Positions 1-64,000 of a stretch of DNA of 64,000 bases are shown here, piece after piece; position 1 is the stretch's first letter; each line of letters starts with the position of its first letter. The position numbers and the translations under genes were made by a program. Origin of the DNA: Nitrosopumilus sp. Its GTDB lineage: Archaea; Thermoproteota; Nitrososphaeria; Nitrososphaerales; Nitrosopumilaceae. Location: positions 2,240,001 through 2,304,000 of the forward strand of contig OZ243974.1 of assembly GCA_965214775.1 (NCBI GenBank), given 5' to 3'. Under the pieces are notes generated by a model. It made no database searches and was not told the origin of the DNA. It saw only the letters and a list, made by a program, of their open reading frames with translations.

Positions 1-151
1 ATCTATGATTCCTAACGATGCAAAAACCACTATGGGTGATGTGACTATGGAAATTATGAGAAAATCAACCAACCACGCCAAAAACCTCTCTGTCCATTTA
101 GCAAGTGTGATTTTTGATGGCAGATCGGGTTCTGTCATAATGATGTTGTAA
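1..151 (+). CDS. 3' end of a gene truncated by the window edge (…SMIPNDAKTTMGDVTMEIMRKS…GRSGSVIMML*), product unknown
   Basis: Open frame from position 2 to TAA at 149-151. Confidence 0.5.
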   Translation, partial: SMIPNDAKTTMGDVTMEIMRKSTNHAKNLSVHLASVIFDGRSGSVIMML

Positions 152-235
152 ACTTCAAATAATTAAAACATGCTAATCAACAGTCAACCCCTCTTCGATC
201 AAAGAAATTTTATCACTAATCAGACAACGCTCCAT

Positions 236-367
236 ATGAAGGCAAAGTTTGCAACAGTATGTATTTCATGTGGAGAACAAATTCGGCCCGGAAAGGAAAT
301 CTCAAAAAACCAGGACGAAAAATGGGTTCACAAACACTGTGCAGAGGATTCTGAGGGCCTACCTTAG
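236..367 (+). CDS. Small Zn-binding protein (CxxC…HxxC), 43 aa
   Basis: MKAKFATVCISCGEQI…WVHKHC; ATG at 236 follows an AT-rich promoter-like stretch. Confidence 0.7.
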   Translation: MKAKFATVCISCGEQIRPGKEISKNQDEKWVHKHCAEDSEGLP

Positions 368-397
368 GGATTAATAGTCTCTGCATCTTAGATTATT

Positions 398-1243
398 TTG
401 AAAATATTTTTGATCTCGATTAACCCACTTGATGTTTTACTATGGACCCTTCGTCGGAATGAAAAAGACGTAATCAATCTTTACAGTACCATGTCTCCTA
501 TGATGCAAATTGCAACCGGTGGAGGTGGGATGTTAAATTTTGGCTATTGGGATGATGATCATAAAACCCCGATATCGGCACAAGAAAACCTTTGTGATTA
601 TTTTGGAATTCTTTCTGAATTGGAAACTGCAAAATACGTGGCAGATGTCGGAAGTGGTCTGTCTGCCCCCGCAAAATATTGGAAAAAACAGTATGACAAC
701 TTGTCGCTGTACTGTGTTAACACAAATTACTCCCAACTTCGTTCTGGAAAATCATCAGACCACGATTCTTTGAATTCGTCATCTACGCTGATGCCGTTTT
801 CAGACAAGTCAGTCGATAGGGTTTTGGCTTTGGAGTCATCGCAACATTTCAAACCTTATTCCGATTTTCTTTCAGAATCTAAAAGAATTCTTTCTGATGA
901 CGGTTTGCTGGCGCTGTCTGTACCGGTAACTGTCAACTCCCATTCTGCAAACAATCTTGGAATCTTAAAATTCACCTGGGCCTCGGAGCATTATTCCATA
1001 AAACAAATTCGTGATTTTTTAACTGATGCCGGTTTTTTAATTTCAGAAGAAAGATTTATCGGTCCCTCCGTATATGATCCGCTGGCAGATTATTATGTTG
1101 CAAACAGGGAAAACCTCCGAAAGTTGCTTTTAAAAGAATACTCCCCGTTAATTGAAAAAATACTGTTCAAATCAATTCAAAAGATGAAACAGGCATCTGA
1201 ATCTAGAGTCATCGATTATGTCTTGTTAAAGTGCCATCTGTGA
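398..1243 (+). CDS. Class I SAM-dependent methyltransferase (sterol/tocopherol/CFA methyltransferase-like)
   Basis: LNFGYW, DVGSGLS motif I, MPFSDKSVD..LALESSQH. Confidence 0.85.
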   Translation: MKIFLISINPLDVLLWTLRRNEKDVINLYSTMSPMMQIATGGGGMLNFGYWDDDHKTPISAQENLCDYFGILSELETAKYVADVGSGLSAPAKYWKKQYDNLSLYCVNTNYSQLRSGKSSDHDSLNSSSTLMPFSDKSVDRVLALESSQHFKPYSDFLSESKRILSDDGLLALSVPVTVNSHSANNLGILKFTWASEHYSIKQIRDFLTDAGFLISEERFIGPSVYDPLADYYVANRENLRKLLLKEYSPLIEKILFKSIQKMKQASESRVIDYVLLKCHL

Positions 1244-1293
1244 CACACGTGATTCTAGGCTAGGTTTTTATTTTTGATGTATTGATTTGATAT

Positions 1294-1677
1294 ATGTCAA
1301 GTTCGGATGCTGAAATGAAACTGTATGGTGATAAATGCACTCAGTTACAAAAAGAACCTGAAATACGATTTGCCGGCATTGTTGGCAAGGAAGGACAGCT
1401 CATGGCAGGCGGCTTTAAGGAAGGACTGACTCCGCATGAGGGTGACGAAACTAGGCTGCAGGCTTTCTTGGAATTTGTCTCCAAGGCCTCAATCCGAAAA
1501 GAGTACGACGAAAGTCTTGGACCGATAAACTATCTTGCTGCCAGACGCGACAAAGCCGTATTGGTCAGCTTTCCATTCCCCATTACGCAAATTTTGCTTC
1601 TTATTTCTGCAGAACCCACTGCCAACATTGAAGATCTGGCAAAAAAAGTCGTTGAAATATTTACTAATGTCAACTAA
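1294..1677 (+). CDS. Roadblock/longin-like thaumarchaeal protein (DUF6659-type)
   Basis: IRFAGIV..G.L.AGGFKEG…LGPINY; paralogue of 15553-15945. Confidence 0.75.
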   Translation: MSSSDAEMKLYGDKCTQLQKEPEIRFAGIVGKEGQLMAGGFKEGLTPHEGDETRLQAFLEFVSKASIRKEYDESLGPINYLAARRDKAVLVSFPFPITQILLLISAEPTANIEDLAKKVVEIFTNVN

Positions 1678-1734
1678 ACCTGTCTGAACAGCATGGCGAA
1701 TTCTTTAATTATACTCAAAGTTAGTTTTTAACTT

Positions 1735-2865
1735 GTGATATGCCATCTTGCTGTTTTAACTCTGTTCTTGATTCCTGTGCTGATTCCAAATTCTTTTGGC
1801 CTGGTTTATGATTTTGATACCAATCAATCACTATTTCACAAAGATGACAGTCTGATCGTAAGCGGAAGCGTTTTGTATGATGCCGAAATTCCATTTGTAA
1901 CCGTACAGATTTTCGTTCCAGGAAAATCCAACTTTGCTGATTTTAATACCGTGATGGTAAATCCTGATGGAAGTTTTTCTGTGGCATTTCATGTAGGTGG
2001 CCCAACTTGGACCGGTGATGGGACTTACCCGATCAAGGTAACTTATGATGGAAGTTTGGAAAAAACCATTCAATACAGGGAATCAGCCAAGCCAGACCCA
2101 GACCCAGAACCTGAACCTGAACCAGAACCAGAACCTGAACCGACTTTCAATGCCCCCGAGCCCCGCGCGCTAAACGATGGGGATCGCGCATCCTCATCAG
2201 CCGACCCAGAACCGGAACCTGCTCCTCGTGCATCCGAACCGTCTCTGGAATCTGCGCTGCCCAAACCGCAACAGACTGAATTTAAAACTTTGAAATTTAT
2301 TGTTCCAAACTTTCCAGCACTAGACAAATCCCCCCGGCACTATATTGACAGGTACAACAATGAGCCCTTGTACAAGTCATGGTTTGACTCGCAATTTCCA
2401 ACTTATTCCATTGCCGATGTTGCAGGGTACTCTCAAACCCATGTTCCAAACTTTCCAGCACTAGACAAATCCCCCCGGCACTATATTGACAGGTACAACA
2501 ATGAGCCCTTGTACAAGTCATGGTTTGACTCGCAATTTCCAAACCAGTCTATTTACAACGTTCTTGGCTATGCTGACCCGGTATCTGTGCCTGATTGGAT
2601 AAGAGACAATGCAGAGGGTTGGGCAGTTGGAAAAGTTGACGATTCTGCATTTGTAACCGGAATAGAATTTATGATTGAAAACAACATCATCATGATTTCA
2701 AACGTGCATTCTTCTCCTGCTGCTACTGTAAACGTTTCAGATGATCAGGTTCCTAGCTGGATAAGAAATCTGGCTCATTGGTGGTCTCAGGATCTGATTT
2801 CTGAAGACGAATTTGTGGAATCCTTGAAATTTCTAATTCGTGAGGGAATCATAATTATAAAATAA
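1735..2865 (+). CDS. Secreted/surface protein with PE-rich linker, duplicated module and C-terminal thaumarchaeal PxWIRNNAxWW domains
   Basis: Hydrophobic N-terminus, (PE)n tract, VPDWIRDNAEGW / VPSWIRNLAHWW. Confidence 0.8.
   Translation: MICHLAVLTLFLIPVLIPNSFGLVYDFDTNQSLFHKDDSLIVSGSVLYDAEIPFVTVQIFVPGKSNFADFNTVMVNPDGSFSVAFHVGGPTWTGDGTYPIKVTYDGSLEKTIQYRESAKPDPDPEPEPEPEPEPEPTFNAPEPRALNDGDRASSSADPEPEPAPRASEPSLESALPKPQQTEFKTLKFIVPNFPALDKSPRHYIDRYNNEPLYKSWFDSQFPTYSIADVAGYSQTHVPNFPALDKSPRHYIDRYNNEPLYKSWFDSQFPNQSIYNVLGYADPVSVPDWIRDNAEGWAVGKVDDSAFVTGIEFMIENNIIMISNVHSSPAATVNVSDDQVPSWIRNLAHWWSQDLISEDEFVESLKFLIREGIIIIK
2301..2542 (+). repeat. Two identical 101-bp direct repeats (2301-2401, 2442-2542) inside the CDS
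   Basis: tgttccaaactttccagcac…gcaatttccaa occurs twice, period 141 bp. Confidence 0.95.
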
Positions 2866-2907
2866 CTAGAATGATTTTTAATTTGGCCTGTTTCATGTTT
2901 AATTGAC

Positions 2908-3366
2908 TTGAAGGCTACGCTTGGTGCAGGATGCTTTTGGCATGTTGAGGATTTATTCAGCAAAACAAAAGGAGTAAAATCTACAAGGGTGGGATATACG
3001 GGAGGCCGGTTGCCAAACCCTACATACGAGCAAGTCTGCACTGACAGAACCGGCCATGCCGAGGCAGTTGAAGTGGAATTTGATCCTGAGGAAATCTCTT
3101 TTGAAGAACTGCTGGACATATTTTGGAACAATCACAATCCTACGACCCTGAATCGCCAAGGGCCTGATGTTGGGGTTCAGTACCGCTCTGCAATTTTTTA
3201 CCACGATGAAAAACAAAAAGAGATTGCAGAAAAATCCAAACTGTCCCTGTCTGAATCAGGAAGATATGGCAATACTCCCATCGTGACAGAGATTGTTCCG
3301 GCACCGGCATTTTATGACGCTGAGGATTACCATCAAAAATATTTTAAAAAACACGGATTGTCATAG
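2908..3366 (+). CDS. msrA: Peptide-methionine (S)-sulfoxide reductase
   Basis: [26 protein letters not shown]. Confidence 0.97.
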
Positions 3367-3384
3367 TCATCATCCTCATCATCA

Positions 3385-3816
3385 TCATTTTACGACAACC
3401 ACCGGAATTTTTGCAGCGTGTATTACATAATTTGAAACGCTTCCAAAGAACATTTCTTTTGCCGCACTCCTTCCTCTGGATCCGATAACTATCATGTCAA
3501 ACTTGTCTTTTCCCTGGGCTAGCTTCACAATGTTGTATCCGACATCTCCGCTCATTTTTCTCTCTTTGAAGACAATTCCGTTTTGTGCTGCCAAAACCTT
3601 GGCATTCTTTAGAATTTTTTCAACTTCCTTGTTGAGCTTCTCGGTAACCTCTCCCACGCCTTTAAATTCCGAGTGTGATTGGGTGTTAATTGAGTATACC
3701 CCTGTGATTGTGGCTCCGCATTGTCTGGCCAAGGTTATTGCCATCTCCAACCCCCTTTGAGCGTTTTTTGAGCCGTCCAGCGGAACAAGAATCTTTGAGA
3801 GTTTCTTCTTAATCAT
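3385..3816 (-). CDS. Universal stress protein
   Basis: ILVPLDGS…DMIVIGSRG…FFGSVSNYV. Confidence 0.95.
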   Translation of the reverse strand: MIKKKLSKILVPLDGSKNAQRGLEMAITLARQCGATITGVYSINTQSHSEFKGVGEVTEKLNKEVEKILKNAKVLAAQNGIVFKERKMSGDVGYNIVKLAQGKDKFDMIVIGSRGRSAAKEMFFGSVSNYVIHAAKIPVVVVK

Positions 3817-3872
3817 GCTAGACCCACTGCTTTGATACTAAAAAGTGTAATTGCCTGGCGGTTTGATCTGTA

Positions 3873-4980
3873 TAGCAACGGTCATAAGTAATTGAGGGCT
3901 TTGACCGGCGATCTGTAATTGTACTTGTACATGCAAAGGTGGGCAAACGACACCGTCCTGTAGTACTCGGATATGGCATGCCGCAGCTCGCTGATTTTCC
4001 TGTACACTATCCCCCTGAAAACAAAATGCTTGCCCAGGTTCCAGCATTCTTCCACGATATTGAGGTACGGCGATCCTTTCGGGATCATTATCAGTTTGAC
4101 ATAGGGATGGTCGACCAGATATTTTGCGACATCAGTAGATCTGTGCACACTCCACCTGTCGCAAAAGACGGCAACCTTACCAAACTTGGCGCGCAGCGCC
4201 TCCAGACATTCTATGAACTGCACCGACGTAAACGATCCCGTAAACGTCCTGAACAGCCTTCTGCCGTCTTCTGCGATGCTTCCAAACACGGCCACCTTTG
4301 TGTGGTCTCCAGAGTACGATGCCACGCTTCTGGTGCCGACCGGACTCCACACGTATCTGTCATATGCGCCCTGCACGAAGAACGCCTCATCAGATGACAC
4401 CAGCGTAAAACCGTCGTTTTTCAGGCACGGAATACGCACGTTTTCAAGATACCACTGCCACGAGTATACCGAGCTTGGGGTGGCATGGCTGGCATGTATG
4501 TTTTGCACCTTGCGGCGCGACAGGCCATGCTGGCGCATCATTCTCCGGACATGTTCTATGCTGTATTCTGTCCCGGTGGCATCCCTTATGTCATCGCGCA
4601 CCGTCATGACATCGGTACTTTTGCATGCAGTGGACAGGTCCATTATGGCTGCAATACTTTTCCTGTCCACCTTTGGCCTGCATCCGGAACGGGGAAGATC
4701 CCGGAGAGCCTTCATGCTGCCCTCCTCAAAGCGCGTCGTCCATTTGCATACCCAGCCGACTGACTGCATGAGGCGTTCTGCCGTATTTGCATAGCCGTCA
4801 CCGTGTATGAATACCATGTTTACTGCGGCTATTCTGACCTTTACCTGCGGATCCTTTTCATTCTTGTATGCCTCCTTCAGGTCTGCCACGCATATTTCCG
4901 CCATGTGTCTTGTCATACATGGCGATCAAAATACGTTTCGGTTCGGCGGGTTTATTTTCACGAACTTTTGTTTCACACTA
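3873..4980 (-). mobile_element. IS630-family element A, ends TAG…CTA, TA target duplication
   Basis: tgTA[tagcaacg…cacacta]TAgatc; the same 5' end is seen on the remnant ending at 60302. Confidence 0.8.
3882..4916 (-). CDS. IS630-family transposase
   Basis: N-terminal HTH (LRDLPRSG); DDE residues in SDEAFF, CDRWSVH, SPYLNIVE. Confidence 0.92.
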   Translation of the reverse strand: MTRHMAEICVADLKEAYKNEKDPQVKVRIAAVNMVFIHGDGYANTAERLMQSVGWVCKWTTRFEEGSMKALRDLPRSGCRPKVDRKSIAAIMDLSTACKSTDVMTVRDDIRDATGTEYSIEHVRRMMRQHGLSRRKVQNIHASHATPSSVYSWQWYLENVRIPCLKNDGFTLVSSDEAFFVQGAYDRYVWSPVGTRSVASYSGDHTKVAVFGSIAEDGRRLFRTFTGSFTSVQFIECLEALRAKFGKVAVFCDRWSVHRSTDVAKYLVDHPYVKLIMIPKGSPYLNIVEECWNLGKHFVFRGIVYRKISELRHAISEYYRTVSFAHLCMYKYNYRSPVKALNYL

Positions 4981-5023
4981 TAGATCAGTTTGAGATACAG
5001 AAGATAGCCGAGGGCAGGTACTT

Positions 5024-6527
5024 CAGTAGTTCCCAGATGTACTTTTGAAGGCACGATAATTACGTAATTTGCCGAGATTTTTTGACCATTACGATCTTAG
5101 ATCAGAAGGTGTGTCAAACATCATCATGATGATACCAACACAAAACGATGTGTTTGCACACCAGTATGACATAGCATCACGACAGTTTAAAACATTGCGA
5201 CGGCGGTTCCACAAGCTCGAAATGGCAGTCTCAAAGAGTCACAACGCGGTGTACGGCCATGCCGACGTACTGCGCGTGCTAAGCCTCATGTCTGATAGGA
5301 AGATGTTTTTCAGGTCTGCCGTGACGCATCTTCGCAGGAAGGCCTCAAAATACCGCAGGCAGCAGCAGCATGACGGCGGGACTACTACTACTACTACTGC
5401 TGCTACCTTCTCCAAGAAGGGCGGCGCATACAGCTCCCGTACGCCCCACCCGGAGTGGATCTTAAAGACCATCCGGAGCGTCAGCCCGGATCGGATGCAA
5501 AGGTGGTGCAACTCCATGCTACAGCACACGGTAAGAAACGGCCGCAGGTCCGGCATGTTACACAACACGGACGTAGTGGCAGTGGATGTCACCGACGTCG
5601 AATACTATGGCAAGGGCCTAAAGGACGTCGCCAGAAAGTCAAAGCCCAAGAACGGCACGTCTACTTTTCTCTCGCACATTACCGTGCACGGAGTAGGATC
5701 AGATGACGGCTCAGACCTCGTGCTTTCCTCGCTGCAGCTTCCAAAAGATGCAAAACTGGCCGATTTCGTGCCTAAAATGATCCGCAAAGCGTCCAGATCA
5801 GGGACGAAGATCAGGATGTTCCTGTATGACCGGGGATTCTTTAATGTCAACTGCATGGTGGCTGCAGGCAAAAGCCAGGGCTTCTACGTCATGCCTGCCG
5901 CCAAGAACAAGAGGATAAAGGCGGCAATAGAGGAGCACCACCATAAAAAGCGCGACGCGATATCTGACTATACCATGACTAACAAGGAGGGCAAAAACGT
6001 CACGTTCAGGCTGGTCATTGTAAAAAAGGAGGAGGAAGACGAAAATGAAAATGAAAATGAAAACAATGACACAGCAAAAGAGGAATGCACAGAAAAAAAG
6101 AAGGAAAAGAAAAAAGAAACGGCAGACGAATACCTGGTCTTTGCCACCAACATGCCTGCCAAAAGCGTAGAGGACGTCATAGCTCAGATACCAGAAGAGT
6201 ACCGCATGCGGTGGGGAATCGAGACCGGGTTCAGGGTGATCAAGGGAGTAATGGGCAAGACATGCAGTAATTCGCCGGTCGTCAGGATGTTGTTATTCTA
6301 CATGCCCCTCATACTGTACAATCTCTGGAGGACTGCCATATTCATTGATGTGGAATCCAAGTGGGACGGATTTGCGGGAGGCAAGGATTTTACCATGATG
6401 TTGTTTGCCGCGTGCATTACAGATGCAGCTGACTCGTTTGTAAACGATCGCGGAAAGTAGTAGTAGTAGCGGCGGCAGTGGTGCCGTGTCAGGAGGCAGT
6501 CTGCAAAAGTACACCTAGGAACTACTG
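5024..6527 (+). mobile_element. ISH3-family element A, ~24-bp TIR, 4-bp TSD ACTT
   Basis: cagtagttcccagatgtacttttg / caaaagtacacctaggaactactg; actt on both sides. Confidence 0.9.
5069..6460 (+). CDS. ISH3-family (IS4-like) transposase; true start probably ~5126
   Basis: VAVDVT, LYDRGFF, YRMRWGIETGFR (YREK-type). Confidence 0.9.
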   Translation: MPRFFDHYDLRSEGVSNIIMMIPTQNDVFAHQYDIASRQFKTLRRRFHKLEMAVSKSHNAVYGHADVLRVLSLMSDRKMFFRSAVTHLRRKASKYRRQQQHDGGTTTTTTAATFSKKGGAYSSRTPHPEWILKTIRSVSPDRMQRWCNSMLQHTVRNGRRSGMLHNTDVVAVDVTDVEYYGKGLKDVARKSKPKNGTSTFLSHITVHGVGSDDGSDLVLSSLQLPKDAKLADFVPKMIRKASRSGTKIRMFLYDRGFFNVNCMVAAGKSQGFYVMPAAKNKRIKAAIEEHHHKKRDAISDYTMTNKEGKNVTFRLVIVKKEEEDENENENENNDTAKEECTEKKKEKKKETADEYLVFATNMPAKSVEDVIAQIPEEYRMRWGIETGFRVIKGVMGKTCSNSPVVRMLLFYMPLILYNLWRTAIFIDVESKWDGFAGGKDFTMMLFAACITDAADSFVNDRGK

Positions 6528-6682
6528 ACTTGATTAAACTGAGCAAGAGCGGGTTTGCCTGTTGAACGCATTACTCGGCAGTTAACAGAACCCCCATTGC
6601 CATAATTTCCAGATACCGACGCTTTCTAGGAGAAATCAGATCCCTCTAGCTTACCAGTTCCGCTTGATCGCTATTTTTTTAT

Positions 6683-9178
6683 TTGCCTGCGAACGCACAA
6701 AATGCATTGATATTTGACAGAGGTCATATGTTCATCGTTCTTGCAGTGATGCCTGCCATGCTGCCGCTGGCGGCGGCATATGAGCAGACGGCAAACGAGG
6801 ACTTTCCGGAGCCTGATGTCCCAGTGGACATAATTCCGGTGCTGTCTCCGGGACCCGTGGGAATAGTAGACGAGTTGCGCAAGGCGCACAGCACAGTAAC
6901 TGACATCATGATACACACGCAGCAGGCCATTGCCAATGAAGGCTATGCCGATGAGGAGATCTACTTTGAGGCAGTCTGGGTCGATGAAAAGACCGACGAG
7001 CTTGTGATTATCCTAGATCCGGCACAGGCGTTCTTTGATCCCATTGATGCTCAAGACATGCAGGAGGAGCTTGGCACAACAGCCCCGATCCGCATAGCGT
7101 ACGGCATATTCACGCCGGAGGCCTCCCTGTCCGAGGCAACCTCGTGTCCTGCCGACGAGGGATCCTCGATATGCTATTACTGGGATCGGTACATCACAAG
7201 ATGCCTGCCGGAAACAACCACCAGCAGGTGCAATACATACGCCGCAATCATCACTGGCGCAGGCTATCCATTGCCGACAATAACAGGTAGCACCGCCCCG
7301 GTCGACACCGACGGTGATGGAATAAACGACGACGTCGATCAGTGTGATGACCAGCCTGAAACCGTGAACGGATACCAGGATCAGGATGGCTGTCCAGATA
7401 CTCCGCCGACCACAGGATCAGACACGGTATTCTCCGATGACTTTGAGGACGGGTTCTCAAAGTGGACGCGGACAGGACAGTTGGAGTGGGAGATAGGTGC
7501 GCTGGATGAGCGCGTCTACATCGACGGCGATGCGACAAATAACGTCGCAAAGGCAGACGATTGTGACGACGAGGCCTGCATAATCACCTCGCAGTCATTT
7601 GATCTGACTGGCTACTCTGATGCCACGCTGGAGTTTCACCGGTTTGTTGACAGATCGCTGGATTCAGGAGAATATCTGGAGGTCCGGATTGGAAGCGGCG
7701 GAACATACTCACGGATATTTTACTGGACTGACGGTGACGGCAATGACGACCTGTGGCACCGGGAGACCTACAATCTAGACAGCTACCTGACATCAAGCGA
7801 CGTCACCATACGGTTCCTGACAGAGGAGTCGTCCGCGGCCGAGGATGTCGGCATTGACAATGTCCTGGTTACAGGCACCGCAGACGATGCGGCATGCGTG
7901 CTTGATGTCACGGCCACGCTGAGGGACGACGGCGACATACAGATATCCTGGAACGACTGTGGTGATGATATAAGGCGCTACAAGGTATACTATGCTGGGG
8001 ACGACGGCATCAGGCGTCTCATCACCAGCGTCTACGGCAGCACGGGTCACCTCTGGTCGGGGGCAAGTGACGGCAGCACCTACACGTTTTCGGTAAAGGC
8101 GCAGTACGACGATTACACGTACACGGATTACTTTGAAAGCGGTGCGGTAGAGGTGCCGGAATCTGACACGATTCCGCCGAGGATCGCTGTTCCAGAATCA
8201 CTGGAGCTTGCGGCCCAGTCGTCCAACGGCACCGTAGTCACGTTTAATGCCACAGGTCATGATCTTGCGGATGGCCAGGTGCAGGTTGCATGCGTGCCTC
8301 CCTCAGGTAGCCTGTTTGCGGCAGGAACCAACACCACGGTCACATGTACTGCGGCGGATGCCGCAGGAAATACCGCGACTGCAAGCTTTAACGTGGCCAT
8401 AGCCGGAGCACAGTCTGATTCGGACAGTGACGGCGAAGTCCCGCCGACTGCCGTTCGGCACGAACTGCGCGGCGGAATGCCTATCAGAATGTTCAGCAAC
8501 AACCCCTTCTGGGATCCTGCTTTCGGCGGAGCTGCTACTGCCGGCCTGGTAATGGAATACGACAACAAAACAGCCCTTTTGATATCATCCCATGCAATAA
8601 ATGGATTGCATGCCTACAGAACGACAAGCCTTGACATTAATCCTGCTTCTGTGATATTGCCAGAGATAGGCAGTACTGTTTTGGCCGATTCCAACGTCGG
8701 ACTGGATTCCGTAACAAAATCCGATGCTGCACTCATAGAGGTGACTGGTCAAGACATCGAGTCAAGGATGAATGAAATCCAAAGCGGTGATCAAGTCATT
8801 CGGATAATTGGGTTTGGCGGCGTTAACAGCCTGCCGGATAATGCCACGATTGAGGTATCGGCAAGACACAACCAGGGCACTGGCCACATATGGTACACGA
8901 ATGTGACTGCCTCGATTACAATACTGGACGGAGTATACACTGTAACAGAACACGCAGCCGGAAACTATACGTCCCAGAGGGGCGATAGCGGGGGGCCGAT
9001 ATACAAGAATCATGGAAATGGCACTGCAACCATGCTGGGCATTGTGACAGCAGGTTCGTGTATAATCGATACAGACGGCCGGCGCCTAGTTGAGCTAGAT
9101 GACTATGGCAACTGTATTGAAGTGTTCAAAATATTCAGTACTTGGGAAAACATCGCCGACGAGCTAAACATGCGTTGA
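6683..9178 (+). CDS. Secreted multidomain S1 (trypsin-like) serine protease: pro-region, TSP3-like Ca-binding repeat, beta-sandwich, FN3-like and HYR-like domains, C-terminal protease
   Basis: Signal-like N-terminus; DTDGDGINDDVDQC…DQDGCPD; DTIPPRI…CTAADAAGN; triad ISSHA / KSDAALI / RGDSGGP. Confidence 0.85.
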   Translation: MPANAQNALIFDRGHMFIVLAVMPAMLPLAAAYEQTANEDFPEPDVPVDIIPVLSPGPVGIVDELRKAHSTVTDIMIHTQQAIANEGYADEEIYFEAVWVDEKTDELVIILDPAQAFFDPIDAQDMQEELGTTAPIRIAYGIFTPEASLSEATSCPADEGSSICYYWDRYITRCLPETTTSRCNTYAAIITGAGYPLPTITGSTAPVDTDGDGINDDVDQCDDQPETVNGYQDQDGCPDTPPTTGSDTVFSDDFEDGFSKWTRTGQLEWEIGALDERVYIDGDATNNVAKADDCDDEACIITSQSFDLTGYSDATLEFHRFVDRSLDSGEYLEVRIGSGGTYSRIFYWTDGDGNDDLWHRETYNLDSYLTSSDVTIRFLTEESSAAEDVGIDNVLVTGTADDAACVLDVTATLRDDGDIQISWNDCGDDIRRYKVYYAGDDGIRRLITSVYGSTGHLWSGASDGSTYTFSVKAQYDDYTYTDYFESGAVEVPESDTIPPRIAVPESLELAAQSSNGTVVTFNATGHDLADGQVQVACVPPSGSLFAAGTNTTVTCTAADAAGNTATASFNVAIAGAQSDSDSDGEVPPTAVRHELRGGMPIRMFSNNPFWDPAFGGAATAGLVMEYDNKTALLISSHAINGLHAYRTTSLDINPASVILPEIGSTVLADSNVGLDSVTKSDAALIEVTGQDIESRMNEIQSGDQVIRIIGFGGVNSLPDNATIEVSARHNQGTGHIWYTNVTASITILDGVYTVTEHAAGNYTSQRGDSGGPIYKNHGNGTATMLGIVTAGSCIIDTDGRRLVELDDYGNCIEVFKIFSTWENIADELNMR

Positions 9179-9429
9179 AGTTTTCTTCAACGTTTTTTGT
9201 GATTGCAAGCCTGGCATTTTCGCTTGCTTTTTTTATTACTGTCATAATAAATGCGCAGCACACACCGGAAGTCTGCTTTTACCCAGCATGGAGTACGCAT
9301 GCCGATTTTAGTAACTGCTGGAAAAATGTCCCGTTTAAGGTTATGGTGCTTTTAGTCCTTCCCGGGTATGGCATTTTTGCCCTAGTTGTCTGGATCAGAC
9401 ACAGGACTAAAAAATCAAAAAAAATGTAA
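9175..9429 (+). CDS. Small two-TM membrane protein coupled to the protease gene
   Basis: TTG start overlaps the protease TGA; two hydrophobic segments around a Cys-containing loop; basic tail. Confidence 0.65.
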   Translation: MKFSSTFFVIASLAFSLAFFITVIINAQHTPEVCFYPAWSTHADFSNCWKNVPFKVMVLLVLPGYGIFALVVWIRHRTKKSKKM

Positions 9430-9645
9430 CTGCGGGACGGTTCAAACAAATGGATGAAGAATGGTGTTGAGGGAGATCCTCGTATAGATGAATGTCCGAC
9501 CTTCATTTTGGAATTGTCAGGAAAGACCACCCCCAGCCAAGGCCATGCCTCACAACGCCGTTGCGCGTGGAATCCTTATAAACCCGACACATAGATAACA
9601 GCTCGGGCTCTGGAAGTTCAGTGTAGTATATGAAAAGTCGGTTCG

Positions 9646-10670
9646 CTAGTCATCTGCGTCCCTCTCCATCCATTTTGCGTCCTTCTTCCTGATCGCTTCC
9701 GTTGCCTCCTTGCTTCTAAACGCCAGAAGCGGCGTCTCACAGTTGGCAATGTCAAGCGAAAAGTGAAGCCTTCTCTCGTTGTAATAGTCCACGTACTGCC
9801 TCAGGCCGTCATAATGCCCTATCTCCTCCTCGATGGTGCGATGGTTTTTGCCTCGCAAGACAGCCAAAAGACGGGCAGGTCATAATGCCCTATCTCCTCC
9901 TCGATGGTGCGATGGAGCCTCTCCAGCTTGCCGTTGGTCTGCGGGTGATATGGCCTGGTGTTTATCAGGATGATGTCCCGTGTAAGCAGCTCCTCTTCAA
10001 AGAGCGTGGGCTGCCACGTCCCCATGCCGGTGCCGCCTTTGGAGGCCGCCTTTTTTCTGCCGTTCTGTCCTACAAAGCACGAGCCATTGTCAGACAGTAT
10101 GGATGCAGGCGTGCCAAACCTCTCGATCGCCAGCCTGAGTGTCATTACGGCGTTCTCAGAGGTGGCATGCTCAAATAGTGCGGCCCCCGTAATGCACCTT
10201 GAGGCATCGTCAAGATACGTGACTAGGTTGAGTCCCTTTAGGCGCGGATCCTTCATTTCATGCCAGTCCACATGCCACATCGCGTTGGAGTATTTGCGCT
10301 CAAAGCGGACGTATCCCCTCTTTTTTGATTTTGCCGCAGACGGAATCACCAGGCCGTTCTTCTTCATTATGCGGTATACTGCACGGTAGCTTGTATTGTG
10401 ATTGTGCCTCAGCCTGCCTGCGGTGCGCAGTACGCCTGTCGGTTCGCCCTCGTGCGTCCCGGTCACCAGACGTATCTGGGCTGCCGTGACCGGGACATGC
10501 GGCCTGCCCATTTTCACGCGCGTCGTACCTGTTGCCTGGAACCTGGCCCACAGCCTCCTTACATGCCTTGCCGTGATGTTCAGATCCTTGGCTATCTTGG
10601 AGGACGCGACGCCTTTCTTGCACTGTCTTACTAGGTACTGCCGTGACTCTTCTGTCAGTATTTTTTTCAT
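9646..10670 (-). pseudogene. IS481-family (rve-type) transposase frameshifted by a 71-bp duplication plus insertion
   Basis: WHVDW, YLDDASR, SDNGSCF, PYHPQTNGKLER; C-terminus (YVDYYNERRLH) continues in another frame. Confidence 0.9.
9808..9915. repeat. 37-bp exact direct repeat (9808-9844, 9879-9915) around a unique 34-bp insert
   Basis: gtcataatgccctatctcctcctcgatggtgcgatgg x2; insert tttttgcctcgcaagacagccaaaagacgggcag. Confidence 0.95.
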
Positions 10671-10782
10671 GGTTTTTCGTGATCGGTACAGCCTAAAATA
10701 GTCCGCTATTGTCCTCCTGATCCTAGGCGGACCGACTTTTCGTACAATAGAGCTGGCGGTTTGATCGTTTGAAAACCAAGAA

Positions 10783-12065
10783 GGCGTTGTCCGGAATTTT
10801 TCCAGAAATCTACCGATAAGCTTATAGATCATAAGCGCAGGATGCGACAACCTTATGGATCATAGGATCGACGTCCCCGTATCAATGAAATCAAAGACCA
10901 ACAAGAAGGAATCCAAGAAGGAATCCAAGAAGGAATCCAAGAAGGAATCCAAGAAGGAATCCAGCAAGACCAGCAAGAAAAAAAAGTCAGAGTACACGAG
11001 ACCTCCGGAATACTATGCCGAGTACGAGAAAAAAAGGAGAGAGGACAGCAAGAGGTGCGGCATCGGAATCAAAAAGATCCGCAAGATCCTCCTGTCCCTC
11101 CTCCATAACACAGAGCAAGAGGATGAAATTCCCTATCTTCTGTGCGTACTCGACATGGAGTACCGCGGAAACTCGTATCGCAGACACGTCGAATACATGG
11201 AGTCGAATCCTGGTTCAACTAACATGTACGGGCTCAAAAAGGTTCCGGCCAAGTCGACACTGCATGATGCAGCCGTAAGGATAGCTGCCTGGGACAAGTC
11301 GGTGCTAAGATCGGTACTCTCAGAACAGGCAGGCGCAGACGCCAGGGGAACGTTGCTTGGCGACTCTAGCGGTTTCTCCATAATGAGATACCACACATGG
11401 GAGGACGCAAAGAAGGGCGTCATATCCAGGCAGATGTTTGCCAAGCTGCACATACTGTTGGCCCCGCACGGCAAGATTGCCGCCTGCGAGGTGACGCCGG
11501 GCGAATTCCATGATTCCCCGGTGTTCCGTAACGAGCTGCTGCCGCAGGTTCCCAACGGCACAGGACACGTGATCCTGGATGCCGCATACGACTCGTATGA
11601 GAACTGCAGGGTCATAGCCGACGGAGGCAGAACCCCAGTGATATGTCCGCGTACAGGATATACGGTTCACGGGTTCAACGCCCGCTCCAAGATGCTAAGA
11701 TGGCACAAAAAGGACCCCGAGGGATTCGAGAAGACGTACCACCAGCGCAGCCTCGTTGAGTCGGCCTTCTCGTCGATAAAGGCAAGGTTTGACTCCACGG
11801 TGCGCGCCATGTCGCTTCCGATGCAGTCGCTCAGGCTTACCCTCAAGGTATTCTGCTACAATCTGGTCAGCTAGGATCCATAATGCCGGTACGGTGGAAT
11901 CGTCCGGCTAGCGGATGCTATGCAGTATGACGTCAAAACACGGGCCATAACTGCACAATGCGGGCCGGAGTGCGGATTCGTCTCTATGTTTGCAGTCATT
12001 GCGCCATGATTTTGTACAAATCTCCCCGGAAATCACGTCCTAAAATCACGATTCCGGACAACGCC
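10783..12065 (+). mobile_element. IS5-family element, 15-bp perfect TIR, 9-bp TSD AACCAAGAA
   Basis: ggcgttgtccggaat…attccggacaacgcc; aaccaagaa at 10774-10782 and 12066-12074. Confidence 0.93.
10855..11874 (+). CDS. IS5-family transposase with N-terminal (KKES)5 tract (12-bp tandem, 10903-10962)
   Basis: GDSSGF, KLHI, LDAAYDS, YHQRSLVESAFS. Confidence 0.92.
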   Translation: MDHRIDVPVSMKSKTNKKESKKESKKESKKESKKESSKTSKKKKSEYTRPPEYYAEYEKKRREDSKRCGIGIKKIRKILLSLLHNTEQEDEIPYLLCVLDMEYRGNSYRRHVEYMESNPGSTNMYGLKKVPAKSTLHDAAVRIAAWDKSVLRSVLSEQAGADARGTLLGDSSGFSIMRYHTWEDAKKGVISRQMFAKLHILLAPHGKIAACEVTPGEFHDSPVFRNELLPQVPNGTGHVILDAAYDSYENCRVIADGGRTPVICPRTGYTVHGFNARSKMLRWHKKDPEGFEKTYHQRSLVESAFSSIKARFDSTVRAMSLPMQSLRLTLKVFCYNLVS

Positions 12066-12144
12066 AACCAAGAAAAAAACCATAAATACACCTGATCGCT
12101 AATTTGACTAAAACTTATCTAGTCAGTATAATTGACGCAAAACG

Positions 12145-12936
12145 GTGGAAGAAAAATTCCTTCAAATTGACGGCAACAGGATTCGATATCTAGAGTCAGG
12201 CACTTCAAATAACACACTTGTCCTGATTCATGGTCTGGGGGCCTCGGCTGAGAGATGGAACCAGGTAATTCCATTGTTTGAAGAGGACTTCAAAGTCGTT
12301 GCCCCTGATCTTGTTGGATTTGGATACAGTGACAAGCCCCTAGCTGACTATACTCCGGAGTTTTTCGCTGATTTTTTAGAAAAATTTTTTGATGCCTCAA
12401 ATCTTAAAAGGCCAAACATTATCGGTTCGTCACTGGGAGGTCAAATTGCAGCAGAATTTGCAGCATCACACTCAAGGCATGTCAAAAAACTAATCCTTGT
12501 CTCCCCTGCAGGCACAATGAAGCAGTCGACTCCGGCCCTTGATGCATACATTATGGCTGCAATGTATCCTAATGAGGAAAGTGCAAGAAATGCATTTGAA
12601 ATGATGGAGGGGGGCTCTGGCAAGAGTGTCAACGAAAACATCGTCAATGGCTTCGTTGAGCGAATGCGCCTGCCTAATGCAAAGCTGGCATTCATGTCCA
12701 CCCTTCTTGGATTAAAAAATTCTGAAACAATCACTTCAAAACTACAAACAATTTTTGCCCCTACCATGATAGTGTGGGGGTCAAATGACCCTGTAATTCC
12801 AATCACTCATGCAGACAGCTTTGTTTCATCCATTCAAGACTGCAGGCTTTACCGCATGGATGGATCCGGACATACTCCATATGTTCAGTATCCTTATGCC
12901 TTTGCCAGAAGAGTCCTTGAATTCCTCCATGACTGA
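12145..12936 (+). CDS. Alpha/beta-fold hydrolase
   Basis: LIHGLG, PDLVGFGYSDKP, GSSLGG, WGSNDPVIP, SGHTPY. Confidence 0.93.
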   Translation: MEEKFLQIDGNRIRYLESGTSNNTLVLIHGLGASAERWNQVIPLFEEDFKVVAPDLVGFGYSDKPLADYTPEFFADFLEKFFDASNLKRPNIIGSSLGGQIAAEFAASHSRHVKKLILVSPAGTMKQSTPALDAYIMAAMYPNEESARNAFEMMEGGSGKSVNENIVNGFVERMRLPNAKLAFMSTLLGLKNSETITSKLQTIFAPTMIVWGSNDPVIPITHADSFVSSIQDCRLYRMDGSGHTPYVQYPYAFARRVLEFLHD

Positions 12937-12979
12937 CATTTGGATGCATTTAAATACCCCTAATCGACATTGATTACCA

Positions 12980-13414
12980 ATGAGTGGTATTAATAACCAA
13001 TATGATCCTTCTGCAATGTTCAAAGATTGGATTCAAAAGAGCGGTCAAGCTCAAGCTGAATTTATGAAAAATTTTGGAGCATTGATGGGCAGCCGATCAA
13101 GTCAGACCTTCAACCCGTTAGAAACTCTAAGGGAAGTCTCTGACAGTCTCAGGGAAGATCAATCATATTTGGTAAAAAACATCTCCTCTATGCAAAACAG
13201 AGGCATGGATGCAATGCTCAACATGGGACAAATGCTTTTGTCTTTTATGAATTGGGGTGCATACAAAACCACCGTTGGCAGCAATGGACGAATCTCCATT
13301 CCCGAGGCTGAGCGAAATGCGCTTGGCCTGGACGAGGGGGATCTGGTTCAAGTCATTATCCTGCCAATCGAAAAGAAAAAATCAAATAAAAAAAGTAAGG
13401 AGGTGAAAAATTGA
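12980..13414 (+). CDS. AbrB/SpoVT-domain protein, PhaR-like regulator candidate
   Basis: C-terminal VGSNGRISIPEAERNALGLDEGDLVQV; lies next to PHA genes. Confidence 0.8.
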   Translation: MSGINNQYDPSAMFKDWIQKSGQAQAEFMKNFGALMGSRSSQTFNPLETLREVSDSLREDQSYLVKNISSMQNRGMDAMLNMGQMLLSFMNWGAYKTTVGSNGRISIPEAERNALGLDEGDLVQVIILPIEKKKSNKKSKEVKN

Positions 13415-13839
13415 GTGAGAACAAAGTAACACAGGGAAATTCCAAGGATGTATTTTCTGTATGCCAAGAGAATGTAGACAAATTCTTTGATGGCATTAAA
13501 CAGTCAGTACCACAGTATCACCAGTCTGTCACAAATGTACAACATGAATACCTGCAAGCATTTGAAAACGTAGTGGATTCATCCATATCATTGCAAAAAC
13601 AATTTGCAAAGAAAACCGGCATTGCAACAAACATTCCTGAGGCAGCATTAAAAGTGGTGCGCGACATAGCAGAGGAATGCGTAAAAGCAGCATCATTGCA
13701 AAACCAAATCACACTGGCAACAATTGATGCAACACAACAAAACATCAAGACGTTCAACGACAACGCAAAATCTTTTGCTGATTTGAACAGAAACATTCTA
13801 CAATCCTGGATTTCTGCATTCACAAACAAAAACAACTAG
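13411..13839 (+). CDS. Phasin-like helical protein
   Basis: Amphipathic Q/N/A-rich helices; overlaps the AbrB gene; adjacent to phaC. Confidence 0.55.
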   Translation: MSENKVTQGNSKDVFSVCQENVDKFFDGIKQSVPQYHQSVTNVQHEYLQAFENVVDSSISLQKQFAKKTGIATNIPEAALKVVRDIAEECVKAASLQNQITLATIDATQQNIKTFNDNAKSFADLNRNILQSWISAFTNKNN

Positions 13840-13866
13840 GTGATTTTTTTACCTCGTTTTTCTTTT

Positions 13867-14931
13867 TTACGATCTTTTGGCCAGCCACTGGCCCAGTTCT
13901 GGCAGTACCTTCTTTTGTGATAATCTGCTGGCAATCATGCCTACGTGTCCAGTCGGGTACATGCGCAGCGTCTTGTCTTTGCTTCCTATGGCATAGTGCA
14001 ACGGCATGCTGCATTCTGGGGATACCAGGTGATCTCCCACTGCAACCTGCGTAAATACCGGCATGTCTATCTTTTTCAAGTCAACATGCTTTCCTTCAAT
14101 GTGCATCTTGTTCTGAATCAGCAGGTTGTCTTGATAGATGTCCTTTATCCATTGCCTGAACAACTCTCCGGGAACAGGCGGGGTGTCCCCCAGCCACTTT
14201 TCCACCCGAAGGAAATTGTCAACAAATCTCTTGTTGTCGATATTTTTGAAGAAATTCACATATTTTTCGATTCCTTGCTCAAACGGCTTTAGAACTGAAA
14301 AGCAGTAATACATGAATTCTGGAGGCATGTTTCCGATAATTTCTACCATCTTATCCACGTCCATGTGCTTGGCAAGATTGCTGATCACAGTGGTGTCCCT
14401 CCGCCCGTCAATTACCGGTGCAGTTGCAATGTAGTTTTTCACACTCTCTGAATGCAATGAAGCGTATGCCGTTGCAATTGTTGCGCCGGTACAATACCCC
14501 TGCAGTGAAATTTTTTCATTAGATGACTCGTTTTTGACATACTCTACATATGCGTCAAGGTACCCGTTGACATAGTCGTCAAAATCCAGATACTTGTCCA
14601 TGCTAGTCGGTGTCCCCCAGTCTAACATGTATACGTCAAATCCCTGTTCGAGTAAATTTCGAACCCAGCTCTTTTCTGGGTGGATGTCTAAAATGTGAAA
14701 CCTGTTAATCAGCGCATACGAAATCAACAGCGGCGTCTTTTTCTGCTTTTCAGTCAACGGGCGGTAATGCAGCAGTCTTGTCTTGTCGATCTCTTGAACT
14801 ACGTCATGCGGCGTTACCTCCAGACTGATCTCGTCTGGCGCGGAAACTAATTTTGGCGCATCAATTACATTTTTGCTAAATTTTAAAACTTCCTCGATAA
14901 TTTTCGGGTCTACTCTTGACTCACTTTGCAT
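13867..14931 (-). CDS. phaC: Class III polyhydroxyalkanoate synthase, catalytic subunit
   Basis: TPLLISYALINR, LDWG, GYCTG lipase box, DHLV, GHVG. Confidence 0.95.
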   Translation of the reverse strand: MQSESRVDPKIIEEVLKFSKNVIDAPKLVSAPDEISLEVTPHDVVQEIDKTRLLHYRPLTEKQKKTPLLISYALINRFHILDIHPEKSWVRNLLEQGFDVYMLDWGTPTSMDKYLDFDDYVNGYLDAYVEYVKNESSNEKISLQGYCTGATIATAYASLHSESVKNYIATAPVIDGRRDTTVISNLAKHMDVDKMVEIIGNMPPEFMYYCFSVLKPFEQGIEKYVNFFKNIDNKRFVDNFLRVEKWLGDTPPVPGELFRQWIKDIYQDNLLIQNKMHIEGKHVDLKKIDMPVFTQVAVGDHLVSPECSMPLHYAIGSKDKTLRMYPTGHVGMIASRLSQKKVLPELGQWLAKRS

Positions 14932-15499
14932 TTTTCCTCAACTCTTGCTTCCTTGACTGCAGTTCTAGCTTTCCGACCCGTTTTTTCAAGGAATGAATTT
15001 CCCTGTAAACCTCGTCAATTTCCTCCTTGCTTGGAAGGTTTGCCGATTGCAAAATGACGTTTGTAATGTTGTTCCAATGCCTTGTCAGCTCTAGTTCTTT
15101 TGAGACCAGCTTTCCATAGTTTTCTCCAAATTTTTCAGAATCAAACAGTTCTGTAAAGTCATTGTCAAAGATATCGATCCAAATTCTTTTGAATGCCTCC
15201 ATCTGTTCAATATCTTGAGGAACCTCTGGGGCCTTTAGATTGACTTTCTTTTGGGCTGCCGTCCATGTCTCAGTCAACTGCCTGTAATATTCGGCAAGAT
15301 GCCGGTTGAACTCCATCATGATCTGATTAATCTCAATCATTTCAGTTGAGATCTTCTTTGAGTTTGCAGCAAATGCCCTCATTGGGCCAACTGAGGCAAG
15401 TGCCTGAGGCTTACTAGACATCAGATGGATGATATCTGTCCAAAACAGGGCCAGGTGCTTGTACTGGTCGGTGATTTCTTTGGGGGATTTTGATTGCAC
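14921..15499 (-). CDS. phaE: Class III PHA synthase subunit E
   Basis: Overlaps phaC; LPSKEEIDEVYREIHSLKKRV C-terminal motif. Confidence 0.88.
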   Translation of the reverse strand: MQSKSPKEITDQYKHLALFWTDIIHLMSSKPQALASVGPMRAFAANSKKISTEMIEINQIMMEFNRHLAEYYRQLTETWTAAQKKVNLKAPEVPQDIEQMEAFKRIWIDIFDNDFTELFDSEKFGENYGKLVSKELELTRHWNNITNVILQSANLPSKEEIDEVYREIHSLKKRVGKLELQSRKQELRKNAK

Positions 15500-15552
15500 A
15501 GATATCTATTTGTACGGATTGCAATAAATAGATCGCTTGTCAAATTAGACTG

Positions 15553-15945
15553 ATGGACGATGTTGAGGATCTTGAGAAAATGTGCCGGGATGTCATTGCC
15601 CTTGATTCAAAAATGCGCTCTGCAAGACTGATCAACAGCCGGGGCCATCTGATTGCAGGTGGGATGAAGGAGGGACTTTTGTCATTAGAGGCGCAAAAAC
15701 AAGACGAAATGATGTTCATGGAACTTGCCTTGCGCGTAAGAATGCGCCGCGAATTTGACAACGAACTTGGCGAGGTTCATTTTTCAATGTCTTACAGGGA
15801 GAAAGTCATTGTGATGAGCTTTCCTCTGACAAATGATGATGTTGTTTTGGTTTCATGCGAAAAGGACGCTGATTTTGGAAAAATCCCGTTTGAGATTCTA
15901 AAAATTATTGCCCCCTTGAAATCAACTCCGATGAAAACTTTTTGA
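15553..15945 (+). CDS. Roadblock/longin-like thaumarchaeal protein (DUF6659-type)
   Basis: MRSARLIN..G.LIAGGMKEG…FDNELGEV. Confidence 0.75.
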   Translation: MDDVEDLEKMCRDVIALDSKMRSARLINSRGHLIAGGMKEGLLSLEAQKQDEMMFMELALRVRMRREFDNELGEVHFSMSYREKVIVMSFPLTNDDVVLVSCEKDADFGKIPFEILKIIAPLKSTPMKTF

Positions 15946-16391
15946 TTCGAGTTTCAAGGATGAATCCAATGAAATCCCGAGACGCTGATTATTGGAGCAA
16001 ATCTAAATCTGGCCTCAGCACTGGCAAAAAACCTCAAAAAAAATTGCCTGGAATTTTTTTGTAGTGCTGCAGTTGTCAGGGGCAGGGGCAGATTAATTTC
16101 TGTAAGACTAGCTGCAGACAAACCAGGAATCAAAAAAAAAATTCATGTCTATGAAAAAAATTTCCCATGCCTCTTGATTGCAGACGATGTTTTTGGTTCT
16201 GAGAAAGAAGTTTGAGAAAATAGTTTTCTGCGTAGGCAATCCTTCTATTTTTGTGTTGTTTGCTGTATTACTTGCGCGATGTGAAAAAAACATCCTTGAC
16301 GGCTATTGTTGTTGCTGCCGGTATGTTCTAAAAAATTACAGATTACAACTATCTGGTTTTTCCTTGGGATAAACGATCTTCTAAACGCCGC

Positions 16392-17303
16392 TTATTCTGT
16401 CAGTATTTTTCTCAGTCCCACACACCTGTTTCTGATTGTCACTTCGGTGACTCCTGATGCAATGGATATGTCTTTTTGTGATTTCACTTCTCCCGTACTG
16501 ATACATGCAAGATAAAGTGCGGCAGCCGCAATCCCCATGGGATCTTTTCCTGCAACCATGCCTAATTTTTTGGCCTTGTCTAAAATCTTGATGGCCTTTC
16601 TTTTGCTCTTTTCACCAAGTCCCGCAATGCTGGCAATTCTAGATACACCCTTGACAGGATCAACTACGGGCATCTTTAGTTCCAACTCTCTGAAAATCAG
16701 CCTGTAACATCTTGCAACGTCTTTTCTTCTGATGTTGATGCCCTTGGCAATATCGTCTAATGTCCGGGGCGTTTCCGTATTTCTACACGAAGCATAGAGA
16801 CATGCTGCAACCAGTCCCTGGATGGAGCGTCCTCTGACAAGTTTTTTCTCCATTGCTTTTCTGTAGATGTAGGCTGCTTTTTCAATGACTGCATCAGTCA
16901 ATGCAAGCTTGTCTTTTAGTTTGTCCATCTCGTTTAGCGCCTGTCTGAGATTTCTGTCCGTTGACGAATGGGCCTGTGTTCTGCTGTCCCACGTTCTCAA
17001 CCTTTCTATGGAGCTTTTTACACTTGCTGAAAGCGGTTTGCCCGTGGAGTCCTTGTTGACTGAGCCAATTACTGTGGATAGTCCCATGTCGTGCATTGTA
17101 AGTGACGTGCCTGCGCCGACCCTGGTTCGGTTTGTCTCATCATTGGAAAACGATCGCCACTCTGCCCCGGTGTCTGCAATCTTGTCTGTTACAACAAATC
17201 CGCATTTTCCACAAAACAGTTCTCCCGTATTTTCATCAGTGACCATTCTTTTGTCACCGCATGCAGGACACTTTGGCCCTGACATCATCGAGTTTTTGAG
17301 CAT
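16392..17303 (-). CDS. tfb: Transcription initiation factor IIB
   Basis: Zn ribbon CPACG…CGKCG, EWRSF, RGRSI, GVTEVTIRNR. Confidence 0.97.
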   Translation of the reverse strand: MLKNSMMSGPKCPACGDKRMVTDENTGELFCGKCGFVVTDKIADTGAEWRSFSNDETNRTRVGAGTSLTMHDMGLSTVIGSVNKDSTGKPLSASVKSSIERLRTWDSRTQAHSSTDRNLRQALNEMDKLKDKLALTDAVIEKAAYIYRKAMEKKLVRGRSIQGLVAACLYASCRNTETPRTLDDIAKGINIRRKDVARCYRLIFRELELKMPVVDPVKGVSRIASIAGLGEKSKRKAIKILDKAKKLGMVAGKDPMGIAAAALYLACISTGEVKSQKDISIASGVTEVTIRNRCVGLRKILTE

Positions 17304-17416
17304 GACTGAGTAGGTTTTCTTATTTGCCTTATTATCCGTTTTACCAAATTTCTGAAGGTTAATCGTGTGTAGGTTGAGCTAAGTCTCATTCCCGTTTCTT
17401 GGAATATGTTTTGGCT

Positions 17417-18850
17417 TCATCCAAGCAGGCAGTATGCGTATGATGGCGCATATGACGGATACATTATGCTTGTTTTATCGTTATGTTCATGTCGCAGTCC
17501 GATTGAATGGCCTAGCTCATGCGTCATGATTGTCTCTACACTGCTGACATCATACAATTGAAAACTCCCGTCACAACTGTAGTCTCCTAGTGTTACCTCC
17601 ACTATTCCCTTGCCCAAGTGCGCATGACCTAAAACGCCGTCTCCTATGTCTCTGACAACCCACGTGACCCAGACATTTGCCTCGTGTTTTAAATTTGTGA
17701 CTTTGAACTTTACTTTGGCTTTTTGATTATTTGTGATGAGGTCTTGTGACTCCCAAAATTCAAACGAATTGTGCAAGGTACCGACATGATCCAAGGGCAG
17801 GCCTGTTGGCTGTTCGTTAACGTATACTTTGTAATAGATGACGTATTTGTCCCCAACGATTTCATAGGTTGGATCTGGAAAGTCTTTTGAAGCTTTTTTT
17901 GCTTCCTCTTCGAAATTCCATTTCGCGTAATCCCTGAGGAATTTTTTGATTACGTCTTTGCTGGGATTTGGAAATTCAATGTATCTTTTTTCTTTGGAGA
18001 TGTTATTTGCAATGTCCCTCAAATACATGTCAAAATAGCGGCTTTCCCGGTCCAACTCTTCTTGGGTTTTTTGAACCGGCTGGACACTAATCTCTACAAA
18101 ACCATTGTCCACTAGCCACTGAATGCTTTTGAAAAATTCCTCATCCGGCAAAAGTCTTTCTGCCCACCATCCTGCATTGTTTTTTAACCATGACGGCATT
18201 TCTGGATCTGATGAAGCCCCTTTGGAACCCCCATCGTATGGGACATCTATGATGTTGCTTGCAATGAGGTATTCGATCCCCCTTGCAAAGTCCTCATCTG
18301 TAATTTGAGATGACGCCCACCAGCCTGCAGAATTACGTATCCAGTCTGGGACTGGCCTTGCCTCCGGACCTGACAATTCCCGGGGCTTTTCTGTTGGCGT
18401 ATACGGGTATTTTGAGATGACATTTTCCACAAATTTCTTGTAGTTGGCAAGAACATTGCTGCTTGGTCTTTGCTCTATTGCCTTTTCAAAATATTTTTTC
18501 GACTCTTCATATTCGCCTAGGTTGCCAAACCCTAGTCCCATCCCGGACAGTGCAATGACATCATCTGGCATATGCTGCAATATTGCAAAAAACTGTTTAA
18601 GCGATTTTTGATGCTCGTTGATGTTGCTCTGGGCAATTCCCTTCATTTTTAGAGTGGATATGTTGTTTGGAGAGATCTCTAAAATATCGTCATAAATCCT
18701 TATTGCCTCGTCATAATCCCCCCTGACAAAATGCGCGTTAGCCTGGTTGAACATCTCCTCGGATTCCTCTTTTTCTGCTTGCCCATAAACCGAACCAGTC
18801 AAGACTGATGCGCCACACAAAAGAACCAGCAAAATCTGAATTCCGTGCAT
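17417..18850 (-). CDS. Secreted TPR + PxWIRNxAGWW + matrixin-type zinc metalloprotease
   Basis: Signal peptide, TPR helices, HELGHSIGLRH, SIMYP Met-turn. Confidence 0.88.
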   Translation of the reverse strand: MHGIQILLVLLCGASVLTGSVYGQAEKEESEEMFNQANAHFVRGDYDEAIRIYDDILEISPNNISTLKMKGIAQSNINEHQKSLKQFFAILQHMPDDVIALSGMGLGFGNLGEYEESKKYFEKAIEQRPSSNVLANYKKFVENVISKYPYTPTEKPRELSGPEARPVPDWIRNSAGWWASSQITDEDFARGIEYLIASNIIDVPYDGGSKGASSDPEMPSWLKNNAGWWAERLLPDEEFFKSIQWLVDNGFVEISVQPVQKTQEELDRESRYFDMYLRDIANNISKEKRYIEFPNPSKDVIKKFLRDYAKWNFEEEAKKASKDFPDPTYEIVGDKYVIYYKVYVNEQPTGLPLDHVGTLHNSFEFWESQDLITNNQKAKVKFKVTNLKHEANVWVTWVVRDIGDGVLGHAHLGKGIVEVTLGDYSCDGSFQLYDVSSVETIMTHELGHSIGLRHEHNDKTSIMYPSYAPSYAYCLLG

Positions 18851-18979
18851 GATACGTTTTTGCCCGCTTATTTTAGATATACTTTGTTTCTGTTTTCTTC
18901 TACTGTCTTGCGCGCAGCGCTTGCGGTTTAAGTCATTTTAGAAAATCTTTAATTCGTTCATGATGGGGAGTTTTATGTA

Positions 18980-19315
18980 ATGACGAATATTGGCGCCGGT
19001 GAAGTTGTCTATGAGCTGCAAAAGAGAATCCAACGAATCCGGAATGAATTAGACGAACTTGGCCTGCCATCTGAAATCCCGGAACTGATCACCTCTGCCA
19101 ACCTACTTCGTTCAAACGAGTATCTGTCAAAATCCAATGAAAAGAAGACCGAGCTTCTTGAAGCATATGATCAATATTCTCGCGCCTTGGAAGAACTGCT
19201 ATCCTCCGTACTTGAAATTCAGCACGATCTTAAGGAAATTCTAAAAGAACAATCCTCCATGATTGCAGATGCAAGACCTGGAAAAACTAGAGCAAGATCC
19301 AAAACTAGAAAATAG
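18980..19315 (+). CDS. Hypothetical coiled-coil protein
   Basis: 111-aa ORF with host-like composition. Confidence 0.75.
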   Translation: MTNIGAGEVVYELQKRIQRIRNELDELGLPSEIPELITSANLLRSNEYLSKSNEKKTELLEAYDQYSRALEELLSSVLEIQHDLKEILKEQSSMIADARPGKTRARSKTRK

Positions 19316-20332
19316 TCACTCTGCTGCCAGATGGATTAGATCGCCTGCAATTACTCTTAAACTGCCCTTTTTATTAGAAATGACCAGACTGCCGTCATCA
19401 TCAATTCTTTGTGCCCTGCCCCTGACTCTTCCATTGTTTGGGGTGTTGATTTCTACCTCTTTTCCTATGGTTGATGATCTTTTTGTCCATTCTGAAATGA
19501 TCATCCCTGTTCTTTGTTCATGAAGCAAATTATAGATTTTCTCCAATTCTTGAAGAAATTCTCGGACTAGCTGTACGGGTTTTATTTTTTTATCCAAATC
19601 CCCAAGTGCGGCAACACCGTAAAAATTTGGCGTGTCCATGAGATTTTTCTCAATCTGTTTGGCAGCATCTGCATCAAAATTAATCCCTACCCCTAACACT
19701 AGATTCTCTATTTTATTTGATTGCAAGGATGCATCTACCAGCATTCCTGCTACTTTTTTGTCTTTGATTGTAAGATCATTTGGCCACTTTAGTTCTGGAG
19801 TTTTTCTGAAGACCTTTTCAATTGCATATGATAGTGCAAGTGACGATGCAATTGGAAATAACGTTGTAACGGAGACGTCAAATTTCGGGTGAAGGATTAC
19901 TGACATCCAAATTCCGCCTTTTGGGGAAACCCATTTTCTTCCGGAGCGCCCCCTTCCTTCGGTTTGCCTTCCGGCAATAATTATGGCGCCGTTATTCTTT
20001 GCGTCTTTGGCCATTTTGAGCGCCTGGTTCTGAGTCGAATCAGTACTGTCAAAATAAAACGCTCTTTGGCCTATGATTTTGGTTTTTAATTCAGAGGTAA
20101 CCTCCCATGGAAGCGGCACTTGCGAATTTGAGGTCAGTCTGTAGCCTGACTTTTGCTTTGATTCAACTGTGTATCCTAATTCCTGAATTTTCTTGATGTG
20201 TTTCCATACGGCTACCCTGCTAATGTGCAAAACGTCGCTCAAATCTTGTCCTGAAAGGTATTCTGTGTTGTGTGCTTGAAGAAATGTTAGAACTTTGACT
20301 AATCCTGGCTTGTCAAATGAATTATAAATCAA
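19316..20332 (-). CDS. birA: Biotin-protein ligase with N-terminal HTH
   Basis: SRVAVWKHI, QTEGRGRSGRKW, KWPND, KVAGML. Confidence 0.95.
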   Translation of the reverse strand: MIYNSFDKPGLVKVLTFLQAHNTEYLSGQDLSDVLHISRVAVWKHIKKIQELGYTVESKQKSGYRLTSNSQVPLPWEVTSELKTKIIGQRAFYFDSTDSTQNQALKMAKDAKNNGAIIIAGRQTEGRGRSGRKWVSPKGGIWMSVILHPKFDVSVTTLFPIASSLALSYAIEKVFRKTPELKWPNDLTIKDKKVAGMLVDASLQSNKIENLVLGVGINFDADAAKQIEKNLMDTPNFYGVAALGDLDKKIKPVQLVREFLQELEKIYNLLHEQRTGMIISEWTKRSSTIGKEVEINTPNNGRVRGRAQRIDDDGSLVISNKKGSLRVIAGDLIHLAAE

Positions 20333-20373
20333 CTATTATCTTTGCCGTTATCTGTCAAAGTATAAAACATGCT

Positions 20374-20901
20374 CTAGAATCCAATATCAAAGTCAAATCC
20401 GTCGCCACCGCCATCATCAAATGTCTCGCCATCAGCCCCGGCAGGAATATTGTCTGCCGCTGGTACATAATCGCCCATGGACGCACCCATCATTGAAAAC
20501 ATCATTGAAAACATCATCATATCCATGACTCCGAAGAACATCATCATTGGCAGAAATGATCTGTTGTTTTCCATCATGTCTTTCATCTTTTCCTTGTCTC
20601 CTGTTTTGTAAACTGCGGACATTTGATTCCATCGGGTTTGTAATTCGTGAACCTTCTTGTCTACTTCCTGGTTTCCCTTTTCAGTGGACCTTATCTCAAT
20701 TTTCTTGCCCATCCATCCCTTTTTCTCCTCAACTTTGATGAACTCTCTTTCTTCTAATTTTTCTAAAATTTCGTCCAGTTCTCTTGGATCTATATGGGTG
20801 ACTTTTTGAATCTTATCAAACTTTTTAACTCCGTTTTTGATAGCGCCTAAAACAATCAGCTCCTTTGGCTCTTTTTCTTCCATAAGGTCTATCACAATCA
20901 A
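20374..20901 (-). CDS. Winged-helix protein with Met-rich hydrophobic segment and acidic Gly-rich tail
   Basis: LEKLEEREFIKVEEK…STEKG wHTH pattern. Confidence 0.75.
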   Translation of the reverse strand: MIVIDLMEEKEPKELIVLGAIKNGVKKFDKIQKVTHIDPRELDEILEKLEEREFIKVEEKKGWMGKKIEIRSTEKGNQEVDKKVHELQTRWNQMSAVYKTGDKEKMKDMMENNRSFLPMMMFFGVMDMMMFSMMFSMMGASMGDYVPAADNIPAGADGETFDDGGGDGFDFDIGF

Positions 20902-20939
20902 TTCCTAAAATATGCTTTGCTATGTTCCGTCCTCAGTCC

Positions 20940-21029
20940 GTACGGGTTTATCCCTTAGGCGTTACTGCTGTCTGAAGCCTTTATGATCACGCCTGCCACG
21001 CCGTATCTCAGGCGAGGGGTAACTCCTAC
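20940..21029. mobile_element. MITE family B (~90 bp, GTAC termini), degenerate copy
   Basis: Inverted copy of 59424-59513. Confidence 0.8.
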
Positions 21030-21039
21030 TTCAATCCGC

Positions 21040-21445
21040 TTTATTGTACGAAAAGCCAGTCTGCCTAGGATCAGGAGAACAGTAGCAGACTAAGGCCGTA
21101 CCGATCACAAAAAACTGTCAAAAGAATGCTGACAGAAGAGTCACTGCAGTACCTGGCAAGACAGCACAAGAAAGGCGTCACGCCCTCCAAGGCAGCAAGT
21201 GATTTGAGCATCACGGCAAGGCATGCAGGCAGGCTGAGGCACAGTCATAATATGTACTTCCGTGCAGCATGTCGCATAATGAAAAAGAACGGCTTGGTGT
21301 CCCTGTCTGCGGTAAAACCAAAGAATAGGAGATGCGTCCACTACGAGTGCAAATACGCTGATGCAATGTGGCACATGAACTGGTACGAGCTGAAGGATCC
21401 ACGCCCAAAGGGGCTCAACCCAGTCACGCTTTTGGATGATTCCTC
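21040..21445 (+). pseudogene. Decayed, internally deleted IS481 remnant related to 9622-10751
   Basis: End ttattgtacgaaaagcc; MLTEESLQYL…KYADAMWH…LLDD parallels the more complete copy. Confidence 0.85.
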
Positions 21446-21600
21446 CATGACACACATCAAAAGTTGGAAGATAATTTTGAGATACTGTGCCTATTTTGGG
21501 ACAAAAACATTTGATTTTCAACCGTACGTACTGCTGGTGCATAGTGGCTGTGATGCGGACGCTTGCCCTGACCACATCCGAGAACGTGGTTGCCCCTCAG

Positions 21601-21735
21601 AGAGTTGATTCGAAATTGACAAACTCATTATTTGTGGACGAATTTGCACAGAACGGCTCAAAACGCCAACAAAATGCAAGTTATCTGTGAAATTACATGA
21701 AAAATTCGCACGGTTTCTAATTTCGGATCACCTCT
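21601..21735. mobile_element. MITE family A copy 1, TSD CAG
   Basis: agagttgattcgaaatt…aatttcggatcacctct, flanked by cag. Confidence 0.75.
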
Positions 21736-21873
21736 CAGGGAGACCGTGGACAAATTTACCACGCCGGATATCCTGCTGTCTTACAACGGCAGTACTTCAA
21801 TGGAGGCTGCAGCAGTAAGAACATGCCACATGGGACGCGGTGGCCGACTCACTTTGTGGCCTATCTGTTATAC

Positions 21874-22034
21874 GGAGGGTTGATTCGAAATTAGCAGGTT
21901 TGGTTCATGTATAAACAAATTATTTGCATTAAATCGATTAAAACGCCTGCAGATGACGTTACCTGTATGTAAGTTACTTGACAGGTGTACAAAAAAACAC
22001 GGGAATCTGCAGTTCCTATCTTCGAATCCTCTCC
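21874..22034. mobile_element. MITE family A copy 2
   Basis: ggagggttgattcgaaattag…cttcgaatcctctcc; interior similar to the other copies. Confidence 0.7.
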
Positions 22035-22176
22035 AAGTGCAGGTGGCAACAACATCCGGCGGATCTACTGCAGGCGATCTGTTGGAATTGCTTGTAACTT
22101 GGAGTCGGTTTGTGCGGAACTTTTGGAATACTTGCAATTCTTCAAAAATTATATTCTTCGTATTCTCATTTCATTC

Positions 22177-22590
22177 ATGGAAAACGATCCTCACCTGGAT
22201 GAAGAAATTCAAAAAATTCTAAACTTAAAAAAAATTGCAGTTGTGGGCATGTCAAAAAACTCCTCAAAGGCTGCCCAATATGTTCCAAAATACCTCTCAG
22301 AGAATGGCTATGACATCATGCCTGTAAACCCCACGGCAGATGAAATCTTGGGCAAAAAATCCTATTCATCGGTTTCAGAGATCGATGAGGAGATTGACAT
22401 TGTCAATGTCTTTCGGCCCTCAGATCAGGTATTGCCTGTAATTGAAGAGGCGATAAAAAAAAGACCCAAAGTAATCTGGCTTCAAGAAGGCATCCACAAC
22501 CCAGAAGCAGAGGAACTGGCAAAGAAGGCCGGAATTGGGGTTGTTTTTAACCGATGCATGCTAGCAGAACACCAGAGACTGGCAGGATAA
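22177..22590 (+). CDS. CoA-binding protein (YccU-like)
   Basis: IAVVGMS, PVNP, DIVNVFR, IWLQEGI, NRC; the upstream part of ORF 21985 is MITE-derived. Confidence 0.92.
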   Translation: MENDPHLDEEIQKILNLKKIAVVGMSKNSSKAAQYVPKYLSENGYDIMPVNPTADEILGKKSYSSVSEIDEEIDIVNVFRPSDQVLPVIEEAIKKRPKVIWLQEGIHNPEAEELAKKAGIGVVFNRCMLAEHQRLAG

Positions 22591-22595
22591 CGACG

Positions 22596-22961
22596 ATGAT
22601 GATGACTGAGTTTGAAAAATTTTATCAGGAACTAGTCGAGTTGGCTGCAAAATTTGAAAAGTCAAACCTTCCGCTAAAAATTGAAAAAGATCTTGATAAT
22701 GACATTGTCAAAATTTTTGGAGAAAAAATCACATCTTTGGCAAGAGCACAAAACGGATTAAACGACATGACTGAACTGGCCTATACTGCAGCTGAACATC
22801 ATCCGTACTGGAACTTGCTGTATAACATCTCAGAAATTGCATCTGTCGTGTTGGATAAATGGAGGGGGGGCTCTCTTTCTGAAGACGAGATTGGGGATAT
22901 TGACTGGGCAATACAAAAAATCAACCAAGCCCTGGAAAAAATCAAATCTGAAAATTCCTAG
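22596..22961 (+). CDS. Hypothetical protein
   Basis: ORF in operon-like spacing, host-like composition. Confidence 0.75.
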   Translation: MMMTEFEKFYQELVELAAKFEKSNLPLKIEKDLDNDIVKIFGEKITSLARAQNGLNDMTELAYTAAEHHPYWNLLYNISEIASVVLDKWRGGSLSEDEIGDIDWAIQKINQALEKIKSENS

Positions 22962-22995
22962 GCAGAGATAAATATTCTACACGGACATCCCCATT

Positions 22996-24210
22996 ATGCC
23001 AATCAGGCTTGGATTAATTGGAAAAACCAATACGGGAAAAACGACATTCTACAATTCAGCCACGCTGTCCTCCGAAGAAATCTCATCATATCCCTTTACT
23101 ACTAAATCTGCTGTATCTGGAACAGCTCATGCAATTACGCTTTGTGTTCATCCGGAATTCAAAATTCAAGACAATCCAAACAACTCAAAATGCGTTGAAG
23201 GGTGGAGATACATTCCAATTGAATTGATTGATTTGCCCGGCTTGATTAAAGACGCGTGGAGGGGAAAGGGTCTTGGAAATCAATTCTTGTCCACTGCTGC
23301 CCAATCTGATGCCCTGTTACACGTCGTTGATGCATCGGGAGGAATAGATTCTGCGGGGAAAATAACCGAAACTGGAACCGGCGATCCCATATCTGATTTT
23401 GCAGATATCGAAGAAGAATTAATCATGTGGTATCACAAAATCCTGGAAGGGAACAGAGACAAGGTTTCAAAATTGATCCGTAGCGGCTCTGATATGGTTG
23501 ATGCAATAACTGACCTTTATCGTGGCATCGGTGTTGATAAAAATCATGTTAAGGAAACCCTTGCTACAACAAGTCTTGAAGGGAAAAATTTTGATGATTA
23601 TGACACGGTTGACAGCAAAAAATTTGCGTCTTGTTTGAGAAAAATTTCAAAACCAACGCTGATTGTCGCAAACAAGATTGATGTTCAAGGGGCTGACAAG
23701 AATTTTGCCAGATTAAGGGAACAACACAATGATTCCATTGTAATTCCTGTCAGCGGTGATAGCGAGTTTAGCCTGAGACGAGCAGAACAGAAAGGATTGA
23801 TTAAATATTCTCTGGGATCCGAACAGTTTGAAATTATAAAACCAGAAGAACTCAATGAAAAACAGGTTCAGGCCTTGGAGTTTATCAAAAAGGGAATAAT
23901 GGGCGAATACATGAGAACCGGCGTTCAATTTGCAATCAATGCGGCAGTTTTCAAACTGTTGAAAATGAACTCGATCTATCCGGTGGCCGATGAAGATAAT
24001 TTGGCTGACAAAAAGGGGCGAATTTTGCCTGATTTAATATTGCTCAAAGATGGCGCTACAATCAATGATCTTGCAAAAGAGATCCACACTGACTTGACAA
24101 GGGGACTGCTGTATGGCAAGGACTTGAGGTATAATCTTAGGCTGCCTGTTGACTACCGGCTAAGAGACAGGGATGTGATATCTCTTGTCAGTGCTTCCAA
24201 AAATAGCTAG
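22996..24210 (+). CDS. ychF: Archaeal YchF/Obg-family GTPase with TGS domain
   Basis: GKTNTGKT, YPFTT, DLPGL, NKID, IHTDL. Confidence 0.9.
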   Translation: MPIRLGLIGKTNTGKTTFYNSATLSSEEISSYPFTTKSAVSGTAHAITLCVHPEFKIQDNPNNSKCVEGWRYIPIELIDLPGLIKDAWRGKGLGNQFLSTAAQSDALLHVVDASGGIDSAGKITETGTGDPISDFADIEEELIMWYHKILEGNRDKVSKLIRSGSDMVDAITDLYRGIGVDKNHVKETLATTSLEGKNFDDYDTVDSKKFASCLRKISKPTLIVANKIDVQGADKNFARLREQHNDSIVIPVSGDSEFSLRRAEQKGLIKYSLGSEQFEIIKPEELNEKQVQALEFIKKGIMGEYMRTGVQFAINAAVFKLLKMNSIYPVADEDNLADKKGRILPDLILLKDGATINDLAKEIHTDLTRGLLYGKDLRYNLRLPVDYRLRDRDVISLVSASKNS

Positions 24211-24410
24211 GCCTTCTTTTTGCTTCTTGCCTTTGTTCTAAGCACTGCCCTGCAACACATGCATCTTGAATCGCATGTTGAGATGAAAATTCCGCAGAAT
24301 GTGCATCTTTTTTGCCCAATTTCATACCTGATTTTGTTAGGAACCGGCTCTGCCTTGTGCATCTGGCAAATTCCTTTACATGTTCTACCCAATAATCTCA
24401 CCTCCCATTT
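24207..24410 (-). CDS. Small Cys-rich Zn-finger protein (start uncertain)
   Basis: CKGIC…KRCTFC…RCMCCRAVLRTK. Confidence 0.75.
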   Translation of the reverse strand, partial: KWEVRLLGRTCKGICQMHKAEPVPNKIRYEIGQKRCTFCGIFISTCDSRCMCCRAVLRTKARSKKKA

Positions 24411-24458
24411 CATACCTGATTTCCATTGTTCTGTACCTGATCGTGACTGCACTGATTC

Positions 24459-25328
24459 CTATGCTTTTCGTAAGAGTTTTGGGACCTCCTCTAACCCTAC
24501 ATTCACAACTGTTGTTCCCTCAAACTTGGCGGGTTTTTCAATCTGTATGGCATGTCCTCCTACCAACACCAAAGCCTGGCACTCTGACTTGATTTTACGT
24601 ACCAATCGCTGCCCTGCACCAATGTTGTCTGGCAATGTAATTGAAATTAAAATTACGTCTGGTTTGTTATTGTTGATGAAACTCAAAATATCTTCAGTGG
24701 GAACCGACGTTCCCATATTGTACACCGTGAATCCCTTAATTGACAGGTATGTTTCTAAAACATCGCATCCTAAATGATGTTCTTCTCCTAGCGGGACGCA
24801 AATCAAAACTTTCTTCTTCTTCATCTTTTTGCCTGTTCCTGCAACTTGATCCATGATTATTTTAACTAAAGTTTGCGCGACATTACTTGCAACATGTTCT
24901 GTGGCAATACTGATTTTTTGGCTTGCCCAATCGTCTCCAATCTTGTACATTGTTGGTTTTAGAATTTTATCAAAGAAGCTGGAGGCACTAAACAACCTGA
25001 CATATTCCTCATAAATTTTAATGCATTCTTGAATATTTCCGCCGGTTAGTTTTTTGTATAATTGCTGTCTTGATTTTTTCATTACACCCTCCTTCCTTTT
25101 GACGTCTTTTGGATTGTATGACGCTAAAACCGATGTTACTTTTGAATCGTTTCTGTATTCTTCTGGTATGTCCTCTTTTATTACTTGGGAAGCTTTTCCT
25201 AAATATTTGATAATTTCCTGCTTTGACGTGCTCTTTTTTGAATCCCAGACACTTTTAACTAAATAGAGATACTGGTCAGACTTTACTTTTTTAGCACGGA
25301 TGTAGACCATGCAATTTTTCTCTCTCAT
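24459..25328 (-). CDS. Cobalamin-binding domain protein (CarH-like B12 module) with basic N-terminal domain
   Basis: IGDDW…ISIATEH, GEEHHLG, ILISIT, LVGG. Confidence 0.88.
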   Translation of the reverse strand: MREKNCMVYIRAKKVKSDQYLYLVKSVWDSKKSTSKQEIIKYLGKASQVIKEDIPEEYRNDSKVTSVLASYNPKDVKRKEGVMKKSRQQLYKKLTGGNIQECIKIYEEYVRLFSASSFFDKILKPTMYKIGDDWASQKISIATEHVASNVAQTLVKIIMDQVAGTGKKMKKKKVLICVPLGEEHHLGCDVLETYLSIKGFTVYNMGTSVPTEDILSFINNNKPDVILISITLPDNIGAGQRLVRKIKSECQALVLVGGHAIQIEKPAKFEGTTVVNVGLEEVPKLLRKA

Positions 25329-26027
25329 ATGATATATAACTAATGCTAACTTTCTACTCTAGTGCTAAATTCGGCATAGCTTTGCTTGTCTGTATATCTG
25401 CCTACCTGCATGCCACCAGACAGTAAATTCATCGCCGGCCAGATAACATGGCTGAAAAACTATGCTCATGACGCAAACCAAAACGGAACTTTTCTATGTT
25501 TGCCTATCTGTTTGGCACTTGTTGCTGGCACTACGGAATTTGTTGGATATGGATCAGTTTCCTCCAGACGGGTTTTCCTCTACCGGCGATGTCGCAACTT
25601 TGTCTGCCTGCACGAGTTTGCATGCAACATGTTATAGCAACGCTCACAAATAATTGAGGTCTCTCACGGGCAATCTGACCCTGTTTTGACTCAAAGACTT
25701 CTGCTAGTTGCTATATGCCGACGATCCAATCGGTGCGGTGACTCAAACGTGCAGTCTGCAACAGCTGATAAGCCACAATTTCAATATTGGCCATATTTTG
25801 TAACAAAAACTGTTCACTTTTAACTGGAGATGCCATGTGTCTGATCAGATCTGGAATCTGTTTCTGATTTTAGGCACAGATTCTATCTTGATCGGCATTC
25901 ACTAGTACCAAAATTCCTGTCTGATCTTCCAGCGTGACCTGTTATGATGCTGTCTGCCTGTGTGTCTGCAGGCTCTAAAGGATAAAAACTCCAACAGCAT
26001 CTTGGTAAATTTTCTTCTAGAATACAA

Positions 26028-26108
26028 CTAATCTATAAATTCACTGTCGTCAAAATCATAATCATCTTCATCAAAATATTCGATGAAATCAAACTCTTCA
26101 AATTTCAT
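26028..26108 (-). CDS. Possible 26-aa acidic/aromatic micropeptide MKFEEFDFIEYFDEDDYDFDDSEFID
   Basis: ATG to TAG with strongly biased composition. Confidence 0.4.
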   Translation of the reverse strand: MKFEEFDFIEYFDEDDYDFDDSEFID

Positions 26109-26386
26109 AATCTCTCTTTTCAAACAATGCACTTAGATCTTGGGTTGACGAAATACTGATGCCTATGATGTCTATAGAGACTATTCTGATTTTAGGCTCA
26201 GCCGTACATTGATTTTTCAGATGTTTCTTCTGATGGATTAGCTGTTGTAGACAACCCGCTAAAATTAGAGCGAAGAATTTTTTGAACATGTCCTGAAACT
26301 CTTGCAACATTATCCCACGTGTCATGAAATGAAATCCTGTCTACTCTCTGCTCGTCAACATGTGAAAAAATCGCCAAGCCTATTAT

Positions 26387-27736
26387 CAGTAGACGGAAAT
26401 GTACCCCCTTTAAATACGTCTGACAGACGACAGCGTAAAAAAATCTACCAAAAATGTAAACAAATCTAGATCACACAGATCAACTGTAAGGCGCCCCTAC
26501 CCGCTATAGTGATTGGACAAAATAGCGGGCAAAAGCACCGCATCAACATGGGCAACAGGGTGCTTAATACCTTGGCAAACATCATAGGCGGCGGGGGCGA
26601 GATCAAGTTCTCCAAGCAGCATAACGCGCTATACGGACTGTCACAGTTTGTGATGATCCTGGCATCCATGTGCAAATCAGGCCAGACTGCAACAGAGAGC
26701 GTGATAGAGTTTGAAGACAGCGAGAACCTGCCCACTGCCAGGTGGTTTCACGGAATGGTCCGAACCGCAGGCCTTGACGGAATAAGACAGATTTGCGATG
26801 ACCTGATGGATATTGCAATCAAGGCCGCCAAAAAGGGCGGCATTCACAGTAACGGCCCCGTCATGATTGCAATAGACAAGCACGAGATACCGCGGTATGA
26901 CAAGGACAACATGAAGTATCTGATAAGATCAAAGCCCAAAAAGGGAACAAGCAAGTTCGAGGCGTATGCGACCATGCAGGCAGTCGACTCCCCTGTCAAT
27001 GCCACGCTCGGATGCATTCCGCTCACAAGGGAGGACTTTGACGCCGATTTCGTGCGTAAATTTGTGAATATTCTCAGGAAATCAAACATAATGTACCGGC
27101 TCTTTCTGCTGGACCGGGAGTTCTACTCAGTTGACATAATGACAGAGATGTATCGTGCAGGAAAAAAGTTCCTGATGCCTGCAATCAAGAATGCCACAGT
27201 AAAGAATGCAATAGAGGCGGCACACGCAGCAGGCAAGACAAAGGGGAGCTGCGTGTCTGATTTTACCATTACAAACCGCAAAGGCAAGACCGCATCATTT
27301 AACCTGGTCATCGTGCCGTCTGCCATGCACGGGCAGGAGGGCAAGACAGTAGTGGAACAGTACGTGGCATTTGCCACCAACCTCCCGTTCTCCAACGCAC
27401 TGCACGAGATCGATACTGCCTCACCGGACTACCGGAAGAGGTGGGGCATAGAGACAGGATACAGGCAGATAGAGCAGATACGGGCCAAGACCATAAGCAG
27501 GAACCAGGACATCAGGCTGCTTGTATTTTTTGTGTCTGTCTTTGTGTACAACATGTGGGCCATCGAGCGCAACAGGGACGACATATGGTGTGCGAGAAGG
27601 GATCTTACGTTATTGCGGGTTTCATGCGCGCTTCTCATGGCTGCTAGAAGGAATCTTGCAGAATACGGGTTTGCCGGCCCGCCACTGCCGCCGTAGGGTC
27701 GAGGTGGCCTTTGGGGGGTTACATTTCCGTCTACTG
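26387..27736 (+). mobile_element. ISH3-family element B copy 1, 5-bp TSD ATTAT
   Basis: cagtagacggaaatgta…tacatttccgtctactg. Confidence 0.95.
26509..27696 (+). CDS. ISH3-family transposase
   Basis: IAIDKH, LDREFY, YRKRWGIETGYR. Confidence 0.93.
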   Translation: MIGQNSGQKHRINMGNRVLNTLANIIGGGGEIKFSKQHNALYGLSQFVMILASMCKSGQTATESVIEFEDSENLPTARWFHGMVRTAGLDGIRQICDDLMDIAIKAAKKGGIHSNGPVMIAIDKHEIPRYDKDNMKYLIRSKPKKGTSKFEAYATMQAVDSPVNATLGCIPLTREDFDADFVRKFVNILRKSNIMYRLFLLDREFYSVDIMTEMYRAGKKFLMPAIKNATVKNAIEAAHAAGKTKGSCVSDFTITNRKGKTASFNLVIVPSAMHGQEGKTVVEQYVAFATNLPFSNALHEIDTASPDYRKRWGIETGYRQIEQIRAKTISRNQDIRLLVFFVSVFVYNMWAIERNRDDIWCARRDLTLLRVSCALLMAARRNLAEYGFAGPPLPP

Positions 27737-28118
27737 ATTATACTCTCTTTGTCTTTAACCCACTGATGGCCTACTGAGCAAATTGTACAAATTTCACTTA
27801 TCTCCATTATTGCCTTGGAAAACGAAGGGTTTCCCACAACCAGTAATTTTGTATCTTTGGGAGTGAATCTCATATTTACATTCAAGTGAATCCTGTCACT
27901 CCTGTTTGCATTTTTGCTGACAATCACATTTGTTCCTACACGAAATTGCCATTCAACCACGTCACTTTTTTCTTTAACTTTGTCTGTCTGATCTTGATAA
28001 TTTATTCCGGTAACTTTGATGAATTCTTCTACAAGTTGTTTCATTTCTTCAGACGATTTTACCATGTATCAAAGTTAGAATGCCTACATATATTCATCAT
28101 GATTAAAGCAAAAGTTTG

Positions 28119-28253
28119 TTAGCAATGACCGCAACCACAAGAATCCTGTCCTGCACTGCCTGGGGATTCTTTTCCTGCACATCTGGAGCATTTGTCTTCT
28201 CCTCTTGGTGAGAAGAAACCGATACCACATGATACGCATTTTTGATTTGCCAT
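28119..28253 (-). CDS. 44-aa Cys-rich peptide MANQKCVSCGIGFFSPRGEDKCSRCAG…DSCGCGHC
   Basis: Below the ORF-track cutoff; two CxxC plus CGCGHC; AT-rich TATA-like element upstream. Confidence 0.75.
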   Translation of the reverse strand: MANQKCVSCGIGFFSPRGEDKCSRCAGKESPGSAGQDSCGCGHC

Positions 28254-28321
28254 GAATCCCTCTCCAAGTTCGAGTATTTAATGAATTCGTCTTTTTGATG
28301 AAAAAGAAAGTTTTTTCTGAA

Positions 28322-28642
28322 TCATTCTTTTTTCTGAAAAACTCTGTACTCTCCAATGACTGAATTGCACTTGTGACATGTGTATTGGCCTCTCTCTACG
28401 AGTACCAGTCTGTCTGCAACATCTTCATTTGTCGCCTCCTCAACCTGAATTCTGGCAGGCCCGTCAAATTCTGAGTTGCATTCTTTGCAAAAATGTTTGA
28501 GCATCTTTGAGGCATCTATCTTTCCAAGTGATGCGAGAAAATGCTTGTCGATATTTGGCACGAGTTTTGATTTTACGACCTCCTCATCTGTAAGTTCTAC
28601 GTTTATCCAGCCTCCAGAGCCTACCAGTTGAATTTCTGTCAT
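28322..28642 (-). CDS. Zn-ribbon hypothetical protein
   Basis: CKEC…CHKC. Confidence 0.8.
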   Translation of the reverse strand: MTEIQLVGSGGWINVELTDEEVVKSKLVPNIDKHFLASLGKIDASKMLKHFCKECNSEFDGPARIQVEEATNEDVADRLVLVERGQYTCHKCNSVIGEYRVFQKKE

Positions 28643-28699
28643 TATGCTGATTCCTTATGCTTGGCATTAAAATACCGTTGGCTTGGTTTATTCGCTACT

Positions 28700-28948
28700 G
28701 GGAAGTGATTTGAGATTGGCAAAACTTGATCATACATAATGACAAATTTACGTTATTATGGTGACGAGTGAATCTTTGATCGTCAAAAGGCGTCTTCCTG
28801 CGTAGTTTATGCCCATGTGTGCTCAAGAACTTTTAATCGCCGCTATAGATCGATCAGAATGCCCACAAATGACAAGTTATCTGCATGTACTTGGCAAACG
28901 TACAAAAAAACCCGGGCATTTGCAGTTTCTAATTCCGGGTCAACCCCT
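28700..28948. mobile_element. MITE family A copy 3, containing a nested ~87-bp TA-flanked mini-element (28759-28845)
   Basis: Aligns with the other copies once the insert is removed; insert has degenerate TIRs ending CTA. Confidence 0.6.
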
Positions 28949-29163
28949 TGGGCATACATGTGCTGACTGGCCTATCCGGGCAGCGGGATCCCATCTGGCG
29001 CCGCAAGACGTCTCTGGCTCAACGATACAACATACAGGCACTTGTGAGAAAAAAATCAGAATCAAGGATAGTCCCTTTTGGGGTGAACTTCCAAACGTCC
29101 AATCAGAAAGTTTGATTCCTAATATGGAATTTTGCCTACCCGTAGATTTTTATCTAATTTCCA

Positions 29164-30021
29164 TTGGATTTTTCCATGGATAAAATCAAGCAGAATTCCC
29201 CGGTGTTGTTTTACTTTAACAACTCTAAAAAATGGCTTGTCAAGGTTTCAAGGAAGGAATCCCTTCACACTCACATCGGCGTTATAAAACATTCTGATGC
29301 TATTGGAAAAGAGTATGGATCTAGGCTGGTCACAAACAAGGACAAGTATGTCTATCTTCTCAAACCAACAATGTATGACTATGTCATGAAAATTCAGCAC
29401 GGTACCCAGATTGTTTATCCAAAGGATCTGGGATACATTGTTGCCAGAGCTGGGATTGGAAGCGGGCAAAAGATTTTAGAAATAGGCACCGGAAGTGGCT
29501 CCTTGACCTCCTTTGTCGCAAGTATTGTAAAGCCAAGAGGTCACGTATACACATTTGACGTAGATGAAAAATTTATGAAAATTGCTGAAAAAAACATCGA
29601 AAAAGCCAGGGTCTCAAAATATGTAACCCAGCATAATCTTGATCTGAAGACTGCAAAGAAAATGCCGCTAAGCGACATGGATGCTGCATTGGTTGATTTG
29701 GGCGATCCCTGGGAGGTAGTTCCGCAAGTGCGTAAGATGCTAAAGGGCAGCGGCGCAATTTTTGCAGTTTGCCCTACGATGAACCAGCTAGAAAAACTGA
29801 CTGCGGCTTTGGTAGAAAACGAGTTTACTGATATTGAATCCACAGAACACATTCTGAGAACCATCGAAGCTCGTGAAGGCAAAACACGGCATTCTTTCCA
29901 AGGAATTGGCCATACTGCATACCTCTGTTTTGCAAGAAAAGCTTTCTTTGAGCGCAACAGTTCTGAAAAATCCGCAAAAAAACCCGGCGCCAAAACAGCA
30001 AAAAAGACCTCAAAACCCTAG
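29164..30021 (+). CDS. trmI: tRNA (adenine-N1)-methyltransferase
   Basis: TQIVYPKD, EIGTGSGSLT, DLGDPW, GHTAYL. Confidence 0.93.
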   Translation: MDFSMDKIKQNSPVLFYFNNSKKWLVKVSRKESLHTHIGVIKHSDAIGKEYGSRLVTNKDKYVYLLKPTMYDYVMKIQHGTQIVYPKDLGYIVARAGIGSGQKILEIGTGSGSLTSFVASIVKPRGHVYTFDVDEKFMKIAEKNIEKARVSKYVTQHNLDLKTAKKMPLSDMDAALVDLGDPWEVVPQVRKMLKGSGAIFAVCPTMNQLEKLTAALVENEFTDIESTEHILRTIEAREGKTRHSFQGIGHTAYLCFARKAFFERNSSEKSAKKPGAKTAKKTSKP

Positions 30022-30068
30022 TTTTAAAACAAGATTTATCCGTCTGGTTTTTAGTCAAACAGTAGGAA

Positions 30069-30932
30069 TTGGCCAGAAAGAACCTCACCTCGTCAATTGT
30101 TAAAAAAATGATTCCTGCCCGAAAGGCCGGATCTAGAAAGGGTGATAACGGAACAGTTCTGGTTGTCGGAGGCAGCTACATTTATCATGGCGCCCCTGTA
30201 CTGTCTTCGATTGCGGCCCTGAGATGCGGAACCGATCTGGTCTATACTTCGGTTCCAAAAATCAACGTATCTTCAACTCGTTCAGTTTCTCCAAATCTGA
30301 TCGTATTGCCTCTAGTTGATCAAAAACTTACCCGGGGCGCAGTCACCAAACTGCTTGGAACATTGCCCAGAAACCTTGATTCTGCAGCGATCGGAATGGG
30401 CTTGGCTGTTCAAGAAAAAAACGCGTTGCTGCATATGGTCAAATCCCTGCTGGACGGGGATGTCCGTTTATCCCTGGATGCCAGTGCATTGATTCCCGAA
30501 GTCTTGCCATTGCTTGCAAACAAAAATGTTGTTGTCACTCCTCATGCAGGCGAATTCAAACGGTTGTTTGGCGTTTCCCCCCCAAATTCCAAAGAAGAGC
30601 GAACCATACTTGTCGAAAAAATGGCAAAGGAATTTGGAGTTACGATTTTGCTTAAAGGACCAGCCGATGTCATTTCCAATGGGCAGACTACCTATCTTTA
30701 TGAAAAAAAAACTCCCGGAATGACCGTGGGCGGAACCGGGGATGTCCTGTCCGGCCTGGTTGCAGGAATGCTTTCCAGAAATAGAAATGCCGTAGAGTCT
30801 GCAGCGTCTGCTGCCTTTATTAACGGCCTTGCAGGAAAAGCGGTTCAAAAGAAATTCGGCTTGCATATGACTTCGATGGACTTGCTTGATGAGCTTCCAT
30901 TTGTCATGAAGGCATTTGATAGGATCGTGTGA
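30069..30932 (+). CDS. nnrD: ADP-dependent NAD(P)H-hydrate dehydratase
   Basis: KGDNG.VLVVGGS..Y.GAP, TPHAGEF, GGTGDVLSG. Confidence 0.93.
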   Translation: MARKNLTSSIVKKMIPARKAGSRKGDNGTVLVVGGSYIYHGAPVLSSIAALRCGTDLVYTSVPKINVSSTRSVSPNLIVLPLVDQKLTRGAVTKLLGTLPRNLDSAAIGMGLAVQEKNALLHMVKSLLDGDVRLSLDASALIPEVLPLLANKNVVVTPHAGEFKRLFGVSPPNSKEERTILVEKMAKEFGVTILLKGPADVISNGQTTYLYEKKTPGMTVGGTGDVLSGLVAGMLSRNRNAVESAASAAFINGLAGKAVQKKFGLHMTSMDLLDELPFVMKAFDRIV

Positions 30933-32302
30933 GAAAAATGGATCCCTCAAGGTATGTCGACTCTCATATGGATGAGTTGATCTCTGATCTGCAGAGATTA
31001 ATTCAGCAGCCAAGCGTTTCTGCAAAAAACCAGGGAATTGAAGAGTGTGCCGTATTGGTACAAAAAATGCTGCAAAAAGCCGGAGTGAAATCTGAATTAC
31101 TTCGATTAAAGAAAGGCATATCTCCGATTGTTTTTGGGGAAATTAAATCGAAAAACAATCCGTCTAAAACCCTGCTGTTTTACAATCATTATGACGTTCA
31201 GCCTGCAGAACCATTTGATTTGTGGGATGACCCTCCTTTCAGCGGAAAAAGAAAGGGAAACAAAATTTTTGGAAGAGGTGCGACTGATGACAAAGGCGAG
31301 CTAATTACAAGAATCAGGGCAGTGGAATCCTGTCTGAAAACTACCGGCGATGTTCCTTGTAACGTCAAATTTGTCATTGAGGGTGAGGAAGAAACAGGAA
31401 GTGCCCACATTGAACAATATCTGAAAAAATACAAAAAAAAATTTGCCTGTGATGGTGTAGTCTGGGAGTTTGGATACGTTGATGCAAAGAATCGGCCAAT
31501 AATCGGACTTGGAATGAAAGGACTGCTCTTCGTTGAGTTGTCCGTTACAGAATCGACCCGTGATGCCCATTCTAGTTTGGCCGTTCTGATAAAAAACCCT
31601 GCATGGAGGCTGATGCAAGCTGTAAGAACCATTCGAGACGACGATGGCAAGATTTTGATCAAGGATTGGTACAAGGAGGTCGTTCCTCTGTCAAAAAAGG
31701 ATCTTGAGTTAATCAAAGATGAGCCATTTGATGAAAAATCCTTCCAAAAAGAGTTTGGAATCACGTCTTTTGTAGGAAACAAGAGGGGAATCGAAGCTAA
31801 AAAGGCACTTGTTGCAGGCGCCACTTGTAATGTTGCAGGATTTGTTTCCGGATACACCGGTCAAGGGGCAAAAACCGTTCTTCCTGGAGATGCATTGGCA
31901 AAAATTGACTTTAGACTGGTTCCAAAAATGGATCCTCAAAAGCAAGTAATGCGGTTAAAAAAACACTTGAAGTCAAAAGGATTCCCTGATGTCAGGATCA
32001 AGGTTTTTCATGGAGAGGCAGCAGCTAGAACTGATTCTTCAGAGCCCCTTGTACAAAATGTCAGGGACGCTGCAGACAAATCATATGGTAGCAGCGGCGG
32101 TAAATCCATTCTGAACGTTTCAAATGCTGGAACCGGCCCGATGCATCCCTTTGTTGAAATTCTAAAGGCGCCGTGCATCTCAATTGGCAGCACCTACGTG
32201 TTTTCAAGGATACATTCCCCAAACGAATTTGCACGTGTTGATCTGTTGAGAAAGACTACAAAATGCATTTGCCTGATAATGGAAAATTTTGGAAAATCCT
32301 AG
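30929..32302 (+). CDS. M20-family metallopeptidase/deacylase
   Basis: HYDVQP, GRGATDDKG, EGEEE, HSPNE. Confidence 0.93.
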   Translation: MRKMDPSRYVDSHMDELISDLQRLIQQPSVSAKNQGIEECAVLVQKMLQKAGVKSELLRLKKGISPIVFGEIKSKNNPSKTLLFYNHYDVQPAEPFDLWDDPPFSGKRKGNKIFGRGATDDKGELITRIRAVESCLKTTGDVPCNVKFVIEGEEETGSAHIEQYLKKYKKKFACDGVVWEFGYVDAKNRPIIGLGMKGLLFVELSVTESTRDAHSSLAVLIKNPAWRLMQAVRTIRDDDGKILIKDWYKEVVPLSKKDLELIKDEPFDEKSFQKEFGITSFVGNKRGIEAKKALVAGATCNVAGFVSGYTGQGAKTVLPGDALAKIDFRLVPKMDPQKQVMRLKKHLKSKGFPDVRIKVFHGEAAARTDSSEPLVQNVRDAADKSYGSSGGKSILNVSNAGTGPMHPFVEILKAPCISIGSTYVFSRIHSPNEFARVDLLRKTTKCICLIMENFGKS

Positions 32303-32715
32303 TGAAGGCATCTGGGAATCTTTTTGACTGCTTGAACTAGCGACACTCTTCCTGGACCTGCAATCATGATTACTAGGGATGCTGCAAGCAAGATCACATC
32401 GAACTCTACTCCTCTGTCTCCTGTCATGCTTTGGGCCCCCTTGACATGGAAAATTGCGCCTAGCATAACTATGGAAAGCAACGCCCCTGAAAATCTACTA
32501 AGAACCCCGATTATCATCAAAACCCCTGGAACCACTTCTGCAAGTGCGATTGGAATTTGCATTTCCGGTGGCAATCCCATGTTTGGCAAGGCGTTTGCAA
32601 ACCCTGGATTGAATTTCATCATTCCATGAAGGATAAAGATCACTCCGATAGATGATCTCAAACCCATAAAGACAGCGTCGTTGAGAACCATTGCCTTTAT
32701 CTCTGCTGTAGCCAT
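32299..32715 (-). CDS. DoxX-family membrane protein
   Basis: FILHG..K, AE…G…R, GPGRVSL. Confidence 0.88.
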   Translation of the reverse strand: MATAEIKAMVLNDAVFMGLRSSIGVIFILHGMMKFNPGFANALPNMGLPPEMQIPIALAEVVPGVLMIIGVLSRFSGALLSIVMLGAIFHVKGAQSMTGDRGVEFDVILLAASLVIMIAGPGRVSLVQAVKKIPRCLH

Positions 32716-32810
32716 ACAATGTTGATTATCTTTTCAGTATAATTGTTTTACTCATATATTTATCATATATTGTCGAAAGCCCTTTATTATACAAACAAAA
32801 CATTTGAAAT

Positions 32811-33407
32811 ATGTCAATGTACATGCCGGGGGCAACTGCCGTTGGAATCACTTTTGATGGAGGAGTCGTTTTTGCAAGCGAAAAAAGGATCGCATTTGGA
32901 AACTTTCTTGTAAGCAAATCGACCAAAAAGACGTTTCCCATCACTCATAAAGTCGGTGCAACATGTGCCGGACTAGTTGCCGACATGCAAATCCTGTCAC
33001 TACAGATTTCAGCTCTGGCTAAAATCAGAAAAATGGAGCTAAAAAGAGACGTTCCTCCAAATACCGTGGCCAAAATGATGTCAAATATGATGTATGAGAG
33101 ACGATACTTTCCATTATTGACTCAGGTAATTGTCGGCGGTGTTGTAGACAAGCCAATCATGTATACCTTGGATCCCCTGGGTTCGGTTCTGCCAGATGAC
33201 TATGCTGCAGTTGGAACCGGCGCTGAAATGGCATTAGGTGTTTTGGATCCGCAGTTCAAACCAAACATGTCCAAAGACGAGGCAGTCGATTTGGCAAAGC
33301 GCGCAGTCAAATCTGCCTCTTTGAGAGACTCTGCTAGCGGTGATGGCCTGGATGTCCTAGTCATTACAAATGAAGGGACAGAGGAATTTACGGAGCCTAT
33401 CAACTAG
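32811..33407 (+). CDS. psmB: Proteasome beta subunit (GATAVG, catalytic Thr absent)
   Basis: AGLVAD, LDPLGS, GTGAEMA, RDSASGD. Confidence 0.93.
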   Translation: MSMYMPGATAVGITFDGGVVFASEKRIAFGNFLVSKSTKKTFPITHKVGATCAGLVADMQILSLQISALAKIRKMELKRDVPPNTVAKMMSNMMYERRYFPLLTQVIVGGVVDKPIMYTLDPLGSVLPDDYAAVGTGAEMALGVLDPQFKPNMSKDEAVDLAKRAVKSASLRDSASGDGLDVLVITNEGTEEFTEPIN

Positions 33408-33880
33408 TCATATATGGTTTTTCCAATCTCCCAAAACCTGTCTGATATGTAGTGTAAATTTTTCAAAGCCTCCCCTTTGTCCATTGTTTCTAACTCGGAA
33501 CTAGAAACCATTGATTTTCCCACAGCCAAAAACTTGTGTTGAGATTCTTCAACAACACAAACCAGTCTGTCTTTTTCAAACTCTGAAAAGCTCTTGATGC
33601 CTGGCCTCATTACGTTGGCTCCCTTGCACATGAATTTGACTGCGCCCATGTCTACTATGACGCTTGGGAATTTTTCCAACATCTCTGTTTCTGAAAGAAA
33701 TGGCAGATAATCCTCGTTAATTTTTAAAATTTTTACTCCTCTGCCTGTAATGAGCTGTGCATCATCTGTAATTTGGTGCATCTTGAGATTTTTGTTCTTG
33801 GGAAATTCAATTCCCCATTTTTCTGAGACTGCCTTGGTGAGCGCCAAAGTCTCACTCTTTGAAATCAAATTTGATTTCAA
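33404..33880 (-). CDS. PUA-domain RNA-binding protein (Tma20/MCT-1-like)
   Basis: VDMGAVKF..KGANVMRPGI, LHYISD. Confidence 0.88.
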   Translation of the reverse strand: MKSNLISKSETLALTKAVSEKWGIEFPKNKNLKMHQITDDAQLITGRGVKILKINEDYLPFLSETEMLEKFPSVIVDMGAVKFMCKGANVMRPGIKSFSEFEKDRLVCVVEESQHKFLAVGKSMVSSSELETMDKGEALKNLHYISDRFWEIGKTIYD

Positions 33881-34887
33881 GTTCCTGCCATCTCTTTTCT
33901 AATGTCTAGCAAGTCTCTCAGAATTGAACTGGCAGTTTCCATGCCTCCGGCGCCCCTGCCGATGATTGTTTGCGTGCCTGAATGCTCAGACGTAAACGCA
34001 ATTGCGTTTAGGGTTCCGTTAACGCCTAACGGATCCTCGTTTGGGACATGGATTGGGCCTACCGTAAGATCTTTGTCACATGATGCAACCAGTTTCACTG
34101 AACAGTTGTCTTTGGCGGCGTTTTTGATGTCGTCAGTTGTGACCCTTCTTATTCCTGTACAATTAATGTCTGGCAACGTAACTTTCATCCCCATGATCCA
34201 ATTTGCCAAGATTACTAGTTTTGCAGCTGCATCCCATCCATCCAAATCCAGTGATTCGTCTGCTTCGACATATCCCCTGTCTTTGGCGTCTTTTAGCGCT
34301 TCATCAAACGACAATCCTGCAGCCATATTTGTCAGGATATAGTTGGTCGTTCCATTTAGAATTCCTGCAAACGATATGATTCTCTCGCCGCTGAGGCTGT
34401 TTTTTGCATAATCCAGAATCGGGGTGCCTCCTCCTACGGTGCCGCTAAATTTGAACATGACCTGGTTGTATGTGGCAAGTTCCATCAGTGATGGAAATGC
34501 AAGTGCCAAGGGCCCCTTGTTCACCGAGATTACGTGCATACCTTTTCTCATTGCAGTTGTAATGTGGGTCATTCCAGGCTCCGCATCCTTGTAATTGCTT
34601 GCAGTTGTCTCAATTAGGACGTCTGCCTCGACATTTTTGAGCATTTCGACTCCTGTCATTGAATTTTTTGTACTTGCATAATTTTTGACGGTTCCAAACT
34701 CTTTCTTTACTTTTACAAGTTTGTTAAATTCCAACCCTGAAGAATCAACGGCACTTCCTTTGCTATCAAAGACCCCTACAACCCTTGGTTTTAACCCGTA
34801 TTTTGCATACAGATCTTCTGCTCTGGAATCAAACAGCTTGACTAGGCTCTGGCCAACAACGCCAAAGCCACATAATATGATCCTCAA
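33877..34887 (-). CDS. hom: Homoserine dehydrogenase
   Basis: GFGVVG, NKGP, TVGGGTP, GILNGTTN, GRGAGG. Confidence 0.95.
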   Translation of the reverse strand: MRIILCGFGVVGQSLVKLFDSRAEDLYAKYGLKPRVVGVFDSKGSAVDSSGLEFNKLVKVKKEFGTVKNYASTKNSMTGVEMLKNVEADVLIETTASNYKDAEPGMTHITTAMRKGMHVISVNKGPLALAFPSLMELATYNQVMFKFSGTVGGGTPILDYAKNSLSGERIISFAGILNGTTNYILTNMAAGLSFDEALKDAKDRGYVEADESLDLDGWDAAAKLVILANWIMGMKVTLPDINCTGIRRVTTDDIKNAAKDNCSVKLVASCDKDLTVGPIHVPNEDPLGVNGTLNAIAFTSEHSGTQTIIGRGAGGMETASSILRDLLDIRKEMAGT

Positions 34888-34966
34888 ACCGTATCATCAT
34901 TCCTTTTGATTGTGATTGATTTGTTCATTGCGTGGCCTCGATTTTCTTATCATTGATGGTGTTTTA

Positions 34967-35416
34967 TTAATAATTTTTGGATTGGGATGTTGTTTCTTCC
35001 CCTTCCCCTTCCCCTCCCCCTTCATCCTTTTCATGTCTGAGGGAAATTGAATTGATGCAATATCTCAAATTTGTTGGATTTGGCCCGTCATCAAACACAT
35101 GTCCAAGATGTGCCCCGCACTTGCTGCAGTTTACTTCTGTGCGCACCATTCCGTATGATGTGTCAGAGACGTACTCGATTTTTTCATCATCAATCGGTTT
35201 CCAAAAGCTTGGCCACCCTGAACCCGAATCAAATTTTGATTCAGACGAAAACAACTCTTCCCCGCAGCATGTGCACTTGTAGGATCCTTCTAGTTTGGTA
35301 TGGTTGTATTTTCCAGAGAATGGTGGCTCTGTTCCGTGATTGATACAGATCTCGTATTGATCAGGAGTAAGCTCTTTTTTCCACTGGTCCGGGGATTTGG
35401 AAATTTTCTCTGCCAT
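34967..35416 (-). CDS. msrB: Peptide-methionine (R)-sulfoxide reductase
   Basis: [30 protein letters not shown]. Confidence 0.97.
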
Positions 35417-36085
35417 GGTAGTTTGATGTAGGCTTTGGCGTATTAGACTTTATGCGTAATCGACCGTGATTAAAAATTCCGTAGGCTTTTCCAAACGCAA
35501 ATGCGCTGATCGGATCAAATTACCGCATGCATCTCGTGTCATGACGCACGTAAAAGCCAGTTGCGCCAAAAGAACGTGCGCAACCATGCAGCACGGCAAT
35601 GTGCCCCGTTGACAAGTCAGAAAGAATGGCGGTCCGTACCGCCGTATGTCATGTGTCTGGCAGCAGATGCAGCTGCTGCAGCAGCTGGCCATAGTATTTT
35701 TTCCTTTTCAACATCGTCTTGAGGTTCTCAAGACCCGTGATTATCTGCATGAAATAATTGAGATCCTTGGCAGTTCCGCCAAACGGCATGGTAAGAATGC
35801 CATATCTTTTGAGCCGCCCTATGTGGTGCTCCACCCTGACGCGAACCCTGCTTATCTGCTTGCGGCGCCTCTTTTGCGTTGCAGTAAGATCCCCGTCCCT
35901 GGGCTTCTTTGGGGGCTGCCTGTTAGTCAATTCATAAAAAAACGAACAATTTTGACAACTGCTTTTGATCCAAACATTAAGATCAGGCAAACCATCGCAC
36001 ATGCATGGGAAAACAGGTAGAATTCGCAACATCAAGGGACAAATTCCTAGGCAAGCAAAGCACTCACGTCTTCGCAAGGCGTACT

Positions 36086-36218
36086 AGACCCGACAGTATG
36101 GAACACGACAGTTGTTGTGGCAGTAGTTAATTCGTGCATGGGGGGTTTGACATACTGCCACACAAGACCCGACAGTATGGAACACGACAGTTGTTGTTGC
36201 TGCTGCTGCTGCAGTAGT
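36086..36218. repeat. Direct repeat (33 bp exact, then gcagtagt) around a 37-bp unique segment, just 3' of the transposase gene
   Basis: agacccgacagtatggaacacgacagttgttgt at 36086 and 36165. Confidence 0.9.
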
Positions 36219-37327
36219 CAGCCCATCAAATATCGGAACATCTTTACCGGTAGGATCTCTCCACTGGCAAACATCTTCCGCACGGACTGCTCCATCTCAT
36301 CAAGCGTATCAAACATCTTGGCAGACAGCCTCCGCTTTATCTCCCTCCACTGTATCTCTACAGGATTGAGCTCCGGCGTGTGCGGCGGCAGGTACTTCAG
36401 TATTATCTCGCCCTTGTACTTTTCCAGCATCTCCCTTACGCCGACAGACTTGTGGTATGACGCATTATCCAGGAATATCAACACCTTTCCGTACTTTTCG
36501 TGCACCTTTTCCAAAAAGTCGCAAAAGCTGTCGGTGTTGGTCTTGTCATAGAACATATAGTAGAATATGTTAACTGCCAGCACGCCGAACATGTACCGGC
36601 GCTGCCGTGACAGCGTCAAGGGCGCCGTGACGCTCATGCCGCGCCTGAGCCACCCGTGTTTGGGGCTGTTTGAGGTCTTTTGTATGGATGACTCGTCTTC
36701 TGCCAGTACCGTATACCCTTGCGCCTCCTTTTCCCGTATCAGCTCTTGGGATGCCTCCTTGAACTCGTTCTGCTTTTGTTTTGAGACGGCCTTTGGGTTC
36801 TTTGGCCTCGGCTTCCTCCATGAGAACCCAAGCTCGCGTGCCAGCAGCCGCGTGCCGCTCTTGCTGTATTCTATGCCGAACTTCTTTTTGATGTGCCGTC
36901 TCATCAGGCCCGAGTCCCACAGGCTGCTCTCAAAACCGCACTCCTCGGATCCTGACTTGAGATCCGCTGCAAGCTGTTTCAGCTGCGACTCACTCAGCTT
37001 GTGCTTGCGTCCCCTGCCTGGCCGCTCGTGCCTTGCACGTATTCCCTCGTCCTGTGCGCGGATGAGCCACTTGGATATGGTGGAATGTGCCCGGTCGAGG
37101 TTCTTTGCTATCTGTTCCACACCGAGGTCGTCCTTGCGCTGCATGTATGCAAGCAGCCTGTCGCGCTTTCTCTTGTCTGTCTCCTTTTTGTATGCCTTGT
37201 GCAGGTAGGAGCGTGACGTATTTGGCAGGAATTTGCTTCCTGATGCTACGAATTCCTTTCTCTGTCTGTCCATGCATATGCGTATTCCTTGCCTGATCTT
37301 AATGTTTGGATCAAAAATAGTTGTCAA
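36218..37327 (-). CDS. IS630-family transposase
   Basis: LGFSWRKPRP, EDES, LDNASYH, PELNPVE. Confidence 0.95.
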   Translation of the reverse strand: MTTIFDPNIKIRQGIRICMDRQRKEFVASGSKFLPNTSRSYLHKAYKKETDKRKRDRLLAYMQRKDDLGVEQIAKNLDRAHSTISKWLIRAQDEGIRARHERPGRGRKHKLSESQLKQLAADLKSGSEECGFESSLWDSGLMRRHIKKKFGIEYSKSGTRLLARELGFSWRKPRPKNPKAVSKQKQNEFKEASQELIREKEAQGYTVLAEDESSIQKTSNSPKHGWLRRGMSVTAPLTLSRQRRYMFGVLAVNIFYYMFYDKTNTDSFCDFLEKVHEKYGKVLIFLDNASYHKSVGVREMLEKYKGEIILKYLPPHTPELNPVEIQWREIKRRLSAKMFDTLDEMEQSVRKMFASGEILPVKMFRYLMG

Positions 37328-38454
37328 AATTGTTCTTTTTTTTATATGTTGACTATGTGTATGGCGCCCGGAAGCATCTTTTGAATGCCCTCAAATCCCA
37401 GGTCGCTGTAAATCACAAACGCCTCTTCCGGATCGTCTGCGTTTTTTGCATTCCTCATTGATCCGGTGTGCCTTCCAAAGTCCGGGCCGCCCCCTGCGTT
37501 CATCACGCCCTTGTCGTTGACGCTTCCGTCCACAGTCTTGCCGCAGTGCAGTATGAGGCCGTCCAGGTTCGAGGTAATTATCGTGTTGAACATGTGCCGC
37601 TTTTTTCTTCCCGAATATCTGGTCTTTCTTGCGGTCCTGTCCCCGGGCCTGTCTACCGGAGTCAGGGTGCCGTCAATCAGGAGCGTCTTTTTTGGGATCA
37701 GCACCTCCTCCAGCTTGCCTGCCGGGGTCTTGCAGATGATGCTTGTTAGCTTTTCGGAGGCAGGCAGGAGCCGGCGCAGTAACACGGCACCGTACCGGAG
37801 GTACCTGGACATTGTGGACTGGTCGACGTCAAACGTTGCGGCCAGATGATGCTGCGTTGCCTTGGTCCTTATGCTCATGAGTACTGCAAGCAGCGCGTGC
37901 CTGATGTACAGTTTGCACCGGTTTCCGGCATCGCCGCCTCTTACGTCGTCCTCCCAGAACAGGGGTCTGTCCTCGTCGTCCATGACTTCTTCCGTAAAGC
38001 GCTCCAGTATGATCGTAAATGACTCCTTTGTGCATCCCGTGACGTTGCAAAGGCGCACCGGATCGCCGATTATGCCGTCTGCAACCTCGATTGCGTGCAT
38101 CCGCAGAGGCGTCCCGCCGCGCACGACTCTTTTTGTCTTGTTTTCTTCGGACTGCCACAACGAGTCCTCAAACGCAAGCTGCTTCCTCATACGCTCGTTT
38201 TGCTTGGACATCTGTTTGTTTTGCTTGGATACCTGCTCGTGTTGCTCGACTAGCATCTCGTGTTGCTCGACTAGCATCTCGTGTTGCGCTTGTAACGCTT
38301 GAAATGCTTGGAGAGTCTTGTCATTTGAGCCCATACAGTTAGGGAATCATACAGATCTTTAGGGTTGTTGGTGTGCAAATAATGATCTATTGTGTCGTAT
38401 TTTTAGATCAGATGGGCCGATTACGCATAAAGTCTATTAGAACATTCTTCTATT

Positions 38455-40110
38455 TTATCTTCTTTGTCTCTTCCCTGTCTTTGTCTCTTTTCTTTTCTCT
38501 TCGGTTCTTTTTTCTGACTCGAATCTTTCCAAATCATATTCCTTCAAATCTACAAATTTCATTATCTGGCTTAGTTTTGGATGAACCCTGTCAATCTGGT
38601 GATACATTTGTTGAACAACTCTCCTGTAGTCTGCATGTCCCTGAGGAACGGTTCGTAATTCAATCAAGTGACATGCTTCTCTTAAATTGAATTTCATAAA
38701 ATATGGATAATTGTATGCAAAGTTTACAACATACTGCCCTTGCTCTGGATGTTTTTTTCTAATTTTTTCAAACGCATTTTTGGTATTGTCCATGCATTCC
38801 TTGAATTCTTTTTCTATTCCTAAAACCCTGATCTCATCTGGCATGTTGTATCCGTGGTCTGTAGTCAGCAACTGCCTTTCAAGCGTCAATACCCTGTGCC
38901 TGTGAAGATCCCTGAACATCCCAAAATTATTGCACAAATCAAACGTATAGTATACGCTTTCAAACGCCCTTGATGGCCTATGCCTCCTATTTGTTCGAAG
39001 CCCTGCAAACTCTTTGATGATTTTCTCTTTTTTAGAGACTGGCATCTTTTTTACCTGGGATAAGATATTTTGATATGATGTGCTTGGCGATTGCTCATAG
39101 ATTATGCCTGTAATGATTTTGTCAATTGCATTTTTTTCAGGCTCACAATCCACTAATTTTGTGATTGTCCCCTTGCTCGGGCTTGATTTAATCTGTTTTG
39201 AGACTGAGGCTGACTTTCTTTTGATGTCTCTTAGGTATTTTTGAAACGCTTTTCCGTATTCGCTGTCAACACGTCTGACAAATGACTTTATTGTCGCGTC
39301 AAGTTCTTTTTTGATTTTTGAGGCCAATTCCTGCTCTTCTTTGAGTTCAGATGAGCCTAAAACGGTTAGCAGATACTCAAAAGCTCTTCCGTTGCCTGTG
39401 ATCCCCACATTTGTCAAAGTCGATGCCGGCAGCAATCCTCTTAGGATATCAAGTGCTTTTGCTTTTGTCGAACCCTTGTAAATCATGTTTGCTGATTTGA
39501 TGTCACCTGCAACTTTTAATTTTGAGAAACTTTTTTCTTTTCCGTCCGTAGAATCCATGAAACCGTATTTTTCAATAGGATGCCTTTCCCGAACGTAGCT
39601 TACCATCGGCTCTATGTTTTTTGAATAAACATCAAATGAAAAATTACAAGCTTCCTCATACAAATCTCCAAACTTGGACTTTGTCAAATCGGGATCTCTG
39701 TAAAATCTATACCTTCCTTTTTCTTTTTTATTCCAAGCTACGTACCTTGATGATTTTTCCAAATATGACAGGCCGATCCTTCTGTCTTGAATTTTTTTTA
39801 CGGCAATGTTTGTCAGTCCCTCGATTGCGATTTGAGCTTCGCCAAGCTCTGAAACTGAGTCGTCGCCATATTCCAGCAGGACTCGATTGTAAAACTCTTC
39901 GCCCCTGTTTTTGTTTTTTAAAAACTCATCAAGAAAGATCCTTCTCATGCTTTTGTCCGTTCTGCTGTATCTTGACATGAGCGCACCTCGATCTACCTGC
40001 CTTGGCGTAGTGATTGCAAAAACACTGCCGTCAGTATTTGAAAAATGATCGGATAGAATGCTTCTTTCTTTGTTTGAAAATTCTGACAACATTAAAGCCA
40101 GGCTCTTCAA
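38455..40110 (-). CDS. thyX: FAD-dependent thymidylate synthase-like protein (long, two-domain form)
   Basis: [32 protein letters not shown]…GH..YR. Confidence 0.8.
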
Positions 40111-40120
40111 TTATTAAATT

Positions 40121-40414
40121 CTATTTCTTTTTTCTTCCAATCTGGATTAGATCAGGACCGCCCTTGTCGATTTCGTTTCCCTTTTGCTGCCATCTGAACA
40201 AAACCTGTTTGAATGCCTCGGCGTCTTCCGGGTTTTCAGTATACATTGCAGTTGTAACCCAGTACCCGCCCTTGACAGTTCTTCCTCCAACGGAGTTCAT
40301 CCAGAAATCCCTTGGCAGGCCCTCTAATGCCTTGCTGTTTGGATCCTTTGTGACTTCGATCCATCTGTTTGCAATAAAGTCCAAAATCTGCTTGATTTCT
40401 TCTCTTTGAATCAT
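40121..40414 (-). CDS. Hypothetical protein
   Basis: 97-aa ORF co-oriented with thyX. Confidence 0.75.
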   Translation of the reverse strand: MIQREEIKQILDFIANRWIEVTKDPNSKALEGLPRDFWMNSVGGRTVKGGYWVTTAMYTENPEDAEAFKQVLFRWQQKGNEIDKGGPDLIQIGRKKK

Positions 40415-40512
40415 GAGCCTAAGCCGTATCTTTCTAAATTTTAAAATTTCTAATTTGGCCGGTTTGAGTTGGTAAAAATTAACTCACTAAAATCAAAAAC
40501 ATTTCTTACACT

Positions 40513-41430
40513 TTGTCGGTTATACAAATCCCTAAACCATTTGGCATGACCCACGACGATATCGAGATAATCGGTAAAAACGTCAAAGACATGTACGGAA
40601 CATTCATGGGCAAAGTCGCTGGAACCATAACTGACATCGATGGCAGCATCCAATCTGTCGGAGTTGACTATGGCGCTCAAGGATTACAGCATATCCAATA
40701 CGAGCAGCTGGTAGTTCAAAACGATGTTGTTATCTACATTCCGAGATGGAGACTTGACTCTCAGAGACTCATTCGTGAAAAACAACTAACTTTACGCCGT
40801 CTAAAAGCACTGATTGATATTGTTTCTGAAAACGACGATATGAAATCTGACGCAGAAATCATTCATCAAAGATACAAGTCAAAACTTGTGGAACTAGATG
40901 AGACGGAAGGCAAAATCAAGGCCAAACTTGAGGCAAGATTGGCAGAGTTGGATGAACAAATGAAGTCTGCAAAGATGCTAGTGTTTGATGCAAAAGTACA
41001 GTTCAAGAGCAATGAAATTTCAGAGGCAACATTTGAGACCGTGAAATCATGCACAAACGATGTAATTGAGCATGTTGATCACGAAGTCGCAGAAATTGCC
41101 AATGTGAAAAGCAGAATTGCTGATCTTGAATTGGAAGTTCAAGAACTGACAACACCTCCACAGCAAAACATCCAAGAATCTGCCGTTTCATATCTGGAGA
41201 CTTCTTCTGAGCCACAACAAGTAGTTCAGGCAATACTTCCAGAAGCGCCAACAGAACCTGTCACGATACCTTCAGAACCGACCAAGGTAGAGGCAACTGC
41301 AGCCATGCCGGAGCCTCCGTCTGAATCTGAAGTTACATCCGCATTTCCAGAACCGCCCCAACAGGTGACCCCGGAAACTACAAAGGACAACAATGACAAC
41401 GACTGGCTTGCTAGAATGGAAGCACAATAA
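40513..41430 (+). CDS. cdvA: Cell division protein CdvA (start probably 40546)
   Basis: IGKNVKDMYG PRC-barrel, coiled coil, P/E-rich tail ending DWLARME. Confidence 0.85.
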   Translation: MSVIQIPKPFGMTHDDIEIIGKNVKDMYGTFMGKVAGTITDIDGSIQSVGVDYGAQGLQHIQYEQLVVQNDVVIYIPRWRLDSQRLIREKQLTLRRLKALIDIVSENDDMKSDAEIIHQRYKSKLVELDETEGKIKAKLEARLAELDEQMKSAKMLVFDAKVQFKSNEISEATFETVKSCTNDVIEHVDHEVAEIANVKSRIADLELEVQELTTPPQQNIQESAVSYLETSSEPQQVVQAILPEAPTEPVTIPSEPTKVEATAAMPEPPSESEVTSAFPEPPQQVTPETTKDNNDNDWLARMEAQ

Positions 41431-41486
41431 TTTTTTTTAACTTATTTTTTCTTTAACATTTAGAAAGCACAACCTTCCACACTTTT

Positions 41487-43400
41487 TTGATGTCTGAAAC
41501 CTTTGAAATTGGACTTGGCAACAACAATCCTGAAATTCGAAAAAAGGCTGATTCTGATTTTGTCTCATTTTGGGACGAGCAAGCAAGGCAGCTGTCTTGG
41601 TTTTCTCCTTGGGTTGAGACCCTAGATTGGAATCCTCCGTTTGCAAGGTGGTTTGTGGGCGGCAAAATCAACGCCTCCTTTAACACCCTGGATGTCCACC
41701 AGGCCTCAAAATCTCAAAAACCTGCCATATTGTGGGAGGGCGAAAACAACGAATCACGCGTGCTGACTTATAAGGACATTTTTATCCAAGTTCAAAAATT
41801 TGCAAATGTCCTAAAATCCCTTGGCGTGAAAAGCGGTGACCGTGTAACCATCTATCTTCCAATGGTCCCGGAACTGCCAATTGCCATGCTGGCCTGCGCA
41901 AGAATCGGCGCCACACATACCGTGATCTTCTCCGGATTCAGTGCGGCATCCATCAAAGACAGGATTGATGATTCGAAATCCAGAGTTGTAATCACCGCAG
42001 ATGGCGGATATAGAAGAGGCAGAGTTGTAAAGCTCAAAGAAACTATTGATAAGGCAATCCAAGGCTCTAATTTTGTCGAGCACGTTGTGGTTTTGGAGAG
42101 GACAAAAAATGAAATCACTTTAACTTCCAAAGATCATTTGTGGGGCAAACTCATGGAAGATGCGTCCCCCTTGTGCGATGCTGAGCATCTGGACAGTGAT
42201 CACCCTCTTTACATTTTGTATACTTCTGGCACTACTGGAAAACCAAAAGGTGTTTTGCATGGAACGGGAGGATATCTGACTCACTTGCATTCTACATACA
42301 AGTGGGCCTTTGACATTAAAGACTCTGACGTCTTTTTTTGTACTGCTGACATTGGGTGGGTGACTGGCCACAGCTATGTCGTTTATGCGCCTCTTTTGCA
42401 TGGTGCAACTGAGGTAATGTATGAGGGTGCGCCAGACTTTCCAGACGCCTCCAGGATGTGGGACATTTTACAGAAATACAAGGTTACCATATTTTATACC
42501 ACGCCTACTGCACTTAGAATGTTCATGAAGTTTGGAGACGACATTCCAAATTCTTTTGACCTGTCAGCATTGAGACTGCTTGGAACTGTGGGAGAACCAA
42601 TTAATCCCGAGGTCTGGAAATGGTATTTCAAAACCATCGGAAAGGAAAAATGTCCGATTGTTGACACGTGGTGGCAAACAGAAACCGGGGGCATGCTGAT
42701 CTCTTCCCTTCCTGGAATCGAAACCGTTCCCCTAAAGCCTGGCTCTGGCACTCGTGCCATTCCAGGCGTAAATATTGCTGTGGTTGATGAAAATGGCGCC
42801 GATGTGGCTCCAAACGCAAAGGGATACCTTGTCGTAAAGAACCCGTGGCCTGGAATGCTTTTGACTCTGTGGAATGATGATGAAAAATACAAAACCACCT
42901 ATTGGTCAAAATATGAAAACTGCTATTATCCTGGAGACTATGCTCTCAGAGATGACGATGGTTACTTGTGGCTTTTGGGCCGTGCCGATGATGTTTTGAA
43001 GGTAGCTGGACACAGAATTGGCACTGCCGAATTGGAAAGCTGTATCGTATCTCACAGCTCTGTTGCAGAATCTGCCGTCTGTGGAATCCCTGATGAAGTA
43101 AAAGGAGAGGCCGTCATTGCTTTTGTTGTTTTGAAACAAGGTATTGGCAAAAACAATGAATTGGAAAATGAACTCTTGACAAAAATCCGCGACGATATCG
43201 GTGCAATTGCCACTCCCAAACAAATCTGTTTTGTTCCCAAACTTCCAAAAACACGCAGTGGGAAAATCATGAGAAGACTGCTCAAAGCTATTGCCAGTGA
43301 TGAAAAAACTGGAGATGTAAGCACTTTGGAAGACGGCGCCGCAGTTGCCGAAGTCCAAGCTGCTTTTGATAAAGTTAAAAAATCAACAATTCAAAGTTAA
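41487..43400 (+). CDS. acs: Acetyl-CoA synthetase (AMP-forming)
   Basis: YTSGTTGKPKG, DTWWQTETG, LPKTRSGKIMRR. Confidence 0.95.
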   Translation: MMSETFEIGLGNNNPEIRKKADSDFVSFWDEQARQLSWFSPWVETLDWNPPFARWFVGGKINASFNTLDVHQASKSQKPAILWEGENNESRVLTYKDIFIQVQKFANVLKSLGVKSGDRVTIYLPMVPELPIAMLACARIGATHTVIFSGFSAASIKDRIDDSKSRVVITADGGYRRGRVVKLKETIDKAIQGSNFVEHVVVLERTKNEITLTSKDHLWGKLMEDASPLCDAEHLDSDHPLYILYTSGTTGKPKGVLHGTGGYLTHLHSTYKWAFDIKDSDVFFCTADIGWVTGHSYVVYAPLLHGATEVMYEGAPDFPDASRMWDILQKYKVTIFYTTPTALRMFMKFGDDIPNSFDLSALRLLGTVGEPINPEVWKWYFKTIGKEKCPIVDTWWQTETGGMLISSLPGIETVPLKPGSGTRAIPGVNIAVVDENGADVAPNAKGYLVVKNPWPGMLLTLWNDDEKYKTTYWSKYENCYYPGDYALRDDDGYLWLLGRADDVLKVAGHRIGTAELESCIVSHSSVAESAVCGIPDEVKGEAVIAFVVLKQGIGKNNELENELLTKIRDDIGAIATPKQICFVPKLPKTRSGKIMRRLLKAIASDEKTGDVSTLEDGAAVAEVQAAFDKVKKSTIQS

Positions 43401-43930
43401 TTTTGTCTTAAATCCTTCAAGTCTGTTTCTAGGAGCATTTCAAACATCGCTTTTAATCCGCTGTGCTCTGATTTTGAGTCTTCATCCAGGCTTTGATATT
43501 CTGTTTTCTTTATTTCATCTAGTCTGCTGCTTGCATCTTTGAAATATTCTTCAAACTCTTCAATTTTTTCATCAGTCATTTTTGTCAAATCAAAAATCAC
43601 CGTGTTGCTTCCAAGAAGTTCCCTGTTTTCGTCATACAGGCTGGTGGCCTGCAATACTCCTGGAAACGTGCTACCGTCCTCCCGCCTGAACGTGATTTTT
43701 CTATCTGTAACCTTGCCTGTATCAAACCATGCTTTTAGCGAGTCATTCATTGCTTGCCATTCTTCTTTTGGTACATGCTCGAAGATTGACCTTCCTAGAA
43801 TCTCTGACTTTGAATATCCCAGATTTGCCGCATATGTTGAATTACAGTCCAAAATCACGCCTATGGAGTTGATCCTTCTCCACATTATTGGCGCGTCTTT
43901 GAGTGTCTTTCGGGCTTTTGTTTGAGGCAT
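43397..43930 (-). CDS. PAS-domain protein
   Basis: ILDCN…LGYSKSEILGRS, RREDGSTF. Confidence 0.88.
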   Translation of the reverse strand: MPQTKARKTLKDAPIMWRRINSIGVILDCNSTYAANLGYSKSEILGRSIFEHVPKEEWQAMNDSLKAWFDTGKVTDRKITFRREDGSTFPGVLQATSLYDENRELLGSNTVIFDLTKMTDEKIEEFEEYFKDASSRLDEIKKTEYQSLDEDSKSEHSGLKAMFEMLLETDLKDLRQN

Positions 43931-43970
43931 TTTTTAAAATTAGACTGGCTAGTTATTAAATTAAAATTTT

Positions 43971-44993
43971 CTAAAACCATTGATCCAGATTCTGACTTTT
44001 CTTCTCTAGGGCTTTTTTCAGCCTGTTTAGGGTTGACTGTACTCTGTCCTCTGAGAAACTGCGCTCTTCTACCAGATACCGTATCATTCCCTCATAATCA
44101 GTTTTTTCAAAAATAATTTCGTCTACCTCTGCTACTTTGGGATCGAGAAATATTTTTCTTATCTGCTCATAATCGATTTCTTGCAACTTTTCTTGTATTT
44201 GCGGAATGTCTTCTAATCTGGAGTGCTGTTTTATCATTTTTAATGCTGTTTTTGGCCCGATTCTCTCAAACCCGTTTGGATTAAAATCGGTTCCAATCAA
44301 AATTCCCACGTCGACTAACTCTTCCCTTGTTAATTGTAGTTCATCTAGTGTCTTTTGTGTTTCAATTGTTTCTGGAACTATGTCGATGTATGTATTGCGA
44401 TTTGGAATTTTCCTTCTTCCGCTGTTTGTAAAATTTCTGACTAGTTTCTTTGCACCGCATAATATTGAATCAAAATCCTGGCTTGCAGATGCATGTGCCT
44501 GCCCTGTATTTGTCAGATGCGCTGCAGTTGCCTCCCCTTCTGATGGCGCCTCTATGTATGGTATTCCAAAATATGTCAAAAGCTGCTTTGATTCTTTTAC
44601 CATTCCATCTTTCATGCTGGTTGTTTGCTGTGCATATTTTCTTGCATCCTCGATATTTCCTTCTGCAATAGCTTTTTCGTATTTTACGGTTGCGTCTTTT
44701 TTGATTTGTTTTCTTCGCTCAATTTCCGCTGTTTTTAGTGAGGGTGGCTTGCCGTCAAAAACATAGACGGGTTTTATTCCCAATGACAAAAAATTGACAT
44801 TTCTGTAAAACAGTCCGCTTAGATGGCTCGTAATTCTGCCTTCCGAATCTGACAGTTGGAGTCCGTCAGGCCCCCTTATGCTTGCTAGAAACTGGTAGAT
44901 CGCATTGTATGCATCAATTGCTATGACTTTGTTTGCAAATGACTCTAGCGTTGTTTTTTCCCTGACAACTAGATCTTTGAGGTTTAATCCCAT
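43971..44993 (-). CDS. fen: Flap endonuclease 1
   Basis: IDAYN, APSEGEA, SQDFD, GTDFN, PIP box QNLDQWF. Confidence 0.97.
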
Positions 44994-45134
44994 GACTTTG
45001 TATGCTTTTTGCTATATTTTGAATTTGTCATTTTGTAATTTTTCATGAGAATTCTCATTCCGTTTTAACCTTGATTATCTCTTGTCGCATTTTATGATTT
45101 GCAAGTAATCGGTTAGATTGAGCGCGAGGAGGAT

Positions 45135-45421
45135 GAGAGTTGGTTCGAAGCTAGCGGGTTCGAATCACGCATAAGCGAATTTACATTATTAAATCAATTA
45201 AAATGCCCACATCGGTACTTCCTAGGTGTGCTTTTGCAGACCCGGCACGACATAGCCGCTAATTTCGTTTGCGCATATGGTCTTTTGCAAATTACGTAAT
45301 TGCCGTGCCTGTAAAAGTACCCTTGGGAAGTACTGACATGACAGGTTATTTGTAAAATTACTTGATAAATGTACAGAAGAATCCGGGAATTTATGCGGTT
45401 TCTAATTTCGGATAATCTCTC
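45135..45421. mobile_element. MITE family A copy 4, carrying a nested ISH3-derived MITE
   Basis: gagagttggttcgaagctag…ctaatttcggataatctctc. Confidence 0.7.
45213..45335. mobile_element. 123-bp MITE derived from ISH3 element A, 4-bp TSD ACAT
   Basis: Both ends resemble the termini and subtermini of 5024-6527. Confidence 0.85.
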
Positions 45422-45439
45422 AACCCAAGGCCAAGATCG

Positions 45440-45720
45440 AACTGTACTCGTCAAGGCGGTGTATGGTGACAGGTTGCCACGATCGAAAAATACAGAGCCA
45501 AGACTAGAAACGTCGACCTGACCGCTAGGGTGTTGTATTTTTGCTATTCCCTGATACTGTTCAACGAGTGGATAATTGCATGGCACTGCTCTGCGATGAA
45601 TCCTGGGTCAGAGTGTCATGACGATGCCGGTATTCAAGGAGGACATGACGATTCATATCAAGTAGCCCAAGCTCCACCCTGACGCCAAATCCTGGACGCT
45701 TTTCACTTATCTGAACATGC
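45440..45720 (+). pseudogene. ISH3-type transposase C-terminal remnant
   Basis: IEKYRAKTRNVDLTARVLYFCYSLILFNEW resembles the ISH3 C-termini in this window. Confidence 0.6.
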
Positions 45721-45993
45721 CGCTAGTGTTTTAGATTTGTTTTTACTCTGTCAAGAATTCTTTCTGCCCACTTTATGGATTTTTCTGCCTGGTCGCCTCT
45801 CATCAAATCTGGCTGATACTCTGATGCATTTTTCAGACTAAGTAGCGAGCTAAACTGCCTTTCTACGTCTTTGAATTCTGAACCAGCAAAGATGCCTTTT
45901 ATAAGCAATAACACATCAGTATGTGATCCTGAGGCGCGTTTGTTTAGATGAAAGGTTGTAAGTGCATCTAACGCATTAATTGCACCGTGTACG

Positions 45994-47128
45994 TAGTATC
46001 CTCGGCTACCAATTGATCACAAAAAGGACAATTTTTTTCAACCAAAGGATCTAAGAGCTATTAGTCCCATATATACACATGAAAGGAAAGAAGGAATTAC
46101 CGACGGGAACAGCGTTCCTGTACGGGATAGCAAGCAAGGACGAGCTTTTTAGGATGCACAAGTCCGAGAAGGACGCCAAGGCGGCAATCCGGCTCCTTGC
46201 ATACCACATGAGAAAGTGCGGCGCGAGCATATATGATATTGCCGAGAAGCTGAGCAGGCCGTATGGAACCGTACGATACTGGCTGGTGCGTGCGCACAAG
46301 CATGGCCTGGAGGGCAGGTTTGACATAAAGCATGGCGCCCCGTGCAGGCTCGACAAGAAACAGCTTGAACGGCTGCGCGCAGACCTGATCAAGGGCCCGG
46401 ACAACTGCGGCTTTAAGGCCACAACATGGACAGGGCCGCTGGTCATTGCCCACGTCAAAAAGAAGTTCGGCATCACGTATGCAGAAACGAGCATGTACGA
46501 CCTGCTGCACAGAATCGGCTTCTCATGCAGAAAGCCCAGGCCAAAACACCCAAAATCAGCCTCAGAATCCGAGAAAAAGGAGTTCAAAAAAAAAGCTAGG
46601 CAGAGCGCAAAGTACTATTCAAAAAAGGGGTACACGGTAATGATAGGCGACGAGTCCATGTTCATACTGGGATGGAACGTCAAGAACAGCTGGTACCCCG
46701 TAGGAGAGCCGGTCTATACGCCCGTCAGCCTGTCTAGGAAGCGGTTCTATGTCATAGGGGCCCTCTCAAGAAACAGGTTTGACTATCGCTTTTACGAAAA
46801 GGCCAACACGGGAACATTCTACAAGTTTCTCAGGACACTGCGCCGCAAGTACGGCAAGGTGTTGTTGTTTGTCGACAACGCATCGTACCACAAGTCAGCA
46901 GAACTCAATAGAAAGATGGCCAAGTGGAACGGGGACGTGGTGCTAAAGTACCTGCCGCCGTACGCGCCGGAGCTTAACAACTCGGAGGGGCAGTGGCGCG
47001 GGTTCAAAAAGGCGACTTCAAACTGCCTTTACAAGACCGTCAAGGAGATGCAGAGATCACTGCGCAGTATGACGCGCAGGGGCGAGATAAAGGTGGTAAA
47101 GATGAACAAATGGCTGACGTAGATACTA
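45994..47128 (+). mobile_element. IS630-family element C copy 1 (TAGTATC…GATACTA), CG duplicated
   Basis: gtaCG[…]CGcaat; near-identical to 54564-55697. Confidence 0.93.
46079..47122 (+). CDS. IS630-family transposase, continuous frame (A9 tract)
   Basis: GDES, VDNASYH, PELNNSE. Confidence 0.95.
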   Translation: MKGKKELPTGTAFLYGIASKDELFRMHKSEKDAKAAIRLLAYHMRKCGASIYDIAEKLSRPYGTVRYWLVRAHKHGLEGRFDIKHGAPCRLDKKQLERLRADLIKGPDNCGFKATTWTGPLVIAHVKKKFGITYAETSMYDLLHRIGFSCRKPRPKHPKSASESEKKEFKKKARQSAKYYSKKGYTVMIGDESMFILGWNVKNSWYPVGEPVYTPVSLSRKRFYVIGALSRNRFDYRFYEKANTGTFYKFLRTLRRKYGKVLLFVDNASYHKSAELNRKMAKWNGDVVLKYLPPYAPELNNSEGQWRGFKKATSNCLYKTVKEMQRSLRSMTRRGEIKVVKMNKWLT

Positions 47129-47244
47129 CGCAATTCATTACAGTGCTGTCAATGCTTGTCTTTCTAGTGCAACTTTTGCTAACTGTATAGAGTTTTCTGC
47201 TTTTGTAATGTAATTTGCATATTTGTAAAAATCTACGTCTCTAG

Positions 47245-47853
47245 TCATTGTATCATGCTCTCCAAGTTCTTGCCACAAATTATGACATGGTTTGTAATGA
47301 TTGAACGGATCAAACCGCTTTTCTTTTTGGATTCAAGTTCTTTTTCCGAGAATATTATCGGTGCAAGCTGAGCATGAAATACTTCTGCTACTTCTACTAG
47401 AGCGTTTGAAACTATTTGGCTTGCGGCATCAAAATCATTTGATATGACAAGTATGTCAATATCGCTATCTGGCTTCTCTTTTCCCTTTACAACACTCCCA
47501 AACAGTGCAGCAGAGATAATGATTTTTTTTTCATCAAGATTTTTTTTTAGAACTTTAAGCAACACATCTAAAGTTTCTTTTTCAATCTTGAAGATAGGTT
47601 CGATTATCTTGTTGAAGATGTAGTTTTTCTTGTTCAAGGATATCTGATGCGACCTTCCAACAGGCTGAATCCTGACGATGCCAAGATCTTCAAAATCACG
47701 AATTGTAAGGGCTGCTTCATTGACAGAAACATTTGCTGTTCTGGCAAGACCTCTTTTGGTAAAGATCTTGGCTTGATATCTAACCATTGTTCTAAGTAGA
47801 CGTATGGCTGCCTTGTTACCCAAAACCTGTTCAAGATAGTCGCGAAATTGCAT
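47245..47853 (-). CDS. HTH + minimal nucleotidyltransferase (MNT antitoxin-like)
   Basis: LFGSVVKG…DSDIDILVI; N-terminal wHTH. Confidence 0.9.
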   Translation of the reverse strand: MQFRDYLEQVLGNKAAIRLLRTMVRYQAKIFTKRGLARTANVSVNEAALTIRDFEDLGIVRIQPVGRSHQISLNKKNYIFNKIIEPIFKIEKETLDVLLKVLKKNLDEKKIIISAALFGSVVKGKEKPDSDIDILVISNDFDAASQIVSNALVEVAEVFHAQLAPIIFSEKELESKKKSGLIRSIITNHVIICGKNLESMIQ

Positions 47854-47856
47854 TAT

Positions 47857-47918
47857 TATGTCCTATATTTAAGACATATGTCCTATATTTAAGACATATG
47901 TCCTATATTTAAGACATA
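47857..47918. promoter_or_regulatory. 3 x 20-bp tandem repeat; each unit has a TATA-like box inside a TATGTC-N10-GACATA palindrome
   Basis: (tatgtcctatatttaagaca)3 directly upstream of the MNT ATG. Confidence 0.75.
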
Positions 47919-47927
47919 ATTAATGGT

Positions 47928-48175
47928 CAGTATTTCCAGAAGCAACTCATGTAAGCACCGGTGGATGGGTTGGAGTGGCGTTCTATAGTGTGACATACAG
48001 TGTTTGAACACGTCATTGAGGCACTGCTGGTTGATTAGGAGATCCTCTGTAATGATCCCCGCAATGATCCTCGTCATCATGCCTGTCATGACCTATGCAT
48101 TGAAGATGGTTACCGAGTGTGCAAAGTACAACATTCTCACGACCGGGCTCTTGATGTGGGTCTGGATTCTTGTGT
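47928..48175 (-). pseudogene. ISH3-type element 3' remnant
   Basis: TRIQTHIKSPVVRMLYFAHSVTIFNA*; CAGTA terminus. Confidence 0.55.
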
Positions 48176-48182
48176 TCGTAGC

Positions 48183-48312
48183 GGGGTTGTTTCCTAATTC
48201 CGCCTACCTGACTCAATCTGTATGTTTTTCTTAATTTTCACCCCTTTGCACACCTGATCCATGTAATGTCTTAACGGTTTTCAGGAATTCTGGTGAATTA
48301 GAAAACAACTCC
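48183..48312. mobile_element. MITE family C (130 bp), 9-bp TSD GTTCGTAGC
   Basis: ggggttgtttcctaattc…gaattagaaaacaactcc; inverted truncated copy at 59688-59809. Confidence 0.85.
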
Positions 48313-48400
48313 GTTCGTAGCAGGTCGGGCTCTGGAAGTTCATGTATGAATTTTGTCAGTAATGACTGCCGATCAAATAGAATTTGTTCGTAGCAGGTCG

Positions 48401-49023
48401 GGCTCTGGAAGTTCAGGCGCGAATCTTGCGACCTCGGAGGTCTCCCGGGCATTACCACTGGCCATCAGTAGGATTTGGAAAAATTACAACACATAAAGAT
48501 CACAGGATCTGTCTTTCCTGTATTGGTTGGAGATCCTGATATTATTGACATGGACTGGAACAATCCCGACGTACGCTGCCTGTTTGAACACATGAAGTCA
48601 AGGATGGAGAAGATTGAAAAAAGAAAACCAGCGACTGCAAAAAGAAAACGTGTAGCTAAGGACGCAGCTCGCACAGCAACAGTAGACAGCGGCCGCATCT
48701 GGATCCGGACCGGCTCTTCTGAAGGAGGAATGTAAGAGATCAAACCTCCGCGACTACAACATACGCAAGTTAGATGACTTTCCGCACCCCGAAAAGCCGG
48801 CCCCCAAAAAAAGAAACCCGATACCAAGGCCGTCATCCATACATGTTTGGTAGACATCAAGTTCTGTCCGACTGCAATAACAAGCTCCTGGCTGGTTTGA
48901 AGAACATCCAAAGGGCTAAGAAGGCAGCAGCTAGGATTCTGAAATCGATTCTTAATTTTAGGTATAAATTCTGATTGAACGATTCTTTTTGGTGGCAAAA
49001 TTAGTGCCTGAACTTCCAGAATA
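48401..49023 (+). mobile_element. Decayed IS with ~30-bp TIR (tctggaagttcaggc…), family unclear
   Basis: Inverted ends at 48404 and 49006-49020; fragmented ORFs; related ends at ~9605, ~48328 and ~49715. Confidence 0.6.
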
Positions 49024-49370
49024 TGATGTGCTATGTGACTGCCTTTGAGGATGAGCTGCTCACCCTCGGAATCAAACTGAAAGCTCCGGTATGGTGAGAC
49101 ATAATTTTCATATGATACAAAATTAAATTTGACTCGTGAAACATAACTAAAACAAGTCTTGTTTTTCATTTTCATCTAAAGAAAAACAGCAAATAACTGA
49201 GATTATTATTTTGAATAATTCTGATGGTCTTGCGTCTATTTTTACTGACACTCAGTGACACGAAACGGGGAAGGCAAGGCATCAAATTAAAAATAAATTC
49301 CAAGACAAATTATTTGATACTGATGATTGCCTCTGATTTGCTTTATTATGGAGAATGTTCAAGACTAAAT

Positions 49371-49452
49371 GCCGGGATAGCCAAGCGGTAAGGCGGCCGT
49401 CTCGAAAACGGCTACGCGCAAGCGTGCAGGGGTTCAAATCCCTTTCCCGGCG
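49371..49452 (+). tRNA. tRNA-Ser(CGA)
   Basis: Acceptor GCCGGGA/TCCCGGC, anticodon arm gccgt-ctCGAaa-acggc, long variable arm, GGTTCAAATCC. Confidence 0.95.
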
Positions 49453-49493
49453 TCTAACAAACGGTTAAAATTCCGTCCTTCTCAAGAAACTTC

Positions 49494-49679
49494 ATGGCAA
49501 AAGAAACAGAATCAAAAATTGAGGGTTCTGGAATTCCTTTGGGTGAATTAATCGGACATTTTAAGGAAAAATGCAAGATGTGTGGCCATCATAGGATAAT
49601 GCATAATGAACTGGGCAAGTGTGAGGGTGTGATGAATAAGCCCTGTAACTCTGGATGTGATGCATTTGAAGCTGAATAA
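49494..49679 (+). CDS. Small Cys/His metal-binding protein
   Basis: CKMCGHH..MH….CEG….C..GC. Confidence 0.75.
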   Translation: MAKETESKIEGSGIPLGELIGHFKEKCKMCGHHRIMHNELGKCEGVMNKPCNSGCDAFEAE

Positions 49680-50146
49680 GGCAAAATGGGTTGTGTGGCA
49701 GCATCTTTGAATATGGAAGTTCAGGCATGAATTTTACTACTGATGAATGCAGATCAAAATAGAGTTTGCACCTAAAATCAGAAACGGCTTCTAGAACCAG
49801 TTCAGTTACCAAAATTTGCTAATTATAATTCACTTCTCAGGCCGGGTTCTGTGCAATCTTCGACACCTGAAATATGGATCTTCTCCGTGTCAAGTGCCGT
49901 CGCCTGAATTTTGGTTGGCTGGCAGTGTACCTTCTAGCTTGGATTTTAGACAATGCTCCGCTTGGAATCATCTCAATTCAAAGACGTTTGTCGAATAGTC
50001 CACTACTTCGGGGTAATTGCAAGGAATGAATTCTTTGGGCGATGCCTGTGCATGAATGTAATCCATAATATACGTTCCATTTGCTTGTCTTATTCCCGTT
50101 AGTTGGTAAAGCACAAGATAGCCTCCATAATCATTTTCTTGGCAGT

Positions 50147-51702
50147 AGACTTTATGCGTAATCGGCCCATCTGATCTAAAAATACGACACAATAGATCAT
50201 TATTTGCACACCAACAACCCTAAAGATCTGTATGATTCCCTAACTGTATGGGCTCAAATGACAAGACTCTCCAAGCATTTCAAGCGTTACAAGCGCAACA
50301 CGAGATGCTAGTCGAGCAACACGAGATGCTAGTCGAGCAACACGAGCAGGTATCCAAGCAAAACAAACAGATGTCCAAGCAAAACGAGCGTATGAGGAAG
50401 CAGCTTGCGTTTGAGGACTCACTGTGGCAGTCCGAAGAAAACAAGACAAAAAGAGTCGTGCGCGGCGGGACGCCTCTGCGGATGCACGCAATCGAGGTTG
50501 CAGACGGCATAATCGGCGATCCGGTGCGCCTTTGCAACGTCACGGGATGCACAAAGGAGTCATTTACGATCATACTGGAGCGCTTTACGGAAGAAGTCAT
50601 GGACGACGAGGACAGACCCCTGTTCTGGGAGGACGACGTAAGAGGCGGCGATGCCGGAAACCGGTGCAAACTGTACATCAGGCACGCGCTGCTTGCAGTA
50701 CTCATGAGCATAAGGACCAAGGCAACGCAGCATCATCTGGCCGCAACGTTTGACGTCGACCAGTCCACAATGTCCAGGTACCTCCGGTACGGTGCCGTGT
50801 TACTGCGCCGGCTCCTGCCTGCCTCCGAAAAGCTAACAAGCATCATCTGCAAGACCCCGGCAGGCAAGCTGGAGGAGGTGCTGATCCCAAAAAAGACGCT
50901 CCTGATTGACGGCACCCTGACTCCGGTAGACAGGCCCGGGGACAGGACCGCAAGAAAGACCAGATATTCGGGAAGAAAAAAGCGGCACATGTTCAACACG
51001 ATAATTACCTCGAACCTGGACGGCCTCATACTGCACTGCGGCAAGACTGTGGACGGAAGCGTCAACGACAAGGGCGTGATGAACGCAGGGGGCGGCCCGG
51101 ACTTTGGAAGGCACACCGGATCAATGAGGAATGCAAAAAACGCAGACGATCCGGAAGAGGCGTTTGTGATTTACAGCGACCTGGGATTTGAGGGCATTCA
51201 AAAGATGCTTCCGGGCGCCATACACAGGCAGCCCCCAAAGAAGCCCAGGGACGGGGATCTTACTGCAACGCAAAAGAGGCGCCGCAAGCAGATAAGCAGG
51301 GTTCGCGTCAGGGTGGAGCACCACATAGGGCGGCTCAAAAGATATGGCATTCTTACCATGCCGTTTGGCGGAACTGCCAAGGATCTCAATTATTTCATGC
51401 AGATAATCACGGGTCTTGAGAACCTCAAGACGATGTTGAAAAGGAAAAAATACTATGGCCAGCTGCTGCAGCAGCTGCATCTGCTGCCAGACACATGACA
51501 TACGGCGGTACGGACCGCCATTCTTTCTGACTTGTCAACGGGGCACATTGCCGTGCTGCATGGTTGCGCACGTTCTTTTGGCGCAACTGGCTTTTACGTG
51601 CGTCATGACACGAGATGCATGCGGTAATTTGATCCGATCAGCGCATTTGCGTTTGGAAAAGCCTACGGAATTTTTAATCACGGTCGATTACGCATAAAGT
51701 CT
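50147..51702 (+). mobile_element. IS5-family (ISL2/Harbinger-like) element copy 2, intact, 3-bp TSD AGT
   Basis: TIR agactttatgcgtaatcg; agt flanks. Confidence 0.95.
50248..51498 (+). CDS. ISL2/Harbinger-like DDE transposase with N-terminal heptad repeats
   Basis: LIDGT, YSGRKK.H, GSVND, SDLGF, RVRVEHHIGRLK. Confidence 0.93.
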   Translation: MGSNDKTLQAFQALQAQHEMLVEQHEMLVEQHEQVSKQNKQMSKQNERMRKQLAFEDSLWQSEENKTKRVVRGGTPLRMHAIEVADGIIGDPVRLCNVTGCTKESFTIILERFTEEVMDDEDRPLFWEDDVRGGDAGNRCKLYIRHALLAVLMSIRTKATQHHLAATFDVDQSTMSRYLRYGAVLLRRLLPASEKLTSIICKTPAGKLEEVLIPKKTLLIDGTLTPVDRPGDRTARKTRYSGRKKRHMFNTIITSNLDGLILHCGKTVDGSVNDKGVMNAGGGPDFGRHTGSMRNAKNADDPEEAFVIYSDLGFEGIQKMLPGAIHRQPPKKPRDGDLTATQKRRRKQISRVRVRVEHHIGRLKRYGILTMPFGGTAKDLNYFMQIITGLENLKTMLKRKKYYGQLLQQLHLLPDT

Positions 51703-52261
51703 AGTATATTACAAAACTGTCCCCGATGGTAAATTCTCTTTCAAAGTCTTCAAAATGATTAATCGGATAAGGTGGCAATTCTTCAGGAATTCTAAAACTG
51801 ATTTTTATGGTTTGCTCGTCTAACAATGTAAGATCCATCAATTCTCGAGAAAGTGTATGATTCATTCTTACAAAGGTAGTTGAATGAGGATGAGGAGAAT
51901 CAGGTGAGATTTCGCTATTTTTTATTGGTACTGTGTACTTGTAATAATCAGTCAGCGGGTTGTAAAAGACCGGAATCATCACTGCTGCCACCGTGACAAT
52001 TCCAGCTATTAGCAAAATCGAATTTTTCATATCTGATGATGCATTAAAGAAAGAAAAAAGGTTATGGGTTGGTCCAATAATAGGAACCAAGACTCTCTAC
52101 GAGAATTCCAACTATCTAGGGATTTGACGCTGAAGGATCATGATGGAGGGCAGAGGCACAATAGTTGAGATTCAAACCATCATCGCTTAAATCATGCCGC
52201 AATGCTTGAGCCAGATATGGCGTCATTTCAACTGCATTGATTATGGTCTGCGGCCCAGTAT

Positions 52262-53611
52262 CAGTAGACGGAAATGTACCCCCTTTAAATACGTCTGACA
52301 GACGACAGCGTAAAAAAATCTACCAAAAATGTAAACAAATCTAGATCACACAGATCAACTGTAAGGCGCCCCTACCCGCTATAGTGATTGGACAAAATAG
52401 CAGGCAAAAGCACCGCATCAACATGGGCAACAGGGTGCTTAATACCTTGGCAAACATCATAGGCGGCGGGGGCGAGATCAAGTTCTCCAAGCAGCATAAC
52501 GCGCTATACGGACTGTCACAGTTTGTGATGATCCTGGCATCCATGTGCAAATCAGGCCAGACTGCAACAGAGAGCGTGATAGAGTTTGAAGACAGCGAGA
52601 ACCTGCCCACTGCCAGGTGGTTTCACGGAATGGTCCGAACCGCAGGCCTTGACGGAATAAGACAGATTTGCGATGACCTGATGGATATTGCAATCAAGGC
52701 CGCCAAAAAGGGCGGCATTCACAGTAACGGCCCCGTCATGATTGCAATAGACAAGCACGAGATACCGCGGTATGACAAGGACAACATGAAGTATCTGATA
52801 AGATCAAAGCCCAAAAAGGGAACAAGCAAGTTCGAGGCGTATGCGACCATGCAGGCAGTCGACTCTCCTGTCAATGCCACGCTCGGATGCATTCCGCTCA
52901 CAAGGGAGGACTTTGACGCCGATTTCGTGCGTAAATTTGTGAATATTCTCAGGAAATCAAACATAATGTACCGGCTCTTTCTGCTGGACCGGGAGTTCTA
53001 CTCAGTTGACATAATGACAGAGATGTATCATGCAGGAAAAAAGTTCCTGATGCCTGCAATCAAGAATGCCACAGTAAAGAATGCAATAGAGGCGGCACAC
53101 GCAGCAGGCAAGACCAAGGGGAGCTGCGTGTCTGATTTTACCATTACAAACCGCAAAGGCAAGACCGCATCATTTAACCTGGTCATCGTGCCGTCTGCCA
53201 TGCACGGGCAGGAGGGCAAGACAGTAGTGGAACAGTACGTGGCATTTGCCACCAACCTCCCGTTCTCCAACGCGCTGCATGAGATCGATACTGCCTCACC
53301 GGACTACCGGAAGAGGTGGGGCATAGAGACAGGATACAGGCAGATAGAGCAGATACGGGCCAAGACCATAAGCAGGAACCAGGACATCAGGCTGCTTGTA
53401 TTTTTTGTGTCTGTCTTTGTGTACAACATGTGGGCCATCGAGCGCAACAGGGACGACATATGGTGTGCGAGAAGGGATCTTACGTTATTGCGGGTTTCAT
53501 GCGCGCTTCTCATGGCTGCTAGAAGGAATCTTGCAGAATACGGGTTTGCCGGCCCGCCACTGCCGCCGTAGGGTCGAGGTGGCCTTTGGGGGGTTACATT
53601 TCCGTCTACTG
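52262..53611 (+). mobile_element. ISH3-family element B copy 2, 5-bp TSD AGTAT
   Basis: Same TIRs; only a few SNPs relative to copy 1. Confidence 0.95.
52384..53571 (+). CDS. ISH3-family transposase
   Basis: Two aa differences from 26509-27696. Confidence 0.93.
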   Translation: MIGQNSRQKHRINMGNRVLNTLANIIGGGGEIKFSKQHNALYGLSQFVMILASMCKSGQTATESVIEFEDSENLPTARWFHGMVRTAGLDGIRQICDDLMDIAIKAAKKGGIHSNGPVMIAIDKHEIPRYDKDNMKYLIRSKPKKGTSKFEAYATMQAVDSPVNATLGCIPLTREDFDADFVRKFVNILRKSNIMYRLFLLDREFYSVDIMTEMYHAGKKFLMPAIKNATVKNAIEAAHAAGKTKGSCVSDFTITNRKGKTASFNLVIVPSAMHGQEGKTVVEQYVAFATNLPFSNALHEIDTASPDYRKRWGIETGYRQIEQIRAKTISRNQDIRLLVFFVSVFVYNMWAIERNRDDIWCARRDLTLLRVSCALLMAARRNLAEYGFAGPPLPP

Positions 53612-54256
53612 AGTATAGGTGTCACATACTCTTCCATAGAAAGACATGTACTCGCCTCTATAGACGTGCTCCAAATTAGGAGAGCCATAACTGTCATGAT
53701 CAATCGAGTCGGCCCCTGTGGTTGGTTCATCCCAGGTTTCATAGCAGTTGTTATAGTAGCATCCGCCTAGTGAGATTCTAGCATAAATCTCATATGGAAC
53801 TTGAACTTGGGTCCAAGCATATGCTTCTGGCAAAACCACATCCCAGAAATCAATCGACACATTTTTTACTTCTGCCTCGATTTGTCGGATTCTTTCAATC
53901 TCTTCCTGTGTTGCGCCTGGCTGGTGCCTTAGTGCATCAACGTCACATTCTGAATTTCGCTCACAAGCAGCAATATGTGAAACCTCGCCCCAGTAATCTT
54001 CGTCTAAAATGAATAATTCGATTGGAACGCTACCGAGTTCAGCTAGTTTGTTAAAGTTGCCAGCATGTTTTTTTGCTAAATTAACAAATTTCGGGTCTCC
54101 GAGAATTTCTACTAGTCTGTCATTTATTTCTGCTTTGGTTGTTGGAACTGTATGTTGTTCTTCAATCCAACGTATGAGGTCACCTATTCCCCCACATTAG
54201 GTCAAATATTGATGACGATGCCGATCCTTATACCATGATCGCGTATACTAGACATT

Positions 54257-56931
54257 ATGAAAGGTCAACCCTCCACATACTGTGAGATCGAGGCATCTAT
54301 GGCATCGTCGACGGAGAAGATACAGAGTCTGGAAAAGGGCATCAAGGAACGTGACAACATCATCAAGGAACGTGACAACATCATCAAGGAACGTGACACG
54401 ACCATTGAGAAACTAAACAACATAATCAAGGATCAGGGCAGCAGGCTCCGATACTATGAGAACGAGAACTCGCCCCCGTCGGCAGACTCGCTTGCGTGGA
54501 AGGAGCAAAAGGCACAGAGGAAAAAGGAGAGGGCCCGATCCGATGCTGCAGCCGGGAATGACGTAGTATCCTCGGCTACCAATTGATCACAAAAAGGACA
54601 ATTTTTTTCAACCAAAGGATCTAAGAGCTATTAGTCCCATATATACACATGAAAGGAAAGAAGGAATTACCGACGGGAACAGCGTTCCTGTACGGGATAG
54701 CAAGCAAGGACGAGCTTTTTAGGATGCACAAGTCCGAGAAGGACGCCAAGGCGGCAATCCGGCTCCTTGCATACCACATGAGAAAGTGCGGCGCGAGCAT
54801 ATATGATATTGCCGAGAAGCTGAGCAGGCCGTATGGAACCGTACGATACTGGCTGGTGCGTGCGCACAAGCATGGCCTGGAGGGCAGGTTTGACATAAAG
54901 CATGGCGCCCCGTGCAGGCTCGACAAGAAACAGCTTGAACGGCTGCGCGCAGACCTGATCAAGGGCCCGGACAACTGCGGCTTTAAGGCCACAACATGGA
55001 CAGGGCCGCTGGTCATTGCCCACGTCAAAAAGAAGTTCGGCATCACGTATGCAGAAACGAGCATGTACGACCTGCTGCACAGAATCGGCTTCTCATGCAG
55101 AAAGCCCAGGCCAAAACACCCAAAATCAGCCTCAGAATCCGAGAAAAAGGAGTTCAAAAAAAAGCTAGGCAGAGCGCAAAGTACTATTCAAAAAAGGGGT
55201 ACACGGTAATGATAGGCGACGAGTCCATGTTCATACTGGGATGGAACGTCAAGAACAGCTGGTACCCCGTAGGAGAGCCGGTCTATACGCCCGTCAGCCT
55301 GTCCAGGAAGCGGTTCTATGTCATAGGGGCCCTCTCAAGAAACAGGTTTGACTATCGCTTTTACGAAAAGGCCAACACGGGAACGTTCTACAAGTTTCTC
55401 AGGACACTGCGCCGCAAGTACGGCAAGGTGTTGTTGTTTGTCGACAACGCATCGTACCACAAGTCAGCAGAACTCAATAGAAAGATGGCCAAGTGGAACG
55501 GGGACGTGGTGCTAAAGTACCTGCCACCGTACGCGCCGGAGCTTAACAACTCGGAGGGGCAGTGGCGCGGGTTCAAAAAGGCGACTTCAAACTGCCTTTA
55601 CAAGACCGTCAAGGAGATGCAGAGATCACTGCGCAGTATGACGCGCAGGGGCGAGATAAAGGTGGTAAAGATGAACAAATGGCTGACGTAGATACTACGG
55701 CACCAGGAATAACAGGAAAAAGCCCGGCGGCCAAAAGGGCCACAAGGGCGTATCGCGCGTCCACCGGCCCACCCGGGTACAAAGGCACTACTTTCCGGGC
55801 GGACAGGCGCCAGAGTGCTGGTGCGGCACCACCACGAAGATCATGAACAGGCCGCAGACACGCGACATGATTGGATTTGAGATCAAGGCGATTGAGACTC
55901 GCCACGAGTCGCAGAGGGCAGTATGCCCAAAGTGCGGCACGTATCATATTGCCCCCAACGGCCTGCCCCGATGCGGCAACTACGACACGAGCGTGGTCAC
56001 AGCCGTCACCAAGCTGCGCAGCGAGGGCGTTCCATACAGCAGGATCCCAGGCATCCTGTCAGATATCACGGGTGTGGACATGTCAAAGTCAACTGCAATC
56101 AACAACGTGGGGCGCGTCTGCGAGGCCGCAAAGGCGCCTGCCGAGGCCATCGCAAAGGAGGTAAAGATCTCAAAGACCGTCTGCATAGACGAGACGGGGA
56201 TCAACCTGGCAGGCAAGACGGGATGGGTGTGGACCATACTGTCAGCAGCAGGCATACTCATGATATACAACAATACAAGGAAGGCCCTGGTTCTGGACCA
56301 GTACATGAGCGGGTACAAGGGTGTCGTCACATCAGACGGATATCCCGCACACAAGAGGTTCGATCCGGGGGGAAGGCACCAGCGGTGCTGGGCGCACGAG
56401 CTGCGGTCCCTCCTGTATGGTTCGCAGAAAAAGGACGCCCCGCTGTTTGCAGGGATCCTGTACCGGCAGGGGCAGCAGCTGTTCGGAGACGCCAAGACGT
56501 GTCTGGAAGGGTGGGACAAGCTGTCCCCTGAGGATCTCCTGGATCTTGAAGAGAGGACGGGAATAAGGGCCGCCGACGGGCTGATGGGCCGGCACTCGCC
56601 GGAGCTGCGCCGGCGGTTTGAGACCAACATGCGCAACGTCCTGTTCGGATACAGGGATACGCAGGACGAATCGTTGAAAGCTCTTGTCAGGCGGATGTAC
56701 AATGCCCTGCCTGGCCTGTTTGCATTCCTGGAATACGAGGACGTCGAGCCCACCAACAATTCTGCAGAGCGGGCGCTGCGCCCCGTCGTATTGCAGGACA
56801 AGATAAGCGGCCAGATCAAGGGCGGCCTGGTCTGGATGGACAGGTACGGATGGCTCAATACATGCACCTCGACGTGGAAGCTGCAGGGCAAGTCCATCAT
56901 GGTTGAGGTAGCCAAAATAATTCAGGGGTAG
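54257..56931 (+). pseudogene. IS66 transposase split at …AGND|GTRNNRKKPGGQKGHKG
   Basis: NSPPS, KPGGQKGHKG, CPKCG, IDET, SDGY, QRCWAH, PTNNSAERALR; 21-bp heptad repeats at 54340-54398. Confidence 0.92.
54564..55697 (+). mobile_element. IS630-family element C copy 2, CG duplicated; transposase split at the A8 tract (54649-55691)
   Basis: tgaCG[…]CGgcac; one A shorter than copy 1. Confidence 0.93.
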
Positions 56932-56943
56932 GTGACCTCATAC

Positions 56944-57496
56944 GTGCTACCTGTTCGCCTCGATGGACGACGATACGCGCTACTGGCTGGCCTCCGACTT
57001 GGCAGACAGCAAGTTCCAGCACAACGCGGATTCCCTCTTGGAGATAACCAAGAAGCAGGCAGGAAAGAATCCTAGGAACTTCATCACGGACGGCCTGCCG
57101 GCCTATGCCAAGTCCTCAAGGAAGGTATTCGGAAAGGGCACAAACCACGTGAAGCACATCCGTCTGGCAGGAAAAAGGGACAGTGACGACAACAAGATGG
57201 AGAGGCTCAACGGTGAGATCAGAGACCGCGAGAAGGTGTTCAGGGGCCTCAAGAAGATGGATACGGCCATACTTGACGGAATGAGTCTGTCTTTCACTGT
57301 TCTTTCTTCCACCCAGCTGTTCAAGAAGATGGATACGGCCATACTTGACGGAATGAGGGTATACTATAATTTCACAAAAAAGCACGGTGCACTGGACGGC
57401 CAGACCCCTGCAGAATCGGCCCTGATAAGCGTGGACGATGCGAACAAGTGGAAGACGATAATCCAGAACGCCTCACTAAGCAAGGATTCTGTCTAG
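56944..57496 (+). pseudogene. 5'-truncated IS6/IS240-like DDE transposase with an in-frame 72-bp duplication plus insertion
   Basis: YLFASMD, ITDGLPAY, NKMERLNG, YYNF..KH..L.G.TPAE. Confidence 0.8.
57249..57357. repeat. 37-bp exact direct repeat (57249-57285, 57321-57357) around a unique 35-bp insert
   Basis: tcaagaagatggatacggccatacttgacggaatgag x2; insert tctgtctttcactgttctttcttccacccagctgt. Confidence 0.95.
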
Positions 57497-57729
57497 GTAT
57501 AAACTTTCAATTCGGAGAAGATCCTGTCTCAGGTGTCGAAGATTGCACATAACCTCAGGCCGCATGCCGGTTCACAGAAAGCATGTATACAAATACTTCT
57601 GATACCCCCCGTACCATCCATGCGGCTCTGACATGTCTGCTGCGCTGATTTTTTAAAAGGTTTACACACCCAATTTTATGAATAATCAGAAAATGCAATT
57701 CTTTAATATGTTATTCTTAAAATCATTTT

Positions 57730-58377
57730 ATGGCTTCTGAAAATTCTGAAGAAAAGATTTATCCCTTGGGGTATGAGCCACAAGCAACCCCTGCAAACAC
57801 TGATCCAAACGTAAGAAATCAGTTACTGAATTTTATTTTAAAATCTGGGCCCACCGAAGTCGTAGATACGGATCTGTTTGCTGTAATGGCAAAGAGAAGA
57901 TCCACAAGAAAGTTTTCCAAAAAACCCGTAGAGACAGAAAAAATTGACAAAATTATTGCAGCAGCTGACACTGCCCCTACTGCTGGAAACTATCAGGGAT
58001 TTGAAATATTTTATGTGAAAAGTCCCGAGAAGAAAAAACAGCTTGTTCAAGCCTGCAACAACCAGCCATATGTGGATTCGCCTGTGGTTCTGGTTTTCTG
58101 CAAAAATCCTGCAAGAGTTAAATTTGATTTTTCTGAATATGTCTTGAAAAAATTTGCGATTCAAGATGCAACTCTTGCAGCAGGATACTCGCAGCTGGCA
58201 GCTCAGGCATTGGGGTTGAGCTCAATTTGGATAGGGATGTTTGATGAGCAAAAAGTAATGGATGTCATTGAGTCTGATTTGATACCTTCGTCTGTATTGT
58301 GCATTGGATATCCCGAACAGACCAGGTTTCCAAAACCCCGAAGAAACCTCAAAGACTTGGTTCATGTGGTTTGGTAA
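57730..58377 (+). CDS. Nitroreductase-family protein
   Basis: RRSTRKF, APTAGNYQ, LGLSSIWIG, IGYP. Confidence 0.92.
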   Translation: MASENSEEKIYPLGYEPQATPANTDPNVRNQLLNFILKSGPTEVVDTDLFAVMAKRRSTRKFSKKPVETEKIDKIIAAADTAPTAGNYQGFEIFYVKSPEKKKQLVQACNNQPYVDSPVVLVFCKNPARVKFDFSEYVLKKFAIQDATLAAGYSQLAAQALGLSSIWIGMFDEQKVMDVIESDLIPSSVLCIGYPEQTRFPKPRRNLKDLVHVVW

Positions 58378-58428
58378 GCGTTCCTAAAATTCTCCATATT
58401 TAAATAATGATTCGCCTCTGCATTACAT

Positions 58429-58662
58429 ATGACTGATGCGTACGTGATGCTGAACTGTGAGCTAGGCGCAGAAGAAGAAATTATCGAACAATTAAAAGAA
58501 CTTGAACATGTTGTGGATGTTTTTGAGACTATTGGGACTCATGACATGCTGGTAAAACTACAGGCAGAAAATTTTGAGAAAATCCGAGAAATCGTATCTT
58601 GGAATGTTCAAAAACTCAAGAAAGTACGTTCCACTGCAACTCTCATAAAAAAGGATAATTAA
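58429..58662 (+). CDS. Lrp/AsnC ligand-binding domain protein
   Basis: AYVMLNC..G, TIGTHDMLVKL, VRSTATLI. Confidence 0.88.
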   Translation: MTDAYVMLNCELGAEEEIIEQLKELEHVVDVFETIGTHDMLVKLQAENFEKIREIVSWNVQKLKKVRSTATLIKKDN

Positions 58663-58684
58663 GATCGGCATATGGTAGTTTTTT

Positions 58685-58861
58685 ATGGTTGATGAGAAAA
58701 ACGAAATTGAAAAACTCATTGACAACATGATCTCTGGCGGGGATGAGCTAGTTGCAAATCTTAAGACCGTCCTGCCGGACTCTCTTGCAGAATCCATGGC
58801 CCTGTTTCAGGAATCTAACGTGGAGAACCTGAAAAGGATCAAGGATTTCTTAAACAAGTAA
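58685..58861 (+). CDS. 58-aa hypothetical protein (MVDEKNEIEKLIDNMIS…DFLNK)
   Basis: Clean ORF filling the gap; below the track cutoff. Confidence 0.7.
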   Translation: MVDEKNEIEKLIDNMISGGDELVANLKTVLPDSLAESMALFQESNVENLKRIKDFLNK

Positions 58862-58920
58862 AATTATGATTCTGATAAATACTACCACATCTTTTTTAAC
58901 CATGATCCGAGCTATAATTT

Positions 58921-59319
58921 GTGATCCGAAGCAGAACCATCTCAATAACTGTAAAGAAAGAGACCGGGGATGCATTTGATGCAATCTTACAAATTCCGTC
59001 AAAAATGATACCTGATGGAAAATTTTATGATGACCGATGGTGGACATTTGCAGGACAGCACGGCTCATCCAAGCTCAAATTCAACGAGTGCAAGTCTTTT
59101 GGAATTTCAGATCACAGACACATTGATGAAGAATCCGTTGCTTGGGACGCACCGATGCACGTAGTTTCAAGCGGTGATTACTCTGAAGTAATCATTACAC
59201 TGAACAAGCCTGAAGAACTCAGTGATGAGCAGTTTGATCAAATAATGGAGGATATTGGCCAAATGGCAAACAGCATAAAAAAGATAATTGAATCTTCTCC
59301 TGACTTTTCTCAAGGTTGA
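58921..59319 (+). CDS. SRPBCC-like hypothetical protein
   Basis: SRTISITV…, C-terminal helix IKKIIES. Confidence 0.65.
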   Translation: MIRSRTISITVKKETGDAFDAILQIPSKMIPDGKFYDDRWWTFAGQHGSSKLKFNECKSFGISDHRHIDEESVAWDAPMHVVSSGDYSEVIITLNKPEELSDEQFDQIMEDIGQMANSIKKIIESSPDFSQG

Positions 59320-59423
59320 ATTTCGGTATGGGTCAGTTGCTCCTCCCGTCATCCCGACATTGAATTTCTCTAAACACTCTGAAAATGGTGATTTTTTTGT
59401 GTCCTGTCAACATGAATAATGCC

Positions 59424-59513
59424 GTACGGGTTTATCCCTCACCTGAGATACGGCGTGGCAGGCGTGATCATGAAGGCTCCAGACACCAGTATGCCTAAGG
59501 GGTAAACTCGTAC
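59424..59513. mobile_element. MITE family B (90 bp), 9-bp TSD AATAATGCC
   Basis: gtacgggtttatccct…aggggtaaactcgtac. Confidence 0.88.
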
Positions 59514-59687
59514 AATAATGCCAGTAGTTCCGATTGTGGCCTGAAAACCCAGCAAAAGGGCAGTTTTTTCTGATCAACCGGATCTATAGCGGGCAACCCG
59601 TAGTGCGTGCAGTTGAAAATCGAATGTTTTTTTGGCGAAATATGCACGACGTGTCAAAATCATATTCCATTTTTTGATGCTGGTACT

Positions 59688-59809
59688 GGGGTTGTCGCCT
59701 AATTCATCAGAATTTCTGAAAATCATGCGATGTTATCCTGACTAGGTGTGCAAAAAGTGTCAGGAGTTCAGAAAAATGTGCGGATTGTATCAGGCAGGTG
59801 GAATTAGGC
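59688..59809. mobile_element. MITE family C, truncated copy
   Basis: Inverted homologue of 48183-48312. Confidence 0.7.
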
Positions 59810-60302
59810 CTTGTTCCTGTGTACAAGCTCCGGCGTCTTGGGCGACATGTTCCTCTTGTTCATCTCCCTTCTGATGGAGACGGGGTGGTACCACACGCCG
59901 GCCTTCTCATGTATGTCAGAGCACAGCTTCTTTGGCGTGATTATGCCGTCCTCAGCCGACTTTATGATCTTGGTGATGCGCTCTGGACTTACCCTGGGTG
60001 GTCTGCCGGTACGCGGCTGATCCCGGAGGGCCTTCATGCCGCCATTCTCAAAGCGTGTCATCCATTTGTATGCCCAGCCGACTGACTGCATGAGGCATTC
60101 TGTCGTATTTGCATAGCAGTCATCGTGTATGAATACCATGTTTACTGCGGCTATTCTGACCTTTACCTGCGAATCCTTTTCATTCTTGTATGCATCCTTC
60201 AGGCATACCACGCATGTTCCCGCCATGTGTCTTGTCAGAGACGGCGATCAAAATACGTTTCGATCCGGCGGGTTTATTTTCACGAACTTTTGTTTCACAC
60301 CA
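59810..60302 (-). pseudogene. Truncated IS630 (5' part) related to element A
   Basis: KDAYKNEKDSQVKVRIAAVNMVFIH matches 3882-4916; same terminus. Confidence 0.88.
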
Positions 60303-60458
60303 TATGCATGAAAAGGAAGAAATTCTTCCTCAAACTTAAATGCAAATTTTGCAATAACAGTATGAGAAATGCCTTATGAAGAAATATATTTTCAAAGATT
60401 AGAAGAAGACAACCCTGAAGATTATGCGAAATTAAAATCCAAAAAACCTGAATAATCT

Positions 60459-60803
60459 TCAGTCCTCCTTTGGCTTGTCTGAATCATCATTTTGATTACC
60501 TCCTGGACCGACCATGTCTTCTGATTTGACCTTGTTGTCCCAACCACCCTTCACTCCTTTGACTAATGAAATAACTCCTCCTGCAATCAAAGCTAGAGTT
60601 ATTCCAAAGAAAACTGTCTGATCAAATATTTTGTATGAACAATTGACTTCTTTAGGCGGCGCTTTGTCTGAATACTCATAACAAGTTCCAAATTCATCTG
60701 CTTCAAATGACGCTGCTTGGTAATCCTGACCAAAAACTCCTAGCACTCCAAACCCGATAAAAATCAAGACTACTCCAATCAGAGTAAATCTCATGTCACT
60801 CAT
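60459..60803 (-). CDS. Two-TM membrane protein
   Basis: Two hydrophobic segments around a Cys-pair loop. Confidence 0.8.
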   Translation of the reverse strand: MSDMRFTLIGVVLIFIGFGVLGVFGQDYQAASFEADEFGTCYEYSDKAPPKEVNCSYKIFDQTVFFGITLALIAGGVISLVKGVKGGWDNKVKSEDMVGPGGNQNDDSDKPKED

Positions 60804-60856
60804 ACAGTTTTTTTCAGATTGTCATATTTACGCTTTGACCTGCATTTGTTATGGCG

Positions 60857-61321
60857 TTATTTTTTCTCTAAATCTGCCTTCAAATTTTCTAATGATGCAT
60901 CATAGAAACTTTCCATAAATGTAACAAAATCCAGAAATTGCTTTTCTGTCATTTTCTTACTGTTGATATATGATTTCCATGTTAACTCGACTAAAGATCC
61001 TGACTTTGGCCTGATTGAAATTGTGGCAACATATGCTCTTAACGGCAATCCTTCAGTTGCAATATATGAAAAATATTCTTTTTCTTTCCAAGCAGTTACA
61101 TGCTCTTCAATCTTGCTTCCATCATCAAACGTGATCAGTCTTACGGCACCTACCCCTCTCTTTTTACTTGAAAGGTAGACTGTTTTCTTTACATCTACAA
61201 CCCATGTGGGCAAGCCTGCAATATCACTAATCTTCCTCCAGACTTTGTCTCTTGCTGCCTTGATTCTGATGGTTTTCTTGACTGACCCGGTATGAAATGC
61301 TTTTTTTGTTTTGTCTGCCAT
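60857..61321 (-). CDS. SRPBCC (polyketide cyclase/MxaD-like) protein
   Basis: DKVW..ISD….W, GVGAVR, LENLKA. Confidence 0.88.
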   Translation of the reverse strand: MADKTKKAFHTGSVKKTIRIKAARDKVWRKISDIAGLPTWVVDVKKTVYLSSKKRGVGAVRLITFDDGSKIEEHVTAWKEKEYFSYIATEGLPLRAYVATISIRPKSGSLVELTWKSYINSKKMTEKQFLDFVTFMESFYDASLENLKADLEKK

Positions 61322-61397
61322 GTGCTGTGTTTTTATCTGTCTGGATTTTAAATCTAGCCGTACAACCGTTTTTAATCCTCGTTGAATAACGATACTA

Positions 61398-62699
61398 ATG
61401 GTCTTTGGATGGGGAAAAAAGAAAGAGGAAAAGAAAGAGGAAAATCACGCAAAACAAGAAATCCCTCAGAACAAAGAAATCCAATATGCCGACATTCCAA
61501 AAATCATTGCTGATTTAAAACAACTACGCGAATCCCAAACGACTTCTGAAATCAAACACTTGAGAAATTCAACTGCCCCGCTCATTGAGGAATTAATCAG
61601 GATTGGCAACGTTCTAGAGAAAGACAGTTTGAAAGTAGACGACATTGACAGGCATCTGGCAATTATTGTCGTCCGTGGAAAAAAACAGGTGATAAGCGTG
61701 ATCAAAAAAGACGTAGTCCCCCTGCCTGAAGTCAAAACAATCGGGGATGCATCCAAGCTTAATTCATTGTTGGGTCAAATTTTAAAAAAGGTAGGAGATG
61801 TCTTGGGACGCCAAACACGAGTGATTCACATTTTTGCAAAAAAATATGCTGAACAACTAAAAAACAACTTGGAGGTCATGAATTCCAACCATGCAGAAAT
61901 TCAAAAACTATTAAAAAACTATCAGGACGGAAAAGATCTATCCGAACAAATCCTTAAATCGGTGGACGAAATTGACAAAATAAAAAAATCAAAAGAGCAT
62001 AAAATTGCCAAGATTTCTGAAACTAAAAATCTTCTTCAGAAAACTAACGCCTCTGTCTCCTTAATTGAAAACTCTGTCGAAAAAATCAAGTCTTCAGAGC
62101 ACTATAAGAAATACTTGGAGTTGGAATCTTCATTGGACAGTCTCACAAACAAAAAATCTCAAATTAAAAATTCGATTTACGCCCAGTTTACAAAAATCTC
62201 AAGACCCTTGAGCAGATACGAATACGGTTCCTCTTTGGATAAGGAACAAAAAAACCTGTTGACTCAGCTAGTAAATGACCCGTTTGACATCTTACTTCCT
62301 AAAAACAGGGATCCGATCATAACAATATTGGAAAATGTGAAGAAGGGAATTGTCTCTGGTTCCATTTCTGTAAAAGATCAAGACAAATCAATGCAGCAGA
62401 TCACCGAAGTTGAAGAGTCATTGGATTCTCTCATTTCCCGTGTATTGGAACACTCTGAAAAACTCAATTCTCTGCAAAACGAACTAGACTCATACGATCT
62501 GACAGAATTTAACAATAAAAAAAATGACTTGGAAAAAAACCATTCATTGCAAAAAGCACTGCAATTAAAACTAGAGTCCTTTCAAGAAGAGGTCAACGAA
62601 TGTGAGGCAAAAATCCCTGCTGTCATATGTGAAGTTCAGACAATGATGCAAAACTATTCAAACACAAAGTATGTCGTACTAGACTCAAAATTAAATTAG
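61398..62699 (+). CDS. Long coiled-coil protein
   Basis: MVFGWGKKK start; heptad-rich. Confidence 0.8.
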   Translation: MVFGWGKKKEEKKEENHAKQEIPQNKEIQYADIPKIIADLKQLRESQTTSEIKHLRNSTAPLIEELIRIGNVLEKDSLKVDDIDRHLAIIVVRGKKQVISVIKKDVVPLPEVKTIGDASKLNSLLGQILKKVGDVLGRQTRVIHIFAKKYAEQLKNNLEVMNSNHAEIQKLLKNYQDGKDLSEQILKSVDEIDKIKKSKEHKIAKISETKNLLQKTNASVSLIENSVEKIKSSEHYKKYLELESSLDSLTNKKSQIKNSIYAQFTKISRPLSRYEYGSSLDKEQKNLLTQLVNDPFDILLPKNRDPIITILENVKKGIVSGSISVKDQDKSMQQITEVEESLDSLISRVLEHSEKLNSLQNELDSYDLTEFNNKKNDLEKNHSLQKALQLKLESFQEEVNECEAKIPAVICEVQTMMQNYSNTKYVVLDSKLN

Positions 62700-62719
62700 T
62701 CAAGAAATCAAGTAATTGT

Positions 62720-63136
62720 ATGATTTTTAAAAAGAAGAAACTGGAACGTAAGGTTATGATCAGAAAAGACGTTGTGCAAAGCATTCTGTCTTACTGTCAA
62801 ATGAAGCATCCTAATGAAGGAATTTTGATTTTAAAAGGCAAGTCAAGACAAGGGGAGATCAAAATTGACGGACTGGTCATTCCTCCATTCAGTTATACGG
62901 GCCCCACATTTGCAGGGTTCCTGCATTCCTTTTTGCCATTTGACATGAGCTACGTGGGAATGGTACATTCACATCCAAGTGGTTCTGCAGAGCCCTCTGT
63001 AACTGATTTGCATAATTTCTTTGGATTGATTTCCCTCATCGTCAAAACCCCTTACAAGGATGATTGCATTTTTGCCTGGGACAGCGGAGGGAATTCTGTG
63101 CCTCTCTCCATCATCGAGGAATCCCAAGAGCCGTAA
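62720..63136 (+). CDS. JAMM/MPN+ metalloprotease
   Basis: PNE…VHSHPSG…PSVTD. Confidence 0.9.
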   Translation: MIFKKKKLERKVMIRKDVVQSILSYCQMKHPNEGILILKGKSRQGEIKIDGLVIPPFSYTGPTFAGFLHSFLPFDMSYVGMVHSHPSGSAEPSVTDLHNFFGLISLIVKTPYKDDCIFAWDSGGNSVPLSIIEESQEP

Positions 63137-63149
63137 AAACGCCTGAAAA

Positions 63150-63533
63150 ATGTTGACAAAACTTTATAACATATTTTGCGATACGATCATTGAATTGTTC
63201 AATTACAAAACATATCTGATTTTCTTGTTTGCTTCTTTGGCTATCAGTATTGGATTGCAAATGGTCCTGCCTTTCCCATATGGATTGGGCGCCGCCCTTG
63301 CAATCTTCATTGCCTTTCCGCTGATTCTCAGAAGACGCTACATGAGCCGCATGAGGGGCAGTTATGGCAGTGGCAGCAGCGATTCTGGCATCGGCGGGGG
63401 CAGAGGATTCTTTGGAATGGGATCTTCAAATTCGTCTGGCGGGATCCGTTACGTATGCTTGGTATGCAACAATAAACACAAGGGCGGAAGCTGTCCCCGA
63501 TGTGGCTCAAAAATGAGAAGAGCTGATTTCTAA
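63150..63533 (+). CDS. Membrane protein with Gly-rich linker and C-terminal Zn ribbon
   Basis: 2 TM; CLVC…CPRCGS. Confidence 0.8.
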   Translation: MLTKLYNIFCDTIIELFNYKTYLIFLFASLAISIGLQMVLPFPYGLGAALAIFIAFPLILRRRYMSRMRGSYGSGSSDSGIGGGRGFFGMGSSNSSGGIRYVCLVCNNKHKGGSCPRCGSKMRRADF

Positions 63534-63543
63534 CTTAGATGGC

Positions 63544-63867
63544 ATGTCCTCCTCCTCCTCTTTGGATGCACTCAAAGAAAAAGTAATTTTTCATAATTCA
63601 GTCGACGTCTGGATTGCTGCATGCGGAGAAAAAAATATTCAATGGGCTAGCCCCCCTGATTATAAAAAATTCATTGCATATTTACTCAAAAATAACCTGA
63701 ATCTCAAGGCGTTTAACCTGTGTGCCCATGATGCCGGTGCCATCGAAGAAGAGAAAACAAAATTTGCTGAAACACTTGCAGAAACAAAAGACGATCCAAA
63801 CTCGCAAACCTACACCATCAAATTAACCGACTCTGCACTTGAAATAATCCGAAGTTATTCTTTTTAA
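63544..63867 (+). CDS. Hypothetical protein
   Basis: 107-aa ORF, co-oriented with neighbours. Confidence 0.75.
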   Translation: MSSSSSLDALKEKVIFHNSVDVWIAACGEKNIQWASPPDYKKFIAYLLKNNLNLKAFNLCAHDAGAIEEEKTKFAETLAETKDDPNSQTYTIKLTDSALEIIRSYSF

Positions 63868-64000
63868 TTATCTTCTGAGTTTTGGATTTACAATTGCATC
63901 TAATGCATTTCCAATAAAGACAAAAGCTAGGCCTGTAACTGCAATCATCACCCCTGGTGGCATTATCCACCACCATAATCCCCTTGCAGCTGCGCCAAAT
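63868..64000 (-). CDS. Peptide ABC transporter permease (DppC/OppC-like), C-terminus only
   Basis: WWWIMPPG…AFVFIGNALDAIVNPKLRR*. Confidence 0.85.
   Translation of the reverse strand, partial: FGAAARGLWWWIMPPGVMIAVTGLAFVFIGNALDAIVNPKLRR

Follow-up and report, generated by a model that had tools for sequence, protein, structure and literature searches.

Off-target ("non-canonical") spacer integration leading to neo-CRISPR units was reportedly described in 2018 by Nivala, Shipman and Church for the type I-E system of E. coli, where Cas1-Cas2 is said to have been overproduced and the repeat to measure 28/29 bp. In the passages of 10.1101/148544, PMC6698737 and PMC7054753 that relay off-target integration and the E. 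coli neo-CRISPR work, such a unit consists of a spacer-sized insert between repeat-length duplications of non-CRISPR chromosomal DNA. For Cas1-Cas2 of Pyrococcus furiosus, part of PMC6698737 states that spacers also enter non-CRISPR sites sharing features of the repeat, there in an in vitro plasmid assay and with a 30-bp repeat. A study of the type I-U/I-G system of Geobacter sulfurreducens gives, in its relevant sections, 36 bp as the predominant spacer length and AGC as the end of the repeat (PMC6547450). According to portions of 10.1101/148544, natural genomes provide only circumstantial evidence of off-target integration, and in the excerpts of these sources the process has so far been known mainly from overproduced Cas1-Cas2 in E. 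coli and from in vitro work.

The DNA analysed here, referred to as the window, is a 64-kb stretch of an ammonia-oxidising archaeon, Nitrosopumilus sp. (contig OZ243974.1 of assembly GCA_965214775.1, positions 2,240,001 to 2,304,000, forward strand). A 71-bp insertion in one of its transposase genes is, in our judgement, quite probably the product of off-target CRISPR spacer integration by a Cas1-Cas2-type integrase. The kind of event is already known; the case is new, being natural, archaeal and unusually rich. The units described below share the layout given for the E. coli neo-CRISPR units in the excerpts cited above, but differ from these in being natural and archaeal, in following a ruler of 36-37 bp, in their density (two within the 64 kb and, in another genome, 17 across 31 loci), in their position in transposases and an ABC transporter and, at the window sites, in having no detectable likeness to a repeat or leader. 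As at the sites described in part of PMC6698737 for P. furiosus, some repeat features are present at two hot spots, one shared by the related loci L050 and L057 (ending in CCCCACTGAAGC) and one by L038 and L068 (CCG.A.CGT in register), whereas most of the sites here are without detectable likeness. In the literature searched, which included papers citing the 2018 study, no report was found of such scars in Nitrososphaerota or of an equally dense natural genome.

Two units in the window

The 64-kb window contains exactly two copies of the sequence GTCATAATGCCCTATCTCCTCCTCGATGGTGCGATGG, one at 9808-9844 and the other at 9879-9915, which agree at 37/37 positions and start 71 nt apart; in shuffled sequence 0 such matches are expected, and a third copy at ≤3 mismatches was not found in the window. 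The bases flanking the two copies are unlike (c/g before, t/a after), which fixes the duplication at precisely 37 nt and the insert (9845-9878, not assigned to a strand) at precisely 34 nt. The insert is spacer-like in length and unrelated to its flanks. Both copies encode HRTIEEEIGHYD on the minus strand, copy 1 (9879-9915), the first in the reading direction of the transposase, in the N-terminal frame and copy 2 (9808-9844), lying downstream, in the frame of the displaced native C-terminus.

The unit lies in an insertion sequence at 9622-10751 on the minus strand (1130 bp including the 71-bp insertion), the ends of which were placed where the alignment with the related loci L001 and L024 stops. 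Its terminal inverted repeats are imperfect, with arms of 23 nt at 9624-9646 and 10727-10749 that are 83% complementary. The transposase matches Pfam rve (3.2e-12) and also HTH_29, and its best NCBIfam model is IS481 with 156.6 bits; since this score is under the curated cut-off of 224, the element is called IS481-like. Features of the IS481 family that are present comprise an rve/DDE domain with an N-terminal HTH, a length of about 1 kb and the terminal inverted repeats.

The N-terminal open reading frame covers 9819-10850 with a likely start at the ATG at 10670, and the truncated transposase frame (9819-10670, minus strand) starts with MKKILTEE and ends at a stop that lies 19 codons after entry into the insert and beyond it. 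Read from this ATG, the protein reaches HPQTNGKLERLHRTIEEEIGHYD, continues through the insert as LPVFWLSCEAK, enters copy 2 out of frame and stops, the read-through of the 34-nt insert being LPVFWLSCEAKTIAPSRRR followed by the stop. The displaced native C-terminal coding part (HRTIEEEIGHYDGLRQYVDYYNERRLHFSLD...; 9646-9843, minus strand, within an open reading frame at 9646-9867) is out of frame with the rest. In L024, a copy from a related genome with 87% protein identity, this part is contiguous with the N-terminal part, and the site is single and without insert. An uninserted state of the first unit thus exists, and in comparison with it the gain of 71 bp comprises 34 bases that are new and 37 that duplicate the target. 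By its reading frames, the predicted transposase is deprived of about 54 C-terminal residues by the frameshift, and it is probably inactive. The earlier note on this DNA had placed a repeat-insert-repeat with an unrelated 34-bp insert and a net gain of 71 bp at 9808..9915, and both coordinates and lengths proved exact. It had also described a frameshift of the IS481 transposase, which is borne out with a break shortly past the GKLER motif, and a continuous gene after removal of one repeat and the insert, which agrees with the single site without insert in L024.

A repeat scan of the whole window returned a second perfect 37-nt pair at 57249-57357, unrelated to the first unit, with copies 72 nt apart and a 35-nt insert between them. 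Its two copies of a different 37-nt target lie on the plus strand at 57249-57285 and 57321-57357, and the spacer-like insert (57286-57320, not assigned to a strand) is unique in the window. This second unit is carried by an IS6-like transposase fragment (56963-57496, plus strand; NCBIfam IS6 1.1e-08) and is in frame, adding 24 residues in the arrangement KKMDTAILDGM SLSFTVLSSTQLF KKMDTAILDGM; the 24-residue insertion is missing in 7/7 aligned homologs of the IS6-like protein. The identical copies in both window units suggest recent events, and for the first unit they point to an insertion that probably took place recently and in this lineage, because its two copies are still identical.

Two further repeats of the window were considered and rejected as units. 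The 39-nt/79-nt repeat at 36083-36200 is IS-borne, with a period of 79 and a duplication of at least 45 nt in L001, and the 43-nt/73-nt pair at 48313/48386 belongs to a four-copy element near a tRNA.

Units, target sites and a canonical array in related genomes

Related loci were collected with a 264-residue query, the transposase as far as the first repeat copy. All of the 74 loci obtained come from metagenome-assembled genomes of Nitrosopumilaceae or other Nitrososphaerota; with a best match of 97% identity, the genome of the window itself is not among them. The window and the 74 loci, together 1,437,519 bases, were scanned for direct repeats ≤100 nt apart and every candidate was inspected; units were counted from the repeat tables and by inspection of the sequence, not by script. 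The first unit, which the earlier note had taken for a singular event, turned out to be one of 25 two-copy units (2 in the window and 23 in relatives), to which one six-repeat mini-array has to be added.

The duplications measure 35 nt (1 unit), 36 nt (8), 37 nt (12), 38 nt (2), 40 nt (1) and 44 nt (1, with a 38-nt perfect core), so that 22 of the 25 fall at 36-38 nt and three deviate (35, 40 and 44 nt). The inserts are 33-39 nt long in 24 of the 25 units and 30 nt long in one, and all 25 are mutually different. The periods are 71 nt (2 units), 72 nt (9), 73 nt (9), 74 nt (4) and 75 nt (1). In the older units the copies have diverged to 84-97% identity, and the structures are therefore inherited DNA and not assembly noise.

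By genome, 17 units including the mini-array were found in CBDATR01 (31 loci examined), three in OZ244732 (4 loci), two in CBDCCK01 (5 loci), one in OZ245003 (5 loci) and one in OY759726 (2 loci), in addition to the two of the window genome. CAXXLJ01 yielded no unit in 9 loci, one ambiguous 31+41 pair only, and there was none in 18 loci of six other genome assemblies, among them two genomes of soil Nitrososphaerota with 9 loci, which speaks for a restriction of the units by lineage.

In the locus L004, an ABC-transporter ATPase and a BPD_transp_1 permease are interrupted by two units that lie 640 bp from each other; the process therefore also strikes cellular genes. The mini-array (L047:198-593) lies on non-CRISPR sequence; four of its units, of 71 nt each, are identical, and a further one with another spacer comes after them at a 73-nt spacing, giving two distinct spacers. 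To judge from this arrangement, the site seems to have been used repeatedly before it was amplified.

Among the remaining two-copy repeats of short range are pure tandem duplications that have no insert, with periods of 30, 36, 36, 37, 43, 48, 73 and 75 nt, and two pairs with a 41-nt period belong to a tandem-repeat family. Outside the 71-75-nt period only three distinct non-tandem families were found (45/79, 27/67 and 35/61), the 45/79 family being the same IS-borne sequence as at 36083-36200 of the window. Four ambiguous cases were excluded from the count, namely the window pair at 48313/48386 mentioned above, the pair in L007=L028 (31+41 nt), L006/L030 with three copies that are probably a coding repeat, and a 37/69 pair in L015 (81% identity).

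The inserts of the two window units were searched for second copies in the window and the 74 loci, and eight locus inserts were searched in the loci. Neither the 34-nt insert (at ≤3 mismatches in the window) nor the 35-nt insert has a second copy in the window or in the loci, and overall 0/10 searched inserts have one, which argues against local template switching. The earlier note had set an origin of the 34-nt insert in immediately adjacent DNA against its own reading; a match to the insert was found neither there or elsewhere in the window nor across 1.37 Mb of related loci. In phage records only a chance-level 17-nt match to the 34-nt insert and only chance-level matches to the 35-nt insert were found.

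The locus L016, from a relative, opens with a true CRISPR array of 17 repeats with the consensus GATTTCCGTAACGTAGAAGTTACGGCCCCATTGAAGC, followed by a degenerate terminal repeat. In its repeat the first base varies and the other 36 positions are invariant; the repeat forms a 7-bp hairpin and ends in GAAGC. The 16 spacings of the array are 70 (1), 71 (5), 72 (4), 73 (5) and 74 nt (1), so that the canonical spacers measure 33-37 nt when the repeat is taken as 37 nt. The array adjoins type I-G cas genes (Csb1/Cas7g, Csb2, Cas3g and Cas8g1/Csx17). A solitary related repeat, ATTTCCGCAGCCTAACGGTTGCGACCCCATTGAAGC, is found in L067; its two ends and the hairpin are preserved, the stem being of another sequence. 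It is not adjacent to cas genes, its neighbours being an IS481-like end and a VirB4-like ATPase.

The duplicated flank has the length of this CRISPR repeat, 37 nt in the window against 36+1 in the array of the related genome, and the window inserts of 34 and 35 nt are of spacer length and unrelated to their flanks and to the other inserts. Against the match stands the commonest duplication of 37 nt as compared with 36 invariant nt in the canonical repeat. Since repeat length, spacer length and period are shared with the L016 array, the units match the CRISPR geometry of the lineage, the "repeat" being any sequence that was hit. In common with the Cas4/1-Cas2 type I-G system of G. sulfurreducens, as far as the sections of PMC6547450 describe it, the array adjoins I-G genes, its repeat ends in GAAGC and the inserts are mostly of 33-39 nt. 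Unlike in that system, the I-G genes were found only in relatives, and none of the loci obtained shows a cas4/1 or cas2 gene.

No cas gene was detected in the window by Pfam searches of 59 of its 83 open reading frames of ≥130 aa, nor was a CRISPR repeat found there with a model of the L016 repeat or with Rfam, which returned only a tRNA. Rfam likewise gave no CRISPR family in L016, L067 or L047. No contig of the length of the window's contig (2,833,656 bp) occurs among those of the best 120 of 252 Csx17 homologs or of the best 120 of 6520 Csb1 homologs. The homologs listed include OY759726 for both Csx17 and Csb1 and, for Csx17, a 2,492,297-bp contig matching CAXXLJ01. Cas1, Cas4/1 or cas2 genes were not seen in any of the fetched loci. 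A working integrase should exist, or have existed recently, in the window lineage, as the units of the window both have identical copies and would hence be recent.

Likeness of the targets to a CRISPR repeat was assessed with a sequence-only model of the L016 repeat. With default filters, only the L016 repeats and the one solitary repeat in L067 match. With the filters switched off, 40 weak hits at E ≤10 were obtained in 448 kb, three of which (2 sites, in L044 and L057) fall on units; nine weak hits lie in the window, 0/9 of them at either of its units. The two 37-mers of the window have no likeness to the L016 repeat and lack its 7-bp hairpin, and repeat mimicry is not claimed for these sites, as neither has a model hit. 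Fold z-scores of the units range from -1.0 to -2.1, against values of -3.0 and -3.2 obtained with canonical repeats.

There are two sites at which paralogous IS481-like copies carry different inserts, with a register shift of 0-1 nt, so that each site was struck twice, one in L050 and L057 and the other in L038:310-426 and L068:10359-10466. The end of the L050/L057 site matches the 3' end of the canonical repeat at 11/12 positions (by eye, with a weak model hit), and for the L038/L068 site a hand count gives 17/37 positions in agreement with the canonical repeat when the two are aligned in register. In a post hoc hand count of 20 units, G stands outermost at the 5' end of one or the other strand in 18/40 ends, which is also the case in the canonical repeat (G...C). 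A resemblance of the target to the repeat or to the leader-repeat junction was thus not found at either window unit and is weak elsewhere.

The window units have the repeat-spacer-repeat layout and the period of genuine CRISPR arrays, mini-arrays and solitary repeats, but are not functional CRISPR arrays. The "repeat" is transposase coding sequence in two copies only, it is not conserved, it has neither a hairpin nor a 3' handle of the ATTGAAGC type, no cas neighbours were found among the 59 of 83 open reading frames searched in the window, and Rfam gives no match to a CRISPR family. CRISPR mini-arrays also occur on viruses.

Origin of the units

In off-target spacer integration, a Cas1-Cas2-type integrase loaded with a prespacer of about 34 bp would attack both strands of the transposase gene, with the two 3' ends of the prespacer joined to opposite strands 37 bp apart, the length of one CRISPR repeat. 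The 37 bp between the attack points would then be copied by gap repair, leaving target-insert-target. In a CRISPR array the same step duplicates the repeat; here it would have duplicated transposase coding sequence, the outcome being the frameshift and the unit a by-product rather than a working CRISPR locus. To our knowledge, full-site integration by Cas1-Cas2 is the only known process giving a target of repeat length on both sides of an insert of spacer length. The geometry recurs with different inserts, has an uninserted state in relatives and matches a canonical array; the responsible enzyme was probably of the Cas1-Cas2 type.

A non-CRISPR integrase or a mini-element making staggered cuts of 36-37 bp and inserting fragments of about 35 bp would be compatible with the target sites of the window, which are not repeat-like, and with the result that no Cas1-Cas2 was found in the window (59/83 open reading frames) or via the best 120 Csx17 and Csb1 homologs. 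We regard this as improbable, given that the units have the same geometry as the canonical array of the relative L016, that the L057 hot spot ends like the canonical repeat and that the inserts share no sequence and therefore do not represent an element; no MITE-like shared internal sequence with terminal inverted repeats is present among the 25 inserts. Transposon and casposon duplications would have staggered strand transfer and subsequent gap repair in common with the units, but the inserts here are mutually unrelated, 30-39 nt long and without terminal inverted repeats, and 36-38 nt far exceeds the usual target-site duplications, which are far shorter. That of casposons is about 14-15 bp, and we know of no transposase or casposase that gives a target duplication of 36-37 bp. 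Direct repeats around filler DNA can also be left by replication slippage, template switching or break repair, whereby a local duplication would be combined with a captured fragment. Such an origin is very unlikely here, as no donor for the insert is present in the window (≤3 mismatches) or in the 1.37 Mb of related loci, and as these processes would not yield duplications of 36-38 nt in 22/25 units and periods of 71-75 nt in 25/25, with only three distinct non-tandem short-range families off this period (79, 67 and 61 nt).

The restoration of the exact reading frame by removal of one repeat and the insert would also suit a reversible switch, in which the transposase would stay off as long as the unit is present and be regained when the 37-bp repeats recombine. 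CRISPR repeat units can be lost by recombination between repeats, identical repeats could permit excision of the unit by slippage or recombination, and from the sequence a precise loss between the 37-bp repeats would be mechanistically possible. A switch is decidedly improbable all the same, because the same geometry is found in an ABC-transporter ATPase and permease, in transposases of other families and at different positions, and the second window unit is in frame; the structure is therefore not tied to the regulation of the IS481-like gene. Moreover, the copies of old units have drifted apart to 84-92% identity, from which many units are evidently just in decay. Because metagenome-assembled genomes underlie the related records, an assembly or sequencing artefact has to be considered. 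This we take to be extremely unlikely in view of the presence of units in the window and five independent assemblies, the substitutions between copies in older units, the different inserts at paralogous sites and the occurrence of the IS6-like protein of the window, insertion included, in a public protein collection.

Implications for Nitrosopumilaceae genomes

With somewhat better than an even chance, the CRISPR integrase of Nitrosopumilaceae is a frequent and ongoing mutator in IS-rich genomes, which would leave dozens of 71-75-bp scars per genome, prefer sites in IS481-like transposases, knock out cellular genes and occasionally seed arrays, this last part because the L047:198-593 mini-array has two different spacers. 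For genome annotation, units of 71-75 bp account for one group of frameshifted transposases and of pseudogenes, and software that searches for CRISPR could report such units in error as very small arrays. A lineage in which such scars are common would let genomes show the mutational cost of CRISPR adaptation, and would reveal the intrinsic ruler and target preference of the integrase as well as the first steps of array birth. If the integrase is indeed a frequent mutator, the genomes of Nitrosopumilaceae would hold a natural record of what CRISPR adaptation costs and of how new arrays are born.

Further units and repeats of other dimensions

A second target-insert-target unit of the same kind as that in the IS481-like element was identified at 57249-57357 (37+35+37 nt), in frame within a fragment of an IS6-like transposase; the N-terminal part of this fragment is missing, and it adjoins an IS66-family transposase (55843-56931). 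Two units separated by 640 bp were located in a 1.87-Mb Nitrosopumilus genome (locus L004, 18813-18921 and 19453-19562), where they interrupt the ATPase of an ABC transporter and its permease. Tandem duplications of 36-37 nt lacking an insert were detected in three loci of related genomes, namely L014 (16150-16223), L072 (6081-6152) and L062 (638-709), and may represent either aborted integrations or unrelated slippage. The lineage of L062 is one without units.

A direct repeat of 39-45 nt with a period of 79 nt lies outside the 37-nt ruler of the units. It occupies 36083-36200, on the margin of an IS630-like element, and is conserved in a related genome (locus L001, 5316-5439); a (TGC)n run follows it in the second copy.

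Mobile elements and a repeated motif

An IS630-like element (36218-37327) seemingly splits a DDE_Tnp_4 transposase (37342-38334 and 35649-36077), forming a nested insertion (35649-38334), and an intact paralog of the interrupted transposase is present at 50248-51498. Near-identical IS copies within the window were observed at 45991-46886 and 54561-55455 as well as at 26378-26677 and 52253-52552. The second IS630-like copy is broken up into two ORFs that overlap (54649-55209 and 54996-55691), suggestive of a frameshift.

A motif of approximately 30-43 nt with the core CAGGTCGGGCTCTGGAAGTTCA occurs in four copies (9591-9633, 48313-48355, 48386-48428 and 49694-49736), two of which are spaced by 73 nt. 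At its outer end, the IS481-like element directly adjoins one copy, and a tRNA (49371-49452) lies within the region bracketed by copies of the motif, which may represent the attachment-site repeats of an integrated element.

From about position 10880 of L001 onward, an IS481-like copy with 97% identity parts completely from the window copy, just past GGAGAGG and upstream of the target site. Since a different C-terminal coding sequence follows beyond this point, the L001 element may be a hybrid or recombinant.

CRISPR-related structures in related genomes

L016 (1398-18777), the locus of a relative carrying the canonical CRISPR repeat, contains type I-G cas genes in two sets that follow one another (csb1, csb2, cas3g), with csx17 in the first set and an IS481-like copy and HEPN/nucleotidyltransferase genes between the sets; no cas1, cas2 or cas4 was detected in the 20 kb covered at this locus. 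A solitary CRISPR repeat in L067 (9753-9788, minus strand), near which no cas genes were found, is related to the L016 repeat and identical to it at the ends, whereas the stem differs on both strands. An IS481-like end lies approximately 30-40 nt away from this repeat, and a gene for a VirB4-like ATPase is located nearby. Finally, a mini-array of six repeats of a non-CRISPR sequence of 36-39 nt was identified in L047 (198-593), in which four identical 71-nt units are followed by one more with a different spacer (73-nt spacing), making it a candidate newborn array.

Follow-up and report, generated by a model that had tools for sequence, protein, structure and literature searches.

A probable scar of off-target CRISPR spacer integration in a Nitrosopumilus genome that holds 49 such units

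The known target-site duplications left by transposons and casposons are 2-15 bp long, and the DNA inserted between them is a defined element with its own ends. Integration by the CRISPR adaptation proteins has been followed outside CRISPR arrays in a few settings. Papers that cite Nivala, Shipman and Church (Nat Microbiol, 2018) credit that study with off-target integration and 'neo-CRISPR' arrays in E. coli over-producing Cas1–Cas2. They also mention a site preference linked to IHF, and a preprint among them describes new arrays arising from off-target sites, with circumstantial evidence only from two other species. In vitro, P. furiosus Cas1–Cas2 is reported to integrate at non-CRISPR plasmid sites that lie one repeat length apart, with G preferred (PMC6698737).

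Here we examine a repeat–insert–repeat unit in a 64,000-nt window of Nitrosopumilus sp. DNA (the whole stretch analysed, G000:C1:2240001-2304000, within the single 2,833,656-bp contig of this 2.83-Mb genome). We give a probability of about 0.8 to the reading that this unit is a scar of ectopic (off-target) integration of a CRISPR spacer by Cas1–Cas2, preserved as a natural fossil record. Our literature searches, a survey of thaumarchaeal mobile elements (PMC6563490) included, turned up no description of scars like these from archaea, nor of a comparable number elsewhere. As far as those texts go, off-target integration has so far been demonstrated by E. coli over-expression and by experiments in vitro; the case here would be a natural one.

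The unit at 57249-57357 and its host gene

The unit is a perfect 37-nt direct repeat (TCAAGAAG...GGAATGAG), with a start-to-start spacing of 72 nt, around a 35-nt insert that has a pyrimidine at 28 of its 35 positions on the + strand. In window coordinates, its parts and surroundings are as follows.

57249-57285, unstranded: duplicated target, copy 1; 37 nt, 100% identical to 57321-57357
57286-57320, unstranded: insert; 35 nt, a spacer-sized copy of G000:C1:1086376-1086410
57321-57357, unstranded: duplicated target, copy 2; 37 nt, the repeat length of the array CRISPR-2
56944-57496 (ORF 56963-57496), + strand: 5′-truncated IS6/IS240-family transposase remnant that hosts the unit, recognized by PF13610 and by paralogue similarity
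55843-56931, + strand: IS66-family transposase ORF (PF03050, E = 8.7e-36) that abuts and truncates the IS6-like remnant

A preliminary description of this DNA had reported the repeat–insert–repeat arrangement with its pyrimidine-rich insert, and an in-frame gain of 72 bp in which KKMDTAILDGM is encoded twice. Both observations hold: the unit is read in frame within the 177-aa ORF, which contains the peptide twice and is lengthened by a net 24 aa. The same description allowed for a 36 + 36 division, which is ruled out. The base 3′ of the donor segment (...CAGCTGT) is A, and the T at window position 57321 is native in 6 of 6 aligned paralogues; because all six carry T there while the donor has A, the partition is 37 + 35.

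The host had further been described as an IS6-like transposase, with the unit just after its catalytic helix. The family assignment stands; the implied intact gene does not. The ORF matches PF13610 (DDE_Tnp_IS240) with E = 2.3e-5 and 25 bits, under the cut-off of 27 bits, over profile positions 43-122 of 139, and a complete DDE_Tnp_IS240 domain is absent from it. Similarity to paralogues begins at 56944, directly after the IS66-family element, and the 44 nt preceding this position recur at many places in the genome, as expected for the end of a multi-copy element. In one paralogue the open frame spans 248 codons, and about 90 of these, at its start, are missing from the window copy. What hosts the unit is a remnant, not a live or intact transposase; because of this truncation, the in-frame position of the unit carries no functional weight. 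The IS66-family element has deprived the host copy of its first ~90 codons, either before the unit arose or at some other time.

The unit is confirmed as real. A 95-nt unitig from the public run X4 covers 57256-57350 with 0 differences, which means that the junction words exist in reads; it reaches 30 letters beyond each junction, one short of the 31 of our bridging rule, and the run may be the source sample. Contigs from public runs contain the junction words and also show both the donor locus and paralogues free of the insert, a result that speaks to presence only and not to population frequency. Chance origin is ruled out because, when a single filter was applied to isolated direct-repeat pairs over spacings of 50 to 200, 42 of the 48 pairs had a period of 70-76. 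Tandem Repeats Finder lists nothing at 57249-57357, as expected given that only half of each unit repeats.

Both the empty form of the site and the origin of the insert can be seen in the same genome. Six aligned IS6-like paralogues (80-87% DNA identity) contain the 37-mer once and have no insert, and a systematic paralogue test scored seven empty copies and no filled one; these empty forms are paralogues, not the same locus in another strain. The insert is identical at 34 of 35 positions to the donor at 1086376-1086410, and the similarity ends exactly at both edges, where the flanks become unrelated. This donor lies 1.2 Mb from the unit, inside a 75-codon ORF, with TTT directly 5′ of it on the + strand. 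The spacer-like insertion implied in the preliminary description is therefore supported by the empty paralogues, the host donor and its 5′-TTT flank, the last being the sort of PAM candidate for which it had suggested looking. The alignment with family members found the insert absent from the homologues, and read support came with the junction words in the public run. Of the two sources envisaged for the insert, the host supplied the 34/35 donor, and an exact search of viral_contigs with the leading 25 nt found nothing.

Units of the same dimensions across the genome

A second unit in the window, cited in the preliminary description as an IS481 case of matching dimensions, indeed has a nearly identical build.

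9808-9915, unstranded: second unit; 37-nt duplication (9808-9844 and 9879-9915, 100% identical copies) round a 34-nt insert (9845-9878), period 71

It sits in an rve-type transposase ORF (9819-10850, − strand) and has 17 empty paralogues and no filled one; a search of the genome found no donor for the insert at 9845-9878.

A seed-and-extend scan of the genome for isolated direct-repeat pairs outside arrays (duplication ≥ 28 nt, insert ≥ 15 nt, period 66-80) yielded 64 candidates, 15 of which were dropped to leave 49 units in 2.83 Mb. Eight of the dropped candidates belong to two repeated families in which six to seven paralogous copies are filled, and are different or older; one family has a period of 75 (six pairs among the 64 candidates) and the other a period of 79-82, including window positions 36083-36200. 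Low-complexity or protein tandem repeats account for 1630738, 1630895, 2133530 and 2561212. Two further pairs were considered doubtful, 1690978 for its 4 mismatches and 801292 for a 29-nt duplication with 2 mismatches and a 46-nt insert. The last, at window positions 48313-48428 (30 exact nt, period 73), is formed by two adjacent termini of related multi-copy elements. A third repeat copy at 1266834, which would make a two-spacer array, was not counted either, as it shares 27 exact nt only and contains an indel.

The 49 units have a median duplication of 36 nt, insert of 36 nt and period of 73, with periods of 72 (11 units), 73 (15) and 74 (12) predominating and the remainder spanning 67-76. 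The duplication is perfect in 42 units, and all 49 inserts differ from one another. Duplications of 35-38 nt make up 33 of the 49, and the modes, 36 and 37, are the repeat lengths of the two resident CRISPR arrays. Empty paralogues, between 1 and 20 per unit, exist for 14 units, with no filled copy for any of them. At 1275414 a unit lengthens a PMT-like glycosyltransferase by 24 aa, a stretch that neither the paralogue of this protein nor its homologues in three relatives contain. Multi-copy DNA harbours targets more often than random positions (33/49 versus 264/600, p = 8e-4), in a genome that is very repeat-rich overall.

The two part lengths are not independent. Duplication and insert are anticorrelated (r = −0.89), and the variance of the period (2.7) is far below that of the duplication (13.2) or the insert (11.4). 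The total added length is thus held at 73 ± 1.6 nt, while duplications range over 28-46 nt and inserts over 26-43 nt, each part varying by about ± 3.5 bp. The extreme splits are genuine rather than errors of measurement: 2701975 (apparently 44/32) and 2378877 (28/42) both have donors and empty paralogues, the split of 1275414 (31/41) is confirmed by protein alignment, and for 849741 and 305641 the donors put the true split at about 41/33 and 39/34. Reading-frame selection was rejected as the cause of these lengths, since units of period 73 or of period 74 each outnumber those of period 72. One possible reading is that the second end of the prespacer is trimmed in step with the selection of the second target joint. 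We know of no published ruler model that predicts the anticorrelation.

We then compared the contents of the units with those of the true arrays. With a donor defined as a second place in the genome matching at least 85% of the insert positions, 14 of the 49 inserts have one (6 of them perfect), against 0 of the 78 canonical spacers (Fisher p = 4e-7). Retention of self-derived inserts in ectopic units and never in true arrays would follow from autoimmunity if the units make no crRNA. The duplicated 37-mer of the studied unit is transposase coding sequence that resembles neither canonical repeat, and since it is no CRISPR repeat, we infer that the unit would be neither processed nor a source of crRNA. 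That a self-derived spacer is tolerated there may be explained in this way.

Junctions and donor flanks were also compared. Junctions were scored as symmetric half-sites, two per unit and 98 in all, because EM-style strand-flipping of position weights over 50 sites gave no trustworthy orientation. The duplication opens with G in 43 of the 98 half-sites (p = 7.5e-6), a pyrimidine follows at +1 in 71, and positions +5 to +7 are rich in A (39, 40 and 36 of 98). The ends of the canonical repeats (GTTTCAAT, GTCGTAAT and GCTTCAAT) likewise have G first. No G preference is seen at the studied unit, where the half-sites start with T and C. On the donor side, 8 of the 28 flanks have TT at −3,−2, where 8.2% is the background rate (p = 0.0014); the dinucleotide stands on one or both sides of only 6 of the 14 donors. 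A few bases of possible junction overlap with the target, such as CCGGA at 849741, are seen at 6 of 14 donors.

Proposed ectopic integration and the candidate modules

In the reading that we favour, a Cas1–Cas2-type integrase would have captured a 35-bp piece of its own chromosome, G000 1086376-1086410, next to 5′-TTT, and joined it to a site inside a dead IS6-family transposase copy. Gap filling would then have duplicated 37 bp of target, just as the repeat is duplicated in each normal CRISPR acquisition, and the same process may have left about 49 scars in this genome and more in two relatives. We infer both that Cas1–Cas2 was the agent and which module supplied it, and the genome offers two arrays against which the unit can be held (chromosome coordinates).

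2420114-2425007: CRISPR-2; 68 repeats of 37 nt, spacers mostly 33-39 nt, the commonest length being 35 (25 of 67)
1977219-1978062: CRISPR-1; 12 repeats of 36 nt, the last degenerate, spacers 36-39 nt

CRISPR-2 is adjoined by a type I-B operon in the order unmatched 591-aa ORF (at the large-subunit position)–cas7–cas5–cas3–cas6b–cas1–cas2–cas4. The cas1 gene, present in a single copy in the genome, scores 232 bits against PF01867, and with cas2 and cas4 adjacent the cas1–cas2–cas4 set is intact. No cas genes were found near CRISPR-1, which is hence an orphan array, and a search of the genome yielded no Cas4g/Cas1g-type (I-G) gene. This genome offers no match to any of the 78 canonical spacers, and the PAM of the resident system is for that reason not derivable. 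Canonical repeats are confined to the arrays: no solitary copy, nor anything within 10 mismatches of one, lies elsewhere in the genome or beside a unit, which shows that the units are not array fragments.

The 37 + 35 nt of the studied unit are the modal repeat and spacer values of the I-B array CRISPR-2. Across the set, where the duplication is 37 nt long the insert measures 33-39 nt (mean 35.5, n = 10) and resembles the spacers of CRISPR-2. In the commonest class, with a 36-nt duplication, it measures 36-38 nt (mean 37.1, n = 14) and resembles those of CRISPR-1; inserts of the 37-nt class are the shorter (Mann–Whitney p = 0.007). Two insert-length classes fit two modules, each with its own signature, a comparison that is confounded with the sum rule for duplication and insert. 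Under such a two-module scheme, the studied unit would be an I-B event.

Relatives carry units as well, which shows that the phenomenon is not private to this genome. Cas1 occurs in 24 of the 61 genus genomes searched, this one included. In relative G017, whose whole main contig was scanned (1.94 Mb), there are three clean units of 38 + 35, 37 + 37 and 35 + 37 nt (duplication + insert; periods 72-74) and one atypical unit. The array of this genome, beside its sole Cas1, has 30-nt repeats, and one solitary 36-nt repeat of the I-G (CRISPR-1) type lies at 1535367. The G017 units do not fit the resident 30-nt system and would require a lost module, of which the solitary repeat at 1535367 is the only trace. 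In relative G051, the first 800 kb of 2.39 Mb contain six to seven units of period 72-73, and one locus is a mini-array of three repeat copies with two different spacers. The same genome has an array of 36-nt repeats with a Cas4g/Cas1g fusion (NF049935, 750 bits) and Cas2 no more than about 2 kb away, which makes it type I-G, and this fusion is the only Cas1 match there. Arrays of CRISPR-1-like repeats occur in G051, G009 and G014, at most some 2 kb from a Cas1 match whose frame has 557-577 codons, and repeats of the 36-nt type are held by all three genomes examined for units (G000, G017 and G051). The I-G cas genes have evidently been lost from G000 and G017.

These observations bear on the alternative that survives best, which is nested within ectopic integration: the same chemistry carried out by another enzyme, a type I-G Cas4/Cas1–Cas2 module since lost. 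It would account for an orphan 36-nt array whose counterparts in G051, G009 and G014 adjoin the long-frame Cas1, for six to seven units in 800 kb of a genome whose Cas1 is the I-G fusion alone, and for 35-38-nt duplications together with a solitary I-G-type repeat in G017 despite its own 30-nt array. It would also suit the commonest duplication in G000 (36 nt, 14 units) and the CRISPR-1-like inserts of 36-38 nt that go with it. The studied unit, however, has the modal I-B values, and the 37-nt class to which it belongs has the shorter inserts. Moreover, the 36-nt units at 345230, 1372070, 1900928, 2725140 and 1266906 look very young, with perfect duplications and 100% identical donors, yet there is no trace of an I-G cas1. 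A lost I-G module as the source is on balance unlikely, and for the studied 37 + 35 unit the resident type I-B module is favoured over it by about two to one.

Other origins, meaning and comparison with known systems

A process independent of CRISPR that adds about 73 bp, by local duplication and a templated copy (for example through template switching), would make the match in dimensions a coincidence. The conserved quantity is indeed the total of 73 ± 1.6 nt and neither the duplication nor the insert, the G017 units ignore the 30-nt repeat of their own array, and the possible junction overlap at 6 of 14 donors could be expected of such a process. Against it, duplications and inserts alike are commonest at the lengths found in the two resident arrays (33 of 49 duplications being 35-38 nt), the junction bases resemble canonical repeat ends and TT is enriched beside donors. 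The three-copy, two-spacer mini-array in G051 is what repeated integration at one site would produce, and the 36-nt-type repeats occur in all three genomes examined. No repair process known to us has a fixed stagger of about 36 bp. We regard a CRISPR-independent origin as quite improbable.

An assembly or sequencing artefact is hardly credible: the window does come from a single assembly, of which the public run that matches best could itself be the source, but 49 units with different inserts, exact donors and exact empty paralogues, the same type of unit in two other assemblies, and the X4 unitig without differences over 57256-57350 speak against it. An ordinary tandem duplication or coding repeat, or a small mobile element with a long target-site duplication, might be suggested by the in-frame length of 72 nt and the location inside a mobile-element gene, and is equally remote, since the insert is a copy of a faraway locus with no relation to the gene around it, all 49 inserts differ and so share no element, periods of 73 and 74 outnumber 72 and thereby show no reading-frame selection, and truly repeated families behave otherwise, with six to seven filled paralogous copies.

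Ectopic spacer integration therefore remains the reading that we prefer, and the genome-wide record makes the studied unit much more interesting than the lone site suggests. That 49 fixed events in 2.83 Mb, with others in two relatives, constitute a natural genome-wide fossil record of misdirected adaptation is a more tentative proposition, to which we give slightly less than an even chance. If it is true, the record shows what the adaptation machinery captures when there is no counter-selection, at least 14 of the 49 inserts being self DNA, often from insertion sequences. The integrase would then be an insertional mutagen that adds ~73 bp to genes, in-frame insertions of 24 aa among them, and that can seed arrays; the units would be natural starting points for the birth of new ones. 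It would also follow a sum rule, with the choice of the second cut site mechanically coupled to prespacer trimming, and the anticorrelation of duplication and insert offers a testable hint on how the integrase measures. As 49 dated and mapped events with donors and empty sites, the set would form an unselected sample of archaeal capture and off-array integration and would give a direct estimate of the mutational cost of CRISPR adaptation genes. In annotation, such units would best be treated as scars and not as mini CRISPR arrays or protein repeats.

The units share with transposon and casposon target-site duplications a direct duplication produced by staggered cutting and fill-in. They differ from them in that their duplications are far longer and every insert is a different snippet of 26-43 nt. 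With canonical CRISPR adaptation they have in common the repeat–spacer–repeat geometry, the part lengths of the resident arrays and, at 6 of the 14 donors, flanks with TT; unlike arrays, they have no leader and no CRISPR repeat, and their inserts are often self-derived (14/49 versus 0/78).

Closer likenesses are found in the two experimental systems. With the P. furiosus integrase (PMC6698737) the joints are likewise paired one repeat length apart and favour G, and off-target sites have positions in common with the repeat ends, there G1, T2 and A6 and here, over the genome-wide set of half-sites, G0, Y+1 and A+5 to +7. Its products were made in vitro with a 30-bp spacing, whereas those described here are fixed in vivo, with a mode of 36-37 bp and a spread of 28-46. 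The E. coli neo-CRISPR loci, as citing papers describe them, resemble the present units in combining a spacer-sized insert with a duplication of repeat length at a chromosomal site outside CRISPR, and in that a reused site can start an array, as in the two-spacer mini-array of G051. Those loci arose from a type I-E system in a bacterium under artificial over-expression; here the setting is a natural archaeon with a type I-B and possibly a lost I-G module. To the neo-CRISPR picture the present genome adds 49 fixed events, 14 self donors and a rule for the sum of duplication and insert.

A second probable integration unit in the window, and its look-alikes

At 9808-9915 the window holds another unit like that at 57249-57357, namely a direct duplication that encloses a spacer-sized insert and is read as a scar of ectopic CRISPR spacer integration; two further sites resemble such units.

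9808-9915: a 34-nt insert between perfect copies of a 37-nt duplication, period 71
9819..10850, minus strand: rve-type transposase ORF, within which the unit at 9808-9915 lies
36083-36200: a 43-46-nt insert flanked by a 33-39-nt direct repeat, period 79-82
48313-48428: 30 exact nt, period 73

The stop of the transposase ORF falls inside the 9808-9915 unit. The paralogues are all empty, that is, they lack the insert (17 empty, 0 filled), and a genome-wide search of the source genome (G000) found no donor locus for the 34-nt insert.

The arrangement at 36083-36200 has seven further copies in G000, it is located within a multi-copy element and the insert of the family contains a 7-nt inverted repeat. 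Seven of its paralogues are filled and one is empty. The family may represent an older insertion that has spread along with its element, or it may be something else. Separately, the site at 48313-48428 was rejected as an integration event, being two neighbouring termini that belong to related multi-copy elements.

Donor loci and a repeat-rich genome

Five donor loci of inserts in G000 (at 2358344, 2405741, 2445016, 2516412 and 2615428) are found at 2.36-2.62 Mb, in the region around the cas locus at 2.42 Mb. The last 11 nt of the repeat of CRISPR-2, the type I-B array with 37-nt repeats beside the only cas1 of this genome, are GTCATTACGAC, and this sequence is present both in the insert of the unit at G000:C1:2776475-2776582 and in its donor at 2615428. 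The shared sequence may be due to chance, or the donor may hold a decayed repeat.

The genome is rich in repeats: 264 of 600 random positions fell in sequence with a further copy of 100 nt or longer at an identity of no less than 75%. Among these multi-copy positions, 195 had at least five matches. At 2.83 Mb, G000 is also larger than each of the 60 genus relatives listed (0.7-2.4 Mb), and its GC content is 47%, compared with 35% and 38% in the two relatives scanned. Together, these features suggest that insertion sequences have expanded massively while selection was weak, and this may explain the large number of scars that G000 has retained.

The ends of CRISPR-2, and units in relatives

At the low-coordinate end of CRISPR-2 (G000:C1:2420105-2420221), the 9 nt preceding the first repeat, AAGTCCATA, reappear as the last bases of the first spacer. 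This makes the terminal duplication 46 nt long and leaves a remainder of 25 nt; the period is 71. Two readings are considered for this end: an integration that was mis-registered, or a unit duplication that was truncated. Four spacers are aberrant at the high-coordinate end (G000:C1:2424440-2424825), where they measure 57, 29, 30 and 50 nt; the one of 57 nt includes a decayed repeat.

Units also occur in genus relatives. At G051:C1:198815-198995 (L217), a 37-40-nt sequence is present three times, and the two inserts between its copies differ from each other and measure 32 and 36 nt. The locus represents an ectopic site that has been used twice, in other words a nascent array. The unit at G017:C1:782372-782482 (L062) has a GC-rich 37-nt duplication; the sequence after it, ...GGGAGTTCAAATCCC, resembles the T-arm of a tRNA gene. 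One possibility is that integration here duplicated the 5′ half of this putative tRNA gene and left one copy intact.

The orphan array and similar repeats in relatives

CRISPR-1 (G000:C1:1977219-1978062; L003 10220-11063) is an orphan array with a 36-nt repeat, and a type I-G cas1 was absent from the searched G000 genome. Repeats of the CRISPR-1 type in the relatives G051, G009 and G014 have a Cas1 match within about 2 kb; in G051, the frame with this match near the 36-nt-repeat array is a type I-G Cas4/Cas1 fusion.
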